Shown here: one piece after another, positions 1 to 64,000 of the stretch
How the letters are laid out: the number at the start of each line of letters is the position of its first letter
How positions within the stretch are numbered: the first letter of the stretch is position 1
DNA from: an uncultured Acidimicrobiia bacterium
GTDB taxonomy: Bacteria > Acidobacteriota > Terriglobia > Versatilivoradales > Versatilivoraceae
Direction of reading: 5' to 3'
DNA length: 64,000 bases
Assembly (NCBI GenBank): GCA_963786955.1
Contig: CAWBAT010000008.1
Location: forward strand, 320,001 to 384,000
Position numbers and translations under genes: made by a program
Notes under the pieces: generated by a model
What the model was told of the DNA's origin: nothing
The model's database searches: none
What the model saw: only the letters and a program-made list of their open reading frames with translations

Positions 1-464
1 ACAGATGTTATCCAAGTCTTACTCAGAAGGGGGATAATCAGAGACCGCAGAGTGCGACAGACGATGCCGCCGCAAGGAGTCGAACGCAGGAATACTGTTG
101 TCAGTACGAACGTGCCTTAGAAATCACGCAAAAACCAAAAATACTGAACAGCGATAACGTATCACTGGAGTAATCTTTCCATCTCGAATGATCACCTCAG
201 CAATTGTCCGCCCGTAACGGTCTTGACCTTTGGCTTCGACCTTAACCTCTTCCCCGAATACCAGTGAGGAGACAAATTGCTTGGCTCTGTTGCCTAAGGC
301 CTGCCCCTTTTCAGGCGCGTCAATGCAGCAAAGCCTCTGATTTTATGCGGCAGCGAGCAGGTTGCTTCATTGACAAGGGTGAATCATTCAGTCAATTTCC
401 TGAGAAGTCTTGAGGGTGCAGATTGTCTCCCTCTAATTGTTTGACAACTCCGGGGTGAAACAAG

Positions 465-1022
465 AAAGTCTCCCAACCGTGAACCGCTCAAAGTTACACG
501 GAAAGGAGACTTTTAGTGAACAATGTTGAAAGCCTAAGCCATACCAAGTGGGAATGCAAATACCACATTGTGTTTATCCCGAAGTATCGCAAGAAAGCGT
601 TGTACGGTGCACTTCGCCAACAATTGGGGGATTTACTAAGGCAGTTGGCGATGCAACGAGAGAGCCGGATCGAAGAAGGCCATTTGATGCGGGACCATGT
701 GCATATGCTCGTGTCCATTCCGCCAAAGTACTCCGTATCCCAGGTGGTTGGATACCTGAAGGGAAAAGTGCCATCCACATTGCTCGGACATTCTTGGGAA
801 AGCCGAGAAACTTCACGGGTGAGAGTTTCTGGGCGAGAGGATACTTCGTTTCGACAGTAGGAAGAGATGAGCAGCAAATCCGCGAGTACATAAAAAAGCA
901 AGACCAGGAAGACCAGCGAATAGATCAACAAACGATGTTCAGCAAGTAGCCACTTTGAGTGGCTCCAAACATAAACCGCTTTGAGCGGTTCACAAAATCA
1001 AGCCTCCGGCTTTGCCGGAGGT
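465..1022 (+). mobile_element. IS200-like element (IS200/IS605 family, tnpA only)
   Basis: tnpA flanked by a left hairpin (aaagtctcc...ggagacttt, 465-513) and three right-end hairpins (agccactttgagtggct, aaccgctttgagcggtt, cctccggctttgccggagg). Exact ends uncertain. Confidence 0.85.
516..949 (+). CDS. tnpA: IS200/IS605 Y1 HUH transposase, frameshifted near 765
   Basis: SHTKWECKYHIVFIPKYRKK, HUH motif DHVHML, YLKGK continuing in a second frame as SAIHIAR...FWARGYFVSTVG...IREYIKKQ. Confidence 0.95.
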
Positions 1023-1304
1023 CTTTTGTTTTTTTGCTCTTTCTTATGCGTGCCCTAACGAAAATCCCCACCAGTGTTTAGAAGAGATACGAAGCGGGAT
1101 TGGTATTCACCGGTCGCTCCTGACGGAGCTCTGTTCTTTAACTAACAGCAGATTCTAGATACAGGTCGCCGCTCTGCGGCTTTGTCCTTGATGGAATTTT
1201 CGCCACTCTCAATCTTTCAACAAGCCGTTGGGTTCGACAAAGCTTGTCAAGCAGCCAAGTGATATTTTCGGTCAAGAAAAAAGATGAAAGGAAGTTTGGA
1301 AAGT

Positions 1305-1393
1305 TGGTGCCGGAGGGGGGACTTGAACCCCCACGATGGGTGACCATCGCTAGATTTTGAGTCTAGTGCGTCTGCCAATTCCGCCACTCCGGC
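1305..1393 (-). tRNA. tRNA-Leu(CAA)
   Basis: Reverse complement GCCGGAGTGGCGGAATTGGCAGACGC-ACTAGACTCAAAATCTAG-long variable arm-GGGGGTTCAAGTCCCCC-CTCCGGCACCA; CAA anticodon, encoded CCA. Confidence 0.97.
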
Positions 1394-1684
1394 CTGGGAA
1401 AAATGCGGATCTACTGCGGTTTACAGCTGCCATCCAAGAAGGCCAACTGTAGAGCAGCCACTATAGTCGAATCACCGGAACGCGTCAAGCCACTGAGGAG
1501 GAAGCCAGGAGGGGGCCTGAAGAGGAATGCGAAACACCCAGGGGAAAAGGGTCAAGGCAGAAGAAATAGGGAACAGGGAACAAGGGAACAAGTGACTCGG
1601 AGAGCATCCGTCTGAACTGCAGATTTTCCCGGCGGGGCCTGCGACAACCCCCTTGCCCCCAGAAACTGTGAAGAAATTGGAAAA

Positions 1685-1763
1685 CGCCGCGTGGGGTCAC
1701 GCGGCCTACAATGATTTCAAAGGGCTTGCCACCGGTTTGTAGGCCGGGTCCCCTGACCCGGCG
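1685..1763. repeat. REP doublet, GTAGGCCG family (A)
   Basis: cgccgcgtggggtcacgcggcctaca ... tgtaggccgggtcccctgacccggcg; same family as the REPs flanking the RAYT gene. Confidence 0.85.
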
Positions 1764-1805
1764 CAATCTCCCTCCTAATCAACGTGGGGATGTGGCAATC
1801 AGATC

Positions 1806-2801
1806 TTACCAGCGAAAGATGGCGGCGCCCCAAGTCAACCCGGAGCCGAAAGCGGCCAGGACAACCACATCTCCCGAGTGAAGTCGACCCGCTTGGATGG
1901 CTTCATCCAGCGCAATGGGGATCGAGGCTGCCGTTGTATTGCCATATTTTTCGATGTTATTGAAAGTTTTCTCAATTGGGAGATTAAGAGCCTGACTAAC
2001 GGCTTCAACAATTCGCAGATTGGCCTGATGCAGAATGAGTAAACTGAGGTCTTTCAACTCGAGATGATTGGCGGAAAGGGCTTCATGGATGACTTCCTGA
2101 AAGCGTTCGACGGCCTGTTTAAACACAAACCGGCCATCCATTTTCGGGTAATGGCGTCCCTCTCGAAGCATCTCCTGGGAAATTCTTGGATGGCAAATGG
2201 AGGCAGGCGCCTCGAGCCAGAGCTTCTTGGCGTATCGCCCTTCAGCATGAAGATGGGTGGAAAGTAGATGTCCCTGGCCTTCGCCGGCGGGACCTAACAC
2301 GACGGCCCCTGCTCCGTCTCCGAAGAGAACTCCCATATCCCTTCCGTGAGTATTTAATTCGAGTCCGGTAGATTGGACCTCGGCTCCGACCAGCAGGATG
2401 CGACTGTACGTGCCTGTCCGGATGTACTGGTCTGCCACGGAAAGGCCGTAAATAAAGCCCGAACACTGGTTACGCACATCTAGAGCGCCAATTGGCTTGA
2501 TCCCCAGCTTTTCCTGCAGCAGACATCCGGAACCTGGAAACGTATAGTCCGGGGTGAGAGTCGCGAAGATAATAAAATCGATTTCATCAGGCTGGACCTG
2601 TGCTGCCTCGAGAGCTCGTAACGATGCCTGAAAGCCAAGATCCGCAGTGCCCTCTCCCTCTTCGACGAAGCGGCGTTCGCGGATACCCGTCCGCTGCTGA
2701 ATCCACTCTGTAGAAGTATCCATCAGCTTTTCGAGATCCGCATTGGTCACAACCCGCTTGGGAAGAAAAGATCCTGTTCCAAGAATTTTTGAACGCAACA
2801 C
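1806..2801 (-). CDS. fabH: 3-oxoacyl-ACP synthase III
   Basis: WIQQRTGIRERR, catalytic Cys in NQCSGF, LFGDGAGA, HQAN, YGNTTAAS, FGSGLTWG. GTG start at 2801 with a GGAG RBS. Confidence 0.95.
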   Translation of the reverse strand: MLRSKILGTGSFLPKRVVTNADLEKLMDTSTEWIQQRTGIRERRFVEEGEGTADLGFQASLRALEAAQVQPDEIDFIIFATLTPDYTFPGSGCLLQEKLGIKPIGALDVRNQCSGFIYGLSVADQYIRTGTYSRILLVGAEVQSTGLELNTHGRDMGVLFGDGAGAVVLGPAGEGQGHLLSTHLHAEGRYAKKLWLEAPASICHPRISQEMLREGRHYPKMDGRFVFKQAVERFQEVIHEALSANHLELKDLSLLILHQANLRIVEAVSQALNLPIEKTFNNIEKYGNTTAASIPIALDEAIQAGRLHSGDVVVLAAFGSGLTWGAAIFRW

Positions 2802-2820
2802 GGTAATCTCCTGAAATATT

Positions 2821-2893
2821 CCAAAGTCCAGGGTCTTAGGTCGGAAGTCAAAGGTCAAAGGACTAAGGTCGAATGTCGAAGACCCCAAGGTCA
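2821..2893. repeat. Degenerate heptamer tandem repeat (approx. AAGGTCR)
   Basis: aaagtcc agggtct taggtcg gaagtca aaggtca aaggact aaggtcg aatgtcg; period 7. Confidence 0.75.
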
Positions 2894-2918
2894 TCAACTT
2901 CACATTCAAACGTGAAGA

Positions 2919-3449
2919 CTCAGTCCCCCGTCGACGACCAGGGCTTGCCCGGTAATGTAGTTATTGGGCTCGAGTAGAAAGCGGACGGCGCCCAGGCTAA
3001 ATCTTCCGGGCGGCCAAACCGCTGGACAGCCTTGTTTTCGACGAAGCGGTCATATTTTCCGGAACTGACCGAACTCTCGGCCATCCCGGCGATGGTCGCG
3101 CCTGGCGCCACGACATTGACCCGAATATAGTGACGGCCACCACTCCTGTCCAATATCCGCAGGCATGGACCAGGCAACTTGGGGGCAGCATAATTGAGTT
3201 TTTTCAAAACCACGGTCCCTTGCATTAGGAGATCAGCACGGCTCCCGGCGACCGATTGATGAATCAAGTGTTCTCCAATTTCCCTGGCCAGCAACGGGCC
3301 TGCGAAATTGGATTCAAGGACTTCAGAAGGTCGGCAGCATCAGATCCTAAAGCAAGCGAGCAGGCTCTCCGATCAGGCCAGCCGGATGGCCGTTCCTCAA
3401 TCGTGTCGGTTGCGCCTGTAATGTTCCGGCAAAAGTTGAGTGCCGCCAT
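2919..3449 (-). pseudogene. Degraded SDR (FabG-like) oxidoreductase
   Basis: Remnant motifs NYAAPK, IRVNVVAPG, RFGRPEDLA and, in a shifted frame, YITGQALVVDGG. N-terminal half decayed; upstream limit approximate. Confidence 0.7.
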
Positions 3450-4224
3450 TTCCCCGGGATTTTACCAAGCGCTCTCTAAACGATATCAACAATGGGGACG
3501 GCTTTCAAGCATCAAGGCAAAGAGCCGCGGATTGAGCCGTGGCTGCCTCCAAGCTTTCGCGAAAATTGCTCTGCGGTAATATGATTGATGGAATCGACAA
3601 CAGCCGATTACCCAGGCATTGTAGGCAACAATTCCTTAATTCAGAGTGTGTCATTTTCTGTACCTTGTCCAACCTTGAATCATCACGGAGAAAGCATTTG
3701 GAGGCCGTCCCCGAAATGCCTTGCCCCTGCGCCAAGGAATCAGAGTAGGGTCTTACTCGTTTTTACCACTAATTTACAGGCGTCGCCAAATTTTTAATGA
3801 ATGAGACAAGCAGAATTTCCGAAAAGGTTAGCAGGAGGATTCCCATGGTAAATGGGTCTCCCTCTGGAGTGTGATAGAGGGGGAATAACGACTGATCTGG
3901 GAGTTTCTCAATGAACGCGCTCAAGACGATCTTCTTCCTTTTTATAGTCACCATGCTTTCCTTTGACACAGCTTTGTTTCTGAACTGGGCTTTCTTATCC
4001 ATTCTGCTCAAAGCGATGGAGAAGGTCTCGAGTTCTCCAAAGGTAAGAGTTCCTTCCCGACTGATTTCCTGTCTCAAACTCCTGTGCCCTCAGTTTGACA
4101 GGTCCATGACTAATTGATAACATGCCTTTTTGACTTTGGTGGGATGACAAGCTTTTATAGGGCTGACGGTCATTTTCTCCTTCCTGAGGAACTCTCTTCC
4201 CAGACCCATTTTGGAGGCATTCAT

Positions 4225-4938
4225 TTGGCGCGGCTGACACGACATGAAATCCTGAAAGAAGACCATTTTCTGCTTGCGGTAGAAAAAATCCGTGATTTCT
4301 TTCTGACACGACGAAAAGCAGTTTTATTGGGCGCGGGGGTTTTTGGAGTTGTCCTCGTGCTTGTCCTCGGGCTTCGCTATGCGCTGGCAACGCAAGACGA
4401 AAAATCGAAAGATGCCTTGAGCAATGCGCTCAAGCACTTCCATGGTCCATTGACCGGTTCTCCAGAGGCACCCAATGTCGATGTGAGTTTTCTTACCGAG
4501 AACCAGAAATTCGAAAAGGCCCTAGCGGAGTTTCAGACTGTCGGTTCGCGCTATGCCTCACGCCCGGCAGGCAAGATCGCAAAGTACTATTCGGGTCTTT
4601 GTCTTAGGAATCTCAATAGGACCGACGAAGCGATCAAGGAATTGGAACCCTTGAGTAGAGAGAAATCCGATTACGGGGCCTTGGCTCTGGAAGTGCTTGG
4701 ATCGATTTATGAGAACTCAGGGAATACGGCAAAGGCCATTGAGGTTTATCAAAAACTCGTTGCGAATGATGCCCCTGCTGCTCCGAACAGTTTGGATTTA
4801 CTACACTTGGCTAAGCTGTATGAGCAGCAGAACAACTCTGCAGAGTCAGTCAAGATCTACCAGCGAGTGATCAAAGAATTTCCTGGGAGCTCTTATGCCA
4901 GTGACGCGGAACAGAAGTTGAAACAACTTTCTCGATAG
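4225..4938 (+). CDS. Membrane-anchored tetratricopeptide-repeat protein (YfgM-like)
   Basis: LTRHEILKEDHF N-terminus, one TM helix, TPR helices; TTG start after GGAGG. Confidence 0.8.
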   Translation: MARLTRHEILKEDHFLLAVEKIRDFFLTRRKAVLLGAGVFGVVLVLVLGLRYALATQDEKSKDALSNALKHFHGPLTGSPEAPNVDVSFLTENQKFEKALAEFQTVGSRYASRPAGKIAKYYSGLCLRNLNRTDEAIKELEPLSREKSDYGALALEVLGSIYENSGNTAKAIEVYQKLVANDAPAAPNSLDLLHLAKLYEQQNNSAESVKIYQRVIKEFPGSSYASDAEQKLKQLSR

Positions 4939-5063
4939 CCTCTCATCCAGGCAGCGGCCCTTCCCACTATACGGCGTAAGTTGGCGGAAAAGTGGGGCTA
5001 AGCTCACAGTTCCCCGGGACAGCTCTCAAGGTAAGAACAGTCCATCCTCTCTTAATTCCCCTC

Positions 5064-6106
5064 ATGAGTACTCCTATCCGGCAATTGATTGAGTCTCGCG
5101 AAGAAAAAATTCTTGCACCTCAGGCTGCGTTGAGCTCACGAACACGAGGCCGCGCAAAGAAAGAGGAAGAATGTCCCATTCGGACCGCTTTTCAGCGCGA
5201 CCGGGATCGCATTCTTCATTCCAAAGCGTTCCGCCGTTTGAAACACAAGACTCAAGTCTTTCTCTCTCCTGAAGGGGACCATTACCGGACGCGTCTCACC
5301 CATACGCTTGAGGTTACACAGATAGCTCGGACGATCAGCCGCGCCCTTCGATTGAATGAAGATCTGACGGAGGCCATTGGCCTGGGCCATGACTTGGGCC
5401 ATACACCCTTTGGACATGCAGGGGAAGCGATTCTGAGCGAAATTGTCCCCGGGGGATTTCGACATTATGAACAAAGTCTTCGCGTCGTTGAGAAATTAGA
5501 AGCGAATGGTGAGGGTCTCAATCTCACTTGGGAAGTTCGTGACGGGATAGTGAAACACTCTAAAGGTGCAGGCGCGGTCTTTACCAAACAAGACAAAGGC
5601 CGCCCCGCTACTCTTGAAGGTCAGGTGGTTACGAGTCTCCGATATCATTGCCTATGTGAATCACGACTTGGACGATGCAGTCCGCTCAGGGTTAATTAAG
5701 ACCAAAGACATACCCAAGCACATCATTGAAATACTCGGCAATAGCCATTCGAAACGAATCAATACACTCGTGAGCAATGTTATTTATTCTAGCCTGAATC
5801 AGGATCTCCAAGCGGTGACCATGGATGAAGATGTATTGAAGGCGATGCTGGATCTCCGCCAGTTTCTCTATCAAACGGTATACGAACTGAGCATTCCCCA
5901 AGCTGAATTCCTCAAGGCCAAGAAAATCCTGAATGACGTCTTTGTTCATGTTCTTCAACATCCCGAAGACCTTCCTTCCCAGGCTCCAGTCAAAGGGTGA
6001 TTCCATCGAACAGATGACTACCGATTTCGTGGCGGGCATGACGGACCGGTATGCGATCCGTCTCTACGAAAAACTGTTCCTCCCTAAGGTCTGGAATTTA
6101 TTGTGA
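5064..6106 (+). CDS. dgt: Deoxyguanosinetriphosphate triphosphohydrolase-like HD protein, two frameshifts
   Basis: [71 protein letters not shown]. Confidence 0.92.
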
Positions 6107-6150
6107 AGCTGAAGGCCCGGTGCCCTCACTACAAAGGCAAGGGGTTATTG

Positions 6151-6213
6151 TTGGTAGGGCGGTTTCGCCGAAACCGCCGATTGGCGGCGCGTACGGCGTG
6201 CACGCCCTACCAA
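6151..6213. repeat. REP doublet, GGTAGGGCG family (B)
   Basis: ttggtagggcggtttcgccgaaaccgcc...ggcgcgtacggcgtgcacgccctaccaa; near-identical copy at 14463-14525. Confidence 0.85.
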
Positions 6214-6457
6214 AAGCGGGTGCAGGCGTCCAGCGTGCGCCACAACCTTGTGCTGCGGGCCCCTAGCCTGCTCTCTGAGTTACCCGTCCAAACCATTTGA
6301 GCGGACCACCCTTTCCAAACGGTTTCTAAACTGTTAGGATCTACGCTTGATATTTGCATTCCTCCTTTTTCTGAATACTCATCGTCTGATCATTCCGATC
6401 GATATTGTGCAAGAAGAAACAAGGCGCTTGGATCGGCAAAGGCTTGTCCCTTGACCC

Positions 6458-7937
6458 TTGCACCTTGCTCCTTATCGACAGGAGGCACTTACGAGCAAAG
6501 CCGCTGAAGTCGAACTGGTCAAAGGATTGGGACTGATCGATGCCACGATGTTGATTGTGGGATCAATGATCGGTTCTGGGATCTTTATCGTGACAGCCGA
6601 TATTGCAAGAGCGGTCGAGTCTCCCGGCCTTCTCCTTTTAGTCTGGATCCTGGGCGGTGCAATGACGGTCATGAGTGCTCTCAGTTACGGGGAACTGTCT
6701 GCAGCCATGCCCAAAGCCGGAGGGCAGTATGTGTTCCTGAAGGAAGCCTATGGCCGGCTTTGGGGATTTCTCTACGGGTGGACCCTTTTCCTTGTGATTC
6801 AAACCGGAACCATCGCGGCCGTGGCCGTGGGATTCTCGAGATATCTCGGGGTGTTCGTCCCTCTTACTCATGTTTTCTATCAAACAAACATTTTTGGGCG
6901 AGCCATTGTGGTTGACCTGAAACAAATTGTCGCTGTGACCGTGATCTTGTTTCTCTCCTTTATTAATTGCTTCGGGATCCGTCTCGGTGCCCATGTTCAA
7001 AATGTTTTTACTTTTCTCAAAATATTCGCGTTACTGGCTCTGATCGTGCTCGGACTAGGTTTTTCGGCGGGAGCTTGGGCTCACTTCTTGCCCTTCTTTC
7101 CTCATCTGGATTCGATCCATCAGATTGTCATGCAATTTAGAAGCTCTGCCTCTCCATTACTCAATTCCGACTCGACTTTTCTAAACCTGGTTCTCTTGAT
7201 TGGCGTGGCAATGATTGGTGCGTTGTTCTCGGCGGATGCTTGGAATAATCTGACTTTTACAGCCGGCGAAGTCAAAAATCCTTCGCGGACTTTGCCTCTA
7301 GCCCTTTTTAGCGGGACATTTCTGGTCTCTTTACTTTATGTGTTGGTCAACATCGGATACCTTCACGTCTTGCCTGTCGCAGAAATCGCCAAAACCGACA
7401 AGATCGCTGCGACCGTTGCGAATGTTGTGCTGGGGCCAATTGGCAATCGCCTGGTTTCTTTTGCTATTTTAGTTTCCACCTTTGGATGCTTAAACGGGAT
7501 TATCCTATCGGGTCCGAGAGTTTATTATGCCATGGCTCGAGATCAGCTTTTTTTTGCGAGAGTGGCCGAGATCCATCCGCGCTTCCGAACCCCCATCAAG
7601 TCTTTGGCACTGCAAGCAGTTTGGGCCTCTTTATTGACTCTGAGCGGAACCTACAGCCAACTGCTCAGCTACGTCATTTCCGCGGCCTTGTTGTTCTATA
7701 TCTCTGACGGTTTACGGAGTGATCGTGCTTCGCCGATCAAGACCCGACTTGAATCGTCCTTACCGAACCGTAGGATATCCTTATCTCCCCATAGTCTATG
7801 TTGGGTTGGCCGCCATTGTATTGGCTTGTAATTTAGTGGGTGATCCGAAGAACTCCTGGCCTGGTCTCGCGATCATCTTCTTAGGCCTGCCGGCATATTT
7901 TTATTGGAACCGGAAACAAGACCGCTCGGTACTTTAA
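6458..7937 (+). CDS. APC-family amino acid permease, frameshift near 7705
   Basis: GSMIGSGIF, ELSAAMPKAGGQYVFLKEAYG, GEVKNPSRTLP, PRVYYAMARD, RPYRTVGYP. True start probably near 6490. Confidence 0.9.
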
Positions 7938-8005
7938 GAGTTTGAGTTACGGGAACGCAAAAGTGTTTGAATGAGTGCACTGTTACACAAATTCATGGCA
8001 ATTGC

Positions 8006-8060
8006 TGTAGCCGGGGTCGTTGACCCCGGCCACAGGCCGGCCTCAGCGAGGCCAGCTACA
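8006..8060. repeat. REP doublet, GTAGCCGG family (D)
   Basis: tgtagccggggtcgttgaccccggc...gccggcctcagcgaggccagctaca; related copies near 33009 and 36802. Confidence 0.8.
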
Positions 8061-8206
8061 ACAAGGGCTTCGGCAACTGGGTACTAACCTGGAATTTGAC
8101 GGATCCAAATTCTCCAGCCGAGTACAGGGTACTTAGTTCCACCGTTATTATTGATTATTTCGATTTGCTGTCCCACGTGTGGAGAAAATGAGGACCGGAG
8201 GAGTAC

Positions 8207-9704
8207 ATGTCCATTTTTGCGACCAAGTCTATTGAACAGATCAGAATAGAGGCTGCCGCCAGCGGAGAGCACAGTCTAAAGCGGGTTCTCGGACCAGTCA
8301 ATCTGGTCACTCTGGGAATCGGGGCGATCATCGGTACGGGCATCTTTGTACTGACGGGACAAGCCGCAGCCGCCCACGCCGGGCCGGCCATCGTATTCTC
8401 GATGATTTTGGCTGGATTTGTCAGCGCTTTGGCCGGGTTATGTTACTCCGAGTTTGCCTCCACCGTTCCGATCGCCGGTTCGGCCTATACTTATGGTTAT
8501 GCCACCCTGGGGGAATTTGTGGCCTGGATCATCGGTTGGGACTTAATCCTGGAATATGCGTTGGGGGCTGCCACCGTGGCTGTCGGCTGGTCTGGATACT
8601 TAATTAGTATCCTTCACGATTTTGGAATTCAATTCCCAGCGGCTTTAAGCGCCGCCCCCGGAACCCTGGTTCACCTTGCAGATGGCGGAACGGTAACGGC
8701 TGTATTCAATCTCCCAGCGGTTCTTGTCACCATTGCAGTGACCATCTTACTGGTCATTGGGATTCAGGAATCCGCCAATGTCAATAGCGTGATCGTGATC
8801 ATTAAAGTCTTCGTGGTATTGGCGGTGATTGCGGCCGGGGCACGTTTCATCAATCCGGCCAATTGGCATCCTTTTATCCCCGAGAACCAGGGATAGTTTC
8901 GGCGATTACGGATGGAGCGGCATTTTTCGCGGAGCGGCGGTCATCTTTTTTGCTTATATTGGATTTGACGCCGTCTCGACGGCGGCCCAGGAAGCCAAAA
9001 ATCCCCAGCGGGATATGCCCATCGGCATTCTCGGGTCTTTGATCATCTGCACGGTGCTCTACGTGCTGGTCTCTGGAGTTATGGTCGGATTGGTTCCTTA
9101 TAAGCAATTGGGTGTGGCGGCTCCTATGGCGGTGGCTATTGATGCCGCCAGTGTCGCAGCCGCTGGAACCTCTTGGGAAGGATTTTTAAAGCTCATGCCC
9201 ATCGTTGTTAAATTGGGCGCTTTGGCTGGATTGAGTTCTGTGATGGTAGTGATGATGCTGGGGCAGCCACGGATTTTCTTTTCCATGGCCAACGATGGGC
9301 TGCTTCCTGCCTGGGCGAAGAAGGTTCATCCGAAGTTTCGGACCCCTTACGTAACCACGATCGTGACCGGACTTGGCGTCGCTATTGCATCCGGATTTAC
9401 TCCCATTAAGATCCTTGGAGAACTTGTTAGTATTGGGACCTTGATGGCGTTCGTGATCGTGTCCATTGGAGTCATCTTCCTAAGGTATAACCGGCCGGAG
9501 TTGGAGCGGCCCTTCAGGACGCCGCTGGTCCCGCTGATCCCCATTGTTTCCGCCCTCATCAGCCTGGTTCTCATGGCTAGTTTGCCCAAGGAAACCTGGG
9601 AACGCCTGATTATCTGGATGGTGATTGGAGTGGTGCTTTATTTTTCCTACGGATTCAGCCATAGCGAGTTGCGGAAGAGAGAAGATCGCGTAATAAAACC
9701 TTAG
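8207..9704 (+). CDS. APC-family (cationic-type) amino acid permease, frameshift near 8890
   Basis: GIGAIIGTGIFVLTG, CYSEFAS, AGSAYTY, FFAYIGFDAVSTAAQEAKNPQRDMP. Confidence 0.93.
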
Positions 9705-9745
9705 CGCTCTGGTTCATCAATATACTGACGTATTATTTAGATGGG

Positions 9746-9801
9746 CGCCGCGTGTGGTCACGCGGCCTACAACATTGTAGGCCGGCTGACCTCAGCCGGC
9801 G
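9746..9801. repeat. REP doublet (family A) immediately upstream of RAYT
   Basis: cgccgcgtgtggtcacgcggcctaca-aca-ttgtaggccggctgacctcagccggcg. Confidence 0.88.
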
Positions 9802-9821
9802 TCGCTTCTTAAGAGACGAAT

Positions 9822-10349
9822 GTGAACGCGACTCCTCGTTACCCTCACCGTCTACGCCGATTGGGTGAAGTTTGGATTGACGGAGGTCTTCCTCGTTACT
9901 TCATAACCATTTGTGTTGCGGAACGGAACAATGTTCTTGCCAATGACGTCGTCTATTCTCTCTTGGTCGTTTTTTTGCTAGGCAGCCCAAAACGATATCG
10001 TTGGTGGCCAAAACGCTTTGTGGTCATGCCTGATCATTTACATCTGATTGTTCAGCAAGGAAACAATTGTGTTTCACTGGGTCAGTGGATAAAAGCGATG
10101 AAAAGTTTTATTCGATCAAGTAGGGGGCATTGTAGGCCCGGTGACCGCACCGGGCGCCAAGAACTTTGGAGATGGCAGACCGGATTCTTCGACCACGTAT
10201 TACGGAATGATGAAAGTGAATCTGAAAAATGGAACTACGTTCTCATGAATCCGGTGCGTGCGGGTCTTGCAGAACGCCCCGAAGATTGGCCATACGGAAG
10301 TCAGATAGTTTACGATGAAAATGGTCCTCGGCTGATCTCCTCAACATAG
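9822..10349 (+). CDS. REP-associated tyrosine transposase (RAYT / TnpA-REP)
   Basis: YFITIC, HUH motif VVMPDHLHLI, WQTGFFDHVLR, YVLMNPVRAGL, DWPYGS; flanked by GTAG REPs. Confidence 0.92.
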   Translation: MNATPRYPHRLRRLGEVWIDGGLPRYFITICVAERNNVLANDVVYSLLVVFLLGSPKRYRWWPKRFVVMPDHLHLIVQQGNNCVSLGQWIKAMKSFIRSSRGHCRPGDRTGRQELWRWQTGFFDHVLRNDESESEKWNYVLMNPVRAGLAERPEDWPYGSQIVYDENGPRLISST

Positions 10350-10457
10350 CCGAAGTCAGTAGGAAATATTTCAGGATCGCTGGGTCATGACCCGGCCTTC
10401 AACGCCACCGATTTTAGGTAATGCAACGGAAGATTGTTTAGAAAGGAACGATAGAAG

Positions 10458-11663
10458 ATGCACAAAAAAAATGCTCCAACCAACACACTAAAGTGGGTCT
10501 TTCCATTTGCTTTTCTGGTCCTGAGTTCAGTCTTTTTAGTTTGGGCTGGAATAGGGGAATGTTTCTTGGGCTAAGGCCAGCGGATCCCAGTACTTAGTCT
10601 ATGTGGGCACATATACGGGTTCGACAAAGCGAGAGTAAAGGAATCTATGCTTTTCGAATGGATACCGCAACGGGGAGCTTGACCCCACTCGGACTGGCGG
10701 CTGAGACATCAGCCCAGGATTTCTGGCAGTCCACCCCAACGGCCGTTTCCTCTACGCCGTCAATGAAGTTTGCGAGATCGACGGAAAGAAAGGGGGCGCC
10801 GTACGCGGATTCACTCTCGATTCCAGCACGGGCAAGCTTACCTTGATGAACTGGCAGCCCTCCAAAGGGATCAATCCCTGTTATCTGACGGCAGATAAAA
10901 CGGGGAAAACCATTCTGGTGGCTAATTATGGCGGGACCGCCGCCGCCTTCCCGATTCAACCGGATGGTCATCTGAATGAGGCGTCATCCGTGATGGAACA
11001 TAAAGGATCCAGCACCGATCCGGCACGCCAAGAAGGTCCCCATCCGCATGGGATTTACCTAGACCCGGCCAATCATTTTGCGGTTGTGCCCGACCTGGGG
11101 CAAGACAAAGTACTGGTTTACCGTTTTGATTCCGCCCGGGGAACCCTTGTCGCAAACAATCCTCCTTTTGTTTCCCTGAAGCCTGGAGCCGGGCCGCGCC
11201 ATTTTGCCTTCCACCCAAAGGCGCGTTATGCCTACGTCATCAACGAGCTCAACTCGACCATCACCGCTTTTTCATACGATTCTTCGAAGGGGATTCTGAC
11301 AGAGATTCAGACCCTCTCGACTCTTCCTGCAGAGTTCAAAGGGAAGAATACGACGGCTGAAATTGCGGTCCATCCCTCGGGCAAATTCCTTTATGGCTCG
11401 AACCGAGGACATGACAGTATTGCCGTTTTTCAAATTGATCCAAGAAAGGGACCCTCACCCCTGCTCAGATCCAGTCTACGCTCGGCAAAACACCTCGCAA
11501 TTTTGGCATCGATCCGACAGGCAAATTTCTCTTAGCTGCCAATCAGGATTCCAATACTCTGGTGGTCTTTAAGATCGACCCGAATACCGGACATCTGACT
11601 CCGACCGGTGCACCAGTAAATGTGCCCAAGCCTGCCTGCGTGGTTTTTGTGCCGGTGAAATAA
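10458..11663 (+). CDS. Lactonase family (6-phosphogluconolactonase-like beta-propeller), several frameshifts
   Basis: YVGTY, LVANYGG, GPHPH, PDLGQDKV, GAGPRHFAFHP, YGSNRGHDSIAVF, PRNFGIDP, AANQDSN. Confidence 0.9.
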
Positions 11664-11754
11664 CAGTGGGACGAATCCGGCCGAGGGTCTTGAAGCGCCA
11701 AGGGCGCGAGCGGCCCGTTAGGAACAGCCACACTTCGGAATCCAACGAGAAAGG

Positions 11755-12508
11755 CTATTGGCCGAGATGCGCAATGGCACTTCGCAGCGGAGCACTCGAA
11801 ATCTGGATCAATCCTGCTAAGGGATCATACATTTCCAGGATCAAGAAAATCACACCCGAGACGGATAAGGCGCATAGAAACAAGGTAGCGATGACAGTTG
11901 CGTTCGGAGGGGTGTGCAGACCGAAGCTGATGAAGGTAATGGACAGGCGAGAAAACGATCACGACCAGGAGAGGCAAGGACATCGAGCTACCTGTTGTGC
12001 GAACATCAACATGCGTCTTTGTCCGAGTCAAACGCCATATTTAACGCGCGGGCCTGAAGGGAGCGTTGAGTATCGGTCGTGGGTGAGAGTTCCTGAATCA
12101 TGTCATAGAGGTATTCGGACTTGGACTTCGCCGGGTCCAATTGGGAATGTTTTGAACGGTCTTCCGGCCATATCCGTTCGAGCGTACTGGACAACGCTGC
12201 CGCGCAAGAGATCACGGACTTCCTTCGCTTCAGGCCCATAATGCGCCAGAACGCGATCCAGAGATGATCTCGGCAGACATCTCCGTCATTTCGCGGCTTT
12301 GCGTGTCATAAGAGCCTTTTGCCGAAGCAACCAGCAGACCCAGAACAAGGCCAGTCATCGCCGCGATCGTTCCCATCCCCAGCTTTACAAGATCTCTAGA
12401 AGAGGTATTCAGATGATCCTCGGGCAGAACAGTGCGAAGAAAAACACCAAACAAAGACCCTCCAAAAACGCAAACGAATACAATCAAGCTAATTGCAATG
12501 GGATTCAT
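11755..12508 (-). CDS. DUF4239-like membrane protein, frameshifted
   Basis: LPEDHL...SRDLVKLGMGTIAAMTGLVLGLLVASAKGSYD, LDRVLAHYGPEA, C-terminal PLRSAIAHLGQ. Confidence 0.75.
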
Positions 12509-12735
12509 AATCCAACTCTCCCGAAGACCGTTTGGTCCCTTTCTGCTTTTAAGGCGCCAACCCAATGATTATCGCTACGAGTGCGCAGGTGCTGCGCAGC
12601 AGATCCCCCCTTTTAGCACTAATGGATTTGATTCTCAATCCAATTACAAAGTTTCAGAAGCCCTTGTTGTAAATTGCCCCACTAGGGTCGGCGGAAGGTC
12701 AGCGGCCTCTCTAGCGCCGGCCGGAGTCGGCGACC

Positions 12736-13272
12736 CATGAGCGCTAACTTTATAAGGCTTTCCTCACCTGCCGCCGGAAGAACGAAACGCCAAGAGCGCC
12801 AAGCACGCCAAGAAAAGAGGATACATTTTGGTTAGCCGTCTGATCTTATCCTACCCGTAGTTCTTCCGGATGGTTTCTGGCTACCCGCTGGATGTTGTCG
12901 CGCAACCATATCACGTTCCAACAGACACCAATTAGTCGATTCGCATGTCGATGCGGTCAACCGGCCTCAATAAGCACCCCTTCAAATTCTAGTCTGGTGG
13001 AACAGCGAGTTTGCATTCGACCCGGTGGCGGCGTCTTTGGAGCTCGTGTGCCAGACAAGCCTGATAGGCCGATTCCAGCAGCCCGGGCCCCAAGGCACGA
13101 GGCACTCTTGAGTGCAGCGTCAACAATATCCTGAGCTACTTCGTCGGCGGACTTGAAGGCGCCTACTCTTGGCGAACTTTGCGTTCTTGGCGTTTCCCAA
13201 TTCTAGGAGTCATTTGCTCAACTGAAGGATCCCGCAATGCATCAATCATCCAAGCTTAGGGTAGCGCTTATG
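12736..13272. mobile_element. Non-autonomous element with IS186/IS421-like (IS4 family) ends
   Basis: Left catgagcgctaac, right ggtagcgcttatg (imperfect inverted repeats); degenerate 11-bp direct repeats agtcggcgacc / ggccagcgacc. Confidence 0.65.
12880..13150 (-). pseudogene. GxxExxY protein pseudogene
   Basis: Minus strand reads ADEVAQDIVDAALK / ALGPGLLESAYQACLAHEL / RIDM with stops and shifts; flanked by inverted cgccaag nonamer repeats (12787-12812, 13168-13196). Limits approximate. Confidence 0.8.
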
Positions 13273-13351
13273 GGCCAGCGACCCCCGCTACAGCACGACT
13301 CGCTAACATTGCGTTGGCTTTTAATGGGACTTTAAGTAGAGACTCTCGCCC

Positions 13352-14357
13352 TTATTTCAACTCAAAATCAGAAGGTCTCATGCCCCGTTTGAACTTACCG
13401 AACCCGAAGTAGGTTGGGATGTACTCACCCACGTAATTCACGTCACTCTTTGCAGGAATTTGGGTTTCCAGGCCCAGCCGCCCAATAACAGGCATTCACC
13501 AGCAGGCGGCGTAATCCTTCGCTCTCCAAATCAACGGCAGCCCCAATGGTAGAGCAGATCACCCGTGAGGTTTTTCCGGTCTCACCGGTGTAATTTCGGA
13601 CCCAGATGAGAGGCATCATCGGATCATTTTTCGTTCCGGTTACAGGCTTGTCCAACGGATGCATTCCTTCCAGAACCTGGCCATAGACCAGCACGACCGC
13701 ATCGGCAGTAAGGTGACTGACACGGTAAACATCGGTGGGTCCCCAAATGTCGTCGACTCCTCTTAGAATCGGGTTATTTTTCTGGGCCTCGTTAACAATG
13801 CCTCGAGTGCTTTCTTTACCATGAATCCCATGATGGGCGATCCAGGTTTCTCCGAGAACCTGCTGGCCGAATCCTCCCGGCCATTCTTTATTCGCCAGTC
13901 ATAACGCGCATAAGCACTTTGTTTGTTTTTTTCAAACGCAAACGCATGGGTGGCTGTACGAATTCCCAGGATGGGTTTGCCCGAGTTCACGAAGTCAGCG
14001 ATGTATTTCATCTCCCGATCGGCGGGCTCCCGAAAGCGGGCAAAAATGACCATCATGTCAGCACTTTGCAAGGATTCTAATCCCGGCAGGTTTGTCGGGT
14101 TGTTAGGGATCGATGGTCCCGTCCGTGGGATCAAGCGCGAAGAGCACCGTACATTTGAATCCGTGTCGAATCGCAAGAATTTGGGCCAACATGGGCATCG
14201 CTTCTTCTGACCGGTACTCTTCATCTCCCGTCACGAACACGATGTGCTTTCCCTTCCCGGGGCCCTGGTTTCCTTCATATACGACCCGATCCGCAGCACC
14301 GATCTCGCGCTGAAAGATGAAAAAGAGAATGATCAGTGCTGGGAGAAGTTTCATCAT
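13352..14357 (-). CDS. ThuA-like (class I glutamine amidotransferase fold) secreted protein, frameshifted
   Basis: Signal peptide, [45 protein letters not shown]. Confidence 0.8.
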
Positions 14358-14462
14358 TGCCTCATCAATTCGAGCCAACGCCTCTATTCCTACCTTAGCG
14401 TGGAAGAAAACGCATACTCTGGAAGACGGGACGAACCAGGCGTACAGCGACGCGAGTTGCAG

Positions 14463-14525
14463 TTGGTAGGGCGATTTCGCCGAAACCGCCGAATGACGGC
14501 GCGCACGGCGTGCGCGCCCTACCAA
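14463..14525. repeat. REP doublet (family B)
   Basis: Near-identical to 6151-6213, including the trailing aaaagcgg. Confidence 0.85.
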
Positions 14526-14820
14526 AAGCGGAAGGCGGGCGTGTACAACATGGGTTTCTGGCGTCGCAGGCTCGGTGACCCAATTCACCTCCGCCGGAGG
14601 GGCGTTAGGGGTGGGTTCTGGTTTAAATATCGGCTCCAAGATTGGGGTTTTATCAAAGCCTCAAGCTCAGCCAGTGCGGGTCAATAGCCTTCCTGGCAGA
14701 TTCTCGACGGGAAGAATTTTCTATCCGTTCACAAGCACATTGGCTATCCTAGACCGAGGCGTCTATCACCCGTTTCTGACTTGCGTGCCTTCAATGAAAT
14801 GAACAGGTATTTGAGCCCCC

Positions 14821-15479
14821 ATGAACTTCTATCTCATCCAACTTCGAAAGAATTCGGTCGTTTTATACGCCGAAGACGAAAGAAGTTCGCTGGAGAGCCC
14901 GGATTCAACCAAGAGCCTGGTGGACACGTGGGTCAATTGGCTTGCCCGCCGGGGTACATGGGCCGCTCGAATATTTCAAGAACCTGACGATTGTTGTCCG
15001 CGACTATTACAATCGATTAGAATACAAAATAGACCCGATGGAACGTGTGTTCAAGCGCATGCGCCACGCTACCGAAATCAACCTCCATTTTGCATCGACC
15101 CTAACTGAAACACGGGCAGCCGAAATGCTGGAGCAACTGTCGGGGCAGAGAGCGCAATAAACATCTTTTCTGGTTTGGAGTGGATTTTGTCGTGGCCATC
15201 GTTGCGATCTTGCTATCGCCCATTCTGATTCCAATTCCGGGACCGAACATTTTTGTTTACTATCCAGGCCTCCGTACCATTAGCCATTTTCGTGCGTGGC
15301 GCGGCGCCCTGCGTGGTCGGAGACTGAAACCCAGGTTGTACTTCCCTCGACTAGAGATCGCGGATATCGAGGCGACCCTAAAGCAGGGCCGCGAGCAGGT
15401 AGATTTTGAACAGGTCCGGCAGTTGGCTAAAACGATGGGATTAGAACAATTGCCCCATTTCCTCCAAAGATTCACTTAG
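14821..15479 (+). CDS. Hypothetical membrane protein resembling the Mit_KHE1 family, frameshifted
   Basis: Three overlapping ORFs join into one gene; LEYKIDPME and PILIPIPGPNIFVYYPGLRTISHFRAWRG. Confidence 0.55.
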
Positions 15480-15523
15480 AGGAAATGCCGAATGCCGAAT
15501 GACGAATGCCGAGTGAAAGATGA

Positions 15524-15711
15524 AACCACGGGGAACACGGAGGACGCAGAGAACTATTTACTATTTGTTATCGTTTATTGGTTATTTACGATATGCAAAA
15601 ACGCGGACGCATTGCATTAGGCCGTGGAATATATCGAAATAATAAATAGACAATCGCAAATCGAAAATAGCCAATAACAAATTCTTCTCTCGTCCCTGTG
15701 TTCCCGGTAGT
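15524..15711. repeat. Nested inverted-repeat cassette (nonamer arms around heptamer arms), copy 1
   Basis: aaccacggggaacacggag...[tatttac tatttgt tatcgtt tattggt tatttac]...[aaataat aaataga caatcgc aaatcga aaatagc]...ctgtgttcccggtagt. Confidence 0.8.
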
Positions 15712-15721
15712 CTAATTCTGA

Positions 15722-16681
15722 ATGACTATGATTTCTGAATCTGCCAAGAGAGTTTTACGCATTGAAGCGGAGGCTATCACCGATCTCATTGATCGAATTG
15801 ATGTGCGATTTGAAAGTGCTGTCGATGCATTATTTCATTGCCATGGCCGTGTCGTTGTTACGGGTATTGGGAAATCTGGCATCATCTGCAAGAAAATAGC
15901 CGCCACATTGGCGAGTACCGGGACTCCTGCCTTTTTCCTGCACCCCACCGAAGCGCATCACGGCGATCTTGGCATGATTGTCAAGGGCGATATCGTGTTG
16001 CTGATATCCAATAGTGGTGAAACCGAGGAACTGATCCGGCTCCTGAAGACTCTGAAGCGGCTTGGAATCTTCTTAATCGCGATGGTCGGTAATCCTCAAT
16101 CTTCTTTGGCCCGGCACAGCGACATTGTGCTCGATGTCAGCATCCGTCAAGAGGCTTGTCCTCTCGGGTTGGCGCCGACTGCCAGTACGACCGCAGCGTT
16201 AGCCCTCGGTGACGCTTTGGCCATTGCGTTGTATGAAAAACGGGGCTTTAAAGAAGAGAATTTCGCCAGTCTTCATCCCGGTGGAATAGACAAGAGACTC
16301 ATGACCGTAGAGAAACTCATGCACGTGGAGATGCGATACCCGCTGTGGATGTGGACACTTCGATGCAAGCTGTGATCCTATGAAATTTCCGAAAAAGGGA
16401 TGGGGGTCACAGCCGTCATGCAGGATGGGTCGCGGGTTGCAGGAATTATTACAGACGGCGACTTGCGGCGACTCTTACAGAAAGACGTGAATTTTCTAAA
16501 GAAGAAAGCCGGGGAGTGTATGCACTTGAAGCCGCTGACCATCGAACCACAGTCATTGGCAACTGCGGCTCTACAAATCATGGAAGAGCGAAAAATTACT
16601 TCGCTGCTGGTAACGACGAAAGAGGGGAAACTCGAAGGAATCATCCACATTCATGACTTGTGGAAAACGCAGATGTTCTGA
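15722..16681 (+). CDS. kdsD: Arabinose-5-phosphate isomerase (KdsD/KpsF/GutQ, SIS + CBS), frameshifted
   Basis: GRVVVTGIGKSG, STGTPAFFLHP, HGDLG, EACPLGLAPTAST, LHPGG, GIITDGDLRR. Confidence 0.93.
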
Positions 16682-16740
16682 AGATTGCGGAATGTGGAAT
16701 TCAGATTGCGGATAGATTCAGGCGGGTCTCATTAAAAGAA

Positions 16741-16930
16741 AACCGCGGGGATACACGGAGGATGTGAGAGCTATTTACGATTTGTTATCGTTTATTTGTT
16801 ATTTACGATCTGTTAAAAGGCGGACTCACGGCAATAGCCCGTTGGTTATATCCAAATAATAAATAGACGATCGCAAATCGAAAATAGCAAATATCTAATA
16901 CTGCTGTCTCTCCCCGTGTTCCCCGTGGTT
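16741..16930. repeat. Nested inverted-repeat cassette, copy 2
   Basis: Same order and strong similarity to 15524-15711. Confidence 0.8.
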
Positions 16931-16975
16931 AGAATATTTTTAATCGCCATTCGGCATTCGTCAAACGGCATTCTT

Positions 16976-17723
16976 CTATTCCCCCTCAACCAGTGCCTTG
17001 GCATAATCGCGGTTCATACGCGCAATAAACTCGACCGAAATTTCTTTCGGGCAAACGGCTTCACAGGAGCTGATATTGGTACAATTGCCAAAACCGGCTT
17101 CATCCATGGCCTTCACCATCTTGAGCACCCGGCTATTTCGTTCTGACTTGTCCCTGCGGGAGCTGACCCAGATGGGAAACCTTGGCTGCCACGAACAGCA
17201 TGGCAGAGGCGTTCTTGCAAGCGGCAACGCAGGCTCCACATCCAATACAGGCGGCCGCGTCCATGGATTTTTCAGCGGCAGGTCTGGGCACTGGAATCGT
17301 GTTCGCTTCGGGCGCCTGACCGGTTGAGACGGAGACAAACCCTCCCGCTTCCATAATATGATCAAAAGCGCTCCGATCCACGACGAGGTCTTTGACTACA
17401 GGGAATGCCCCGGCGCGCCAGGGTTCAATGGTGAGGCGATCGCCATCCTTGAAATGTCTCATATGGAGCTGGCATACCGTTGTTCTCCGATGTCCTCCAT
17501 GCGGAATCCCGTTGATGACCATTGAGCAGGAACCGCAAATTCCTTCTCGACAATCCGAATCGAAAGCAATCGGCTCTACGCCCTTGCCTGTCAAGTCTTC
17601 GTTGACAACATCTAGCATCTCCAAGAACGACATCTCCGGGATCACATTGGGAGCCTGATACTCCACAAACTTTCCCGGTGTCTTCGAATTCTTCTGGCGC
17701 CAGACTCTTAGCGTAAGTTTCAT
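16976..17723 (-). CDS. sdhB: Succinate dehydrogenase/fumarate reductase iron-sulfur subunit, frameshifted
   Basis: [38 protein letters not shown]. Confidence 0.95.
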
Positions 17724-17817
17724 ACGAGAATCATCCTTGAAGCGATAACATCTGCGACACTAAGTACTCATTTCATCAATTACAGTGACATCAGCTTGGA
17801 GCTGCCTGTGCGCGCGG

Positions 17818-17870
17818 GTGGACGGGCGCTCCGACGCACGCTTGAACGCGCGCGGAGCGCGCGTTCCATC
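17818..17870. repeat. REP-like palindrome pair between sdhA and sdhB
   Basis: gtggacgggcgctccgacgcacgc...aacgcgcgcggagcgcgcgttccatc. Confidence 0.55.
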
Positions 17871-17892
17871 TTCCATGGAGGGCGAATCATCG

Positions 17893-19806
17893 TTACTTAT
17901 AGCTCCGCTGACTCATCTTCAATTCTTCATAAAGCAATGGCTCTTTGTGCATCAAGGGTGAATGGCCTTCACCCTGGTATTCCCACGCCGAGACATGCGC
18001 ATAGGCATCATCATTTCGGAGGGCTTCTCCATCACTCGTCTGAAATTCCTCGCGGAAGTGCCCCCCGCACGACTCGGCACGCGTCAGAGCGTCGAGGCAG
18101 AGCAACTCAGCGAACTCTAAGAAATCAGCCACCCGCCCGGCTTTTTCAATGGACTGGTTCAGATTGGCATCCTCTCCCAACACCGTCACGTTTTCCCAAA
18201 ACTCTTGTCGCAGCGCCGGAATCTTCTGCAAGACTTCTTTCAAGCCTTTCTCGTTCCGTGCCATCCCGCAATGTTCCCACATCAATTTTCCCAGCTCTCG
18301 ATGAAATGAGCCCACCGTTCGTTTCCCTTTGATGGACAAGAATCGCTGAATCTTGGCGCTGACCTCACTTTCAATCCGTTTAAATTCAGCATGAGTTTCT
18401 GGAATTCTATTCTGTGGGATAGAGCCAAAAAAATTCCCAAGGGTGTAAGGAAGGATGAAATAACCATCCGCCAAGCCCTGCATCAGCGCGCTGGCTCCCA
18501 ACCGGTTGGCGCCATGATCAGAAAAATTGGCTTCTCCAAGGACGAAGAGTCCAGGGATATTACTCATCAGATCATAATCAACCCACAGGCCGCCCATGGT
18601 GTAATGCACGGCCGGGTAAATCCGCATGGGTGTCTTGTAAGCATCCTCACCGGTGATCCGTTCATACATCTCAAAGAGATTGCCATAGCGCTCCCGGATC
18701 GTATGTTCGCCAAGGCGCTGAATGGCCTCGGCAAAGTCCAGATACACGCCCTTCCCGCCGGGACCTACACCACGCCCTTCGTCACAGACCTCTTTCGCAG
18801 CTCTCGAGGAAATGTCACGCGGGGCAAGATTGCCATAACTGGGGTATTTCCGCTCCAGATAATAATCCCGTTCGCTCTCTGGAATCTGTTGGGCAGGGCG
18901 GGTATCCCCTGACTTCTTGGGTACCCAGACCCGCCCGTCATTTCTCAAGGACTCGGACATGAGAGTCAGTTTTGATTGGTACTCTCCGCTGGCCGGGATG
19001 CAGGTGGGATGAATCTGCGTATAGCATGGGTTCGCAAAGGCGGCGCCCCGCTTGTAAGCACGAAACGTGGCCGTGACATTACACCCTCCCGCATTGGTCG
19101 AAAGATAGAACACATTGCCATAGCCGCCCGTCGCCAGCACGACGGCGTCCGCTGAATGCGAACGAATCTCCCCGGTGACGAGGTTTCGGACCACAATCCC
19201 TTTGGCCACACCATCCACCACCACCAGATCTAACATCTCGGTCATCGGAAAAAGCTGGCAATTCCCCAACCCCAGCTGGCGGGCGAGAGCTTGATAGGCT
19301 CCCAGCAAGAGCTGTTGTCCGGTCTGACCGCGAGCGTAGAAGGTTCGGGAAACCTGCGCACCACCAAATGAACGATTCGACAGCAAGCCTCCGTATTCCC
19401 GGGCAAAGGGTACTCCCTGGGCAACGCATTGGTCGATGATGGCATTGCTGGTCTGAGCCAGCCGATAGACATTACCTTCGCGAGCCCGGAAGTCTCCGCC
19501 TTTGATCGTGTCGTAAAACAGGCGATAAATACTGTCCCCGTCGTTGGGATAGTTTTTAGCAGCATTGATGCCTCCTTGAGCTGCAATGCTGTGAGCCCGC
19601 CGAGGCGAGTCATGAAACGTAAACACCTGGACCTTGTAGCCCAATTCTGCCAGAGAAGCGGCGGCTGAAGATCCAGCCAGGCCAGTTCCAACAACGATCA
19701 CATCAAACTTGCGTTTATTGGATGGATTCACCAGCTTCATTCCCAGGCGATAGCGATCCCATTTGCTGGCAAGGGGACCGGAGGGAGTTTTAGAGTCCAG
19801 TTTCAT
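17893..19806 (-). CDS. sdhA: Succinate dehydrogenase/fumarate reductase flavoprotein
   Basis: [51 protein letters not shown]. Confidence 0.96.
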
Positions 19807-19845
19807 GATTGTTGCATCGCTATTGAGAGCTCATTTTTCGTCCTG

Positions 19846-20520
19846 CTATTTGACGTATCCAAGCAAAACTGCCAGTGGCATTGAAGAATTCCCCACGAAG
19901 ATGACAAGGGCGGAGACCTGCGAGAGGCGGCAGATCAAGTCTTCCGTTCTTTTGCTCTTCAATCCCAATGATTGAAAGGCGCTGCTGACCCCATGACTCA
20001 AGTGCAGGCAGAGCAACCCCATCGCCAAGATGTAAAAAAAGGTGACGCCGGGAGAAGAGAACCCCTCGACTGCCATTCGATACACGTCATGTCTCCCCTT
20101 CGAGTCCTCCAAGTGGAGATACTCGGGATTGGTGACTCCAAGCGTAAATTGCATCAAATGATAGGCCACAAATGAAAATATGACCAATCCGCTGATGAGC
20201 ACAGTCCTGGAGGCAAGATTGGCATAAGGAGGTTTGCTGTTTGCGTAACGAACGGGACGCGCCCGGCGATTCTGCAAAGCTAACTGAATCCCGGTCACGA
20301 TATGAAAGACCACAATGACGAGCAAGATGAGGCGGACCGTCCAAAGCAATCCCGGTTTGGATTTTAAAAACGCCCCATAAGCGTTCAATGACTCCGGTCC
20401 GAGAAAAACTTGCAGATTCCCCAGCATATGGCCAATGACAAAGAGGAATAAGAACACCCCTGAAATGGCCATGAGATATTTTCTGGTGAGGGAAGAACTC
20501 GCAATTAGACCAATGCTCAT
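19846..20520 (-). CDS. sdhC: Succinate dehydrogenase cytochrome b subunit
   Basis: RKYLMAISG, GHMLGNL, heme-ligand His residues, HLSHGVSSAFQSLG; first gene of sdhCAB. Confidence 0.93.
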   Translation of the reverse strand: MSIGLIASSSLTRKYLMAISGVFLFLFVIGHMLGNLQVFLGPESLNAYGAFLKSKPGLLWTVRLILLVIVVFHIVTGIQLALQNRRARPVRYANSKPPYANLASRTVLISGLVIFSFVAYHLMQFTLGVTNPEYLHLEDSKGRHDVYRMAVEGFSSPGVTFFYILAMGLLCLHLSHGVSSAFQSLGLKSKRTEDLICRLSQVSALVIFVGNSSMPLAVLLGYVK

Positions 20521-20601
20521 CTGGATAAATCAGTAGAAATCATTGCAGGGCGAAAAGATTTCTCATCGTTCATTTTTCAGTTGTCATTTCCCATTTCGAG
20601 T

Positions 20602-20979
20602 TTAGTCGTACTTCATTCTAGACTTCAGTGTCTTAACCGATGATGTGACAATTTTAGACAGCTGAGTTGTTTCATCAATGATGTTTGCCATCAATGCCGA
20701 GCTAACAAGTCCACCCTTATTTACGATTTTTAACCAAACGCTGGTTTCGTTCAATTCTTTTAAGACAATCCCCAATTTGTGTATGAAATCCGCGTTACTT
20801 TCAGCGGCTCTCGCTTCACTGTAATTTGCCGCAGGAGAGGTCCCGGAACGTAATATCTGATTTGCCACATGTCTACCTGCTGGAGTCTTAGGAAGGCTAT
20901 TGGAAAGCTTTATGATCCTGACAGCAAATTCAACAAGCCGCGCTTCCAGCTCGTCCGCTTTCTGTTGACTCTGATTCAT
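20602..20979 (-). CDS. Four-helix bundle protein (23S rRNA IVP / TIGR02436-like)
   Basis: QILRSGTSPAANYSEARAAESNADFIHKLGIVLKELNETSVWL; flanked by inverted heptamer arrays at 20560-20598 and 21008-21043. Confidence 0.92.
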   Translation of the reverse strand: MNQSQQKADELEARLVEFAVRIIKLSNSLPKTPAGRHVANQILRSGTSPAANYSEARAAESNADFIHKLGIVLKELNETSVWLKIVNKGGLVSSALMANIIDETTQLSKIVTSSVKTLKSRMKYD

Positions 20980-21052
20980 TGAACCGATACTGGTCCATCA
21001 TCTGTCCAAAATCAAAAATGACAAATGATCAATGAACAATGAAGCTTGATAA

Positions 21053-22385
21053 TCAGTCGTAGTATTCCAACCCCAAATGCGTGATGAGGTCTTCTCCGCG
21101 CAGGTAGCGGAGCGTATTCTTGAGCTTCATCAATTGAATAAAAAGGTCATGCTCGGGATAGAGCTCTGGCGCACATTGCGGACTCTTGAAAGTAAAAGGA
21201 AAGCCATTCTTGGATCCCGTGCATTTTGGCGCGCTGGGCGAGGTCGAGAAAGAGCACCAAGTCGAGGCATAAGGGTGCCGCCAGGATGCTATCCCGGCAA
21301 AGGAAGTTGACCTTGATCTGCATCGGATAACCGAGCCATCCGAAAATATCGATATTATCCCAGCCCTCTTTATTGTCTCCACTCGGCGGGTAATAGTTGA
21401 TGCGGACCTGATGATGGAAGCCCTTATACAACTCTGGATAAAGTTCCGGCTGGAGGATGTGGTCCAGCACCGAAAGCTTTGATTCTTCTTTGGTTTTGAA
21501 GGACATCGGCTCGTCCAGAACTTCGCCATCGCGGTTCCCCAGGATATTCGTGGAGAACCAACCTCTCAGGCCGATCATGCGCGACTTCAAACCTGGAGCA
21601 ATGATCGTTTTCATGAGAGTTTGGCCGGTTTTGAAGTCTTTCCCGCAAATGGACGCGTCGTTCTTCTGAGCCAGTTCAATCATGGCCGGGATATCCACGG
21701 TCAAATTGGGAGCTCCGTTGGCAAAGGTATCCCCATCTTCAATGCGGCGTAGGCATAGATCATGCTTGGAGAGATTTTGGGGTCATTGGATTTAAGTCCC
21801 TTTTCAAACTTTGCCACCGTCGAGTGGACATCGCTCATCTTAAAAAAGACTTCTGTGCTGCCACACCAGATCATGACCAGGCGGTCGATGTCATTGTTCT
21901 TCTGAAATTCCCGAATATCCGCCATGATCTGGCCGGCCAGCTCAAATTTAGTCTTTCCCTTTCTTGACGTGAGTGCCATTCAGTCTCTTCACGTACTTTT
22001 TGCTGAAGACAGCATCCCAGGGGCGAAGGCGCTGCAGGTCATTCTTCAGGGTGCCGAGGAGGGGCTTCTCTAACACGTTGGAACGCAAGGCGGTTTCGTA
22101 ACAATTTTCCCCATGGATGTCCCATCCACCGAAGACGAGATCGTCCAGGTGAGCCAAGGGGACGAAGTCTTTAATGAGAGGGGTACGCTTCTCGGTCCTT
22201 TTGCCGAGGCGGATCGTACCCATTTGGGTCAGGGAACCGAAGGGTTTGGCTCCATGTTTCCGGATAGCCTCAACGCCGGCAATAAAGGTCGTTGCCACAG
22301 CGCCCATCCCGGGAATTAACATGCCTAATTTACCTTTTGCGGGTGATATTTTCGTGCCTTTTTTGATCACAGGTTTGTTCTCCAA
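21053..22385 (-). CDS. ino1: myo-inositol-1-phosphate synthase, frameshifted
   Basis: GMGAVATT, FGGWD, GKDFKTGQT, NILGNRDG, GDNKEGWD, CRDSILAAP. Start uncertain. Confidence 0.93.
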
Positions 22386-22633
22386 GATTGGGGTTATGAA
22401 TACAGCGGGGGAAAAATAACTCAAAACAAACATAGATATTGCTATGAACGGGGGGGATTTGCAACGGATTATTGGTGGAATACTCGACAGGATTTCATCG
22501 AAGAGGGAAATTAATGGGAGCCGATCCAACCTCGACGGGTCAACCAGCTACGGATCCGAATGCTTTCTAATAACCCAAGATGAATTGAAGATCAAGATTG
22601 GCAATCGTGGTTACTTCTTACAGAAGGAATTCC

Positions 22634-22711
22634 GTAGGGGCGAAGCATTCGAATCTGAAGAGGTCATACCAGGGATGAGCCTCTTCCTTTCCGACCAATG
22701 CTTCGCCCTAC
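22634..22711. repeat. REP-like inverted pair, GTAGGGGCGAAGCATT family (E)
   Basis: gtaggggcgaagcatt...aatgcttcgccctac; second copy at 37046-37113. Confidence 0.75.
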
Positions 22712-22726
22712 ACCACATTCATTGGC

Positions 22727-24849
22727 CTAATCCGGTTTGATGCTTAGTATCGTCGCTGTCCTCGGGGGGATCATCCAACTCACCGGGCTGCCTCGAGACA
22801 ACCCGGTTTTGAATTTTGAATCAGGGTATTCAGCCTGAATGCTAAAGTGCGTTCCCTGGGTAAGGCCAATGGATTCATCGAGACTGAAATTAGCGGGTTG
22901 AGCCTCGGGATTGGGATTAAACAGGAACAAATAGCCATGATCCTGCAGAAGGTGTGCGGAGCCATCGATTTTGCCGGCCTGGGGCCAGTCTGGAAGATCC
23001 TGGCGTACCATGAGATAGACGGCATGGGCGCGTCCCCAATCCAGCCACTTCTTGATCTCTCGCTTGTCTGCCTCCGGCAAGCCGCTTTTGGCGGGGAGGT
23101 AATAGAGTTGGTTGGGAGAACTTGAAATAGCGCTTAGCATGATGTAGTCGATGGCTTCACTGGTCCAGGGACGGCCGTGGGGCGGGCCCATCAGGGGTGG
23201 ACCGACAAAGACTTGTGGCCAATCGATGTAGTGTGGGAAGAAATGATGATGCACCCGGATGCGTGACCAGCGACGAATCTTGTCCCCCAGCACCATATTC
23301 ACGGGCTGTCCACTCAATCCCGGAAGAGCTTCGGGTTCACTGAGCTCATCAATCGTAAAAACAGCATCCACGTTATGCTGTGAGAATACGCCTTGATCCA
23401 TGGGTGGACGGCAAACCGTAATATAAGTGTCCGGCTTCAATTTTCGGACATTCTCAATGAGCTCTCGGAGAGCTCGATCACAGGCATAAGTAGCGTCACC
23501 ATAGAGGTGGTCATGGTCTTTCTTCGGGCAATCCACTCGGGTGATCACGCCGCCGCCTCCAAAGAAATCCCCATCCATTACCCAGGAAGGGAAATAACCG
23601 GTCTTCATTCCATCCAGGCTCAGTTGGTTAATCCAGTCCCGGAAGGGTTTGTTGGCGATGCAATTCCCTTGGATATTTTGAAAGAAAATTTTCCCGGAAA
23701 GAAATGTTCCCTTCAGCCGTCGCCTATCCGGGAACATGGTCCATTCTGGAATATCCGGAAGAAAGGGCCGCCCCTTTTTCTCCCACCAAGGATTGGAGTT
23801 GTTCATCGTAGGCCAAAAGGCCATTTTCAGACCGATGCGCTGGGCGTATTCATATTTCTTGGAAGCGATCGGGCCGGGTTGGTACCGGTCATTGAGGCGG
23901 AGACTATTCATCAGACTCGATCTCGCCCCCCCAGGGAATATTGTCTGTAACCCAGTCAATCCCTACTTCTTTAATCAAATCAAGCGCGCGCAGATCCGAC
24001 TCCAGGGCGGCTTCGTCTTTGTACTCGAAATGCTCCATTTCACACCAGTAACCACAGGCCGCTGGCGCGAAAGCTGTGACGCGGAGGGCCAAGCAGCTTG
24101 CTGGTCATAGCTACCATGGCAGCGGATTCCGACTGTAGTGGCAAGCCGAGTTCCTCTCGATCTAGCGCTCGCCGTTTGTATACACCGAGATAGACAGGTT
24201 CTGATTCCAGCCATTCATTGGCCTTAACTTTTAGGCTGGGCGCGTAGCCTAAACTGAGCGTTCTGCCCCACAGCTCCGAGTCATCGAATGGCATTTCCAT
24301 TCCAGTGAAAATGCCTCCTTTCGTGGTTCGACCGAACCAGGTAACCGTCTTCTGATGGGGATATCGAATTAGAACGAAATCTTGTTCCGGAAACTTCATT
24401 CGGCTTACAACGACATTTTTCCAACCAAACGGGGCAGAGGACCGTAAAGATAATTTCTTAGTGAGGAAATGATCAGATTGTTTCAGGACATAGGTTGATT
24501 TCACTTCATACCCACTGGAGACATAGATCGCTTCAAGGCTTTCAGGGCTGAGTCTTTGGAGTGACTGCAGCTTCATTTTCTTCGGCTCGAGCGTGAATCC
24601 TTCGGTTTCAACCCAGAAACCTTCTTCGCTAATGCCCAGTGTTTCACCAGTGAGTTTGTTGACCACTGAGGAGATCAGGCCGGTGGCAGGATCGAATGTC
24701 ATTCCGATAAGATTGTTCTCGAGGGAGAGTCTCTCATTCGCGGTACATAGCGGAGCGACCAGCAGTATTGCGGGGAGGACAAGAAAGAACGAAATCGCAG
24801 CTCTCATTCTTGAAACAGAAGGACTCAGTCTAGAAGAATGACTCATCAT
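22727..24849 (-). CDS. Large secreted hypothetical protein, possibly a glycoside hydrolase, frameshifted
   Basis: Signal peptide, LENNLIGMTFD N-terminal beta domain, WVMDGDFFG, C-terminal GYLFLFNPN; consecutive same-strand ORFs. Confidence 0.6.
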
Positions 24850-25070
24850 CGATAAGGGACTCTCTCCTTAGATTAGTGAATTAGAAAATCGAATGTCGAA
24901 CCTGTGTGAATCCGTAATCTACATTTTCGGGTTAATTATCCTTCCGCTTTCATGACCCTTAAGGCCTAAATCTCGGCTAATCAATTTTCGCTAGAATTGC
25001 TTGGTGTGTCTTGGTCCAAGGTTTGGAGTGAATGCAAGAAGAGCATACTCCATCGGCGCCGGGATACTTA

Positions 25071-25197
25071 GTGCTGCTATTCGTAAATACGGTGACGTTT
25101 TTGAGGTTAGGCGCCGCGTGGGGTCACGCGGCCTACAAAGTTTTAGGCCAGGTCACCGACCTGGCGTTAACGTCACCGTATTTATGAAATGCAGTAC
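25071..25197. mobile_element. MITE-like element with GT(A/G)CTGC...GCAGTAC ends carrying a family A REP doublet
   Basis: About 29-bp imperfect terminal inverted repeats (gtgctgctattcgtaaatacggtgacgtt / aacgtcaccgtatttatgaaatgcagtac); copies at 49202-49344 and 33487-33569 (partial). Confidence 0.75.
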
Positions 25198-25286
25198 CTA
25201 GTCCTCACCGTATAGGCTGCACGGAAATCATGTTGGAATCATATGAATGGCGTCAAAACCTTGTCAACTCAAAAGTCAGGAATAAG

Positions 25287-25454
25287 GTAATGCGTTAGTT
25301 ATCGGGGGAATTTCTGGTAGGGCGCGCTCGCCGAGCGCGCCGCGGACGGCCCGGCGGTCCGTCCCTACCCACTCAGCCGCTACAGAAGCGACAATCTCAA
25401 ATCGTCACCGAAGGCCTTGCCCTTACAGATTTCCCCCCGTAACTAACGCATTAC
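25287..25454. mobile_element. MITE-like element with GTAATGCGTTAGTTA terminal inverted repeats carrying a family B REP doublet
   Basis: Perfect 15-bp TIR; flanks ggaataag / ggaagaag; near-identical partial copy at 36646-36787. Confidence 0.75.
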
Positions 25455-25583
25455 GGAAGAAGAACCTTTAGGAAACGACTACTTCGTTGGATGGCACCTT
25501 TACCGAGGCGAGGCGCCGGGATCATGTCTACATCTCGGTGGTAGCGTAGGATCAAAGGGGAGATGAGAACTCAATTCATGAGG

Positions 25584-26111
25584 TCAAATCGAATCGAATT
25601 CGCGCAACATGTACTGATAGAAAGGATCGCTAATGTAGTTTCGGACCCAATTTAGGGTGTGCACGCAACTTTCAAACTGCTCCGAAAGCTTGCGAAAAAT
25701 GACGAAGGGAGGTTGGAGGTTGTTCATTTCCGAAAGAATCATGTAGGAGCGTCTGCCCTGATCTGCGTAATAGTTCAGACTAATGCAACGTTTGCCATGG
25801 TTGAGGCTTTCGGGAAATAATCCCAGGATAAAAAGGCTGAAGTCTCCCACGTGCTTGTAAATGTCCTTCTTATCCACCTCATTGGACTCATCCGTCTTTT
25901 GCAGTAAATCGACGAGATACTCCAACCGACGACCATGCTCGTCCCGAATTTTGTAAAGATTGTCTACATGAATGAACTCAACGAGCAGATTGGACAAATA
26001 CTTATGGATTTCCCGATCCGAAAGGCGTGTCTGTTGAGAGCCTCGTTCGGTCAATGCATGGAATGTCTGCCGAACCGGGTGGTCGGACGGCACTTCTCTT
26101 TCGGAGACCAT
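25584..26111 (-). CDS. Conserved hypothetical protein
   Basis: Intact 175-aa ORF with GAGGAGG RBS; YLSNLLVEF, KHVGDFSLFILGLFPE, YYADQGRRSY. Confidence 0.75.
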   Translation of the reverse strand: MVSEREVPSDHPVRQTFHALTERGSQQTRLSDREIHKYLSNLLVEFIHVDNLYKIRDEHGRRLEYLVDLLQKTDESNEVDKKDIYKHVGDFSLFILGLFPESLNHGKRCISLNYYADQGRRSYMILSEMNNLQPPFVIFRKLSEQFESCVHTLNWVRNYISDPFYQYMLREFDSI

Positions 26112-26327
26112 AAAACCTCCTCATTGATTCCATCGTGGAGCCCTTTGTCTTCATTTATCGTTCGCGGCGCGTCGTAATTATTAAAGTTAAATGCAATGGT
26201 CATAGTTTTTAAATGCGATTTTATCTGGACAGTCGGCCAGCCTGAAACGCTCGTTTTCCTGATCGGTTGGGATCGAAGCTAAATAAAGGTAGGGCGGTCT
26301 CGCCGAGACCGCCGATTTGGCTGCGCA

Positions 26328-26710
26328 CCCGGCGGTCGCGCCCTACCTGGAAACGATCTCATAAAGTCTGCAATGCGCAGGCCAGAGGCCCGCACCACAA
26401 GGCTGAGGTTGTGGCGACAGGCGTCCACGCCTGCACTTGATGCTCTGAAATTATTCGCCCGGCGGTCGTGCCCTACCTGGAAACGATCTCATAAAGTCTG
26501 CAATGCGCAGGCCAGAGGCCCGCACCACAAGGCTGAGGTTGTGGCGACAGGCGTCCACGCCTGCACTTGATGCTCTGAAATTATTCGCCCGGCGGTCGCG
26601 CCCTACCTGGAAACGATCTCATAAAGTCTGCAATGTGCAGGCCAGAGGCCCGCACCACAAGGCTGAGGTTGTGGCGACAGGCGTCCACGCCTGCACTTGA
26701 TGCTCTGAAA
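26328..26710. repeat. 130-bp tandem repeat, about 3 copies, built from REP units (BIME-like)
   Basis: Units start at 26328, 26458 and 26588 and are nearly identical. Confidence 0.92.
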
Positions 26711-28379
26711 ATGACCGCCCGGTAGGGTCACCGGGCCTCCAATGGCTTCAATCAAAGATCCGCTGCGTTCCTGGGGTGCTCGTTCGCTTACAGAAGACCT
26801 GAAGATCCGGTAATCCAGTTCGCCAAAGAGATTATCTTTCTCTTCCAATTCGCCCAGGTAGGCAGCGTTTAGTTGATTGCACAATAACCCTTCTCGCAAC
26901 TTTTGGAAATGCGTGATGTGATCGGTAAAACGGCGTTCGGCATAGCCAGCGGAGTTGCGCTCAGTCATATGGAAAGCCCAGTCGCTGCTTTGCGCCAACA
27001 GGAGTTCTCTGGCCGCCTGGTTCAGCCCACGCTCAATAACGCCTTTCGGCTCTCGGAACTGGTCTGCCAATTCAACCATGGCGTTCTCTGCCCAATGCTG
27101 GTGCTTATACAGCCACTGATTATTCTCATTAAGCCAAACGCGGTAATATCCTTCATTCCCCCAGCTTGAGCCGGTGGGCTCCATCCTGAATGGGTTTGGA
27201 AATTCTGTCAGAACGTCGGACAAGCTGACCAGGCGGATGTCCGAAGATTGGAGGGATGTCTGCTGCATGACCTGCTCGAGAAAGATGGGCCCTTCGTGCC
27301 ACCAGTGACCAAATAACTCCGCGTCGAAAGGAGAAACGACTACGGGGTTGATCTTGAGGGCTTGTGAGAGGTGGTCAATTTGCGAGCGACGTTGCGCGAT
27401 AAAGTGGCTGGCATGATGATGAGCACGCACCAGCGCTTTCTGAGGATCATAAGGGGCCCGCTGGCTCAAATCGTTACCCCCGGAAATGCGGTGATATTTG
27501 ATCCCAATATTTCGTCGGATACCATCGGGGTGAAGAAACGGCCGGATATACTGGTAAGGAGCATCGAACCCTAGATCCCGATAAAATTCGCGATAGTTCA
27601 CATCGCCAGGATACCCTACTTTGGAATTCCACACCTGAAGACTGGATTCCATATCCCTTCCAAATGAAATGATGTCTGGCCGGTGTTCTTACAGGAGCGA
27701 AAACGCCCTGGGGAGGTCGAGGCTTGCCAAAGAGGAGCCCATGAGCATCCAGAATGAGGTAATCGAATCCAGCCTTTTTAATGAGAGAGTCCATGCCGGG
27801 TTCATACCCACATTCCGCCAGCCAGAGCCCACGCAAAGGTTCATGAAAATGGCGCTTATAAGTGATCCGCGCCATTTCGAGCTGTGCGTTCCGAACCTGT
27901 TCCATCGAGATGAATGGCATGAAGGGATGAGTGCCCGGACAAGTAATGATTTCGAGAATTCCTTGTTCCTGAAGTTCGGCGAAGGCATTCAACAATCGGC
28001 AATGGAAACGGGATTCAAAAAGAGCATGGGCCTCCCGGAAGTTGTGGCGATACAAGATGGCCAGCGCATGAAATTCTGGCGAATGGCGTGTGCGGGCAAC
28101 CTCTTGTTCGGATAATTCCATTCGGTTGGTGAGGTAGCGCAAGGTGCGGAATTGGAGAAGAGGATCGGCCAGCATCTCGGTAAGGGTAGGAGAAATTGAG
28201 AGCGTCAGGCGAGACTGCACACCGTCGCGGACGAGTCTTTGGAGGGACAGAATCAAAGGGATATAGGCTTCTGTGACGGCTTCAAACAGCCAGTCTTCTT
28301 CCAGAAAGGGGTCATGCTCAGGATGTCGAACGAATGGCAGATGAGCGTGGAGGACAAGGGCAAGGTAGCCTCGGCTCAT
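26603..28379 (-). CDS. GH57 1,4-alpha-glucan branching enzyme (DUF1957), frameshifted
   Basis: [59 protein letters not shown]. The ORF tail runs into the repeat array. Confidence 0.92.
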
Positions 28380-28382
28380 AGT

Positions 28383-30625
28383 TCAGGAGGGTCTCAATCT
28401 CATCACCAGCATCGCCAAGGGTGGAAGCGTCAGATTCAGGCGGCACGGCCAATTTCTCCAGGAAGTTTCCTCGGCCTCTAATCGCGCCCAGGTTGCCGAT
28501 ATTGCGCCCGCCGTAATAGGCGGAATCACTATTCATGATTTCTTCGTAGTAACCGGGCTGAGGAACGCCGATTCGGTAATTATCCCGGACTAAGTGGAGT
28601 GAAATTGTAGATGAAGATTAGATTATCCTCGGGGTTCTTGGCTTTCCTCATGAAACTGACCACACTGTTCTCGTTATCGTGAAAATCAATCCACTCGAAA
28701 CCGCTGTAATGAAAATCCACTTCATACATGGAGGGCTGAGAAAGGTAAAGGTGGTTCAGATCGTGGACAAATTTTTGAAGTTTCTGGTGAGGTTCCCAAC
28801 GCAACAGTTCCCAATTCAGGCCGGCATTGTGATTCCATTCATCCCATTGCCCAAACTCGCCTCCCATGAAAAGCAGCTTTTTTCCCGGGATGGCCATACA
28901 TGTAGCTGTAAAGGAGGCGAAGATTGCTGAATTTGTCTTCCATGAAAAAGCCCGGCATCTTGCCGAGCAACGACCCTTTCATATGCACGACTTCGTCATG
29001 GGAGAGCGGGAGGATAAAATTCTCCGTGAAGGCATACATCAACGCAAATGTTAGATCGTTCTGGTGAAATTTACGATAGATCGGATCGTTGGAGAAATAC
29101 GACAAGAGGTCATTCATCCACCCCATGTTCCATTTCATGCTGAATCCCAGCCCTCCCAGGTAAACAGGCCGCGAGACCATGGGCCAGGCCGTCGATTCTT
29201 CTGCAATGGTTAAGACTCCGGGATGGTATTGGTGGGCAAGCTCGTTAAACCGCTTGATAAAATCAACGGCTTCGAGGTTTTCATTTCCGCCATAGATATT
29301 GGGAATCCATTCACCAGGCTGTCGCGAATAATCCAGATAAAGCATCGACGCAACCGCATCCACGCGCAATCCGTCAATATGATATTGGTCGAGCCAGAAA
29401 AGGGCATTCGACAGAAGATAGTTTCGGACCTCATTACGTCCGTAGTTAAAAATGAGTGTCCCCCAGTCTTGATGTTCGCCCATTCTCTTATCCGCATGCT
29501 CGTAGAGATAGGTTCCATCAAAATAGCTGAGGCCGTGGCCATCTTTGGGGAAGTGCGCTGGAACCCAGTCCAACAGAACCCCGAGCCCGGATTGATGGCA
29601 ACGGTCTACGAAAGACTTAAATTGTTCAGGGGTCCCAAAACGGCTGGTCGGTGCAAAATATCCGATGGTCTGATACCCCCAGGAGCCATCAAAGGGATGT
29701 TCCATGACGGGTAACAGCTGGATATGCGTGTACCCTAAATCGCACACATAGGAGATGAGACGATCTCCCAACTCATCATAGTTGAGATAACGATTCTTTT
29801 CTTCGGTGACTCGCATCCACGAGCCCAAATGGACTTCATAGATCGCCAAAGGGGACTCAAACCAATTCTTTTTTTGCCGCAGCTCCATCCAATCCCCGTC
29901 CTGCCAGACGTACTTGTTGATGTCATGGACGATGGAGGCAGTTTTCGGAGGGACGTTCGAAGTAGGTCCCATAGGGATCCGACTTAATGGCCAGATAGTT
30001 GTTATACCGGGATTTGATTTCAAACTTATAGACACAACCCTCCCCTAAACCAGGAATGAAGATTTCCCAAATCCCGGTGCTTCCACGAACACGCATCGGA
30101 TGGCGTCGTCCATCCCAACGGTTGAAATCTCCAATGACACTGACACGGGCAGCATTTGGCGCCCATGCGGCAAAATGAACGCCGCTGACTCCTTGAATGG
30201 TCCGAAGGTGACCGCCTAGTTTTTCGTATTTTTTGAAATGGGTTCCTTCTCCCATCAAGTGCAGATCAAAATCGGTGAGTATGGGAGGAAAGATATAGGG
30301 GTCGACAAATTGGGATATGATTTCCCTCATGATCCAGAACTCGAATCTCGTACGGAAAGACTTGATCGTGATCGTTAAAGACAGCTTCAAAAAGTCCTTC
30401 CCCGCGGATTTTTCGCATCGCAACGGGGAATCTGACCCGTCCTTCCGGGACAATCCAGGCTTGGCTGGCTTCAGGGAGAAAAGCTCGGACAACGACAACG
30501 GAATGAGGAGTGGAGCCTTCGTCAGGCGAAATCTCCACAACATGCGCACCCAAGACATGAAAAGGATCAGAGTGATCAGAGTGGATCGACTAAGTCAAAT
30601 TCTTTTCCATCGAATCCAGTAGCAT
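28383..30625 (-). CDS. glgB: GH13 1,4-alpha-glucan branching enzyme, several frameshifts
   Basis: [72 protein letters not shown]. Confidence 0.95.
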
Positions 30626-30698
30626 TTAGCCTTTCTATCTCACCAGAAGAAACTCGTTGGCCTGGGCGTACTCCTCCTTAATTCTTTCCGCGTCCATT

Positions 30699-31334
30699 CT
30701 ATTCTTTTTCCAGAATTAACGTGACCTCCAAAGTGGATTCCACCCTCGATGGTTTGTCAGGAGGATCGGGTTGTTTTAATTCTCGTTTCAAGCCCGTCAA
30801 TTCGACCAGGCTGGAAAGTAGTTTTGTCGTTTCAGGGCAATCCTCGATTTCTAAGGTCAGCCTGGGCAATGGAGTCACTGGAGTTTCAACTTCGTTGGAC
30901 GCAAACACCGAGACCGCCCCAAAATCTTCCGAATGGAGACAAAGTTCGGCCTGGTACCGGCTGCCAGGCAGGCTGCAAACCACCATTCCGAAGCAGCCCC
31001 GGAATCAAAGGCCTGGTAAGAACCCTCGCTAATTTCAATCCACTTCAGGATCATGCGAAAAGCGGATGTTCTTCCTTGGGAAAGGGTGCTAACGCTTTCT
31101 GAAGACGCTCTCGCGTGATCTCCCAATAGGCAAACACTCGAAACGGACTTTGAACCATAAGCTGGAGACGATCTACATTGTATCGTTCGGGGAGTGGGGG
31201 TAACCCTTCAAAAGGAAAATGAACGGACGGATTCAGTCTCAAAGCAGAGGCGTCATTTTGAAAATCCGTGACGCCGATTTCCCAATTGCAAAGAGAAGTG
31301 GGTTGGTTCTTCCAACGGACTTTAACCTCTTCAT
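30699..31334 (-). CDS. DUF4912 domain protein, frameshifted
   Basis: LPERYNVDRLQLMVQSPFRVFAYWEI, PGSRYQAEL, ASNEVETP; sits upstream of glgB. Start approximate. Confidence 0.7.
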
Positions 31335-31510
31335 TTAGATGAACCGAGCTGAAATTCCGACTATGAAGTTATCAAAGGGGGAGGAGAAAGGCAAGCAAGC
31401 TTGACTCCCGAAAGCTCTCCTTCTAACCTATTTACGAATTGCCGAGCAATTGGCATTGAGGTCCGCCTCCGTGGCCGGGGCTAAGAAAATCTAGTTTGGT
31501 CGAACATTGG

Positions 31511-32373
31511 ATGCCTCATTCGGAGCCGCAAGGCTATCTTCAAGCCAAAACCGCAGCCAAATTTCTCCATACGCTTTTCCGTGAACATGGATTGAGAGAA
31601 CCCCCAAGTCTCGCGGTCATTTTGGGGTCAGGGCTGGGTGACTTTACGGATTCTTTGACCGCGGAAGTCAAGGTTCCTTATGATTCTATTCCCCATTTTC
31701 CTGCCCCATCGGTAGTGGGGCATTCGGGGAGTCTCGTGCTGGTTCGGCATCGCCGGCGTTGGTTGGTTGGACTCCAAGGGCGGTCCCATTTCTATGAAGG
31801 CTACTCCATGAGGACGGTGACTTTTCGCAGTTCGTGTCCTTGGGATGCTGGGGATCAAGCAACTCGTGGTGACCAACGCCGCGGGCGGAGTGAATCCTCG
31901 ATTTAAGCCTGGGGATTTCATGCTTATCTCTGATCATATCAGTTCATTTATCCCCAACCCATTGGTTGGACCTAATTGGAAAGATGCTGGCACTCGCTTC
32001 CCGGATATGAGCCAGTGCTATTCGCCCCGATTCCGCCAAATTGCCCATCAGTGTGCCAAGCAACTCAAATTGCGGTTAAGAGAAGGGGTCTACGTAGCGG
32101 TTTCAGGCCCAAGCTATGAGACACCGGCTGAAATCCGGATGTTTCAGCGATTGGGCGGGGACGCCATTGGAATGTCAACGGTGCCCGGAGATTATCGTGG
32201 CTCGCCAGATGGGTCTAGAGTGTTTGGGAATTTCTGTCATTACAAATATGGCCGCAGGATTGTCGAAAAGGCCTCTCAGCCATGCTGAGGTTCTGGCAAC
32301 AACAGAGCAACGGAAATCAGAATTTTTCACGTTACTGAAGAATGTCTGTAGTGAAATTCTCAGCTTGGAATGA
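31511..32373 (+). CDS. punA: Purine nucleoside phosphorylase (trimeric family), frameshifted
   Basis: ILGSGLG, GHSG, QGRSHFYEGY, TNAAGG, GPSYETPAE, IGMSTVP, ITNMAAG. Confidence 0.92.
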
Positions 32374-32376
32374 GCC

Positions 32377-32979
32377 ATGATTATTGGTATCTGCGGCGGA
32401 TCAGGTTCCGGAAAGACCACGGTTGCCAAGAAATTGGTTGAAGTTTTCGGAGAGACACAAACCGTTCTGCTGGCTCAGGATTCTTATTACAAGGACCACT
32501 CTGACCTGCCTCTGGAAGAGCGGGCCAAGGTCAATTTTGACCACCCCGAATCGGTTGATTTCGATCTCTTGATCGGGCATTTGCAAGCACTCAAGGGAAA
32601 TCAGCCGGTTGATCGTCCGCATTATGATTTTACACAGCATCTTCGTACCACCAGTGTTCAGCGCCTTGAGCCCAAGCCCATCATCATCGTTGAAGGGATC
32701 TTGATCCTTCATGAACCTCGATTGAGGGAAATGTTTGATCTAAAGGTCTTTGTGGATACCGATGCGGATATTCGCTTTATTCGCCGGCTAAGGCGGGATG
32801 TTCGCGACCGGGGCCGAACCATGGAGGCCGTCGTAGAGCAATACCTGAGTACCGTCCGTCCCATGCATCTGAAGTTCGTAGAACCTGGAAAGGAGTTTGC
32901 CGAGATCGTGATTCCTGAAGGCGGAAAAAATCCGACGCAGCGATTGATCGGGTGGTTCAAAGGGTCAAGACGCAGCTAG
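32377..32979 (+). CDS. udk: Uridine kinase
   Basis: IIGICGGSGSGKTT, QDSYY, NFDHP, IIVEGIL, RRLRRDVRDRGR. Confidence 0.95.
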   Translation: MIIGICGGSGSGKTTVAKKLVEVFGETQTVLLAQDSYYKDHSDLPLEERAKVNFDHPESVDFDLLIGHLQALKGNQPVDRPHYDFTQHLRTTSVQRLEPKPIIIVEGILILHEPRLREMFDLKVFVDTDADIRFIRRLRRDVRDRGRTMEAVVEQYLSTVRPMHLKFVEPGKEFAEIVIPEGGKNPTQRLIGWFKGSRRS

Positions 32980-33058
32980 TACCAAGTTGCACAAATTCGC
33001 GGTAATTGTTGTAGCCGGGGTCGTTGACCCCGGGCCTGAAGATTTGGATATTTCCTCT

Positions 33059-33297
33059 GCCCTGAAAGGGCAAGAGAAAATAGCCCAGGGCAGAGTGGAG
33101 GGCGAAGCCCGGAGCGGCGCCCTGGGTCACGGGACACCCACGAAGGGGCACCCTGAAGGGGTGCAACACAAATCTCGTCCGGATTGTCGTGCCATTTCAG
33201 GGCGCTGACGATTCATTGGGATCGCAACCCAGGGCGGCGCTGCGGGGCTTTGCCCCTGCGCTCTGCCCTGGGCTAAATTGTGGTGGCCCTTCAGGCC
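33059..33297. repeat. Multi-hairpin repeat element (CCCTGAAAGGG / CCCAGGG type, family F)
   Basis: gccctgaaagggc, cccagggc...gccctggg, caccctgaaggggtg, then mirrored units; same layout at 38509-38730. Confidence 0.75.
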
Positions 33298-33486
33298 GCT
33301 TGATATCTGAAGGTCTGCGAATGGACCGCTTCATAGACATATTTCCAAATGACGAAACGAAACGATAGCGCCACCAATATAAGCTTGGAAGCCTGCGCCG
33401 TTACTGAATCTGGGGTGCCAACAAATGTCCAATCTCCAACGCCGGGTCGGTGATGAAGTATTGAGAATACTTCATGCCTACACCTT

Positions 33487-33569
33487 TGTAGGCTTGGGGC
33501 TTTCTCAAAGCCCCAACCCCACGCGGCGCCCATCCTAAGATACGTCACCGTATTTCTGAAACGCAGTAC
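33487..33569. mobile_element. Partial GCAGTAC-ended MITE
   Basis: Near-identical to the right part of 49202-49344. Confidence 0.7.
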
Positions 33570-33695
33570 TTAGTTGCAGAATATATTATTGGAAATTAAG
33601 CGAGGTCACCTGAACGTGGAACGCTACGGCGAGCGTTCCCTACCAAAAATTCGGCATTTTTTCACACTTTCTCAGGGGCGAGGGGATGGTCGCTC

Positions 33696-33752
33696 TGGTA
33701 GGGCGCGCACGCCGTGCGCGCCGAATGTCCGCCCGGCGGTCCGTCCCTACCA
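33696..33752. repeat. REP doublet (family B)
   Basis: tggtagggcgcgcacgccgtgcgcgcc...cggcggtccgtccctacca. Confidence 0.8.
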
Positions 33753-33885
33753 ACTCAGCCGCGCGCGGTCACAAGAGTTCCTGAGACCTTGCGCCGCCAA
33801 GTCCTTGACTGCGTCACTAACGAATGTTTCGGCCGCCACGAGGACGTGTCAATCTGAATTCAGTAAAGCTGCTCATGATGACTAC

Positions 33886-34116
33886 TTACCGGACGGCCGC
33901 GGAAGAGAGCCCAGACTTTTTGGACCCCCGTGCTGCATAGAATCTAAACCGAACTGCGGCACTGTTGTTTGAGTAGTTCGACTTTGGAACTAGCCGCTCT
34001 GGATTAACTTCATCTTCAAGCACGTAATAACCGTCTGGCAGCCCATCCATCTCGACCCACTGGCAATCGAGATTTTGAGGTTAAACGTCGGTCCAGCCAA
34101 CCTGAAGGCCCTGCTT
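33886..34116 (-). pseudogene. C-terminal fragment of a second lysyl oxidase-like gene
   Basis: Translates KQGLQVGWTDV*PQNLDCQWVEMDGLPDGYYVLEDEVNPERLVPKSNYSNNSAAVRFRF; parallels the C-terminus of 34174-34983. Confidence 0.85.
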
Positions 34117-34173
34117 GCCGGTGGAAGTCGGCGCGGCCCCATTGATGAATATAATCTAACCCGGAGAAAACCC

Positions 34174-34983
34174 TCAATTCAAGATCGTCAGATTTGCTGG
34201 AGTCTTCGCCTTTTTAGGAGTGAATTGAAACCGGACAGTTGCGAAGTTATTATTATATTTGCCAGTCTCTTCCGGCAAGAACCACTCAGGGTTCACTTGA
34301 ACCTCTAAGACATAGATCCCTTCAGCTAATCCGTCAATCTGAATATATTGACAATCCAATTGCTGCCCGTAAATGTCTGTCCACCCGGATGTTATACCCT
34401 GGTAAGCACAAGTGACAAATTGTCGGGTTTTGCTCCCACTGTACCTTGCACTGTCAATCATGCAGAAACCTTGCTTGCGACCGACTAAAAGGTCTCCACT
34501 CCGCAAAGCATCTGCGAGTAGGCTGGCATTCACAGGAGTATTAGTCGGGGAGTTGACGTCCCGGCTTCCTGTCCAGGCAGTGTAGCCCACATCTGTCCAA
34601 AGGCGATAATCTGCGAACTCTCTATAATGCAAGTGCCCGTGACACTCGCTTAGGTGGAAAAGATTGGGGCATGCGTTCGGGTCTCCAATTACCAGATCAC
34701 CCGAGCCCATGTTGGGAGTGCTAACTGCAAATCTTAGCAACTGGTGTTGTCCCCGCGAGCTGACACAGCCCTCCACCACAGCGCACTGGGTCTGGGAAAA
34801 CTTCTCGGTTGTGACGACGAGGGCATTCCTCAATGCAACGGGATCCACAATCAAGTCAGGCAAAGCTTGGCCTGAGATGACGGTTGCACAAGTTCCCGTC
34901 TGGGCAAAAGCGGCGGTCGGAACAAAAATGATACCCAAAAGCATAGACAAGAGAACGCTGATCATTGAAACGTGTATGCGCAT
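34174..34983 (-). CDS. Secreted lysyl oxidase-like protein
   Basis: Signal peptide, LPDLIVD, CAVVEGC, LLRF, HLSECHGHLH (Cu site), RKQGFCMID (LTQ Lys), QGITSGWTDIY (LTQ Tyr), DCQYIQID, YVLEVQVNP. ATG at 34983 with AAGGAG RBS. Confidence 0.9.
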   Translation of the reverse strand: MRIHVSMISVLLSMLLGIIFVPTAAFAQTGTCATVISGQALPDLIVDPVALRNALVVTTEKFSQTQCAVVEGCVSSRGQHQLLRFAVSTPNMGSGDLVIGDPNACPNLFHLSECHGHLHYREFADYRLWTDVGYTAWTGSRDVNSPTNTPVNASLLADALRSGDLLVGRKQGFCMIDSARYSGSKTRQFVTCAYQGITSGWTDIYGQQLDCQYIQIDGLAEGIYVLEVQVNPEWFLPEETGKYNNNFATVRFQFTPKKAKTPANLTILN

Positions 34984-35172
34984 CGTACTTAACTCCTTGG
35001 GCGAGAATGTAAGAATGACAATCAATATGGTAAACCTGATCCTCGCAACTGCTCCATTGACAGTCGCGGGACGGTTGTTTACGGGAAACTCACCGTTTCT
35101 CCGCAACCGGCCCCAGGGATGTACCTCGGATCGCCGTCCGGGAGGCCGGCTCCCACCTTCGATAAAGCGAAA

Positions 35173-35199
35173 GGGCTGCTAGCTTTTGCATAGCAGCCC
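35173..35199 (-). terminator. Rho-independent terminator after the 35219-35995 gene
   Basis: gggctgcta-N9-tagcagccc hairpin followed by tttcgcttt on the minus strand. Confidence 0.7.
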
Positions 35200-35218
35200 A
35201 ATACTCTCTACAAACTGC

Positions 35219-35995
35219 CTATGGGCACTTCTCCGTCTTCGGATCGCATGTAGGGGGGCAAACCTTTGGATCGCATGGTTTGATGTCGCCTACATTCTTA
35301 AGCGGGATGGTTTGGGCGCCAGAACCGATTGCCCCGGACCCCCCCTCTATGACTTTTGCACTAGCCAAACTGGCTTGCAAGTTGCCGGTTGGACTATCAC
35401 CGTTGCACACTATCTTGAGATCGAACCGCAATACGACCTTCTCGCCCGCCTGGAGACCGGAGACTGTGACGGTCCCGGTACCTTTGGCACCCTTGCTGAA
35501 CGTAACACCAGGATTGTTCACGATGATAGAAACATTGCTATCCGCTGGGTTTTCGACGTTACCCGCGTCGCTGCCCGTAGGATTTGTTCCCTCGCCGACG
35601 AGAACGTCTCCTCTGTTGATTATCACGTTGTACATTTTTTCGTAGGCCACGCCGGACTGGCCAGTCGAGTCCGCGGTCCATTCAAATACCATCTGGATGG
35701 TTTGGGTGCCAACCGCCGCGGGGTCTACACTAATCTGCACGAAGTGGGTGACGAGATCAAGGCAGGCGAAGTCGCCACCTTCAAGCGATTCGACAACGTC
35801 TTTGTCCTTCCCGATCGTGCGGTCGTCGTAGGCCCCACCCCCCGTGCTGTGGTCATAGGTAAATGGCGCTGCGGCGACGAGGTTAAGCGAGAAATTGCCA
35901 CCTGTAGTAGGATTTGGTGGTACAGCCAACAGATTCTGGCCTGCTGTAAGCTGGGCTGCCACAGCCAGTGCTATGGCTAGTATGAATCGATACAT
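35219..35995 (-). CDS. Secreted hypothetical protein with a Cys/Pro/Lys-rich C-terminal tail
   Basis: AAGGAG RBS, signal peptide MYRFILAIALAVAAQLTA, Gly/Thr/Val-rich body, tail KPCDPKVCPPTCDPKTEKCP. Confidence 0.85.
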   Translation of the reverse strand: MYRFILAIALAVAAQLTAGQNLLAVPPNPTTGGNFSLNLVAAAPFTYDHSTGGGAYDDRTIGKDKDVVESLEGGDFACLDLVTHFVQISVDPAAVGTQTIQMVFEWTADSTGQSGVAYEKMYNVIINRGDVLVGEGTNPTGSDAGNVENPADSNVSIIVNNPGVTFSKGAKGTGTVTVSGLQAGEKVVLRFDLKIVCNGDSPTGNLQASLASAKVIEGGSGAIGSGAQTIPLKNVGDIKPCDPKVCPPTCDPKTEKCP

Positions 35996-36605
35996 TGTTT
36001 TTCTCCTTTTCTGTGCACTCTGTGCACATAATTTTAGATTCGATCCCTGCCATTTCTTCTTCATTCCTTCCCCCTTTTTTCCTTGTATAGGTTATGTTTC
36101 AGACAAAGAAAACTTTAATGCCTTAGAGTCAGACAAGCTTCCCACCCTCAAGCTGAGAGCCTCGGCCTCTACTTGCTCACAGCAAACTGCCAAACTGATC
36201 CCGCGATTCGACGCGCTGGAACTCCGAATCCATGGCCGCACTAGTCTCAATTTTTAAGGGATGCGCTCTAAACGCAAAGAAAGTCCTTTGTCTAAAACTA
36301 CGAAGGTAGTGCACGTATTGATCCAAACTTTCGGTTTCGCCGTTCGCCCCCATAGACTTTAAGGAGGTCAATGATTTAGGATGGGCTAGAGCGTATTTGA
36401 GTTTGAGAAGCAACTACCGTGATCATCAGTCAAAGAGAGAAAGGGAAAAGAATTTCCTCTCGGAGGCATGATGTTTCCTAATCAGGATCTTGATGGGAAT
36501 TAACAAGTGCCTAATACAAACGCAATAAATAATGTTCTAAGTCCCGCTCGGACACTCGTCAAGTCCCCCTTGTCAAAGGGAAGGCGTGAAAGAATTCAAT
36601 TTTTG

Positions 36606-36964
36606 GTTCCCGTCCTTGGTAAGGAGGGGGCGAGGGGGTGGTCGCTCTGGTAGGGCGCGCTCGCCGTGCGCGCCGCGGACGGCCCGGCGGTCCGTCCCTA
36701 CCCACTCTGCCGCTACAGAAGCGACAATCTCAAATCGTCACCGAATGCCTTGCCCTTACAGATTCCCCCCCGTAACTAACGCATTACCCAGAATTTCGTG
36801 TTGTAGCCGGCCTCGTCGAGGCCGGAATGAGAAATGATGCCAGCGTCGTCCGAGAGATTGTGCGAGTTACCACAATACCGATACTGGCGTGGCCTTTCCA
36901 GGATTGTTCGAACCACCCCGCCGCCTGTGGCTGCGGCTGCCCCTCCTTATCCAAGGAGGGGAGC
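36606..36964. repeat. Composite REP cluster: CCCTCCTT..AAGGAGGG (family C) arms enclosing family B and D REPs and a MITE copy
   Basis: cccgtccttggtaaggagggg at left, cccctccttatccaaggagggg at right; 36646-36787 matches the 25287-25454 element. Confidence 0.7.
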
Positions 36965-37045
36965 CTTATTGCCAAGTTCTACAAGGCTGCATCCTGTTAG
37001 TGACGAGAACGGCGTCGAATGAATAAATTGAGTGGTGATGAATTT

Positions 37046-37113
37046 GTAGGGGCGAAGCATTCGCCTGGAAGATAGAAACAGATTCACCATCCGTCGTCGA
37101 ATGCTTCGCCCCT
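37046..37113. repeat. REP-like inverted pair (family E)
   Basis: tgtaggggcgaagcattcg...cgaatgcttcgcccct. Confidence 0.75.
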
Positions 37114-37406
37114 CACGGATGGCATCTCTCGACGAGACTGCTGGTGACCTCGCGAGACCAGTCGGCAATGCACTCTAATCATTGATCACGTCAAATAGCC
37201 GGTCCCTTTTCTCGTACGTCGGTTCAATCAGAACCAAAGCTGTTTTCGAGCGGAAAGACGGCTTCCTCCAATCACAGCGATCTAATTGACTCCATCTTTG
37301 CTTTAAATAAACACAGCGGTTAGGATTTCAATGGTAGTATTCAATGGCAAACCCTAACTAAGGCCGAATTGGAAGATAGCTTTTAGTACAAGAAGGAAGC
37401 CACTCC

Positions 37407-37583
37407 ATGAAAATTCTTCTGACGATACTATTCTTCGTTATGGTTGGTTTCGCATTAGTCGGGCTAATTCACGGTAACTTGTTCATCGTGCTGACGAATT
37501 TCACGGCGGTCAAGCATGATGCACAGGTAAGCTTGGTTATTTCCGTTTGTGCCGGTGTTGTCGTTTCTTTTCTTTATAACTGA
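37407..37583 (+). CDS. Small hydrophobic hypothetical protein (58 aa)
   Basis: MKILLTILFFVMVGFALVGLIHGNLFIVLTNFTAVKHDAQVSLVISVCAGVVVSFLYN with an AAGGA RBS; below the ORF-track length cutoff. Confidence 0.45.
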   Translation: MKILLTILFFVMVGFALVGLIHGNLFIVLTNFTAVKHDAQVSLVISVCAGVVVSFLYN

Positions 37584-37807
37584 GTTTAGAGACCCCTACT
37601 CTGCACAAAACAAATGGTCCAGAGGATACCGGGTCAATCTGCCTCTCTTCTGAGTAAATGACCCTTCTCACTCTAGATCCTCAAGATGCACCTGACTTGA
37701 AAATGCAGAAATGATCGTTAGGAGTTCCTTCCAGCAGTTTCCAGATTTTATTTGTAGGGGAACGCACGCTGTTCCGTTTCCCGGACGTCGGAGTCTAAAT
37801 CAAAACA

Positions 37808-38404
37808 ATGAAAGTTCTGATTAGTCATAAACAATTTGAGTACGAAGGTTATGTCAAGATCGAGAAGGCAAAACTACAATTTGAACGCTTTAACGGCACC
37901 ATGAGTCCGGAAATTACCCGCTTTCGCCATTTTCGGGGGGATGCAGTAGCCGTCTTGATTTTTGACCCGGTCCATCTGCAGGTTCTTTTGATCAATCAGT
38001 TTCGTTACCCGGTTTACGCGAAGACAGGCAAAGGATGGTTTTTGGAATGCGTTGCGGGAATGACCGAGGAAAACGAGAGTCCTATTGAAGTCGCAAGAAG
38101 AGAAGTTGGCGAAGAAACCGGACTACAATTAAAGAGCCTCGAATTGCTGACCGAATACTTCTTTGCGCCAGGTGGATCTTCCGACAAAGTCTTCTTGTTT
38201 TTGGGCGAAGTAGAGGATCCTCAAGCTCCACTGGGAATTCATGGGCTGCTTCATGAAGGGGAGGAGATCGAAGCCCGGTGGGTGCCTTTGAAACAAGCGT
38301 TAGCCTGGGTCGATTCTGGGGAACTCTCCGATGCCAAGGCGATTATTGGATTGACGCTATTAGATCGGCGGCTAAGGATGAAAGGGCTAACCACGGGAGG
38401 ATGA
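37808..38404 (+). CDS. NUDIX hydrolase (ADP-ribose / GDP-mannose pyrophosphatase type)
   Basis: NQFRYP, Nudix box AGMTEENESPIEVARREVGEETG, PGGSSD, EGEEI, DAKAIIGL. Confidence 0.9.
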   Translation: MKVLISHKQFEYEGYVKIEKAKLQFERFNGTMSPEITRFRHFRGDAVAVLIFDPVHLQVLLINQFRYPVYAKTGKGWFLECVAGMTEENESPIEVARREVGEETGLQLKSLELLTEYFFAPGGSSDKVFLFLGEVEDPQAPLGIHGLLHEGEEIEARWVPLKQALAWVDSGELSDAKAIIGLTLLDRRLRMKGLTTGG

Positions 38405-38508
38405 GGACCTTCCCGTACTCTTAAGTTTGAACACTGGTGCAGGCCAGAGGTCCACATTACAGTTTTGTGGCGCAGGCGTCCCTCCTGAATCTGGAGTTTG
38501 GACATTGT

Positions 38509-38730
38509 TGCCCCGGCAGGGGCAACCGACGGTAGCCTGGGGCAGAGCTAAGCGACGCCCCAGGTTGGCGTCCCCAAATTCCATTTGCGCCCCGGTAGGG
38601 GCTCTGGAATGCCCGCCGGACAAAGATCCTGCGCCCCTGCCAGGGCGCCGATGATTCTGCCGGGCCTCTTGTTCCTGGGGCACAGCTCCGCTCTGCCCCA
38701 GGCTACCATGCAGCACCCTTCCAGGGTGCT
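38509..38730. repeat. Multi-hairpin repeat element (family F layout)
   Basis: gccccggcaggggc, cctggggc...gccccagg, gccccggtaggggc and mirrored units. Confidence 0.7.
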
Positions 38731-38772
38731 CACGCAGATCTGTGTTTTGTCGTAGGTCTCTGTGTAACCTCT

Positions 38773-39456
38773 TTATTTCCCGACTCCAATCTTCGGGCAG
38801 ACTTCTTCGAGAACACAGCGTTCACAGGCTGGCTTGCGAGCCACGCAAACCTTTCTTCCGTGATGGATCAAGCGGTGAGAAAAATTAATCCACTCGTCAG
38901 GAGGGATGGATTTCATGAGATCCAGTTCAACTTTTTCGGGAGTCTTACCCCTAGTTAATCCTAATCGATGGGTGATCCGAAAAACGTGCGTATCGACAAC
39001 CACTCCGGATGCTGTCCCAAACGCTGTTCCCAAAACAACATTGGCGGTTTTTCGAGCCACTCCCGGCAAAGTCAACAAGCTTTCCATGTCCCTCGGAACC
39101 TGGCCTCCATACTGATTCATAATTCTCTGGCTAGCCCCAATAATGTTTTTGGATTTATTCCGGAAGAAGCCAGTCGTTCGGATCATCTCCTCCAGTTCTG
39201 CCTGCGGGGCATTTGCAAAGGACTGAACAGAGGGATATCTCTTGAATAGGGCAGGGGTTACCTTATTGACTCTGACGTCGGTGCATTGGGCTGAAAGAAT
39301 TGTCGCAATCATCAGTTGAAAAGGGTTTTCATGCCCGAGGGCGCATTGGGCGTCTGGGTACTCGTTTTTCAAGGCCGCAACGATCTCGTTGACCCGCACC
39401 TGGCGAGGCTTAGATGTACGCTGCTTTTGAGGTTTAATGATCGGCATGAGCTTCAT
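38773..39456 (-). CDS. nth: Endonuclease III
   Basis: ATILSAQCTD, HhH LPGVARKTANVV, VDTHV, 4Fe-4S motif CVARKPACERCVLEEVC. Confidence 0.96.
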   Translation of the reverse strand: MKLMPIIKPQKQRTSKPRQVRVNEIVAALKNEYPDAQCALGHENPFQLMIATILSAQCTDVRVNKVTPALFKRYPSVQSFANAPQAELEEMIRTTGFFRNKSKNIIGASQRIMNQYGGQVPRDMESLLTLPGVARKTANVVLGTAFGTASGVVVDTHVFRITHRLGLTRGKTPEKVELDLMKSIPPDEWINFSHRLIHHGRKVCVARKPACERCVLEEVCPKIGVGK

Positions 39457-39510
39457 TCAAAGATCCCCGGAAGGTGTGAAAGAATTGGTTTCGGGGTTGC
39501 TCGGCGAGTG

Positions 39511-39630
39511 TCCCTCTTGGTTAAGGGGGACTCCAGGGGGGTAAGGTAGGGCGGTCTCGCTGAGACCGCCGTGCGGACATTCGGCGCGCACGGCGTGCGC
39601 GCCCTACCAGAGCGCCACCCCCTCGCCCCC
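39511..39630. repeat. Family C and family B REP cluster
   Basis: tccctcttggttaagggggact...ggtagggcggtctcgctgagaccgcc...ggcgcgcacggcgtgcgcgccctacc. Confidence 0.75.
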
Positions 39631-39698
39631 GGAAGCTGTGAAATAAGCAGTTTAACATAAGACCCACTGTTGCCTATCGCTTCGCCCCACAATCCTCA

Positions 39699-42600
39699 TT
39701 ATGGTTGTTCTTTGCTCCTGAAAATCCAGGCATAAACAGTTGGAAGAACTAAAAGCGTCAACGTCGTTGAGGTCAGTAACCCGCCGATGACCACCGTGGC
39801 CAAAGGTCTCTGCACTTCTGCTCCCATGCCGTGGGAAAGAGCCATGGGAATGAATCCAAGGCTCGCGACCAGGGCCGTCAACATCACTGGGCGATACCTG
39901 ACTTGTGCCCCTTCATAGGCCGCGTCACTGGCTGACTTGCCGGAACCCTGAATGGTACTGACATGACTTAGTAATACCAGGCCATTCAATACGGCCACAC
40001 CAAAAAGAGCGATGAAGCCCACGGCAGCAGAAATGCTGAAAGGCATGCCTCGTAGAGCCAGAGCGAAAACTCCGCCGGTGACCGCAAAGGGGACGTTGAG
40101 GAAAATGACCAGAGCCATCCGGATAGACCTGAAGGCGAAATAGAGCAAGCTTAAGATTAGGGCGAGAGTTAAGGGAACCACCAGCAATAAGCGAGAAGAG
40201 GCTCTCTCCAGGTTTTCAAATTGACCGCCCCACTCAATGTAGTAGCCCGGATCGAACTTCACTTCACGAGCCACTCTGGCCCGTGCCTCCCGCACAAAGC
40301 CGCCGAGATCTCTTCCCCGGACATTTGCTTCCACCACGACACGTCGCTGGATCTGCTCACGGCTAATCTGGGCTGGTCCTGTCGAGTATTCCAGCTTGGC
40401 CAACTGTCCGAGCGGCACGATCTGACGGCCATTGTCCCCACCTGCTGGGATTTGAGCCAGCGATTCAAGATCTTTGGCCACAGAATCTGGGAAACGGGCT
40501 ACCAGATCGAAGCGTCTTCGTCCCTCATAGACGGTCCCAACATTGCGCCCAGTTCGAATGGCCTCCACGGTTTCCAACACTTCCGATGCATTAATTCCAT
40601 AGCGTGCAATTTCGTTGCGATTGACAATGATCCGCACCATTGGCAGGCCAGCCACCTGCTCCGCCTTAACGTCGGCAGCGCCTGGGATGGAACTCAGGAC
40701 TCGGGTAACCTGATCCGCCTTGGCTTTCAAGACATCCAGATCATCGCCAAAAACCTTAACCCCGACATCCGACCTGATCCCTGCAACTAATTCATTGAAG
40801 CGCATTTCAATAGGCTGGGTGAAACTGAGTCCTACCCCTGGGATCTCGTGTGCCAGCCGGTCCGCCATCTTCTCGATCAGCGCTTCCTTTGTTTTGGCAG
40901 TGGTCCATTGGTCGCGAGGCCGCAAAATGACAAAGATGTCCGATAATTCAATTCCCATCAAATCTGTGGCGATCTCCGGACTGCCGGTGCGCGATACCAC
41001 CAGCGCCACCTCCGGAAACTGTTTCAGGACGCGCTCAATCATCAGGGTGGATGCAATGGATTCCGACATCGAGACACTCGGCAGCCGGAGTGCATTGATC
41101 ACGATGTCGCCTTCGTCCAACTCGGGCACAAACTCTGTGCCGAGTGTGCTTGCAAGGATCCCTGTGATGGCCAGTACCACAAGAGCCAGGACGAAGGTGG
41201 CGCCTCCGTGCGCCATGGTCCACCGTAGGGTTCGGACGTAGAGCTTACGAGTGAGACTCACCACCCAGGCCTCATGTTCCATTTCCGGCCCTTTGGGTTT
41301 CTTTCTGAAAAGGAAAGAGGCAAGCACAGGAATCACAGTCATGGCAACGATCAGCGAGCCCAGCAGGGCAAAGATGACCGTGATGGCCATCGGATGAAAC
41401 ATCTTTCCTTCTGTTCCTGTGAGCGCGAGAATCGGAAGGTAGACCAGTGTAATGATCAAGACAGCAAAAAATACCGGACGAGCCACTTCGCGCCCACTCT
41501 GACGAGCCAGCTCCAGGACAGGTGTATCCGGGCTCTCAGAACGCTTTCTCAGTATGTTTTCCATCATCACGACCGAACCATCGACGATCAGCCCGAAGTC
41601 AATGGCCCCCAGACTCATCAAGTTGCCTGAGATGCCAAGGTAGTACATGCCTATGAACGCAAACAACATGGAGAGCGGAATGGCCAACGCGACCAGCAGA
41701 CCTCCTTGAAGGCTTCCCAACAAAACAAAAAGAACCGCGATGACCAGTAATCCTCCTTCCATGAGGTTCACCGTCACAGTGCGCAACACGCGATCGACAA
41801 ACTGAGCCCGGTCGTAGAAAGGTCGAATGGCAACGCCAGGAGGAAGAGAGGCCTGGATTTCGGCTACCTTAGTTTTGACTTTTTCGACCACATCCCTCGC
41901 GTTAGCACCCGCCAGCATCTGAACCAGTCCGATTACCGTTTCATGACGGCCGTCCTCCGTGGCCGCTCCGATCCGCAGCATGGACCCCTTTTCTACGGCG
42001 CCAAGATTTTTAATAAAGATCGGGACACCTTGACGGTTGTGTCCGACGACAATGTTTTCAATGTCTTGGATGCCGGAAATCAGCGCTTCGCCCCGGATGA
42101 TGTATTGCTCCTGGTTTCTTTCAATGTATCCGCTTCCTACGTTAGCGTTATTCTTTTCCAGGGCATCAAATACAGATGCCAGAGAGAGTCGAAAGGCAAT
42201 CAAGCTCTGGGGATTAATGACCACATGATATTGCTGTGCTTTCCCACCCCAGGTGTTCACTTCCACTACGCCAGAAACGGAGCGCAGGCGGTAAGCGATC
42301 TCCCAATCGAGAATCGTGCGAAGCTCCATTGGAGTGTAGCCTTCTCCTTCGACTGTGAACTGATAAACCTCACCCAGTCCAGTTGTAAGAGGTCCCAATT
42401 CGGGGCGGCCGAGATTTTGTGGAATCGACTCCAAAGCCGAGTTCAACCGCTCCGATACCAGTTGGCGAGCGAAGTAAATATTCACACTTTCCTCAAAGAT
42501 GACAGTGACTGAGGAGAGCCCATACCGGGAAACCGAGCGGATTTCCGATAGCCGGGGAAGGCCATTCATAGCTGCTTCCACAGGATAGGTGATGAATCGT

Positions 42601-42782
42601 TCAATTTCTACCGGTCCAAGGCTGGGGGATTTGGTTAAAATTTGCACTTGAACATTGGTGATATCGGGAACTGCATCGATGGTGAGATGCTTCAGGGCAA
42701 AAGAACCAGCGATGACGAAGAGACAGGTCACTACAATGACCAAGATGCGATTTTTGAGTGCCAGTTCAACAATCCTGTGCAT
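39699..42782 (-). CDS. czcA: CzcA/CusA-family heavy-metal RND permease
   Basis: DAVPDITNVQV, NLMSLGAIDFGLIVDGSVVMMEN, GTEGKMFHPMA, RYRPVMLTALVASLGF, GAEVQRPLATVVIGG. ATG overlaps the czcB stop. Confidence 0.93.
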   Translation of the reverse strand: MHRIVELALKNRILVIVVTCLFVIAGSFALKHLTIDAVPDITNVQVQILTKSPSLGPVEIERFITYPVEAAMNGLPRLSEIRSVSRYGLSSVTVIFEESVNIYFARQLVSERLNSALESIPQNLGRPELGPLTTGLGEVYQFTVEGEGYTPMELRTILDWEIAYRLRSVSGVVEVNTWGGKAQQYHVVINPQSLIAFRLSLASVFDALEKNNANVGSGYIERNQEQYIIRGEALISGIQDIENIVVGHNRQGVPIFIKNLGAVEKGSMLRIGAATEDGRHETVIGLVQMLAGANARDVVEKVKTKVAEIQASLPPGVAIRPFYDRAQFVDRVLRTVTVNLMEGGLLVIAVLFVLLGSLQGGLLVALAIPLSMLFAFIGMYYLGISGNLMSLGAIDFGLIVDGSVVMMENILRKRSESPDTPVLELARQSGREVARPVFFAVLIITLVYLPILALTGTEGKMFHPMAITVIFALLGSLIVAMTVIPVLASFLFRKKPKGPEMEHEAWVVSLTRKLYVRTLRWTMAHGGATFVLALVVLAITGILASTLGTEFVPELDEGDIVINALRLPSVSMSESIASTLMIERVLKQFPEVALVVSRTGSPEIATDLMGIELSDIFVILRPRDQWTTAKTKEALIEKMADRLAHEIPGVGLSFTQPIEMRFNELVAGIRSDVGVKVFGDDLDVLKAKADQVTRVLSSIPGAADVKAEQVAGLPMVRIIVNRNEIARYGINASEVLETVEAIRTGRNVGTVYEGRRRFDLVARFPDSVAKDLESLAQIPAGGDNGRQIVPLGQLAKLEYSTGPAQISREQIQRRVVVEANVRGRDLGGFVREARARVAREVKFDPGYYIEWGGQFENLERASSRLLLVVPLTLALILSLLYFAFRSIRMALVIFLNVPFAVTGGVFALALRGMPFSISAAVGFIALFGVAVLNGLVLLSHVSTIQGSGKSASDAAYEGAQVRYRPVMLTALVASLGFIPMALSHGMGAEVQRPLATVVIGGLLTSTTLTLLVLPTVYAWIFRSKEQP

Positions 42783-44029
42783 TAGTGATTGCCCTCCGTC
42801 AGGGTCTCTTTCAAAAGGGTCGATTTCAAGTAGAAGCTTCCCTGGGTTACAACCCGTTCGCCCGATTTCAGTCCCTTCACAACCTCCACCCACCCATCCG
42901 CTTTATGGCCGAGTTCAACGTCCCTCTTTTGAAACTCGTTCGGTTTTAGTTGAATGAAGACGGAATCCTTACCATCCACCTGCAGCAAGGCTGTGTCAGG
43001 GATAGCTGGAACCACCCGAGAGTCCTGCACTGGAAGGAGAACCGTTCCAAACATTTCCAGTTTCAGTTTCTGGCCGGGATTATCCAGTTCAACGCGAACC
43101 TTGGCTGTCCGTGTCTCGGCATCTAAGCGCTGACCCACCAGAGTGATTTTTCCTGAGAACTTTTGTCCTGGGAAACCGACGAAGGAGATCTCGGCTATCT
43201 GGCCTGTCATTACTCGACCTAGATCTCGTTCATAAACGCTGGCGATGGTCCAGACACGTCCCAGATCCGCAATCGTCATGACCTCCTGATCCGCACTGAG
43301 CACTTCGCCCGGGGCGATCTGAAAATCCAGGATGGCCCCTGATTGCGGCGCCTTGACGCTGGTCAAGGTGGGGGTCTGAGAAGATAGGATAAACAATTGA
43401 TCCTCTCTCACTCCAAATCGCCTGAGCTTGCTGGCTAGTGCGTTCATGCGAGCAACATGAGACTCCAGTTCGGCTTGAGCCTCAAGCTGCTCGGTAATTC
43501 GCAGCTCCAGTTCTTTCTCAGCCAATGCTTCGGCTGCCACCAGGCTCCGGGCCCGTTCGGCAGCTTGCTCGGTTAGCTTAAGACGAGCTTCCAGCTTCCC
43601 TTTCTGCGAGATAAATGTGCGGTATTCTCCCACCAATTCACCCATTTCAACATTGTCGTATTCAAACAAGACCTGTCCGGCTTGAACTTGCTCTTCAGGC
43701 TGAACCAACACCCGCCGCACAATCCCACGCGCCAAGGTGCGAACACGGGCAACATGGTTCAAGTCGGGCTCCACCACCCCTGTAGTTTCGACCCATTCCT
43801 TCAAAGGACGAGGCTGGACTTCGAGGGTCTTGATTTCAGCGTTGCGCAATGCTTCTGGTGTGAGGGTAATCGTTTCACCAGGTCCGATATCACTTTCCCG
43901 ATGGACATGTTCTGGCTCAACGATGCGGCTTTGGTAGTACCAAATGAAAACCGCTCCTCCCAGCAACAAAATGAACAGAACCGTGTTTCGTAGAGTGAAT
44001 TCTGGAACTCGGATTGTTACTTCTCGCAT
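42782..44029 (-). CDS. czcB: RND membrane fusion protein
   Basis: N-terminal TM, lipoyl-like halves, coiled coil, ETRTAKVRV, GLKSGERVVTQGSF. Confidence 0.9.
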   Translation of the reverse strand: MREVTIRVPEFTLRNTVLFILLLGGAVFIWYYQSRIVEPEHVHRESDIGPGETITLTPEALRNAEIKTLEVQPRPLKEWVETTGVVEPDLNHVARVRTLARGIVRRVLVQPEEQVQAGQVLFEYDNVEMGELVGEYRTFISQKGKLEARLKLTEQAAERARSLVAAEALAEKELELRITEQLEAQAELESHVARMNALASKLRRFGVREDQLFILSSQTPTLTSVKAPQSGAILDFQIAPGEVLSADQEVMTIADLGRVWTIASVYERDLGRVMTGQIAEISFVGFPGQKFSGKITLVGQRLDAETRTAKVRVELDNPGQKLKLEMFGTVLLPVQDSRVVPAIPDTALLQVDGKDSVFIQLKPNEFQKRDVELGHKADGWVEVVKGLKSGERVVTQGSFYLKSTLLKETLTEGNH

Positions 44030-44032
44030 AAC

Positions 44033-45320
44033 TTATTCAACCTCCAGTCCGATGGCACTCCCCAATTCGTAGCGGCTGACCCGATATTCATACAGCGCTT
44101 GGTTGTGAGTCTTGAGCGTTTCGCGGTAGCTCCGTTCCGCGTCCAGCAAGTTGATCAGATCCGTACCTCCCAACCTGTAGGCGGCCATGACAATTTGTCG
44201 TGATTCATCGGCCTTCTTGAGTGATTCCTTTTCAATGTAAGCGACTCGTTCGCGATTGATCTCCACTGCATTATGGGCTTTGCGAATATCGAGCAGGACC
44301 TGCTGCCGGGTGTAAGCGGCCAGGTTTTCTGATCGTGCTTTCTCGGCTGCTGCCCTGGTGATGCCGCCTTCATTTCTGTTATAAACCTTAAGTGGAAACG
44401 CAATTCCAAAGGCCACTGTGTTCTCTATGAGGTTTCTCTTGTAGCCACCGGTCAGCGTGATGTTCGGTGATCGCAGAGCGCGCTGATGCAAAGTCTCGGT
44501 GTCAGCTCGCTGTTGTTCGAACATGGAAGCCTTCAGATCAGGCCGCTTGTCAAAGGCCTGGCGTTCCAGTTCGGCCAAGGGCAGGAGGGGAGGGAATCCC
44601 ATCGGAAGAGTCGGCAGTCTGGGAGTCCATCGCGAGAACTCCGGAGAATCTAAAAGGAGCATTTGTTTGAGGAAGACCCAATAAGGCCAGCAGCGTTGCC
44701 TTGGCGTTGACCAAAGCGAGTCTGGCGGCAAAAACGTCGTCAATGAATTTCAACCGCTCGACCTCGACTCGCTTGAGCTCAACACCGGAGATATCACCTT
44801 TTTCGAGACGCGTGCGATTCAGATCAATCACCCGATCAATTTCTTGAAGGAAGGATTCGGCCACTTCCAGGTTGGTCTGCGCCAGAACTCCCTTGAAGTA
44901 AGCACGGCGGACCTCGAGGACTAACGCTCGGCGAGTATTGTCATAATCGGCCTTTTCCGCTTGAGTCCTCAGTTCTGCAGCCCTAGTCCGGAGTCTTCTC
45001 CTTCCAGCCGTTTCAATTTCCTGATCCAATCGGACTGTAATCTCCTGAGTTTCAAAAAATGCTCCCATCTCGGAAGAGAAGAGCCGGTAATCTTCAAAAT
45101 AAGTTGAGAAGGCAGGATTGAGCCGCTTCGAGGCATCAATCCTTTCGGCATCCGCAATCTCAATCTCATTTCTGGCAGCCTTGAACTGCGGATTGTTGGC
45201 AACGGAAATCTCCAACGCCTTCTTCAGTTCCAACCGCTCTGGAACTTCTGAAGTGCCTTGCCCCAGGCAATAGACAGCCGGCGTTATTAGTGCTAAGAGT
45301 AGTGGCAGAAGCCATTTCAT
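44033..45320 (-). CDS. czcC: TolC-family outer-membrane efflux protein, frameshift near 44630
   Basis: NNPQFKAAR, QEIETAGRRRLR, RPDLKA, YNRNEGGI, AYRLGGTDLINLLDAER. Confidence 0.88.
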
Positions 45321-45479
45321 GATGAAACCTCCTGAAAACCTGGAAACCATGTACTTTTGAAAAGAATAGAGTCTGAGAAGGGCTGAATTGCCACTTTGTT
45401 CTGTGGCAGAGAGAATCCCTGTCAGAGATTCAATTCGCTTGGGATATTAGGAAAACCACTGATCAGGCAAGCAGAGTAA

Positions 45480-45839
45480 TTACGCCCGCGGAGGGAGACA
45501 GAGAGGAAGAAGATCGACTGATGGGACTTTTGAGGTCGAACGAGATTCGATGAAGGTGATGCCACAGATTAAAGTCAAGCGGAAAGATCTTCCCACAACA
45601 ATGTGATGACAACAGCAGAGGCAATCATGATCATTATCACCAGGTTCTGAACGCGAAGAGTGATTGGAATTCGGCGACTGGCCAAGAGCCAATGCTTCTG
45701 CTGCACACGATGCGTAACCGCCATCCTCGCCGCAAGGAGAAAGGGCGAACAAGTCCTCAGCACCTATACTGAAACAGGTTAGGAGAACTAACAACCATGA
45801 GACCTTGCGCCTTAGTCTTCGATTTCGAGAGGTGTTCAT
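45480..45839 (-). CDS. Small exported Cys/His-rich protein (CzcI/DUF2946-like)
   Basis: Signal-like N-terminus, DHDCLCCCHH, C-terminal LPPRA; lies upstream of czcC. Confidence 0.7.
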   Translation of the reverse strand: MNTSRNRRLRRKVSWLLVLLTCFSIGAEDLFALSPCGEDGGYASCAAEALALGQSPNSNHSSRSEPGDNDHDCLCCCHHIVVGRSFRLTLICGITFIESRSTSKVPSVDLLPLCLPPRA

Positions 45840-45932
45840 ACACCTTTACAATAACATCTTGCTAACAGTTTGCCAAATTCCAGTTTGACAATACTCTGAT
45901 ACCAATTCAAGGTGTTTGAGTTCCCAAAGGCA

Positions 45933-47141
45933 TCACAAGGATCCCAAGAAGGCTAACAGGGCCTTCTTTTCCTGCTCCAAGAGTTTCTCAAACGAAGCCC
46001 GACTCTTGAGAGCTTCGCCATGATGCATTTCAATGGCCTCTAGAGTAGTCGAGGCTCTACCGTCGTGTAGGAATGGCGCGCGAAGTCGAACTCCCCAAAG
46101 AGGGGGTGTTCGGATCTCTGCAGGTTTAGCATCTCCCTGAGCGATACCATCGCCGGTCCCGATGTCGTGCAAGAGGAAGTCTCCATACGGAAAGAATCGC
46201 TTATAGCTAAGTGCTTTGACCGAGCTGGGCCCGGTTTTTATTGAAGGTGTGTGACAGGAGCTGCAACCTGATGCCTGAAATAACCGCTCCCCTTGTTGAG
46301 TTTCTGTACTGATTGTTCCTCGTGGTGGCGGTCCCAGCAACTTCATAAAATTCTCGAAGTTATCGATTCCTCTCAACCCGGTGCTCAAATCACGCACATC
46401 CTGCAGCCCTGGAAATGGATTAAAGAACTTGATCTTTTCACAGTCCCCGCCCGGACAGACTTCGTGGGGAAAGAGATCATTCGTGATCCCCATTTCATCT
46501 CGATAGGCTTCGGCGCCAAATGCCAGAAGCGTTGCCTGTTGTGCTTTCCAGCCAAATCGGCCGATCCGGATCTTGTCACTGGCTTTATCAGAGACCCGAT
46601 GAGCACGACCACTAATTCCATTACTGTCGCGATCGTCAGGATCTTCCATGGCGATCAAAGTGGCGTCCGGAATCGCTTCAACCAAACCGTTCCCAAATAA
46701 AGGGAGAGATTTCCGGCGGGCGATCACATTGGCTTCAGGAGGAATGATCGTTTGCGTCTCGTGGGCGGGAATTGAAAACATCTGGAAAAGGGACCCCCCT
46801 GGCAATTCGACGAAGGAGCCGTCTTCGTTCCTAATCCCGGCGCGTACTTCTGTGATCGTGCTGGATCCACCGATTCGTGGAATACTATGGCATTCTGCAC
46901 AGGAGCGGCCATTGAACACGGGCCCCAACCCTTCGTCGGGAGATTCGACCCCAGTGAAGTCTTCGAGACCGACTCGAAAGAGTTCGAATTCTCTGCTGGT
47001 GAGGCCTGGCAAGGGCTCTCCAAATTCCGTTCCAACAACGATCTGTTCTTGCTGTGCAACAAGCTGGTTGGATTTGAAGAATAGACAGAGTGTTATTCCT
47101 GAGATTAAGGTCCAAAGGAGAATGAAGATTTTTTTCAACAT
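45933..47141 (-). CDS. Di-heme oxidoreductase family protein (DHOR/DUF1111)
   Basis: GLGPVFNGRSCAECH, LFGNGLVEAIPD, GRFGWKA, EMGITN, GCSSCH, DFLLHD, RTPPLWG, FLHDGRA. Confidence 0.92.
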   Translation of the reverse strand: MLKKIFILLWTLISGITLCLFFKSNQLVAQQEQIVVGTEFGEPLPGLTSREFELFRVGLEDFTGVESPDEGLGPVFNGRSCAECHSIPRIGGSSTITEVRAGIRNEDGSFVELPGGSLFQMFSIPAHETQTIIPPEANVIARRKSLPLFGNGLVEAIPDATLIAMEDPDDRDSNGISGRAHRVSDKASDKIRIGRFGWKAQQATLLAFGAEAYRDEMGITNDLFPHEVCPGGDCEKIKFFNPFPGLQDVRDLSTGLRGIDNFENFMKLLGPPPRGTISTETQQGERLFQASGCSSCHTPSIKTGPSSVKALSYKRFFPYGDFLLHDIGTGDGIAQGDAKPAEIRTPPLWGVRLRAPFLHDGRASTTLEAIEMHHGEALKSRASFEKLLEQEKKALLAFLGSL

Positions 47142-47182
47142 GGCTTGAATCCTTTACGGCCAGTGATCTCTTTATATAAGTG

Positions 47183-47593
47183 TTACTCCACAATGATGAT
47201 GCCTCGCATCATCGTATGACCGGCTCCACAAGGCCGTGAGCACTCGAATGGGTAATTTCCTTTCTTCTTGGCATCAAAAACAACTTTGACGCTGCCTCGA
47301 CCACGGGCCGGGATGGTCTGGTTAATACCGGCTGAAGGCATGCGGAATCCATGAAATGTGTCTTCACTAGTCAGGTTGATTTCCAGAAGAGTCCCTTCCT
47401 TCACTTTGATTTGTGAGGGAGTGAAACTGAACCGCTCGGCCACTATATTTACTTTCTGAACCTTGCGGCCAATCTCGCCCTTTCCATCAGCTCTGGCAGG
47501 CGCTTCCCACGTGGTGGTCAAGATCGCAATAACGAAAAACAAGGGAAAAGTGGCCGCCAGACTTCTTTTGTACGCAAAGAGTTGATGCCTCAT
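47183..47593 (-). CDS. Stand-alone exported cupredoxin with CuA-type ligand set
   Basis: Signal peptide, FSFTPSQIKV, DTFHGF, CSRPCGAGHTMM. Confidence 0.88.
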   Translation of the reverse strand: MRHQLFAYKRSLAATFPLFFVIAILTTTWEAPARADGKGEIGRKVQKVNIVAERFSFTPSQIKVKEGTLLEINLTSEDTFHGFRMPSAGINQTIPARGRGSVKVVFDAKKKGNYPFECSRPCGAGHTMMRGIIIVE

Positions 47594-47615
47594 ACTGGGT
47601 CTCCTTCCTAATCTT

Positions 47616-49007
47616 TTAAAACCACCATCCAATTCCGAAATCCCAACGATTGGGAATCTGAACCACCTCGCTCGTGTTGCGCATGAAATTATAGTTAAAC
47701 TTCAACGCGACATCGGGGTAGGGATAGTAGGTAATTCCTACAACGTGTGCCGATCGATCAAACTGGTTAAGCGGCAGAAACCCCCTAGGCATTCGATATT
47801 GGGTGTTGAAGTATTCATAACGATAGAACGACACTAAGTCGTGTTTGGAGCCTTCGGGAAGTAAGTGGGCGCCGCCCTCTAGATAAAATCCGCGCATGGA
47901 TTCGGCGATATTTGGATTGATGCCCGTTTGTCGTTGTAAGGCCCGATTAATTTCGGCCGCATTGTCCAGGTGGGTGTTAGCAAACTCACCTCTGCCTTCA
48001 AATCGACCCTTATGATACCGCCCATCGAACTCAAAGAGTCGAGCCTGCCCTTTGATATTCCGAAGATTGAATCCTGTCTCGCCAGTCCAAAAACTCGTTC
48101 CCAGATTCAGCCCCGGAATCCCGCGATATTCGAGCCGTCCAACAGGAGCCATGTGTTGGGCGTTTTCAAGGAAGCCGTTCTGCAGCCCCCCGCGAAATCC
48201 TTCCGCAGCCGAAAAACCCGTGGCATCCAGGGAGGTCATCAGATAGGCCTTGTAGGAAAATCCTTTCCCCAAGTCGCCCAGGATGCCGCCTCCAGACCCA
48301 AACCAGGTCGTCGGGATAATGAAGGTGTCGACAAATGGGCGCTCCACTCCATTGAAGCTGGGAGGCTCATGGCGCTCATTAATGATACCTATAGGTGCCA
48401 GGACCATACCGGCGCGGAAATTGAGCTTCGGCTTGACCAGAAAGTCAAGATAGGCCTGCTCCAGCGCAATCTCGCCGCTTCGCTCTTGGCCCTCAACGAA
48501 AGCATGCTCCAGTTCCAGTTCTGACCAAAAACGAATGTGGTCCCCAAATCCATGGCCGAAGAGAAGAACAAATCGATGAAAGTCAAAGATCGTTGGATTG
48601 GCATTGTCATGATTCAGATGAGACTCCATATAACCCGCGAAAGGAACATTTTGGATTTCATCAGAAATATTTGACGCCGGAGTGGTGACGGGGGGGGACA
48701 CAATATCCTGGAGAGGAATTGTCGTGAGAGCGGCCTGAACATTAGCAGAATCGGCTTTGGTACTTTGTACTTCCTGAGCGAGATGCTGGGCCTCAGTTTT
48801 GGCCTGTTCGAGGCCATCTGTGGGCCCGTTCTTGGAGATTGTCTGCAGTAGTTTCTCGAGGTTCGCCTCTAGTCGAGCCAAGCGCTGCTCCAACGCAGTC
48901 AAGCGGTCTTCGGTGTTTGCAGCCATCAGGCTGTCTCCCCGAAGCATTACGAAGGCGACCAGCAGAACAATGAATTTTTTCGCATCGGCATACACTTTAG
49001 TGGGCAT
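47616..49007 (-). CDS. Outer-membrane beta-barrel porin with N-terminal coiled coil
   Basis: LEQRLARLEANLEKL coiled coil, DFHRFVLLFG, ELELEHA, EQAYLD, INERHEPP, C-terminal FGIGWWF. Confidence 0.85.
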   Translation of the reverse strand: MPTKVYADAKKFIVLLVAFVMLRGDSLMAANTEDRLTALEQRLARLEANLEKLLQTISKNGPTDGLEQAKTEAQHLAQEVQSTKADSANVQAALTTIPLQDIVSPPVTTPASNISDEIQNVPFAGYMESHLNHDNANPTIFDFHRFVLLFGHGFGDHIRFWSELELEHAFVEGQERSGEIALEQAYLDFLVKPKLNFRAGMVLAPIGIINERHEPPSFNGVERPFVDTFIIPTTWFGSGGGILGDLGKGFSYKAYLMTSLDATGFSAAEGFRGGLQNGFLENAQHMAPVGRLEYRGIPGLNLGTSFWTGETGFNLRNIKGQARLFEFDGRYHKGRFEGRGEFANTHLDNAAEINRALQRQTGINPNIAESMRGFYLEGGAHLLPEGSKHDLVSFYRYEYFNTQYRMPRGFLPLNQFDRSAHVVGITYYPYPDVALKFNYNFMRNTSEVVQIPNRWDFGIGWWF

Positions 49008-49072
49008 AGCGCCTCCTGACCGGATTGCTCTCGGAAATAGCCTTTTTCGTTCCCAAGCTTATCCTTTGATCT

Positions 49073-49111
49073 TTTTGATTGTCAAAATAAATATTTTTGA
49101 TATGTCTAAAT
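49073..49111. promoter_or_regulatory. Candidate tandem DtxR/MntR operator
   Basis: AT-rich imperfect palindromes ttttgattgtcaaaa and ttttgatatgtctaaa between the divergent porin and regulator genes. Confidence 0.55.
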
Positions 49112-49201
49112 AATGTTCTAATGCTCATTAGGTATCCAGTTGTTGCCAACCAAACAAAGATATTTGAAGATTGCTGGAGAGATGATTTCGAATTAGGCTA
49201 A

Positions 49202-49344
49202 GTACTGCTTTTCATAAATACGGTGACATTTACGCCGGGTCGGTGACCCGGCCTACAATTTTGTAGGCTTGGGGCTTTCTCAAAGCCCCAACCTCACGCG
49301 GCGCCTATCCTAAGATACGTCACCGTAATTACGAATAGCAGTAC
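49202..49344. mobile_element. MITE-like element with GTACTGC...GCAGTAC ends and family A REPs
   Basis: TIRs gtactgcttttcataaatacggtgac / gtcaccgtaattacgaatagcagtac; taa on both sides (ctaag context). Confidence 0.8.
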
Positions 49345-49391
49345 TAAGTGGGGTGAACGGATCTTGGGCTCGGATCGTTAGGAGTGTGCTT

Positions 49392-50180
49392 ATGCGACAG
49401 CAGACCGTTTCCAGTACAGCAGAAGATTATCTGAAAGCGGTTTTGAGGTTTGAGGACAGGAACGAAAAGGCAAGTACTTCTAAAGTGGCGCGCCATCTGG
49501 ACGTTACCGATGCCACGGTCACGGATATGTTGCGAAAACTGCAGGCCGCCGGGTTGTTGGAGTACACCCCGTACTACGGGGTGTCATTAACGGCCAGAGG
49601 TCGGGGGATCGCGCTGAAAATTCTTCGTCGCCACCGCCTTATCGAGCTATTTTTGAATCAGATCATGGGATACGGCTGGCAGGAGGTCCACGAGGAAGCG
49701 GAAAAGCTGGAACACGCGGTTTCGGATTATTTTGTTGAAAGAATCGATGAGTTGCTGAATCATCCCGCTAAGGACCCCCATGGCGAGGTCATTCCAGATA
49801 TACAGGGTTTTCGAGAAACAGAAAATGACATTTGTCTTGCGTTGGCTGACATCGGCCACTACACCATCAAGAAAGTGATCGACAGCAGCCCTGAACTCTT
49901 GACTTACCTGGATAAGGCGTTGCTAGTGCCAACGCAGACCATCACTCTTTTGGAAAAAGCACCTTTTCAAGGACCTTTGAAACTTCTCTGTTCCGGAAGC
50001 ATGAGCCCCGTCTACATTGGCCTTGAGGTGGCTCAACGCATCTTTGTCCTCCCTTGCGAAAAGCCTCGCAGGTTCGCAAGCCCTTCGAGTGCTGCTTCGA
50101 AAGTGTACCCCGCAGAAAAAAGGACAAAGGACAGCAGTCCGCTCAAAACGGAGCCGCGCCGCAGGAAGTCAGGGAAATAA
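49392..50180 (+). CDS. DtxR/MntR-family metal-dependent transcriptional regulator with FeoA-like domain
   Basis: EDYLKA, ATVTDMLRKL, RRHRLIELFL, VHEEAEKLEH, DPHGEVIP. Confidence 0.93.
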   Translation: MRQQTVSSTAEDYLKAVLRFEDRNEKASTSKVARHLDVTDATVTDMLRKLQAAGLLEYTPYYGVSLTARGRGIALKILRRHRLIELFLNQIMGYGWQEVHEEAEKLEHAVSDYFVERIDELLNHPAKDPHGEVIPDIQGFRETENDICLALADIGHYTIKKVIDSSPELLTYLDKALLVPTQTITLLEKAPFQGPLKLLCSGSMSPVYIGLEVAQRIFVLPCEKPRRFASPSSAASKVYPAEKRTKDSSPLKTEPRRRKSGK

Positions 50181-50355
50181 AGGAAGAGGGATCACCGGTT
50201 AAGAGCCCGTTATTGCCTATTATTTAGGATCGGTGAGCGATGGAGTCATTACCCGGTTTCCGCTCAAGTATTTGATGGGTCTCAAGGGCGAGAAGAACTA
50301 TGATGGTTCCTTAACTGAACGCTGAAAGCTCACGGGAGCACTGGTCCAAAAGCCT

Positions 50356-51993
50356 ATGATTTTCAAACAATATTACTTGGGATGTCTGGCGCACGCTTCT
50401 TACTTGATTGCTGATCGGGAAAGCAAGACAGCAGCCGTGGTAGACCCCCAGCGGGACATCGACCAATACCTTGCCGATGCTAAGGCGGAGGGAGTACAGA
50501 TCCGGCATGTCTTCCTCACTCATTTTCATGCCGATTTTGTAGCCGGCCATTTGGAGCTTAGAGACCAAGCCGGGGCCCGAATTTGGCTCGGTTCCAAGGC
50601 CATTGCCGATTACGATTTTACACCGTTGAAGAATGATGATGTCCTCGAGTTTGGCAAGATTCGTTTGCGCATTCTCGAAACTCCCGGTCACTCGGTCGAA
50701 TCCATCTGCATTCTCGTCTATGACAAGGAACACGGGATTGACCGACCGACAGTTGTTTTGACCGGGGATACGCTCTTTGTTGGTGACGTCGGCCGCCCGG
50801 ACCTCCGAGCATCTATGGGATTCTCAGCAGCCCAACTCGGCGGCATGCTCTATGAATCCTTGCACAGCAAACTCCTCACTCTCCCGGACGAGACTCTGGT
50901 GTATCCCGCCCATGGCGCCGGTTCGTTGTGCGGGAAGAATCTGAGTACGGAAACTTTTTCAACAATCGGATTGCAACGGCAATACAATTATGCGGTTCAG
51001 CCCATGACCCAAGAGGAGTTTATCCAAATCGTCACAGCCGACCAGCCTGAGGCTCCTCCGTACTTCACCTTCGATGCCATTCTGAACACCAAGGAGCATC
51101 AGACCCTGGAGAAAACTCTGGAGAAGGAATTGAACCCGCTCAGCCTCGAACGAGTTCTCCAGTTGGCATCAGCGGGTGCCCAAATTGTGGATGTGAGAGA
51201 CTCTTCCGAGTTTGCTGCTTCGCATCTGAAGGGAAGTATCAACATCGGATTGGGTGGGCAGTTTGCCAGTTGGGCAGGAACGATCCTCAAGCGTGACGCC
51301 CAGATTGTGCTAGTCGCTTCTCCAGGCAGGGAAAAGGAAGCCGCCACCCGTTTGGGTCGGATTGGTTATGACTTCGTAGCGGGATATCTGGAAGGAGGAA
51401 TGGAAGCGGTAAGCAACCAACCTGAAGCTCTCCAACTTCTATTACGGATTTCCGCGACAACGCTCGCTGAAGAGCTGGCTTCACCCCATCCCCCTGTCAT
51501 CATTGACGTCCGGACGGAGCAGGAGCGCCGGGAAAAGCGGATTGAGCCAAGTCTTCACTTCCCATTGACCCACCTGTGGGAAAGAGTCGGCGAAATCCCG
51601 TTGAATCGAAGCCTTGTGGTCCATTGCGCCGGCGGATACCGCTCGGCTCTTGCCGCAAGTTTATTGATGCGTTCCGGAATTGGCGACGTCAGAGATCTCC
51701 TGGGTGGCATTGCTGCCTGGGAAAAGTCGGGGTTTTCGGTCTTGGGCACAAAAGGCAAAATGAATGCAACCACGGAACCGACGGACTATTCCGAAAGGAC
51801 TGTCGATGTGGCAGGAGGGAAGGTCCTCCTCACCAGTTATGGACTGGGCGATAAATACCATTGCAAAGCGGACGATGTCGGGCCGGGGACCTGCCTAGCC
51901 CGAGCAGAAGGGGCCACGAAGGAAGACGCTGAGCAAAATGCAATCGGCAAAGCGCAGGAACACCTTGCCCGAAAGCGGCAATTATCCATATAA
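50356..51993 (+). CDS. MBL-fold hydrolase with two rhodanese domains (persulfide dioxygenase/sulfurtransferase type) plus an extra C-terminal domain
   Basis: THFHADFVAGH, TPGH, TGDTLFVGDVGRPDL, PAHGAGSLCG, VHCAGGYRS. Confidence 0.9.
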   Translation: MIFKQYYLGCLAHASYLIADRESKTAAVVDPQRDIDQYLADAKAEGVQIRHVFLTHFHADFVAGHLELRDQAGARIWLGSKAIADYDFTPLKNDDVLEFGKIRLRILETPGHSVESICILVYDKEHGIDRPTVVLTGDTLFVGDVGRPDLRASMGFSAAQLGGMLYESLHSKLLTLPDETLVYPAHGAGSLCGKNLSTETFSTIGLQRQYNYAVQPMTQEEFIQIVTADQPEAPPYFTFDAILNTKEHQTLEKTLEKELNPLSLERVLQLASAGAQIVDVRDSSEFAASHLKGSINIGLGGQFASWAGTILKRDAQIVLVASPGREKEAATRLGRIGYDFVAGYLEGGMEAVSNQPEALQLLLRISATTLAEELASPHPPVIIDVRTEQERREKRIEPSLHFPLTHLWERVGEIPLNRSLVVHCAGGYRSALAASLLMRSGIGDVRDLLGGIAAWEKSGFSVLGTKGKMNATTEPTDYSERTVDVAGGKVLLTSYGLGDKYHCKADDVGPGTCLARAEGATKEDAEQNAIGKAQEHLARKRQLSI

Positions 51994-52294
51994 GACAGAC
52001 CGTCCTTAGAAAAATATTCTGCCTTTTTTCCGTGGGCCTCGGGAGATGAGTAGACTGTGGAAACCATTCCTTGCCCAACGATCTCGGGTGTGTCGAGCTG
52101 CAGTGAAGTTCGGATCACCTTCCTCTTCTGAAGACACTCTGCATATCCACTGCGCACAAATTTCACCGGAACATTACACTCTGGCAGCCCCCCCGGTTGT
52201 CGTCGATTTGACAAGTTTTCGCTATCAAGTGAAAATGAAAGGTGCGGTTGTATTCTTCAGCCCCGCCTGTTTAGTTTAGGAGAGATGTTTTTCA

Positions 52295-53420
52295 ATGGAC
52301 AAACTAAGAAACCCGATTCTAAAGATCCGTTTACGCTTGAGCACGGGCTGGCTTATTTTTTTCCTTTTACTCGTTTCCGCCCTCAGTTCTCAATTTGCCT
52401 CCGAATTCCCACACTGGAGCCGGGTAAGCCACTGGGTTGTTGGAATCTCAGCCAGTTTGCTATTCCTAGGTTCTATTCTTTTGCATGAATTGTCTCACGT
52501 GGGAGTAGCCCGAATCTTGGGGCTGCCCACGCCCAAGCTCTCATTTCTATCTTTCCGCGTGACTTCCCAGTTAATGGTGGATGTCCGCAAGCCTGATCAA
52601 CGAGCTGCTGATCGCTGGAGCCGGTCCGGCCAGCAGTTTTGCTTTAACCGTTTTATTTTATCTGGCCTGGGTCCTGGTAAAAGGCCAGTCTGAAATGATT
52701 GGTGCCTTGACCGAATGGTTCGCTCAAATGAATTTGATTTTGGCATTCTTCAACTTGGTGCCAGGGTTTCCTCTTGACGGGGGCAGGATATTGCGAGCTG
52801 TCTTATGGATGCTCACCGACAACTTCTCTAAAGCGACTCGGATGACTGCGGCAACCGGAAAGGGGGCGGCCGGGTTATTTTTTGCAGGGACAATGGCACT
52901 GGTGTTATTGGAGCAGTTCGTTTTCGCTATTTGGATTGGACTGGTAGGATGGTTTCTGTGGGTTTCGAGTAAGCAGGTGGCTCAGCTAGGCCGGATTCGC
53001 GATTCGCTTGAAGGCTTGACAGCCGGAGATCTGATGGTGCGAGACTGTCCCCGTGTGTCCCCACGGCTTCCTCTGAAGTCCTTTAGTGAACACATCCTGG
53101 CGAATTGGAACAGGATAGCGTGCTCGTCCTCGAAGGGGACCTCCTCCAGGGCATCGTGACCCCTTATGAGATGGGCAAACTTCCGCAGGAGCGATGGGAA
53201 AATTCCTTTGTGGAAGATATTATGATCCCATTGGCTCAATTGCGCTGGGTAGGCCCCGAACACAACATTCTCCGGATCCTTGAAAACATGGATCGCGAAG
53301 AGATTCATCATGTGCCGGTCGTGCGACAGGGAAACCTCCTCGGCGTCTTGGGCAGGCACGAAATTTACGCCCGATTGCGACCCAAGTCCAAGGGACACCC
53401 AATTGAAAATTTGAATCGTC
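52295..53420 (+). CDS. M50-family site-2 protease with CBS domains, frameshifted
   Basis: HELSH, AGAGP, FNLVPGFPLDGGRILRA, CBS pair. End approximate. Confidence 0.85.
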
Positions 53421-53425
53421 TCCTC

Positions 53426-54721
53426 TTGAAACGCCTTTCCTCAATTCTCCTCCTGTTCGTTGTTTCCTTCGCCTTGTCGCCCTTATGGGCCGATGGATAT
53501 GTGGATTATCAGCATCGCCTGAATCCCCACTTCCAAAAGGTAGCCCGCAAAGAAACTCGCTATATTATTGTCCATTCTACCGAGAGTCGATTACCTAGTG
53601 CATTACGGACGCTATCCCGAGGGAAAATCAGACATGGACGCTACATTACCCATGGAGGCCACGCCCATTTTCTGGTGGCAAGAAGCGGAACGGTCTACCG
53701 TATATCTAGATTCCAAGTATTGGGCGAATCATGCCGGCGTGAGCATGTGGGAAGGGTTTGAAGATCTGAGCGACTATTCCGTAGGGATTGAATTGGAGGG
53801 TTATTACAATGTTCCTTTCAGCGAAGAACAATATAAGTCATTGCGTCGGCTGATCAGGCAACTCGAGGAAAAATATCAGATTGATGATCAGCGAGTTCTT
53901 GAGCACTATCGAGTCGCTTATTCCGGACCCAATCGTTACCACAAATCAAATCAACGTGGCCGTAAATTGGACCCTGGCCCCGGGAAATTTCGATCGGCGA
54001 AGAGCCGGATTGAAGGAAATGCCGCAGAAAGATCCAGATGTCATTGCAGGGCGCATTCGAGAAAGCCCAATGTTAATGAAAGCTTCTGGAACGACATATC
54101 CCGTGTGCGAGATGATATTGAGGAGGATGAGGGCTCTGCCGAAGTTTCAGAAGAATTCAAGGTCAGGAAATTGCCCGCGGACAGACAGCCTGGCAAATTG
54201 CCAGATCGCAATACAATGCTCCTACCACGCTTTACAAACTACCCAATGGCACAACTTTGCGCGGAGATCAGGTTGATCACTGGTCCAAATTGGTTCCCGG
54301 AACAGAGGTTCAACTCGGAGTGGCGATGACCCCAGCGGTGACTCAGGGAGAAGAGTCCGCCTCGACCGTTCAGGAGGAAGCAAGGTTTCCGGTCACAAGT
54401 GGGACCAACACGCCATGGAAAATCGCGAATGCCCTCTACCGGTCGTCCTTTACATACTATCTATTTCCCGACGGGCGCATTCGTTCAGGCAATTCGATGA
54501 CCGAGAAATTTCAGGTTCCGAACGGAACTAAAGTGCTTGTAGCTTATCGTGAAATTGGCAGGCCCCGAACCAAGAATCAAAATGGGGAGGACTTGCGGGA
54601 AATCTATTTAGATTCCCACACTCTCTACGTCTCTCCGGACAGGAACATCCAATCGGGGGACCAGGTCGAAGATTTTAGCAAACTTCCCGCGGGCTCGAGG
54701 GTGTTTGCAAAACTGGACTGA
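53426..54721 (+). CDS. Exported N-acetylmuramoyl-L-alanine amidase (Amidase_2), frameshifted
   Basis: Signal peptide, YIIVHSTE, HAHFLV, ANHAGVSMW, SVGIELEG, EHYRVA, KLDPG. Confidence 0.8.
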
Positions 54722-55081
54722 TGCAGGGGCCTCATCTTCACGATTAGAAAGCGTATCCGCTGCGGATCATTTCTGTACCCAGCTTGGCAAAGCTCAAGCG
54801 GTTGGCCGAGTTCCTCTCATCCTTCTAAGATCGACCTTTATTAGATCCGCCGGAAAAGCAAGGACGGATGTCCTTCGCCATCCGTTCATCTAATCTGGCA
54901 TCAATGAAGAATCTGCAAGGAATGTTAGAACTCGAGGCCTGTTGCAGCTAACCCTGCTCCGTTCCTTCTTCCCCGACTCCCTGGAAATTATGTTATAGTT
55001 CAAATTTTCACAAGGCGGTTGAGAGGTGCATAGGCCCCCTTCGAATCGACTGAGTTCCATCTTAAATGAAAGGCATACTTT

Positions 55082-56230
55082 ATGTATAAAGAACGACTGT
55101 TCACGCCCGGTCCTACCCAGTTGCTGCCGGCGGTTCAAACAGCAATGGCACAGCCGATCGTGCACCACCGCACCGAAGAATTCAGAAATATATTCAAAGA
55201 AGTTCTAGATGGTCTGAAGTATATCTATAACACGCAAAATGATGTGATCTGTTTTGCGGCATCCGGGACTGGAGCAATGGAAGGGGCTGTCGTTAACCTG
55301 TTGAATCCCGGGGACAAGGCCATAGTGGTGAGCGCGGGGAAATTTGGTGAACGGTGGACCGCTTTGTGCAGAGCATTTGATATTGATGCCCGCGTCATAT
55401 CGATACCCTATGGGGAGGCTGTTGACCCCGAGCAAGTGGGTGCGATGTTAAAGCAACATCCGGACTGCCGGGCAGTTTTTGTCCAATATTCTGAAAGCTC
55501 CACCGGAGCCCGCCACGATGTGAAGGCATTGGGCAAGATCGTGCATGACTCCCCCAATGCGGTGCTGGTTGTGGATGCGATCACCGGTTTGGGAGTCATG
55601 GAAATGCCCGTGGACGAATGGCATCTAGACGTGGTAGTCGGGGGATCGCAGAAAGCCCTGATGCTTCCGCCGGGATTAGCTTTCGCCAGCGTGAGCGAAA
55701 AAGCGTGGGCGCGGATTGAGAGCACGAAGTCAAAGAAGTATTACTTTGACTATGCCAAGGAGCGGAAAAACAATCTCAAGGGAGAGTCTTCCTATACGCC
55801 AGCCATAACTCTCATCATGGCGGCGAGAGAAGCCATCAAACATGTCCGCTGTGTTGGACGCGATAATCTGATTCGAAATGCGGGGCTCCTGGCCTCGGCC
55901 ACCCGTTCAGCCGCAAAGGCCCTCGGATTGAAGCTGTTTGCCGAAAGGTCACCAAGTGATGCGCTGACAGCAATCTGCTCCCCCGAAGGGATGGATTCAG
56001 GAACCATTATTAAGGAATTTAAGAAGAATTTTGGCGCAACAGTTGCGAATGGCCAAGGTGAGATGAAGGGCCAGCTCTTTCGAATTGCCCACCTGGGGTA
56101 CTACGATTTTATCGACACTGTGGCGGTCATTGCCTGTCTGGAGATCATTCTGAAAAAAATCGGTTTCCCCGTTGCCTTGGGAACGGGGGTCAAAGCTGCA
56201 CAGGAAGTCTACCTAAGAGATCAGTCCTAA
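55082..56230 (+). CDS. Class V aminotransferase (alanine-glyoxylate / serine-pyruvate type)
   Basis: FTPGPT, SGTGAME, VVDAIT, PLP lysine in GSQKALMLPPG, FRIAHLG; paired with serA. Confidence 0.92.
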   Translation: MYKERLFTPGPTQLLPAVQTAMAQPIVHHRTEEFRNIFKEVLDGLKYIYNTQNDVICFAASGTGAMEGAVVNLLNPGDKAIVVSAGKFGERWTALCRAFDIDARVISIPYGEAVDPEQVGAMLKQHPDCRAVFVQYSESSTGARHDVKALGKIVHDSPNAVLVVDAITGLGVMEMPVDEWHLDVVVGGSQKALMLPPGLAFASVSEKAWARIESTKSKKYYFDYAKERKNNLKGESSYTPAITLIMAAREAIKHVRCVGRDNLIRNAGLLASATRSAAKALGLKLFAERSPSDALTAICSPEGMDSGTIIKEFKKNFGATVANGQGEMKGQLFRIAHLGYYDFIDTVAVIACLEIILKKIGFPVALGTGVKAAQEVYLRDQS

Positions 56231-56253
56231 ATTAAGAAATATATTGTGGTGAC

Positions 56254-57837
56254 ATGAAAATACTCATTAGCGACAAGCTTTCAGCGCGGGGCATTGATTT
56301 GCTCAAACAGCAGGCTCAATGGCAGGTAGATGTCAAGACAGGTCTCACACCAGACCAACTTTTACAGGAGATTGGCCAGTACGATGCGCTTTTGGTGCGC
56401 AGCAATACAAAGGTCACGGCGAAATTAATCCAAGCCGCCGACAAGATGAAAGTGATCGGACGTGCAGGAACAGGGGTGGATAACATTAATTTGGAGTCTG
56501 CCACGAATCGGGGAATTGTCGTTATGAATACCCCGGGAGGGAATAGCATCAGTGTGGCGGAGCTTGCAGTTGGGCTCATGCTCGCCATAGCGCGTCACGT
56601 CGGTCCGGCCAGCACCTCGACGAAGCTCGGGAAATGGGACAAGAAGAGTTATGCCGGGTTCGAGTTAAAAGACAAAACACTTGGGATCGTCGGATTCGGA
56701 AAAATTGGGATGGAGGTGGCTAAACGCGCCAAATCCTTTCAGATGAATCTGCTGGTCTACGACCCTTACGTGTCAGACCGGCTCGCTCAGGATTTGAACG
56801 TCCAGTTGGTGCCGTTAGAACAACTCCTTAGTCATTCCGATATCATCACCCTTCATGTGCCATCCCTGGATTCTACTCGAAATATGATTAATGGGCAGTC
56901 TATTGAGCGCATGAAGAAAGGGGTTTACCTGATTAATACCGCCCGAGGTGATCTCATCAGCGAAACCGATCTGCTGGCTGGCCTGGAAAGCGGCAAAATT
57001 GCGGGGGCGGCGCTTGACGTGTTCTCCGTGGAACCCCCCAATCCCGATCACCCGCTAGTGCGGCATCCACGGGTCATTGCGACTCCCCATATTGCTGCCT
57101 CGACCGCGGAAGCTCAAGAGGTAGTGGGCGTTGAAATTGCCCAACAAGTGCGTGATTTTCTGAAGGATGGCATCATCCGGAATGCAGTCAATTTTCCTTC
57201 GGTTTCTTTCGATGAGTACAAGAAGATCGGACCTTTCTTGCAGCTGGGGGAAAAATTGGGTTCATTCCTCTCTCAGATTTGTGAAGGACGCATGAATGAG
57301 GTGGGGATTCGGTATTATGGGGAGGCGAGTGACATCAGCAATCAATTGATTGCCAATTCCATCGTCCTGGGCATCTTGCAACCGATCTTGGGTGAAAGCG
57401 TCAACCTTGTCAATGCTCGCAAGATTCTCGACGATCGAGGGATTGTATTGATCGAATCTCGTAGTCCCCGCGTACGCAGTTACTCCAACTTGATCTCCTT
57501 GAGACTCAAAACAGATGTGCGCGAGGAATGGATTGAAGGAACCGTTCTTTCGCAGGGCAACATTCGTTTGGTTTCCCTTGATGGCATTGACATTGAGGCA
57601 CCATTGCATGGAACGATGCTTCATATCCGAAACAATGATACGCCCGGAGTGATCGGCCAAGTCGGAACCTTGTTGGGAAATAATCAAATTAATATTGCCA
57701 ACTTTGCGTTAGGGCGAGGGGAAAACCACCACGCGGTCGGTGTGGTGAATGTCGATAGCCCGATTACCGAAGCTCTCCTGACTCAGATCCGTGCCTGCTC
57801 TAGTATTCAGTATGCGCGAGTCGTTCAGCTGAAATGA
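56254..57837 (+). CDS. serA: D-3-phosphoglycerate dehydrogenase (long form with ACT)
   Basis: GRAGTGVDN, GFGKIG, INTARG, ALDVF, TPHIAAST, NNDTPGVIG. Confidence 0.96.
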   Translation: MKILISDKLSARGIDLLKQQAQWQVDVKTGLTPDQLLQEIGQYDALLVRSNTKVTAKLIQAADKMKVIGRAGTGVDNINLESATNRGIVVMNTPGGNSISVAELAVGLMLAIARHVGPASTSTKLGKWDKKSYAGFELKDKTLGIVGFGKIGMEVAKRAKSFQMNLLVYDPYVSDRLAQDLNVQLVPLEQLLSHSDIITLHVPSLDSTRNMINGQSIERMKKGVYLINTARGDLISETDLLAGLESGKIAGAALDVFSVEPPNPDHPLVRHPRVIATPHIAASTAEAQEVVGVEIAQQVRDFLKDGIIRNAVNFPSVSFDEYKKIGPFLQLGEKLGSFLSQICEGRMNEVGIRYYGEASDISNQLIANSIVLGILQPILGESVNLVNARKILDDRGIVLIESRSPRVRSYSNLISLRLKTDVREEWIEGTVLSQGNIRLVSLDGIDIEAPLHGTMLHIRNNDTPGVIGQVGTLLGNNQINIANFALGRGENHHAVGVVNVDSPITEALLTQIRACSSIQYARVVQLK

Positions 57838-58192
57838 AAGCTGCAGAATTGAGTAAACATTGACGCACGGATTACACAAATAGCGGTCTCCACAAGCCAA
57901 TCACCCATAACCCGTCCGCAATAAGTGCACGAGGCTTCACCTGACGGATGCCTGGCGCCTCTCTTTGTTACATCGTTCCTGTCTTCCAGCGTTCCCCGCG
58001 TTGCCAAGGAGCTCTGAATTCAAATGGTTCCGCTACTCTACTGTTTCTGTCTTCCCCCGGTGGTGAGAAATCCGGGCTAACTCCTCCAGCTAACTCCAAT
58101 TGAGACAAGTCCCTCTAAGGAAGGGAATTCAAACCATCCGCGTTTGAAGCGGGTGGCATGAATCTCCCGGGAGGAAATTTCCCGTAAACCTC

Positions 58193-58221
58193 TTGAAATA
58201 GGGGAGGGGGGTATATATACT
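58193..58221 (+). promoter_or_regulatory. Sigma70 promoter with candidate CsoR operator
   Basis: TTGAAA-17 bp-TATACT with ATAGGGGAGGGGGGTAT across the spacer, upstream of copA-csoR. Confidence 0.75.
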
Positions 58222-58294
58222 GTATGGGAGAAGGGGTCGGTGTGGATTGCAACGGAATTGTTGGATAAAATGAAAAAGTACAATTCCCAAGTTG

Positions 58295-60668
58295 ATGGAT
58301 AAGACGACAAAAGTTCCGGAAAAACTCAGTATTGCCGTGAGTGGAATGACTTGCTCGGCCTGCCAGGCTCACGTTCAGCACGCGCTTGAGCAACAGCCAG
58401 GGGTGATCGATGCTTCTGTGAATTTGATGATGCAACAGGCAGCCGTCACGTTTGATCCGGAAGTGACCTCGCCGGAGTTGCTGGTTGGGGCCATTCAAGC
58501 TTCCGGCTATGGTGCGGAGCTCCCTGTGCTTGGCCGGAGCGCGATTGAAGAGCAAGAGGCTCTCGAAAAAAAACAGGAAGATGAGTTTGTCGAGCTGCGC
58601 CGAAAATCGGTGACTAGTGTCATCGCCGGAGTCATCGCCATGTTGGTTTCAACGCCTCTGATGACTCGAACGGAGCAAGCGCAACATCTCAGGGACCCTG
58701 CTCATGGCATGGGTTTCCACCATTTTTTCTCCTTGGCTCCAAAGAGGCTTTCCCTGGCTCTACGTCATTGACCTCACCATTCTTTCGTATTTTCTACTGG
58801 CTTTAACTACAGGCGTCCTGCTCTGGGCGGGTCGTCGATTTTACACCAGAGCCTGGGCAGCCGTTCGAGCCCGGAATGCTGACATGAACGTTCTGGTGGC
58901 ACTGGGGACGGGAGCTGCCTTTCTTTTCTCCGCGGCCGCCACTCTTGTTCCGCAGTTCTTTCTCTCTCACGGCATAGCGCCGGATCTTTATTATGAAGCG
59001 GTGATTCTAATCATTGCTCTGGTCCTTGTTGGAAATACCTTGGAGGCGCGAGCGAAGCGGCAAACCTCGGCGGCCCTTCGAAAATTGGCGGCCCTCCGCC
59101 CGGATACGGCCAGAGTTCTTCGGAACGGCGAGACAGAGGAGGTTCCGGTAGAACAAGTTCTGGCAGGGGATATCGTGTTGGTTCATCCGGGCGAGAGGAT
59201 TCCCGTGGACGGATGCGTCGTTTCCGGGGGAAGCAGCGTGAATGAGTCCATGCTGACCGGAGAATCCCTGCCGGTGGAGAAAAGAACCGGAGACCCGGTG
59301 ATTGGCGGTACCGTGAACCTGCAGGGTGCTTTCCGCTATCAGGTCACCCGGCTGGGTGAAGCGAGCGTTTTGGCACAAATTGTCCGATTGACGAGAGAGG
59401 CTCAAGGATCCCGGGCACCCGTCCAGCGTCTAGCTGACCGTGTCAGTCGCGTGTTCGTGCCGGTGGTCCTTTTCATGGCTGTTCTAGTTTTTGTCCTATG
59501 GTCTCTTGCCGGCGGGAGTGGATGCCCTGGCCAAAGCATTGACAGCGGCCGTTTCGGTTCTCATTATTGCTTGCCCGTGCGCCATGGGATTGGCCGTGCC
59601 CACAGCACTGATGGTGGCTGCCGGTAAGGCGGCTGAAGTTGGGATTCTCTTTAAAGGCGGGGAGGCGCTCCAACGCGCCCAGAATGTTGACACCATTGTT
59701 CTGGATAAGACTGGGACAGTGACAGAAGGAAAGGTTCAGATTACGGACGTCATCCTTGCTCCACGAAGTCAGGAAGCCGGGCCCGCTCTGACGGAGTCTG
59801 GTTTGTTGGTTCTCGCCGGGTCGATCGAGAACCACTCCGAACATCCCTTGGCGAGCGCGATTGTCGATTATGCCAGGAATCGAGGGTTATCGAACTTACC
59901 GAACCGGAACAGTTCAGAGCGATTCCAGGGATGGGAGCCGAAGGGAAAGTGTCAGGAGATTGGGTAGCCATTGGAAATCTCAGTTTGATGAGGTCCTTGG
60001 GGATCAACCTGGATTCCCTAAGAAAAGAAGTCAGGAGCCTTTCGGGGGCAGGGAAAACCACTGTCCTTATCGCTGTGAATGGGCGACTGGTGGGTGCAAT
60101 TGCAGCTGCAGACCGCCTCAAAACGAGTGCCCAGGAAGCTGTCGCCCAACTCCGGCACCTGGGACTGAAAGTGGTTTTGCTCACAGGCGACAACTTAGCG
60201 ACTGCCACGGCGATTGCCGGCCAGTTGGGGATCCCAGATTTTGTGGCTGAGGTATTGCCGGATGGCAAAGTGGATGAGATCAAGCGGTTACAGCGATCGG
60301 GGAAAGTGGTTGCGATGGTAGGGGATGGAATTAACGATGCTCCAGCTCTCGCCCAGTCTGATGTGGGCATCGCCATTGGAACGGGAACGGATATTGCTCT
60401 TGAGGCCAGTGATATCACCTTGCTCCGGGACAATCTCAATGGGGTCGCCACTTCCATCCGGCTTTCACGGCAAACCATGCGCGTCATGAAACAAAATCTC
60501 TTCTGGGCCTTTTTCTATAATGTGGTTGCCATTCCCGTCGCCGCTGGCGCGCTTTATCCGCCCTTTGGAATTTTTCTGAGTCCCGTCTGGGCCAGCGCGG
60601 CGATGGCTTTTAGCTCCTTTAGCGTGGTGATGAACAGTTTGCGTCTGAGAAGATTTCGCTCGGATTAG
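58295..60668 (+). CDS. copA: Cu(I)-translocating P1B-type ATPase, several frameshifts
   Basis: [40 protein letters not shown]. Confidence 0.95.
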
Positions 60669-60737
60669 TCTCAAGGTAATTGGATTTCTGGAAAAGCAGC
60701 CGTTTCGCCTGCTTCCAGTGAAGACGAGAAATGGAAA

Positions 60738-61103
60738 ATGAATGATCGGAAGAATTCGCTGAGGATGGCGGCTTGCGGCTGCGATGCCCAATCCAAGGAA
60801 AAAACTCAACGCAAAGCCTCGGCTGTTGATCCCGAGCTAAAGGCCACTAACATCAAAAGGCTGCGGCGGGTTGAAGGACAGATTCGCGGGCTTCAAAAAA
60901 TGGTTCAGCAGGACCGCTATTGTACGGATATCTTAATTCAGATCTCTTCTGTCCAGGAGGCGCTGCGCGGCGTCTCAAGAAATCTCATGCGCAATCATCT
61001 GCGTCATTGCGCCTCGCATGCCATACGTTCAGGCGGTCCCACAGATGGTGAAAAAGTCTACGAGGAGATCCTTGACTTGATGGACAAGCATACCCGATTG
61101 TAA
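60738..61103 (+). CDS. csoR: Copper-sensing repressor CsoR/RcnR family
   Basis: RLRRVEGQIRGL, RYCTDIL, HLRHC. Confidence 0.92.
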   Translation: MNDRKNSLRMAACGCDAQSKEKTQRKASAVDPELKATNIKRLRRVEGQIRGLQKMVQQDRYCTDILIQISSVQEALRGVSRNLMRNHLRHCASHAIRSGGPTDGEKVYEEILDLMDKHTRL

Positions 61104-61337
61104 GGGATGGGCGCCAATGCAGAGGGCGGATCTTCAGTCAAATCATCGCCGGCATGTGGATCGGCTGCAGCGGTGAGGACAGAACCCCAATCGGGATTCG
61201 GTGTTCGCGAATCAAAATATGGGATTCACACGGACTTGGTCCGAATACGCTCTATTCTCCTTTTGGGGAATCCTCTTCCTGACTTCAGGATGGCTGACGG
61301 TCACGCTTTTCATTGGAAGTTTAGGAAAGCGTCTAGT

Positions 61338-64000
61338 GTGCTGATCGGCTCGTCAAGAATACCCCGCCGAGTAAAGAGAGAAGAGTCGGCTTTTTCAATC
61401 GATCACGGCGAGTTCACCTTCTTTGAGTGGGTTCTGCTGTGTGTGCTCGTTGGGCTCACGGTGACATCTTTCATCTTAATGCTGACCGCCGAATTGGGAA
61501 TCTTCCGGATTCGGTTCTGGATTCTTTCTTTAATCGTTTATGACCTGAGCCTGCTGGTCCTGCTCCTCGGTTCCAAAAAGCCTTTTCGATTTTCCACATT
61601 ATTATCAGGTTTTAAGATTCCATGGGTCAGACATACTGGCTTTCGTTTGCGCTATTCTGACTTTTTTTATTTTGAATCGGCCTGCTGAATATGTCCTGAC
61701 GAATCGTGATCCCGGAGAGTATGTCAGTGTTGCCCTCCAGACTTGCGGACAGTGGATCTTTAAGAATCAAAGATGCTGATTTTATTCACTTCAATACTCC
61801 CGAGAAGGAAGCCTCTTCCTCAAGACTCCTCTCCAGGATGCTCCCCATCCTGAAGTATTGCCTGGTTTCTATCTGGTCGATCCCCTAAACGGATTTCTTC
61901 TACCTCAATATTTTCACCTGTTTCCACTGTGGCTGGCACTGGCCTTCAAACTTTGGAGATTCGAGGGACTGTTTCCTATTTAATGTCATTTGCGGCGCCC
62001 TGGGAGTTTTACTCATGATCCCGCTAGGGCGCTGGCTGCTGAATTCGCGAACGACTGGATTTGCTGCAAGCCTGTTGTTGATGGTGAACGCAGGACAGAT
62101 CTGGATGAGTCGCAGTCCTTTCAGCGAGATCCTGGCACAAGTCCTGCTCCTGGGCGGGCTCTGGTTATCTGGCGGTCGGGATGAAGAGATATTTCAGAGG
62201 CGCATTCTTTTTGGCAGCGCTCATGTTCGGACTGTGTTTTTTTGTGAGGATTGATTCGCTGCTTCTTCTTGTGGCCATCGCCATTCTTGGAGGGAGATGG
62301 GTTCTGACAAGTCGTGGGCTGCAGACAAGGAAGGAAATGACAGGGACTGGACGCTGCACCCTTTTTTATTGTGGTCGCGGGTTGCGCATTCTATTCCTTC
62401 TTGCACACTTCTCTCTTTGCCTATCCTTATTTCAGCAATGTTCTTTCAACTTTCCGCAAATCTCCCCTCGTCTTAATCATCACGGGAATTTTCATCGGGG
62501 CAGCGAGTTGTACTCGGCGGAGCGGGATGGAGATTTCTCAGGGCGAATCCAGAGGACGGATTGGATTCGGACAAACCGGACATTCTATTAAACGGATTAG
62601 GGTGGTTCTCCTGCTCGGAGTTTTTGCTTATGGTTTGTTTATTCGTCCTTTCTTGCCTTCCTCCCGAGAGATGTTGACCTGCCTCCGCCTTATGAAGGCA
62701 AGATTTCGCTTTACAACGAAATCAATTTGGTTCGACTCAGTTGGTATCTCACCCCACTAGGGTTGGGGTTGGCCCTTCTCGGTGCCCTGGTCGTTGTGAA
62801 CGATCTCTTCGAAAAGAAGAACGCAATTCTCATCCCGTTTATCCTTGTATTTGCCGTTTTCTCCGGTTTCTATTTGTACAAATCCCGCGCGTTCCCTGAC
62901 AATTACTGGGTCATTCGCCGATATATTGAAATTGTCATTCCTGGATGTTTGTTGCTGACAGTGGTTTTTTTGTCCTGGCTATACTCAATTCTGAAGAAGA
63001 AATATTCAACGTGCGGGGACTTCGGCCGTTTGTCTCCTGCTTTTCCTTTTGGTTTGGGTGGGCGAATTTAGAGCGGTGCCAAACCTCTGGCGTCAAACTG
63101 AGCTCGGGTGGGACAATTCGAGAATTTGGGGAAATTGGCTGGGATGCTTAAGGAAGCGGATATTGTTATTCTGGAATACAGCCGCTCTCAAGATACCTTT
63201 TCCGGACCTTTGAAATCTGTTTTCCATAAGTCGGTGTACGCCTTGGCCACCTTTGTGCCGGATCCGAGACGCTTTTGATGAATTGATGGATCAATGGCTC
63301 CGAGCAAGGGAAGAGAGTTTTCATCCTGGCCACTGAGGAGCAGACCCAGCTTCAGAGCTTCCAGATATCCATTTCAAATTGAAAGACCGTTTTTCTTCTT
63401 CGAACTTCACGGATTGAACAGACCTACGAGCGACTCCCGCGTTCCCTGGAAACGGTTTCATTATTTGCTACGATTTACGAGGTGGAGTGGAGCCCGCACA
63501 AAGATAGCTTGAGAAGGTCACATTTGATATGGACTTTCACTTCGGGGCCAGAAATACGGTTTTAATAGTGCTGAGTCTGCTGGAGAAGGAGAGTCCATTC
63601 GCTGGAGTTCAGCCCATTCGACGATCGAATTGCCCGCGATTGATCCAGAGGGCGAAACAATCTTTCTCATGACGCGCGCCAGGAATTTCGAGACGGACGA
63701 TCGGCTCAGCCGGTCGAAATCCATCTGAATGAAATGCTTCTCGGGAAATTGCGAAATTGTCATCGGAACCGAAGGTTTATCGTTTTAATATTCCGCAGGG
63801 ACTTGTAACCAAAGGAAAAGGGAAACCAGGTGAGATTCCGTTCCATTCGTTTTCTCCTGCTGCCTGGGGAATCAGCTCGGACCGACATCATTTTGGATTT
63901 ATCCTTGACTATTTCAAATTGGGTTCTTTGGCGCCAACTGAGCCGGACAGCCTCTTTTCCGTTGATCTCGGAACAGCGTCAGATGTTCAACAATGCATCT
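61338..64000 (+). CDS. Multi-pass membrane protein, probable GT-C fold glycosyltransferase, heavily frameshifted and running to the window edge
   Basis: RDPGEY, PGFY, PQYFHLFPLWLA, RSPFSEILAQ, VRID, YWVIRRY across consecutive hydrophobic ORFs. Confidence 0.6.

What the first reader, a model, noticed from the sequence alone, without database searches (positions are those of the whole stretch)
33886..35995. Bacterial lysyl oxidase locus with a candidate dedicated secreted substrate
Seen: an exported LOX-like protein keeps the copper His cluster (HLSECHGHLH), the Lys (RKQGFC) and the Tyr (WTDIY) at the positions that form lysine tyrosylquinone, plus Cys at several positions matching animal LOX disulfides (CAVVEGC, CH, FC, C..QG, DCQ). 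The same-strand upstream gene encodes an exported protein ending in KPCDPKVCPPTCDPKTEKCP. Established: animal LOX oxidises Lys to allysine to cross-link matrix proteins; prokaryotic LOX domains are known, but I know of no native substrate for them. Inference: enzyme plus Lys/Cys-tailed partner form a covalent extracellular cross-linking system.
Basis: partly seen in the sequence, partly recalled or inferred. Interest (0 to 1): 0.8.

Follow-up and report, generated by a model that had tools for sequence, protein, structure and literature searches.

The report
Bacterial lysyl oxidase with tail-tagged partner
A small acquired gene pair encodes an exported copper lysyl oxidase and an exported surface-type protein that ends in a short lysine, proline and cysteine tail, and comparison with other genomes makes this tail a testable candidate for the unknown natural target of bacterial lysyl oxidases.

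Summary
Window 34174-34983(-) encodes a 269-aa exported protein that matches Pfam Lysyl_oxidase (83.6 bits, cut-off 20.4). It keeps the His-x-His-x-His copper site, the quinone Lys and Tyr, and six Cys that align to three LOXL2 disulfides. Window 35219-35995(-) encodes a 258-aa exported protein with no Pfam or NCBIfam family, ending KPCDPKVCPPTCDPKTEKCP.

The partner core is usually the N-terminal head of large surface proteins and is not LOX-linked: 2 of 80 genome loci have a LOX nearby, and 0 of 24 LOX loci hold the partner family. The short, tail-bearing forms make one clade. The three other species genomes holding one each carry a LOX, adjacent in two, against 2 of 46 long-form genomes and 10 of 400 phylum genomes. 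An unrelated small protein with the same tail type lies directly upstream of the closest LOX relative that has upstream DNA.

The pair sits in a 4.7-kb insertion absent from both same-genus genomes. No structure or complex prediction was available, and nothing shows oxidation. Best reading, at 0.45: the tail is the oxidase's target tag. Rivals: copper helper, independent anchor, decaying cargo.

The parts
34174..34983 (-). Lysyl oxidase gene: 269 aa plus stop, with a signal-peptide-like N-terminus and one LOX catalytic domain
   Evidence: ORF. Pfam PF01186 83.6 bits. Alignment to LOXL2 5ze3 places the Cu His triad, LTQ Lys and Tyr, and six Cys. Those columns are conserved in 120 homologs. AAGGAG at 34998-34993, 9 nt before the ATG.
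35219..35995 (-). Partner gene: 258 aa, with a signal-peptide-like start, an unnamed ~210-aa 'head' domain and a 20-aa C-terminal tail
   Evidence: ORF. No Pfam or NCBIfam family. 236 near-length homologs and 506 cluster representatives, mostly long multidomain proteins. AAGGAG at 36008-36003, 7 nt before the ATG.
35222..35281 (-). C-terminal tail KPCDPKVCPPTCDPKTEKCP: two Cys-bracketed DPK units
   Evidence: Translation. Tail type conserved in the short family: of 112 tails parsed from 120 proteins, 91 have C..K..C and 109 have Lys; 83 have DPK, 69 end in K and 21 in KP. It is the only ORF of 40131 in the own genome with the strict motif.
33886..34134 (-). Remnant of a second, divergent LOX gene: C-terminal ~80 codons only, with an in-frame TAA aligned to the quinone Tyr
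   Evidence: PF01186 match 33937-34128 with 1 TAA. Translation. 46% identical to the window LOX and 52% to the L103 LOX. Only about 40 nt separate it from the stop of the intact LOX.
33672..33762 (.). Copy of a dispersed GC-rich repeat on the downstream side of the pair
   Evidence: Direct repeat with 36627-36713, spacing 2952. 55 blastn hits in the genome, 29 of them 60 nt or longer.
36627..36713 (.). Copy of the same dispersed repeat on the upstream side of the pair
   Evidence: A third, inverted copy lies at 39564-39633.
32975..37731 (.). 4.7-kb insertion (repeats, LOX remnant, LOX, partner) between the uridine kinase and NUDIX genes
   Evidence: In same-genus G002 (87-91% nt identity in the flanks) the two flanks lie 44 bp apart. 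In G001 they lie 120 bp apart. Flank genes named by Pfam.

Best explanation
A horizontally acquired two-gene module. Gene 1 encodes an exported stand-alone copy of a surface-protein 'head' domain. In place of the usual stalk and cell anchor it carries a short conserved tail. The rough consensus, read by eye, is K-(P)-C-x-DPK-x-C-(P/E)-PPPP-K; the window's copy has two such units. Gene 2 encodes an exported copper, lysine-tyrosylquinone lysyl oxidase.

Proposed mechanism: the Cys pair closes a small disulfide loop that presents the tail Lys. The oxidase converts that Lys (or the Lys next to the proline run) into the aldehyde allysine. The aldehyde then condenses spontaneously with an amine or a second aldehyde. 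This would tie the head domain covalently to copies of itself or to an envelope component.

Shown: domain identities, catalytic residues, tail conservation, co-occurrence and adjacency, and the insertion.
Inferred: that the two proteins meet, that the tail Lys is the substrate, the disulfide, and any cross-link.
For: (1) The enzyme looks catalytically competent by sequence. An archaeal homolog is an active, BAPN-sensitive amine oxidase that accepts Lys-containing peptides (PMC6452851, passages).

(2) Of 80 partner-family loci from species-representative genomes, only three are short tail-bearing forms (L005, L007, L013). Two of them have a LOX gene directly upstream on the same strand. The third genome has one LOX on another contig. 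That is 3 of 3 genomes, against 2 of 46 long-form genomes, 10 of 400 other genomes of the phylum, 0 of 40 relatives and 0 of 14 control genomes. Fisher one-sided, 3/3 against 2/46: p = 5.4e-4; kin are not independent.

(3) The adjacent LOX genes belong to two clades only 26-30% identical, one with a weak IPT/TIG C-terminal domain. Gene order also differs: partner upstream in the window, downstream in L005 and L013. The pairing is therefore not simply inherited synteny.

(4) The tail travels with LOX without the head domain. In L085 (LOX 75% identical to the window's) the ORF directly upstream is an unrelated 117-aa exported Cys/His-rich protein ending ...KPPCVPDPKTGVCP. Its five homologs keep the tail, and two end in TEKCP like the window's partner. 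The strict motif occurs in 1 of 40131 own-genome ORFs (the partner), 0 of 6802 ORFs in long-form loci and 1 of 2451 ORFs in LOX loci (the L085 ORF). In G042 the ORF upstream of LOX ends ...PPPPPPCGGKNEPPCPK.

(5) Lys is present in 109 of 112 parsed tails.

(6) The long forms put the same head domain on several known anchors. Of 58 scanned: T9SS sorting domain 13, LPXTG 2, GlyGly-CTERM 2, JDVT-CTERM 1. A conserved tail that replaces them in one clade fits an attachment role.

(7) The pair lies together in a 4.7-kb insertion absent from both same-genus genomes. Each gene is single-copy in the genome.
Against:
- Most LOX genes have no such partner: 0 of 24 metagenome loci of the window's LOX clade hold the partner family. 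In those with upstream DNA (L087-L104) another, tail-less 335-aa secreted protein takes the upstream place. 0 of 10 LOX-bearing genomes of the phylum hold the partner family.
- Most partner-family members live in genomes where no LOX was found: 44 of 46.
- The positive sample is tiny: three genomes, all metagenome-assembled, two of them betaproteobacterial by record title. The tail-bearing forms are one clade, so some linkage may be inherited.
- 19 of 112 tails have no Cys, so a disulfide loop cannot be essential.
- In G042 the partner and LOX are on different contigs.
- Pro-rich tails next to acidic residues differ from known animal LOX sites (recalled, not tested).
- The neighbouring LOX remnant shows that the islet is subject to decay.
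Confidence: 0.45

Rival explanations
1. The two genes are functionally tied, but the upstream protein helps the oxidase instead of being its substrate. It would act as a copper-delivery, folding or export 'caddie', as MelC1 does for Streptomyces tyrosinase (recalled knowledge). The Cys pair of the tail would bind Cu(I).
For: - A small co-directional gene lies directly upstream of a secreted copper oxidase.
- Cys pairs occur in 93 of 112 tails.
- The L085 upstream protein is rich in invariant His and Cys.
- L086 has a VKOR-DsbA fusion right after LOX, so accessory redox genes do gather at LOX loci.
Against: - The upstream slot is filled by at least three unrelated families: head domain, small Cys/His protein, and the 335-aa protein. 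That is unlike a dedicated chaperone.
- The head domain is otherwise the tip of large anchored surface proteins.
- 19 of 112 tails lack Cys while 109 of 112 keep Lys.
- No twin-arginine motif is visible in the partner's signal peptide (read by eye).
- In L005 and L013 the partner is downstream of LOX.
Confidence: 0.15
2. The tail is an attachment or sorting signal that works without LOX. Examples would be linkage of a terminal Lys to peptidoglycan by an L,D-transpeptidase, as for Braun's lipoprotein (recalled), or disulfide tethering. LOX would be only co-transferred cargo acting on free amines or other proteins.
For: - 69 of 112 tails end in Lys and 21 in Lys-Pro.
- The head domain rides on many different anchors.
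- The characterised archaeal LOX has relaxed specificity and oxidises small amines (PMC6452851).
- LOX and partner are on different contigs in G042.
- Most LOX genes have no tail-bearing neighbour.
Against: - It does not explain why all three other genomes with a short form carry the otherwise rare LOX.
- It does not explain why the tail reappears on an unrelated protein at the LOX-upstream position.
- The window's own tail ends in Cys-Pro, not Lys.
Confidence: 0.25
3. The islet is a decaying, non-functional remnant of mobile DNA. The pairing has no present function in this organism.
For: - A truncated LOX remnant with an in-frame stop lies beside the intact gene.
- The islet is bounded by dispersed repeats and is absent from both congeners.
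- Only fragmentary, inconclusive RNA-library cover was found.
Against: - Both genes are intact, with good ribosome-binding sites.
- All catalytic residues are kept, and the tail fits the family consensus.
- Several housekeeping genes of the window are split while these two are not.
Confidence: 0.08

Closest known systems
Animal lysyl oxidases (LOX, LOXL1-4; Pfam PF01186; structure 5ZE3 of human LOXL2)
   Same: Same catalytic domain, His-x-His-x-His copper site, LTQ Lys and Tyr, three of five catalytic-domain disulfides, part of the Ca site (PDL, NN), and a secreted protein.
   Different: No SRCR domains or propeptide. The pairs Cys663-Cys685 and Cys732-Cys746 are missing. The candidate substrate is not collagen- or elastin-like but a globular head domain with a 13-20-aa Lys/Pro/Cys tail.
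Previously described prokaryotic LOX homologs (Grau-Bove 2015, PMC4448552; Haloterrigena turkmenica HTU-LOX, PMC6452851)
   Same: Simple architecture of signal peptide plus LOX domain, patchy distribution and signs of horizontal transfer.
   Different: Those papers name no native substrate or partner gene (passages read). Here a recurrent neighbour and a recurrent tail motif are proposed.
Sorting-signal and processing-enzyme pairs of surface proteins (LPXTG/sortase, GlyGly-CTERM/rhombosortase, T9SS C-terminal domain/PorU)
   Same: One head domain occurs with several of these anchors. A conserved C-terminal tag replaces them in one clade and co-occurs with one particular enzyme gene.
   Different: The tail has no transmembrane helix or basic cluster. 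The enzyme is an oxidase, not a transpeptidase or protease. Attachment would be by aldehyde chemistry. None of this has been demonstrated.
MelC1-MelC2 (caddie plus tyrosinase) type operons
   Same: A small secreted protein gene lies directly upstream of a secreted copper oxidase gene.
   Different: No sequence similarity was found, no Tat motif is visible, and the upstream gene family varies between LOX lineages. This comparison rests on recalled knowledge.

Membership tests
Lysyl oxidase (PF01186, LTQ-dependent copper amine oxidase) | Match to the family profile above the curated cut-off | tested here: met
   83.6 bits against a cut-off of 20.4, E 2e-23. Whole-genome scan: one intact copy plus one remnant.
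Lysyl oxidase (PF01186, LTQ-dependent copper amine oxidase) | His-x-His-x-His copper-binding motif | tested here: met
   CHGHLH aligns to CHRHYH of LOXL2 (ligands His626/628/630 per PMC5899467). His present in 113-115 of 120 homologs.
Lysyl oxidase (PF01186, LTQ-dependent copper amine oxidase) | Lys and Tyr precursors of lysine tyrosylquinone | tested here: met
   Lys170 (GRKQGFC) and Tyr205 (WTDIY) align to Lys653 and Tyr689. Lys in 120/120 and Tyr in 118/120 homologs.
Lysyl oxidase (PF01186, LTQ-dependent copper amine oxidase) | Disulfide framework of the catalytic domain (five pairs in LOXL2) | tested here: inconclusive
   Six Cys align to three pairs (573-625, 579-695, 657-673). Both members of 663-685 and of 732-746 are absent. 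Two extra Cys (32, 105) are conserved in 115 and 119 of 120 homologs. The bonds themselves are not testable here.
Lysyl oxidase (PF01186, LTQ-dependent copper amine oxidase) | Quinone formation and BAPN-sensitive amine oxidase activity | not testable with these tools
   Needs the protein. The archaeal homolog is active and BAPN-sensitive (PMC6452851).
Animal-type LOX substrate (collagen telopeptide or elastin cross-link domain) | Collagen triple-helix repeats or Ala/Lys-rich elastin-like cross-link segments in the partner | tested here: not met
   No Pfam family at E<=1 except a sub-threshold PhoD_N hit. The sequence shows no Gly-X-Y or poly-Ala-Lys runs.
Head domains that occur with alternative cell anchors ('choice-of-anchor' behaviour; informal class) | Same N-terminal domain found with different C-terminal sorting signals | tested here: met
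   Of 58 long forms scanned: T9SS sorting domain 13, LPXTG 2, GlyGly-CTERM rhombotarget 2, JDVT-CTERM 1. Pfam Por_Secre_tail in 3 of 9.
Head domains that occur with alternative cell anchors ('choice-of-anchor' behaviour; informal class) | Match to a curated NCBIfam choice-of-anchor model | tested here: not met
   0 NCBIfam families for the window's partner at E<=1. Only 1 of 58 long forms hits choice_anch_A and 1 hits choice_anch_D; where in those proteins was not examined.
Caddie plus copper oxidase operon (MelC1/MelC2 type) | Conserved small helper family upstream of the oxidase, with a Tat signal and His-based copper binding | tested here: not met
   The upstream genes belong to at least three unrelated families. 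No twin-Arg motif is visible in the partner's N-terminus. Copper binding is not testable here.
Lpp-type peptidoglycan attachment through a C-terminal Lys | Lys as the last residue | tested here: not met
   The window's tail ends in Cys-Pro. In the family 69 of 112 tails end in Lys.

The most novel reading that the evidence does not exclude
The Lys/Pro/Cys tail is a new kind of portable C-terminal attachment signal, and a lysyl oxidase is its cognate processing enzyme. Bacteria would then use aldehyde (allysine) chemistry, as animals do for collagen and elastin, to fix surface proteins covalently to the envelope or to each other. This would add an oxidase-based route to the sortase, rhombosortase and PorU routes. 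It would also give prokaryotic LOX its first native substrate class.
Probability: 0.2. Interest if true: 0.85.

Novelty: new variant of a known kind. Interest (0 to 1): 0.65.

Why it matters
Prokaryotic lysyl oxidases have been known since 2015, but the papers I read call their function unknown or cryptic. Five full-text searches turned up no paper naming a native bacterial substrate. The library lacks most subscription journals, and one search was badly ranked.

This locus and its relatives give a concrete, cheap test. It needs one enzyme, one partner and a tail of about 13-20 residues. The tail could be made as a peptide, mutated Lys-to-Arg, and assayed for H2O2 release and allysine.

If the tail is a LOX tag, it would show how LOX chemistry is used outside animals. 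It might also offer a small genetically encoded handle for enzymatic protein cross-linking. If it is not, the result still defines an unnamed, widespread surface head domain (506 cluster representatives) and an unnamed conserved tail.

Tried and rejected
- **Structure and binding.** The fold of the head domain and any LOX-partner contact remain unknown.
- **ESM Atlas.** The Atlas did not hold the window's protein. The stored homolog P0014 gave one unnamed hit at 0.78 and no model: nothing usable.
- **PDB.** A profile search with the partner alignment A2 gave 0 hits at E<=10.
- **Pfam on the partner family.** A scan of all 68 members of A2 gave no family in more than 3 members.
- **Is the flanking repeat the end of a dedicated mobile element? 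Rejected.** It is a dispersed repeat with 55 hits genome-wide. Several other repeat families around the islet also match many places in G002.
- **Are there more tail-bearing proteins in LOX-plus-partner genomes?** A scan of G000 and G041-G043 for a PPPPK-stop DNA pattern found only the G042 partner. The own genome has no second strict-motif ORF. So there is no larger substrate family.
- **Loose tail regex.** A loose pattern over LOX loci and control loci gave mostly spurious high-GC ORFs. I replaced it with the strict motif.
- **Neighbour genes in the phylum's LOX loci.** Greedy gene calling there was too noisy to count upstream secreted proteins reliably. I make no count from it.
- **Matching contig lengths.** I considered comparing contig lengths between the LOX list and the partner list to infer shared contigs. 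I rejected it by eye: the few equal lengths are what chance would give.
- **Neighbourhood clustering.** Around the 80 partner loci it found no gene family shared by more than 9 loci.
- **Is the 335-aa upstream protein of L087-L104 a distant relative of the head domain? No.** hhalign probability was 0.2%.
- **Expression.** The run search found only small shares. Laid contigs of one metatranscriptome (X9) cover only 33977-34252, the LOX 3' end and the remnant, at 94-99% identity. DNA runs X1 and X2 cover scraps, and X3 covers nothing. This shows neither transcription nor its absence, and no habitat is claimed.
- **Promoter and terminator scan.** It gave nothing informative between or upstream of the two genes.
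- **Supplements.** Supplements of the papers were not opened. Those of PMC4448552 hold the prokaryotic LOX sequences and trees and might show neighbours that I could not see.
Full report
**What is there**

On the minus strand of the window lie two adjacent, co-directional ORFs. The downstream one (34174-34983 from its ATG) encodes 269 aa. The ATG is preceded by AAGGAG. The protein begins with a signal-peptide-like stretch that ends AFA/QTG; I read this by eye, as no predictor was available.

It matches Pfam Lysyl_oxidase at 83.6 bits against a cut-off of 20.4. It has no NCBIfam model. The only PDB sequence relative at E<=1 is human LOXL2, 5ze3. In that alignment:
- CHGHLH lies on the metal ligands His626/628/630.
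- GRKQGFC lies on Lys653.
- WTDIY lies on Tyr689.
- Six Cys lie on the pairs 573-625, 579-695 and 657-673.
- The pairs 663-685 and 732-746 are missing on both sides.

The residue roles come from passages of PMC5899467. Across the 120 listed homologs, Lys is kept in 120, Tyr in 118 and each His in 113-115.

The upstream ORF (35219-35995 from its ATG, again with AAGGAG in front) encodes 258 aa. It has a signal-peptide-like start and the tail KPCDPKVCPPTCDPKTEKCP. It matches no Pfam or NCBIfam family.

An in-frame TAA aligns with the quinone Tyr. This remnant is only 46% identical to the intact gene, so it comes from a different LOX and is not a fresh duplicate.

**What the partner is**

The partner has 236 near-length homologs at E<=1e-3. 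In the all-against-all library it has 506 cluster representatives, most of them 500-2000 aa, with the match at their N-terminus. In 77 of the 80 loci fetched from species-representative genomes the domain heads a large protein. These come from Bacteroidota, Proteobacteria, Actinomycetota, Chloroflexota, cyanobacteria, Planctomycetota and ANME archaea by record title.

Those long forms carry DUF11, DUF7507, SdrD_B and Ig-like repeats. Of 58 scanned, 13 carry a T9SS sorting domain, 2 LPXTG, 2 GlyGly-CTERM and 1 JDVT-CTERM. So the core is an unnamed head domain of anchored surface proteins.

The window's protein belongs to the short form, in which the head is followed only by a tail. On a FastTree tree of 320 head domains the tail-bearing forms fall into one clade. 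It has 130 tips (118 with a tail, 9 other short, 3 long) and support 0.79. Partial proteins from short contigs may be mislabelled.

The tail is strongly conserved. Of 112 tails parsed from 120 proteins:
- 91 have Cys...Lys...Cys.
- 109 have Lys.
- 83 have DPK.
- 66 have a Pro triplet.
- 69 end in Lys and 21 in Lys-Pro.
- 19 have no Cys and read K-x-PPPP-K.
- Four, the window's among them, have two DPK units.

**Is it linked to LOX?**

At the level of the whole families, no.
- A LOX profile built from 120 homologs finds a LOX ORF in 2 of 80 partner loci.
- The partner profile finds nothing in 24 metagenome loci of the window's LOX clade.
- The partner profile finds nothing in the 10 LOX-bearing genomes among 400 sampled from the phylum.
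- Neither gene was found in 40 relatives, two of them of the same genus.

The two positive loci, however, are two of the only three short-form loci in the set (L005, L013). In both the LOX gene lies directly upstream on the same strand. The third short form (L007, genome G042) has its single LOX on another contig. So 3 of 3 other genomes with a short form carry a LOX, against 2 of 46 genomes with long forms and 10 of 400 in the phylum. Fisher one-sided for 3/3 against 2/46 gives 5.4e-4. The sample is tiny, all three are metagenome-assembled genomes, and two are betaproteobacterial by title, so the test overstates.

The LOX genes in those loci belong to another clade, 26-30% identical to the window's. 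They carry a weak IPT/TIG C-terminal domain, and the gene order is reversed. This argues against plain inherited synteny.

**The tail travels with LOX**

Among the metagenome LOX loci, L085 is the closest that has upstream DNA (LOX 75% identical). Directly upstream of its LOX lies a 117-aa exported Cys/His-rich ORF, unrelated to the head domain, that ends ...KPPCVPDPKTGVCP. Its five database homologs keep the tail, and two end in TEKCP, the last five residues of the window's partner.

A strict pattern (Cys, 0-2 residues, DPK, 1-4 residues, Cys, at most 6 more residues to the stop) hits:
- 1 of 40131 ORFs in the own genome, which is the partner itself.
- 0 of 6802 ORFs in the long-form loci.
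- 1 of 2451 ORFs in the LOX loci, which is the L085 ORF.

In G042 the ORF upstream of LOX is a 137-aa exported protein ending ...PPPPPPCGGKNEPPCPK. L013 has a homolog of it upstream of LOX without such an end.

In the remaining loci of the window's LOX clade (L087-L104), the upstream place is filled by yet another conserved secreted protein of about 335 aa. It has no Cys tail and is unrelated to the head domain (hhalign probability 0.2%). LOX genes of this clade thus regularly follow a secreted protein gene whose family varies. I read this as favouring substrates over a dedicated helper. It also shows that the tail is not required.

**Origin**

In same-genus G002 the flanks are 87-91% identical, and the end of the uridine kinase gene lies 44 bp from the NUDIX gene. 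In G001 the distance is 120 bp. In the window they are 4757 bp apart (flank genes by Pfam). Window 32975-37731 is therefore an insertion holding repeats, the LOX remnant, LOX and the partner.

The ~90-nt repeat that brackets the pair has 55 hits across the genome. It marks no specific element.

**How it most likely works**

Shown: a sequence-competent secreted LOX; a secreted head domain with a conserved Lys-bearing tail; their co-occurrence and adjacency in the few genomes available; the tail on a second protein family at the same position; and joint residence in an acquired islet.

Inferred: LOX oxidises a tail Lys to allysine, and the aldehyde cross-links the head domain to itself or to the envelope. 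I put this at 0.45.

Rivals:
- A copper or folding helper, 0.15.
- A LOX-independent anchor with LOX as co-transferred cargo, 0.25.
- A decaying remnant without function, 0.08.

Because the head domain elsewhere sits on sortase-, rhombosortase- and T9SS-type anchors, the boldest reading is that the tail is a new attachment signal with LOX as its processing enzyme (0.2).

**Comparison with the known**

It is a member of the LOX family by every sequence criterion tested; only activity is untested. The partner is not a collagen- or elastin-like substrate. Papers read in passages say that bacterial LOX function is unknown (PMC4448552) and that the one characterised archaeal enzyme is active, BAPN-sensitive, promiscuous and 'cryptic' in function (PMC6452851). 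My five searches found no native bacterial substrate in print. The library is incomplete and supplements were closed.

**Limits**

- No structure, complex or signal-peptide predictor was available.
- Contigs of the metagenomic short forms could not be fetched.
- The RNA evidence is inconclusive.
- The assembly shows split housekeeping genes, so single-base errors are possible, although both genes of interest are intact.

Noticed in passing
window 33886-34134 (-): Truncated remnant of a second, divergent LOX gene right after the intact one. A TAA aligns with the quinone Tyr. It is 52% identical to the LOX of L103 and 46% to the window's own. This suggests an older LOX was partly replaced when the present pair arrived.
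   Followed up: partly
window 33672-33762, 36627-36713, 39564-39633, 25313-25380: A ~90-nt GC-rich dispersed repeat with an internal palindrome. It has 55 blastn hits in the genome, 29 of them 60 nt or longer. Other repeat families at 32975-33575 and 37363-37590 match many places in the congener G002.
   Followed up: partly
window 28839-30558 (-) and 31496-32373 (+): Housekeeping genes appear split into overlapping ORFs. The glycogen branching enzyme is in two pieces (CBM_48/GlgB_N, then Alpha-amylase). The purine nucleoside phosphorylase is in two or three pieces. Several other overlapping ORF pairs occur in the window. These are either assembly indels or real frameshifts.
   Followed up: no
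window 36012-36028: Perfect palindrome TGTGCAC-TCT-GTGCACA just upstream of the partner's ribosome-binding site, reported as terminator-like on the plus strand. It could be an operator or an RNA hairpin.
   Followed up: no
L086 668-2104 (+): In a metagenome contig whose LOX is 78% identical to the window's, the gene right after LOX is a VKOR-DsbA fusion, a disulfide-forming enzyme.
   Followed up: partly
L087-L104, e.g. L097 4909-5913 (+): A conserved ~335-aa secreted protein with no Pfam or NCBIfam family lies directly upstream of LOX in every locus of this LOX subclade that has upstream DNA. A 42%-identical relative lies just downstream of a long-form head-domain gene in L037 (Shewanella abyssi by title).
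   Followed up: partly
L139 5734-9015 (-) and L140 2453-4615 (+): In two LOX-bearing genomes of the same phylum, LOX follows a large secreted protein (1093 and 720 aa) that ends in Cys-Pro, like the window's partner, but with no Lys in its last residues. The 720-aa one has no Pfam family.
   Followed up: no
L115 6484-6897 (-) and L013 8147-8659 (+): A small exported protein family sits upstream of the IPT-type LOX in two betaproteobacterial genomes. One copy ends in a long proline run followed by CGGKNEPPCPK; the other lacks such an end.
   Followed up: partly
window 39699-42893 (-): Large ORF of 1064 aa just beyond the endonuclease III gene. By eye it looks like an RND-type efflux pump. It was not scanned.
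   Followed up: no
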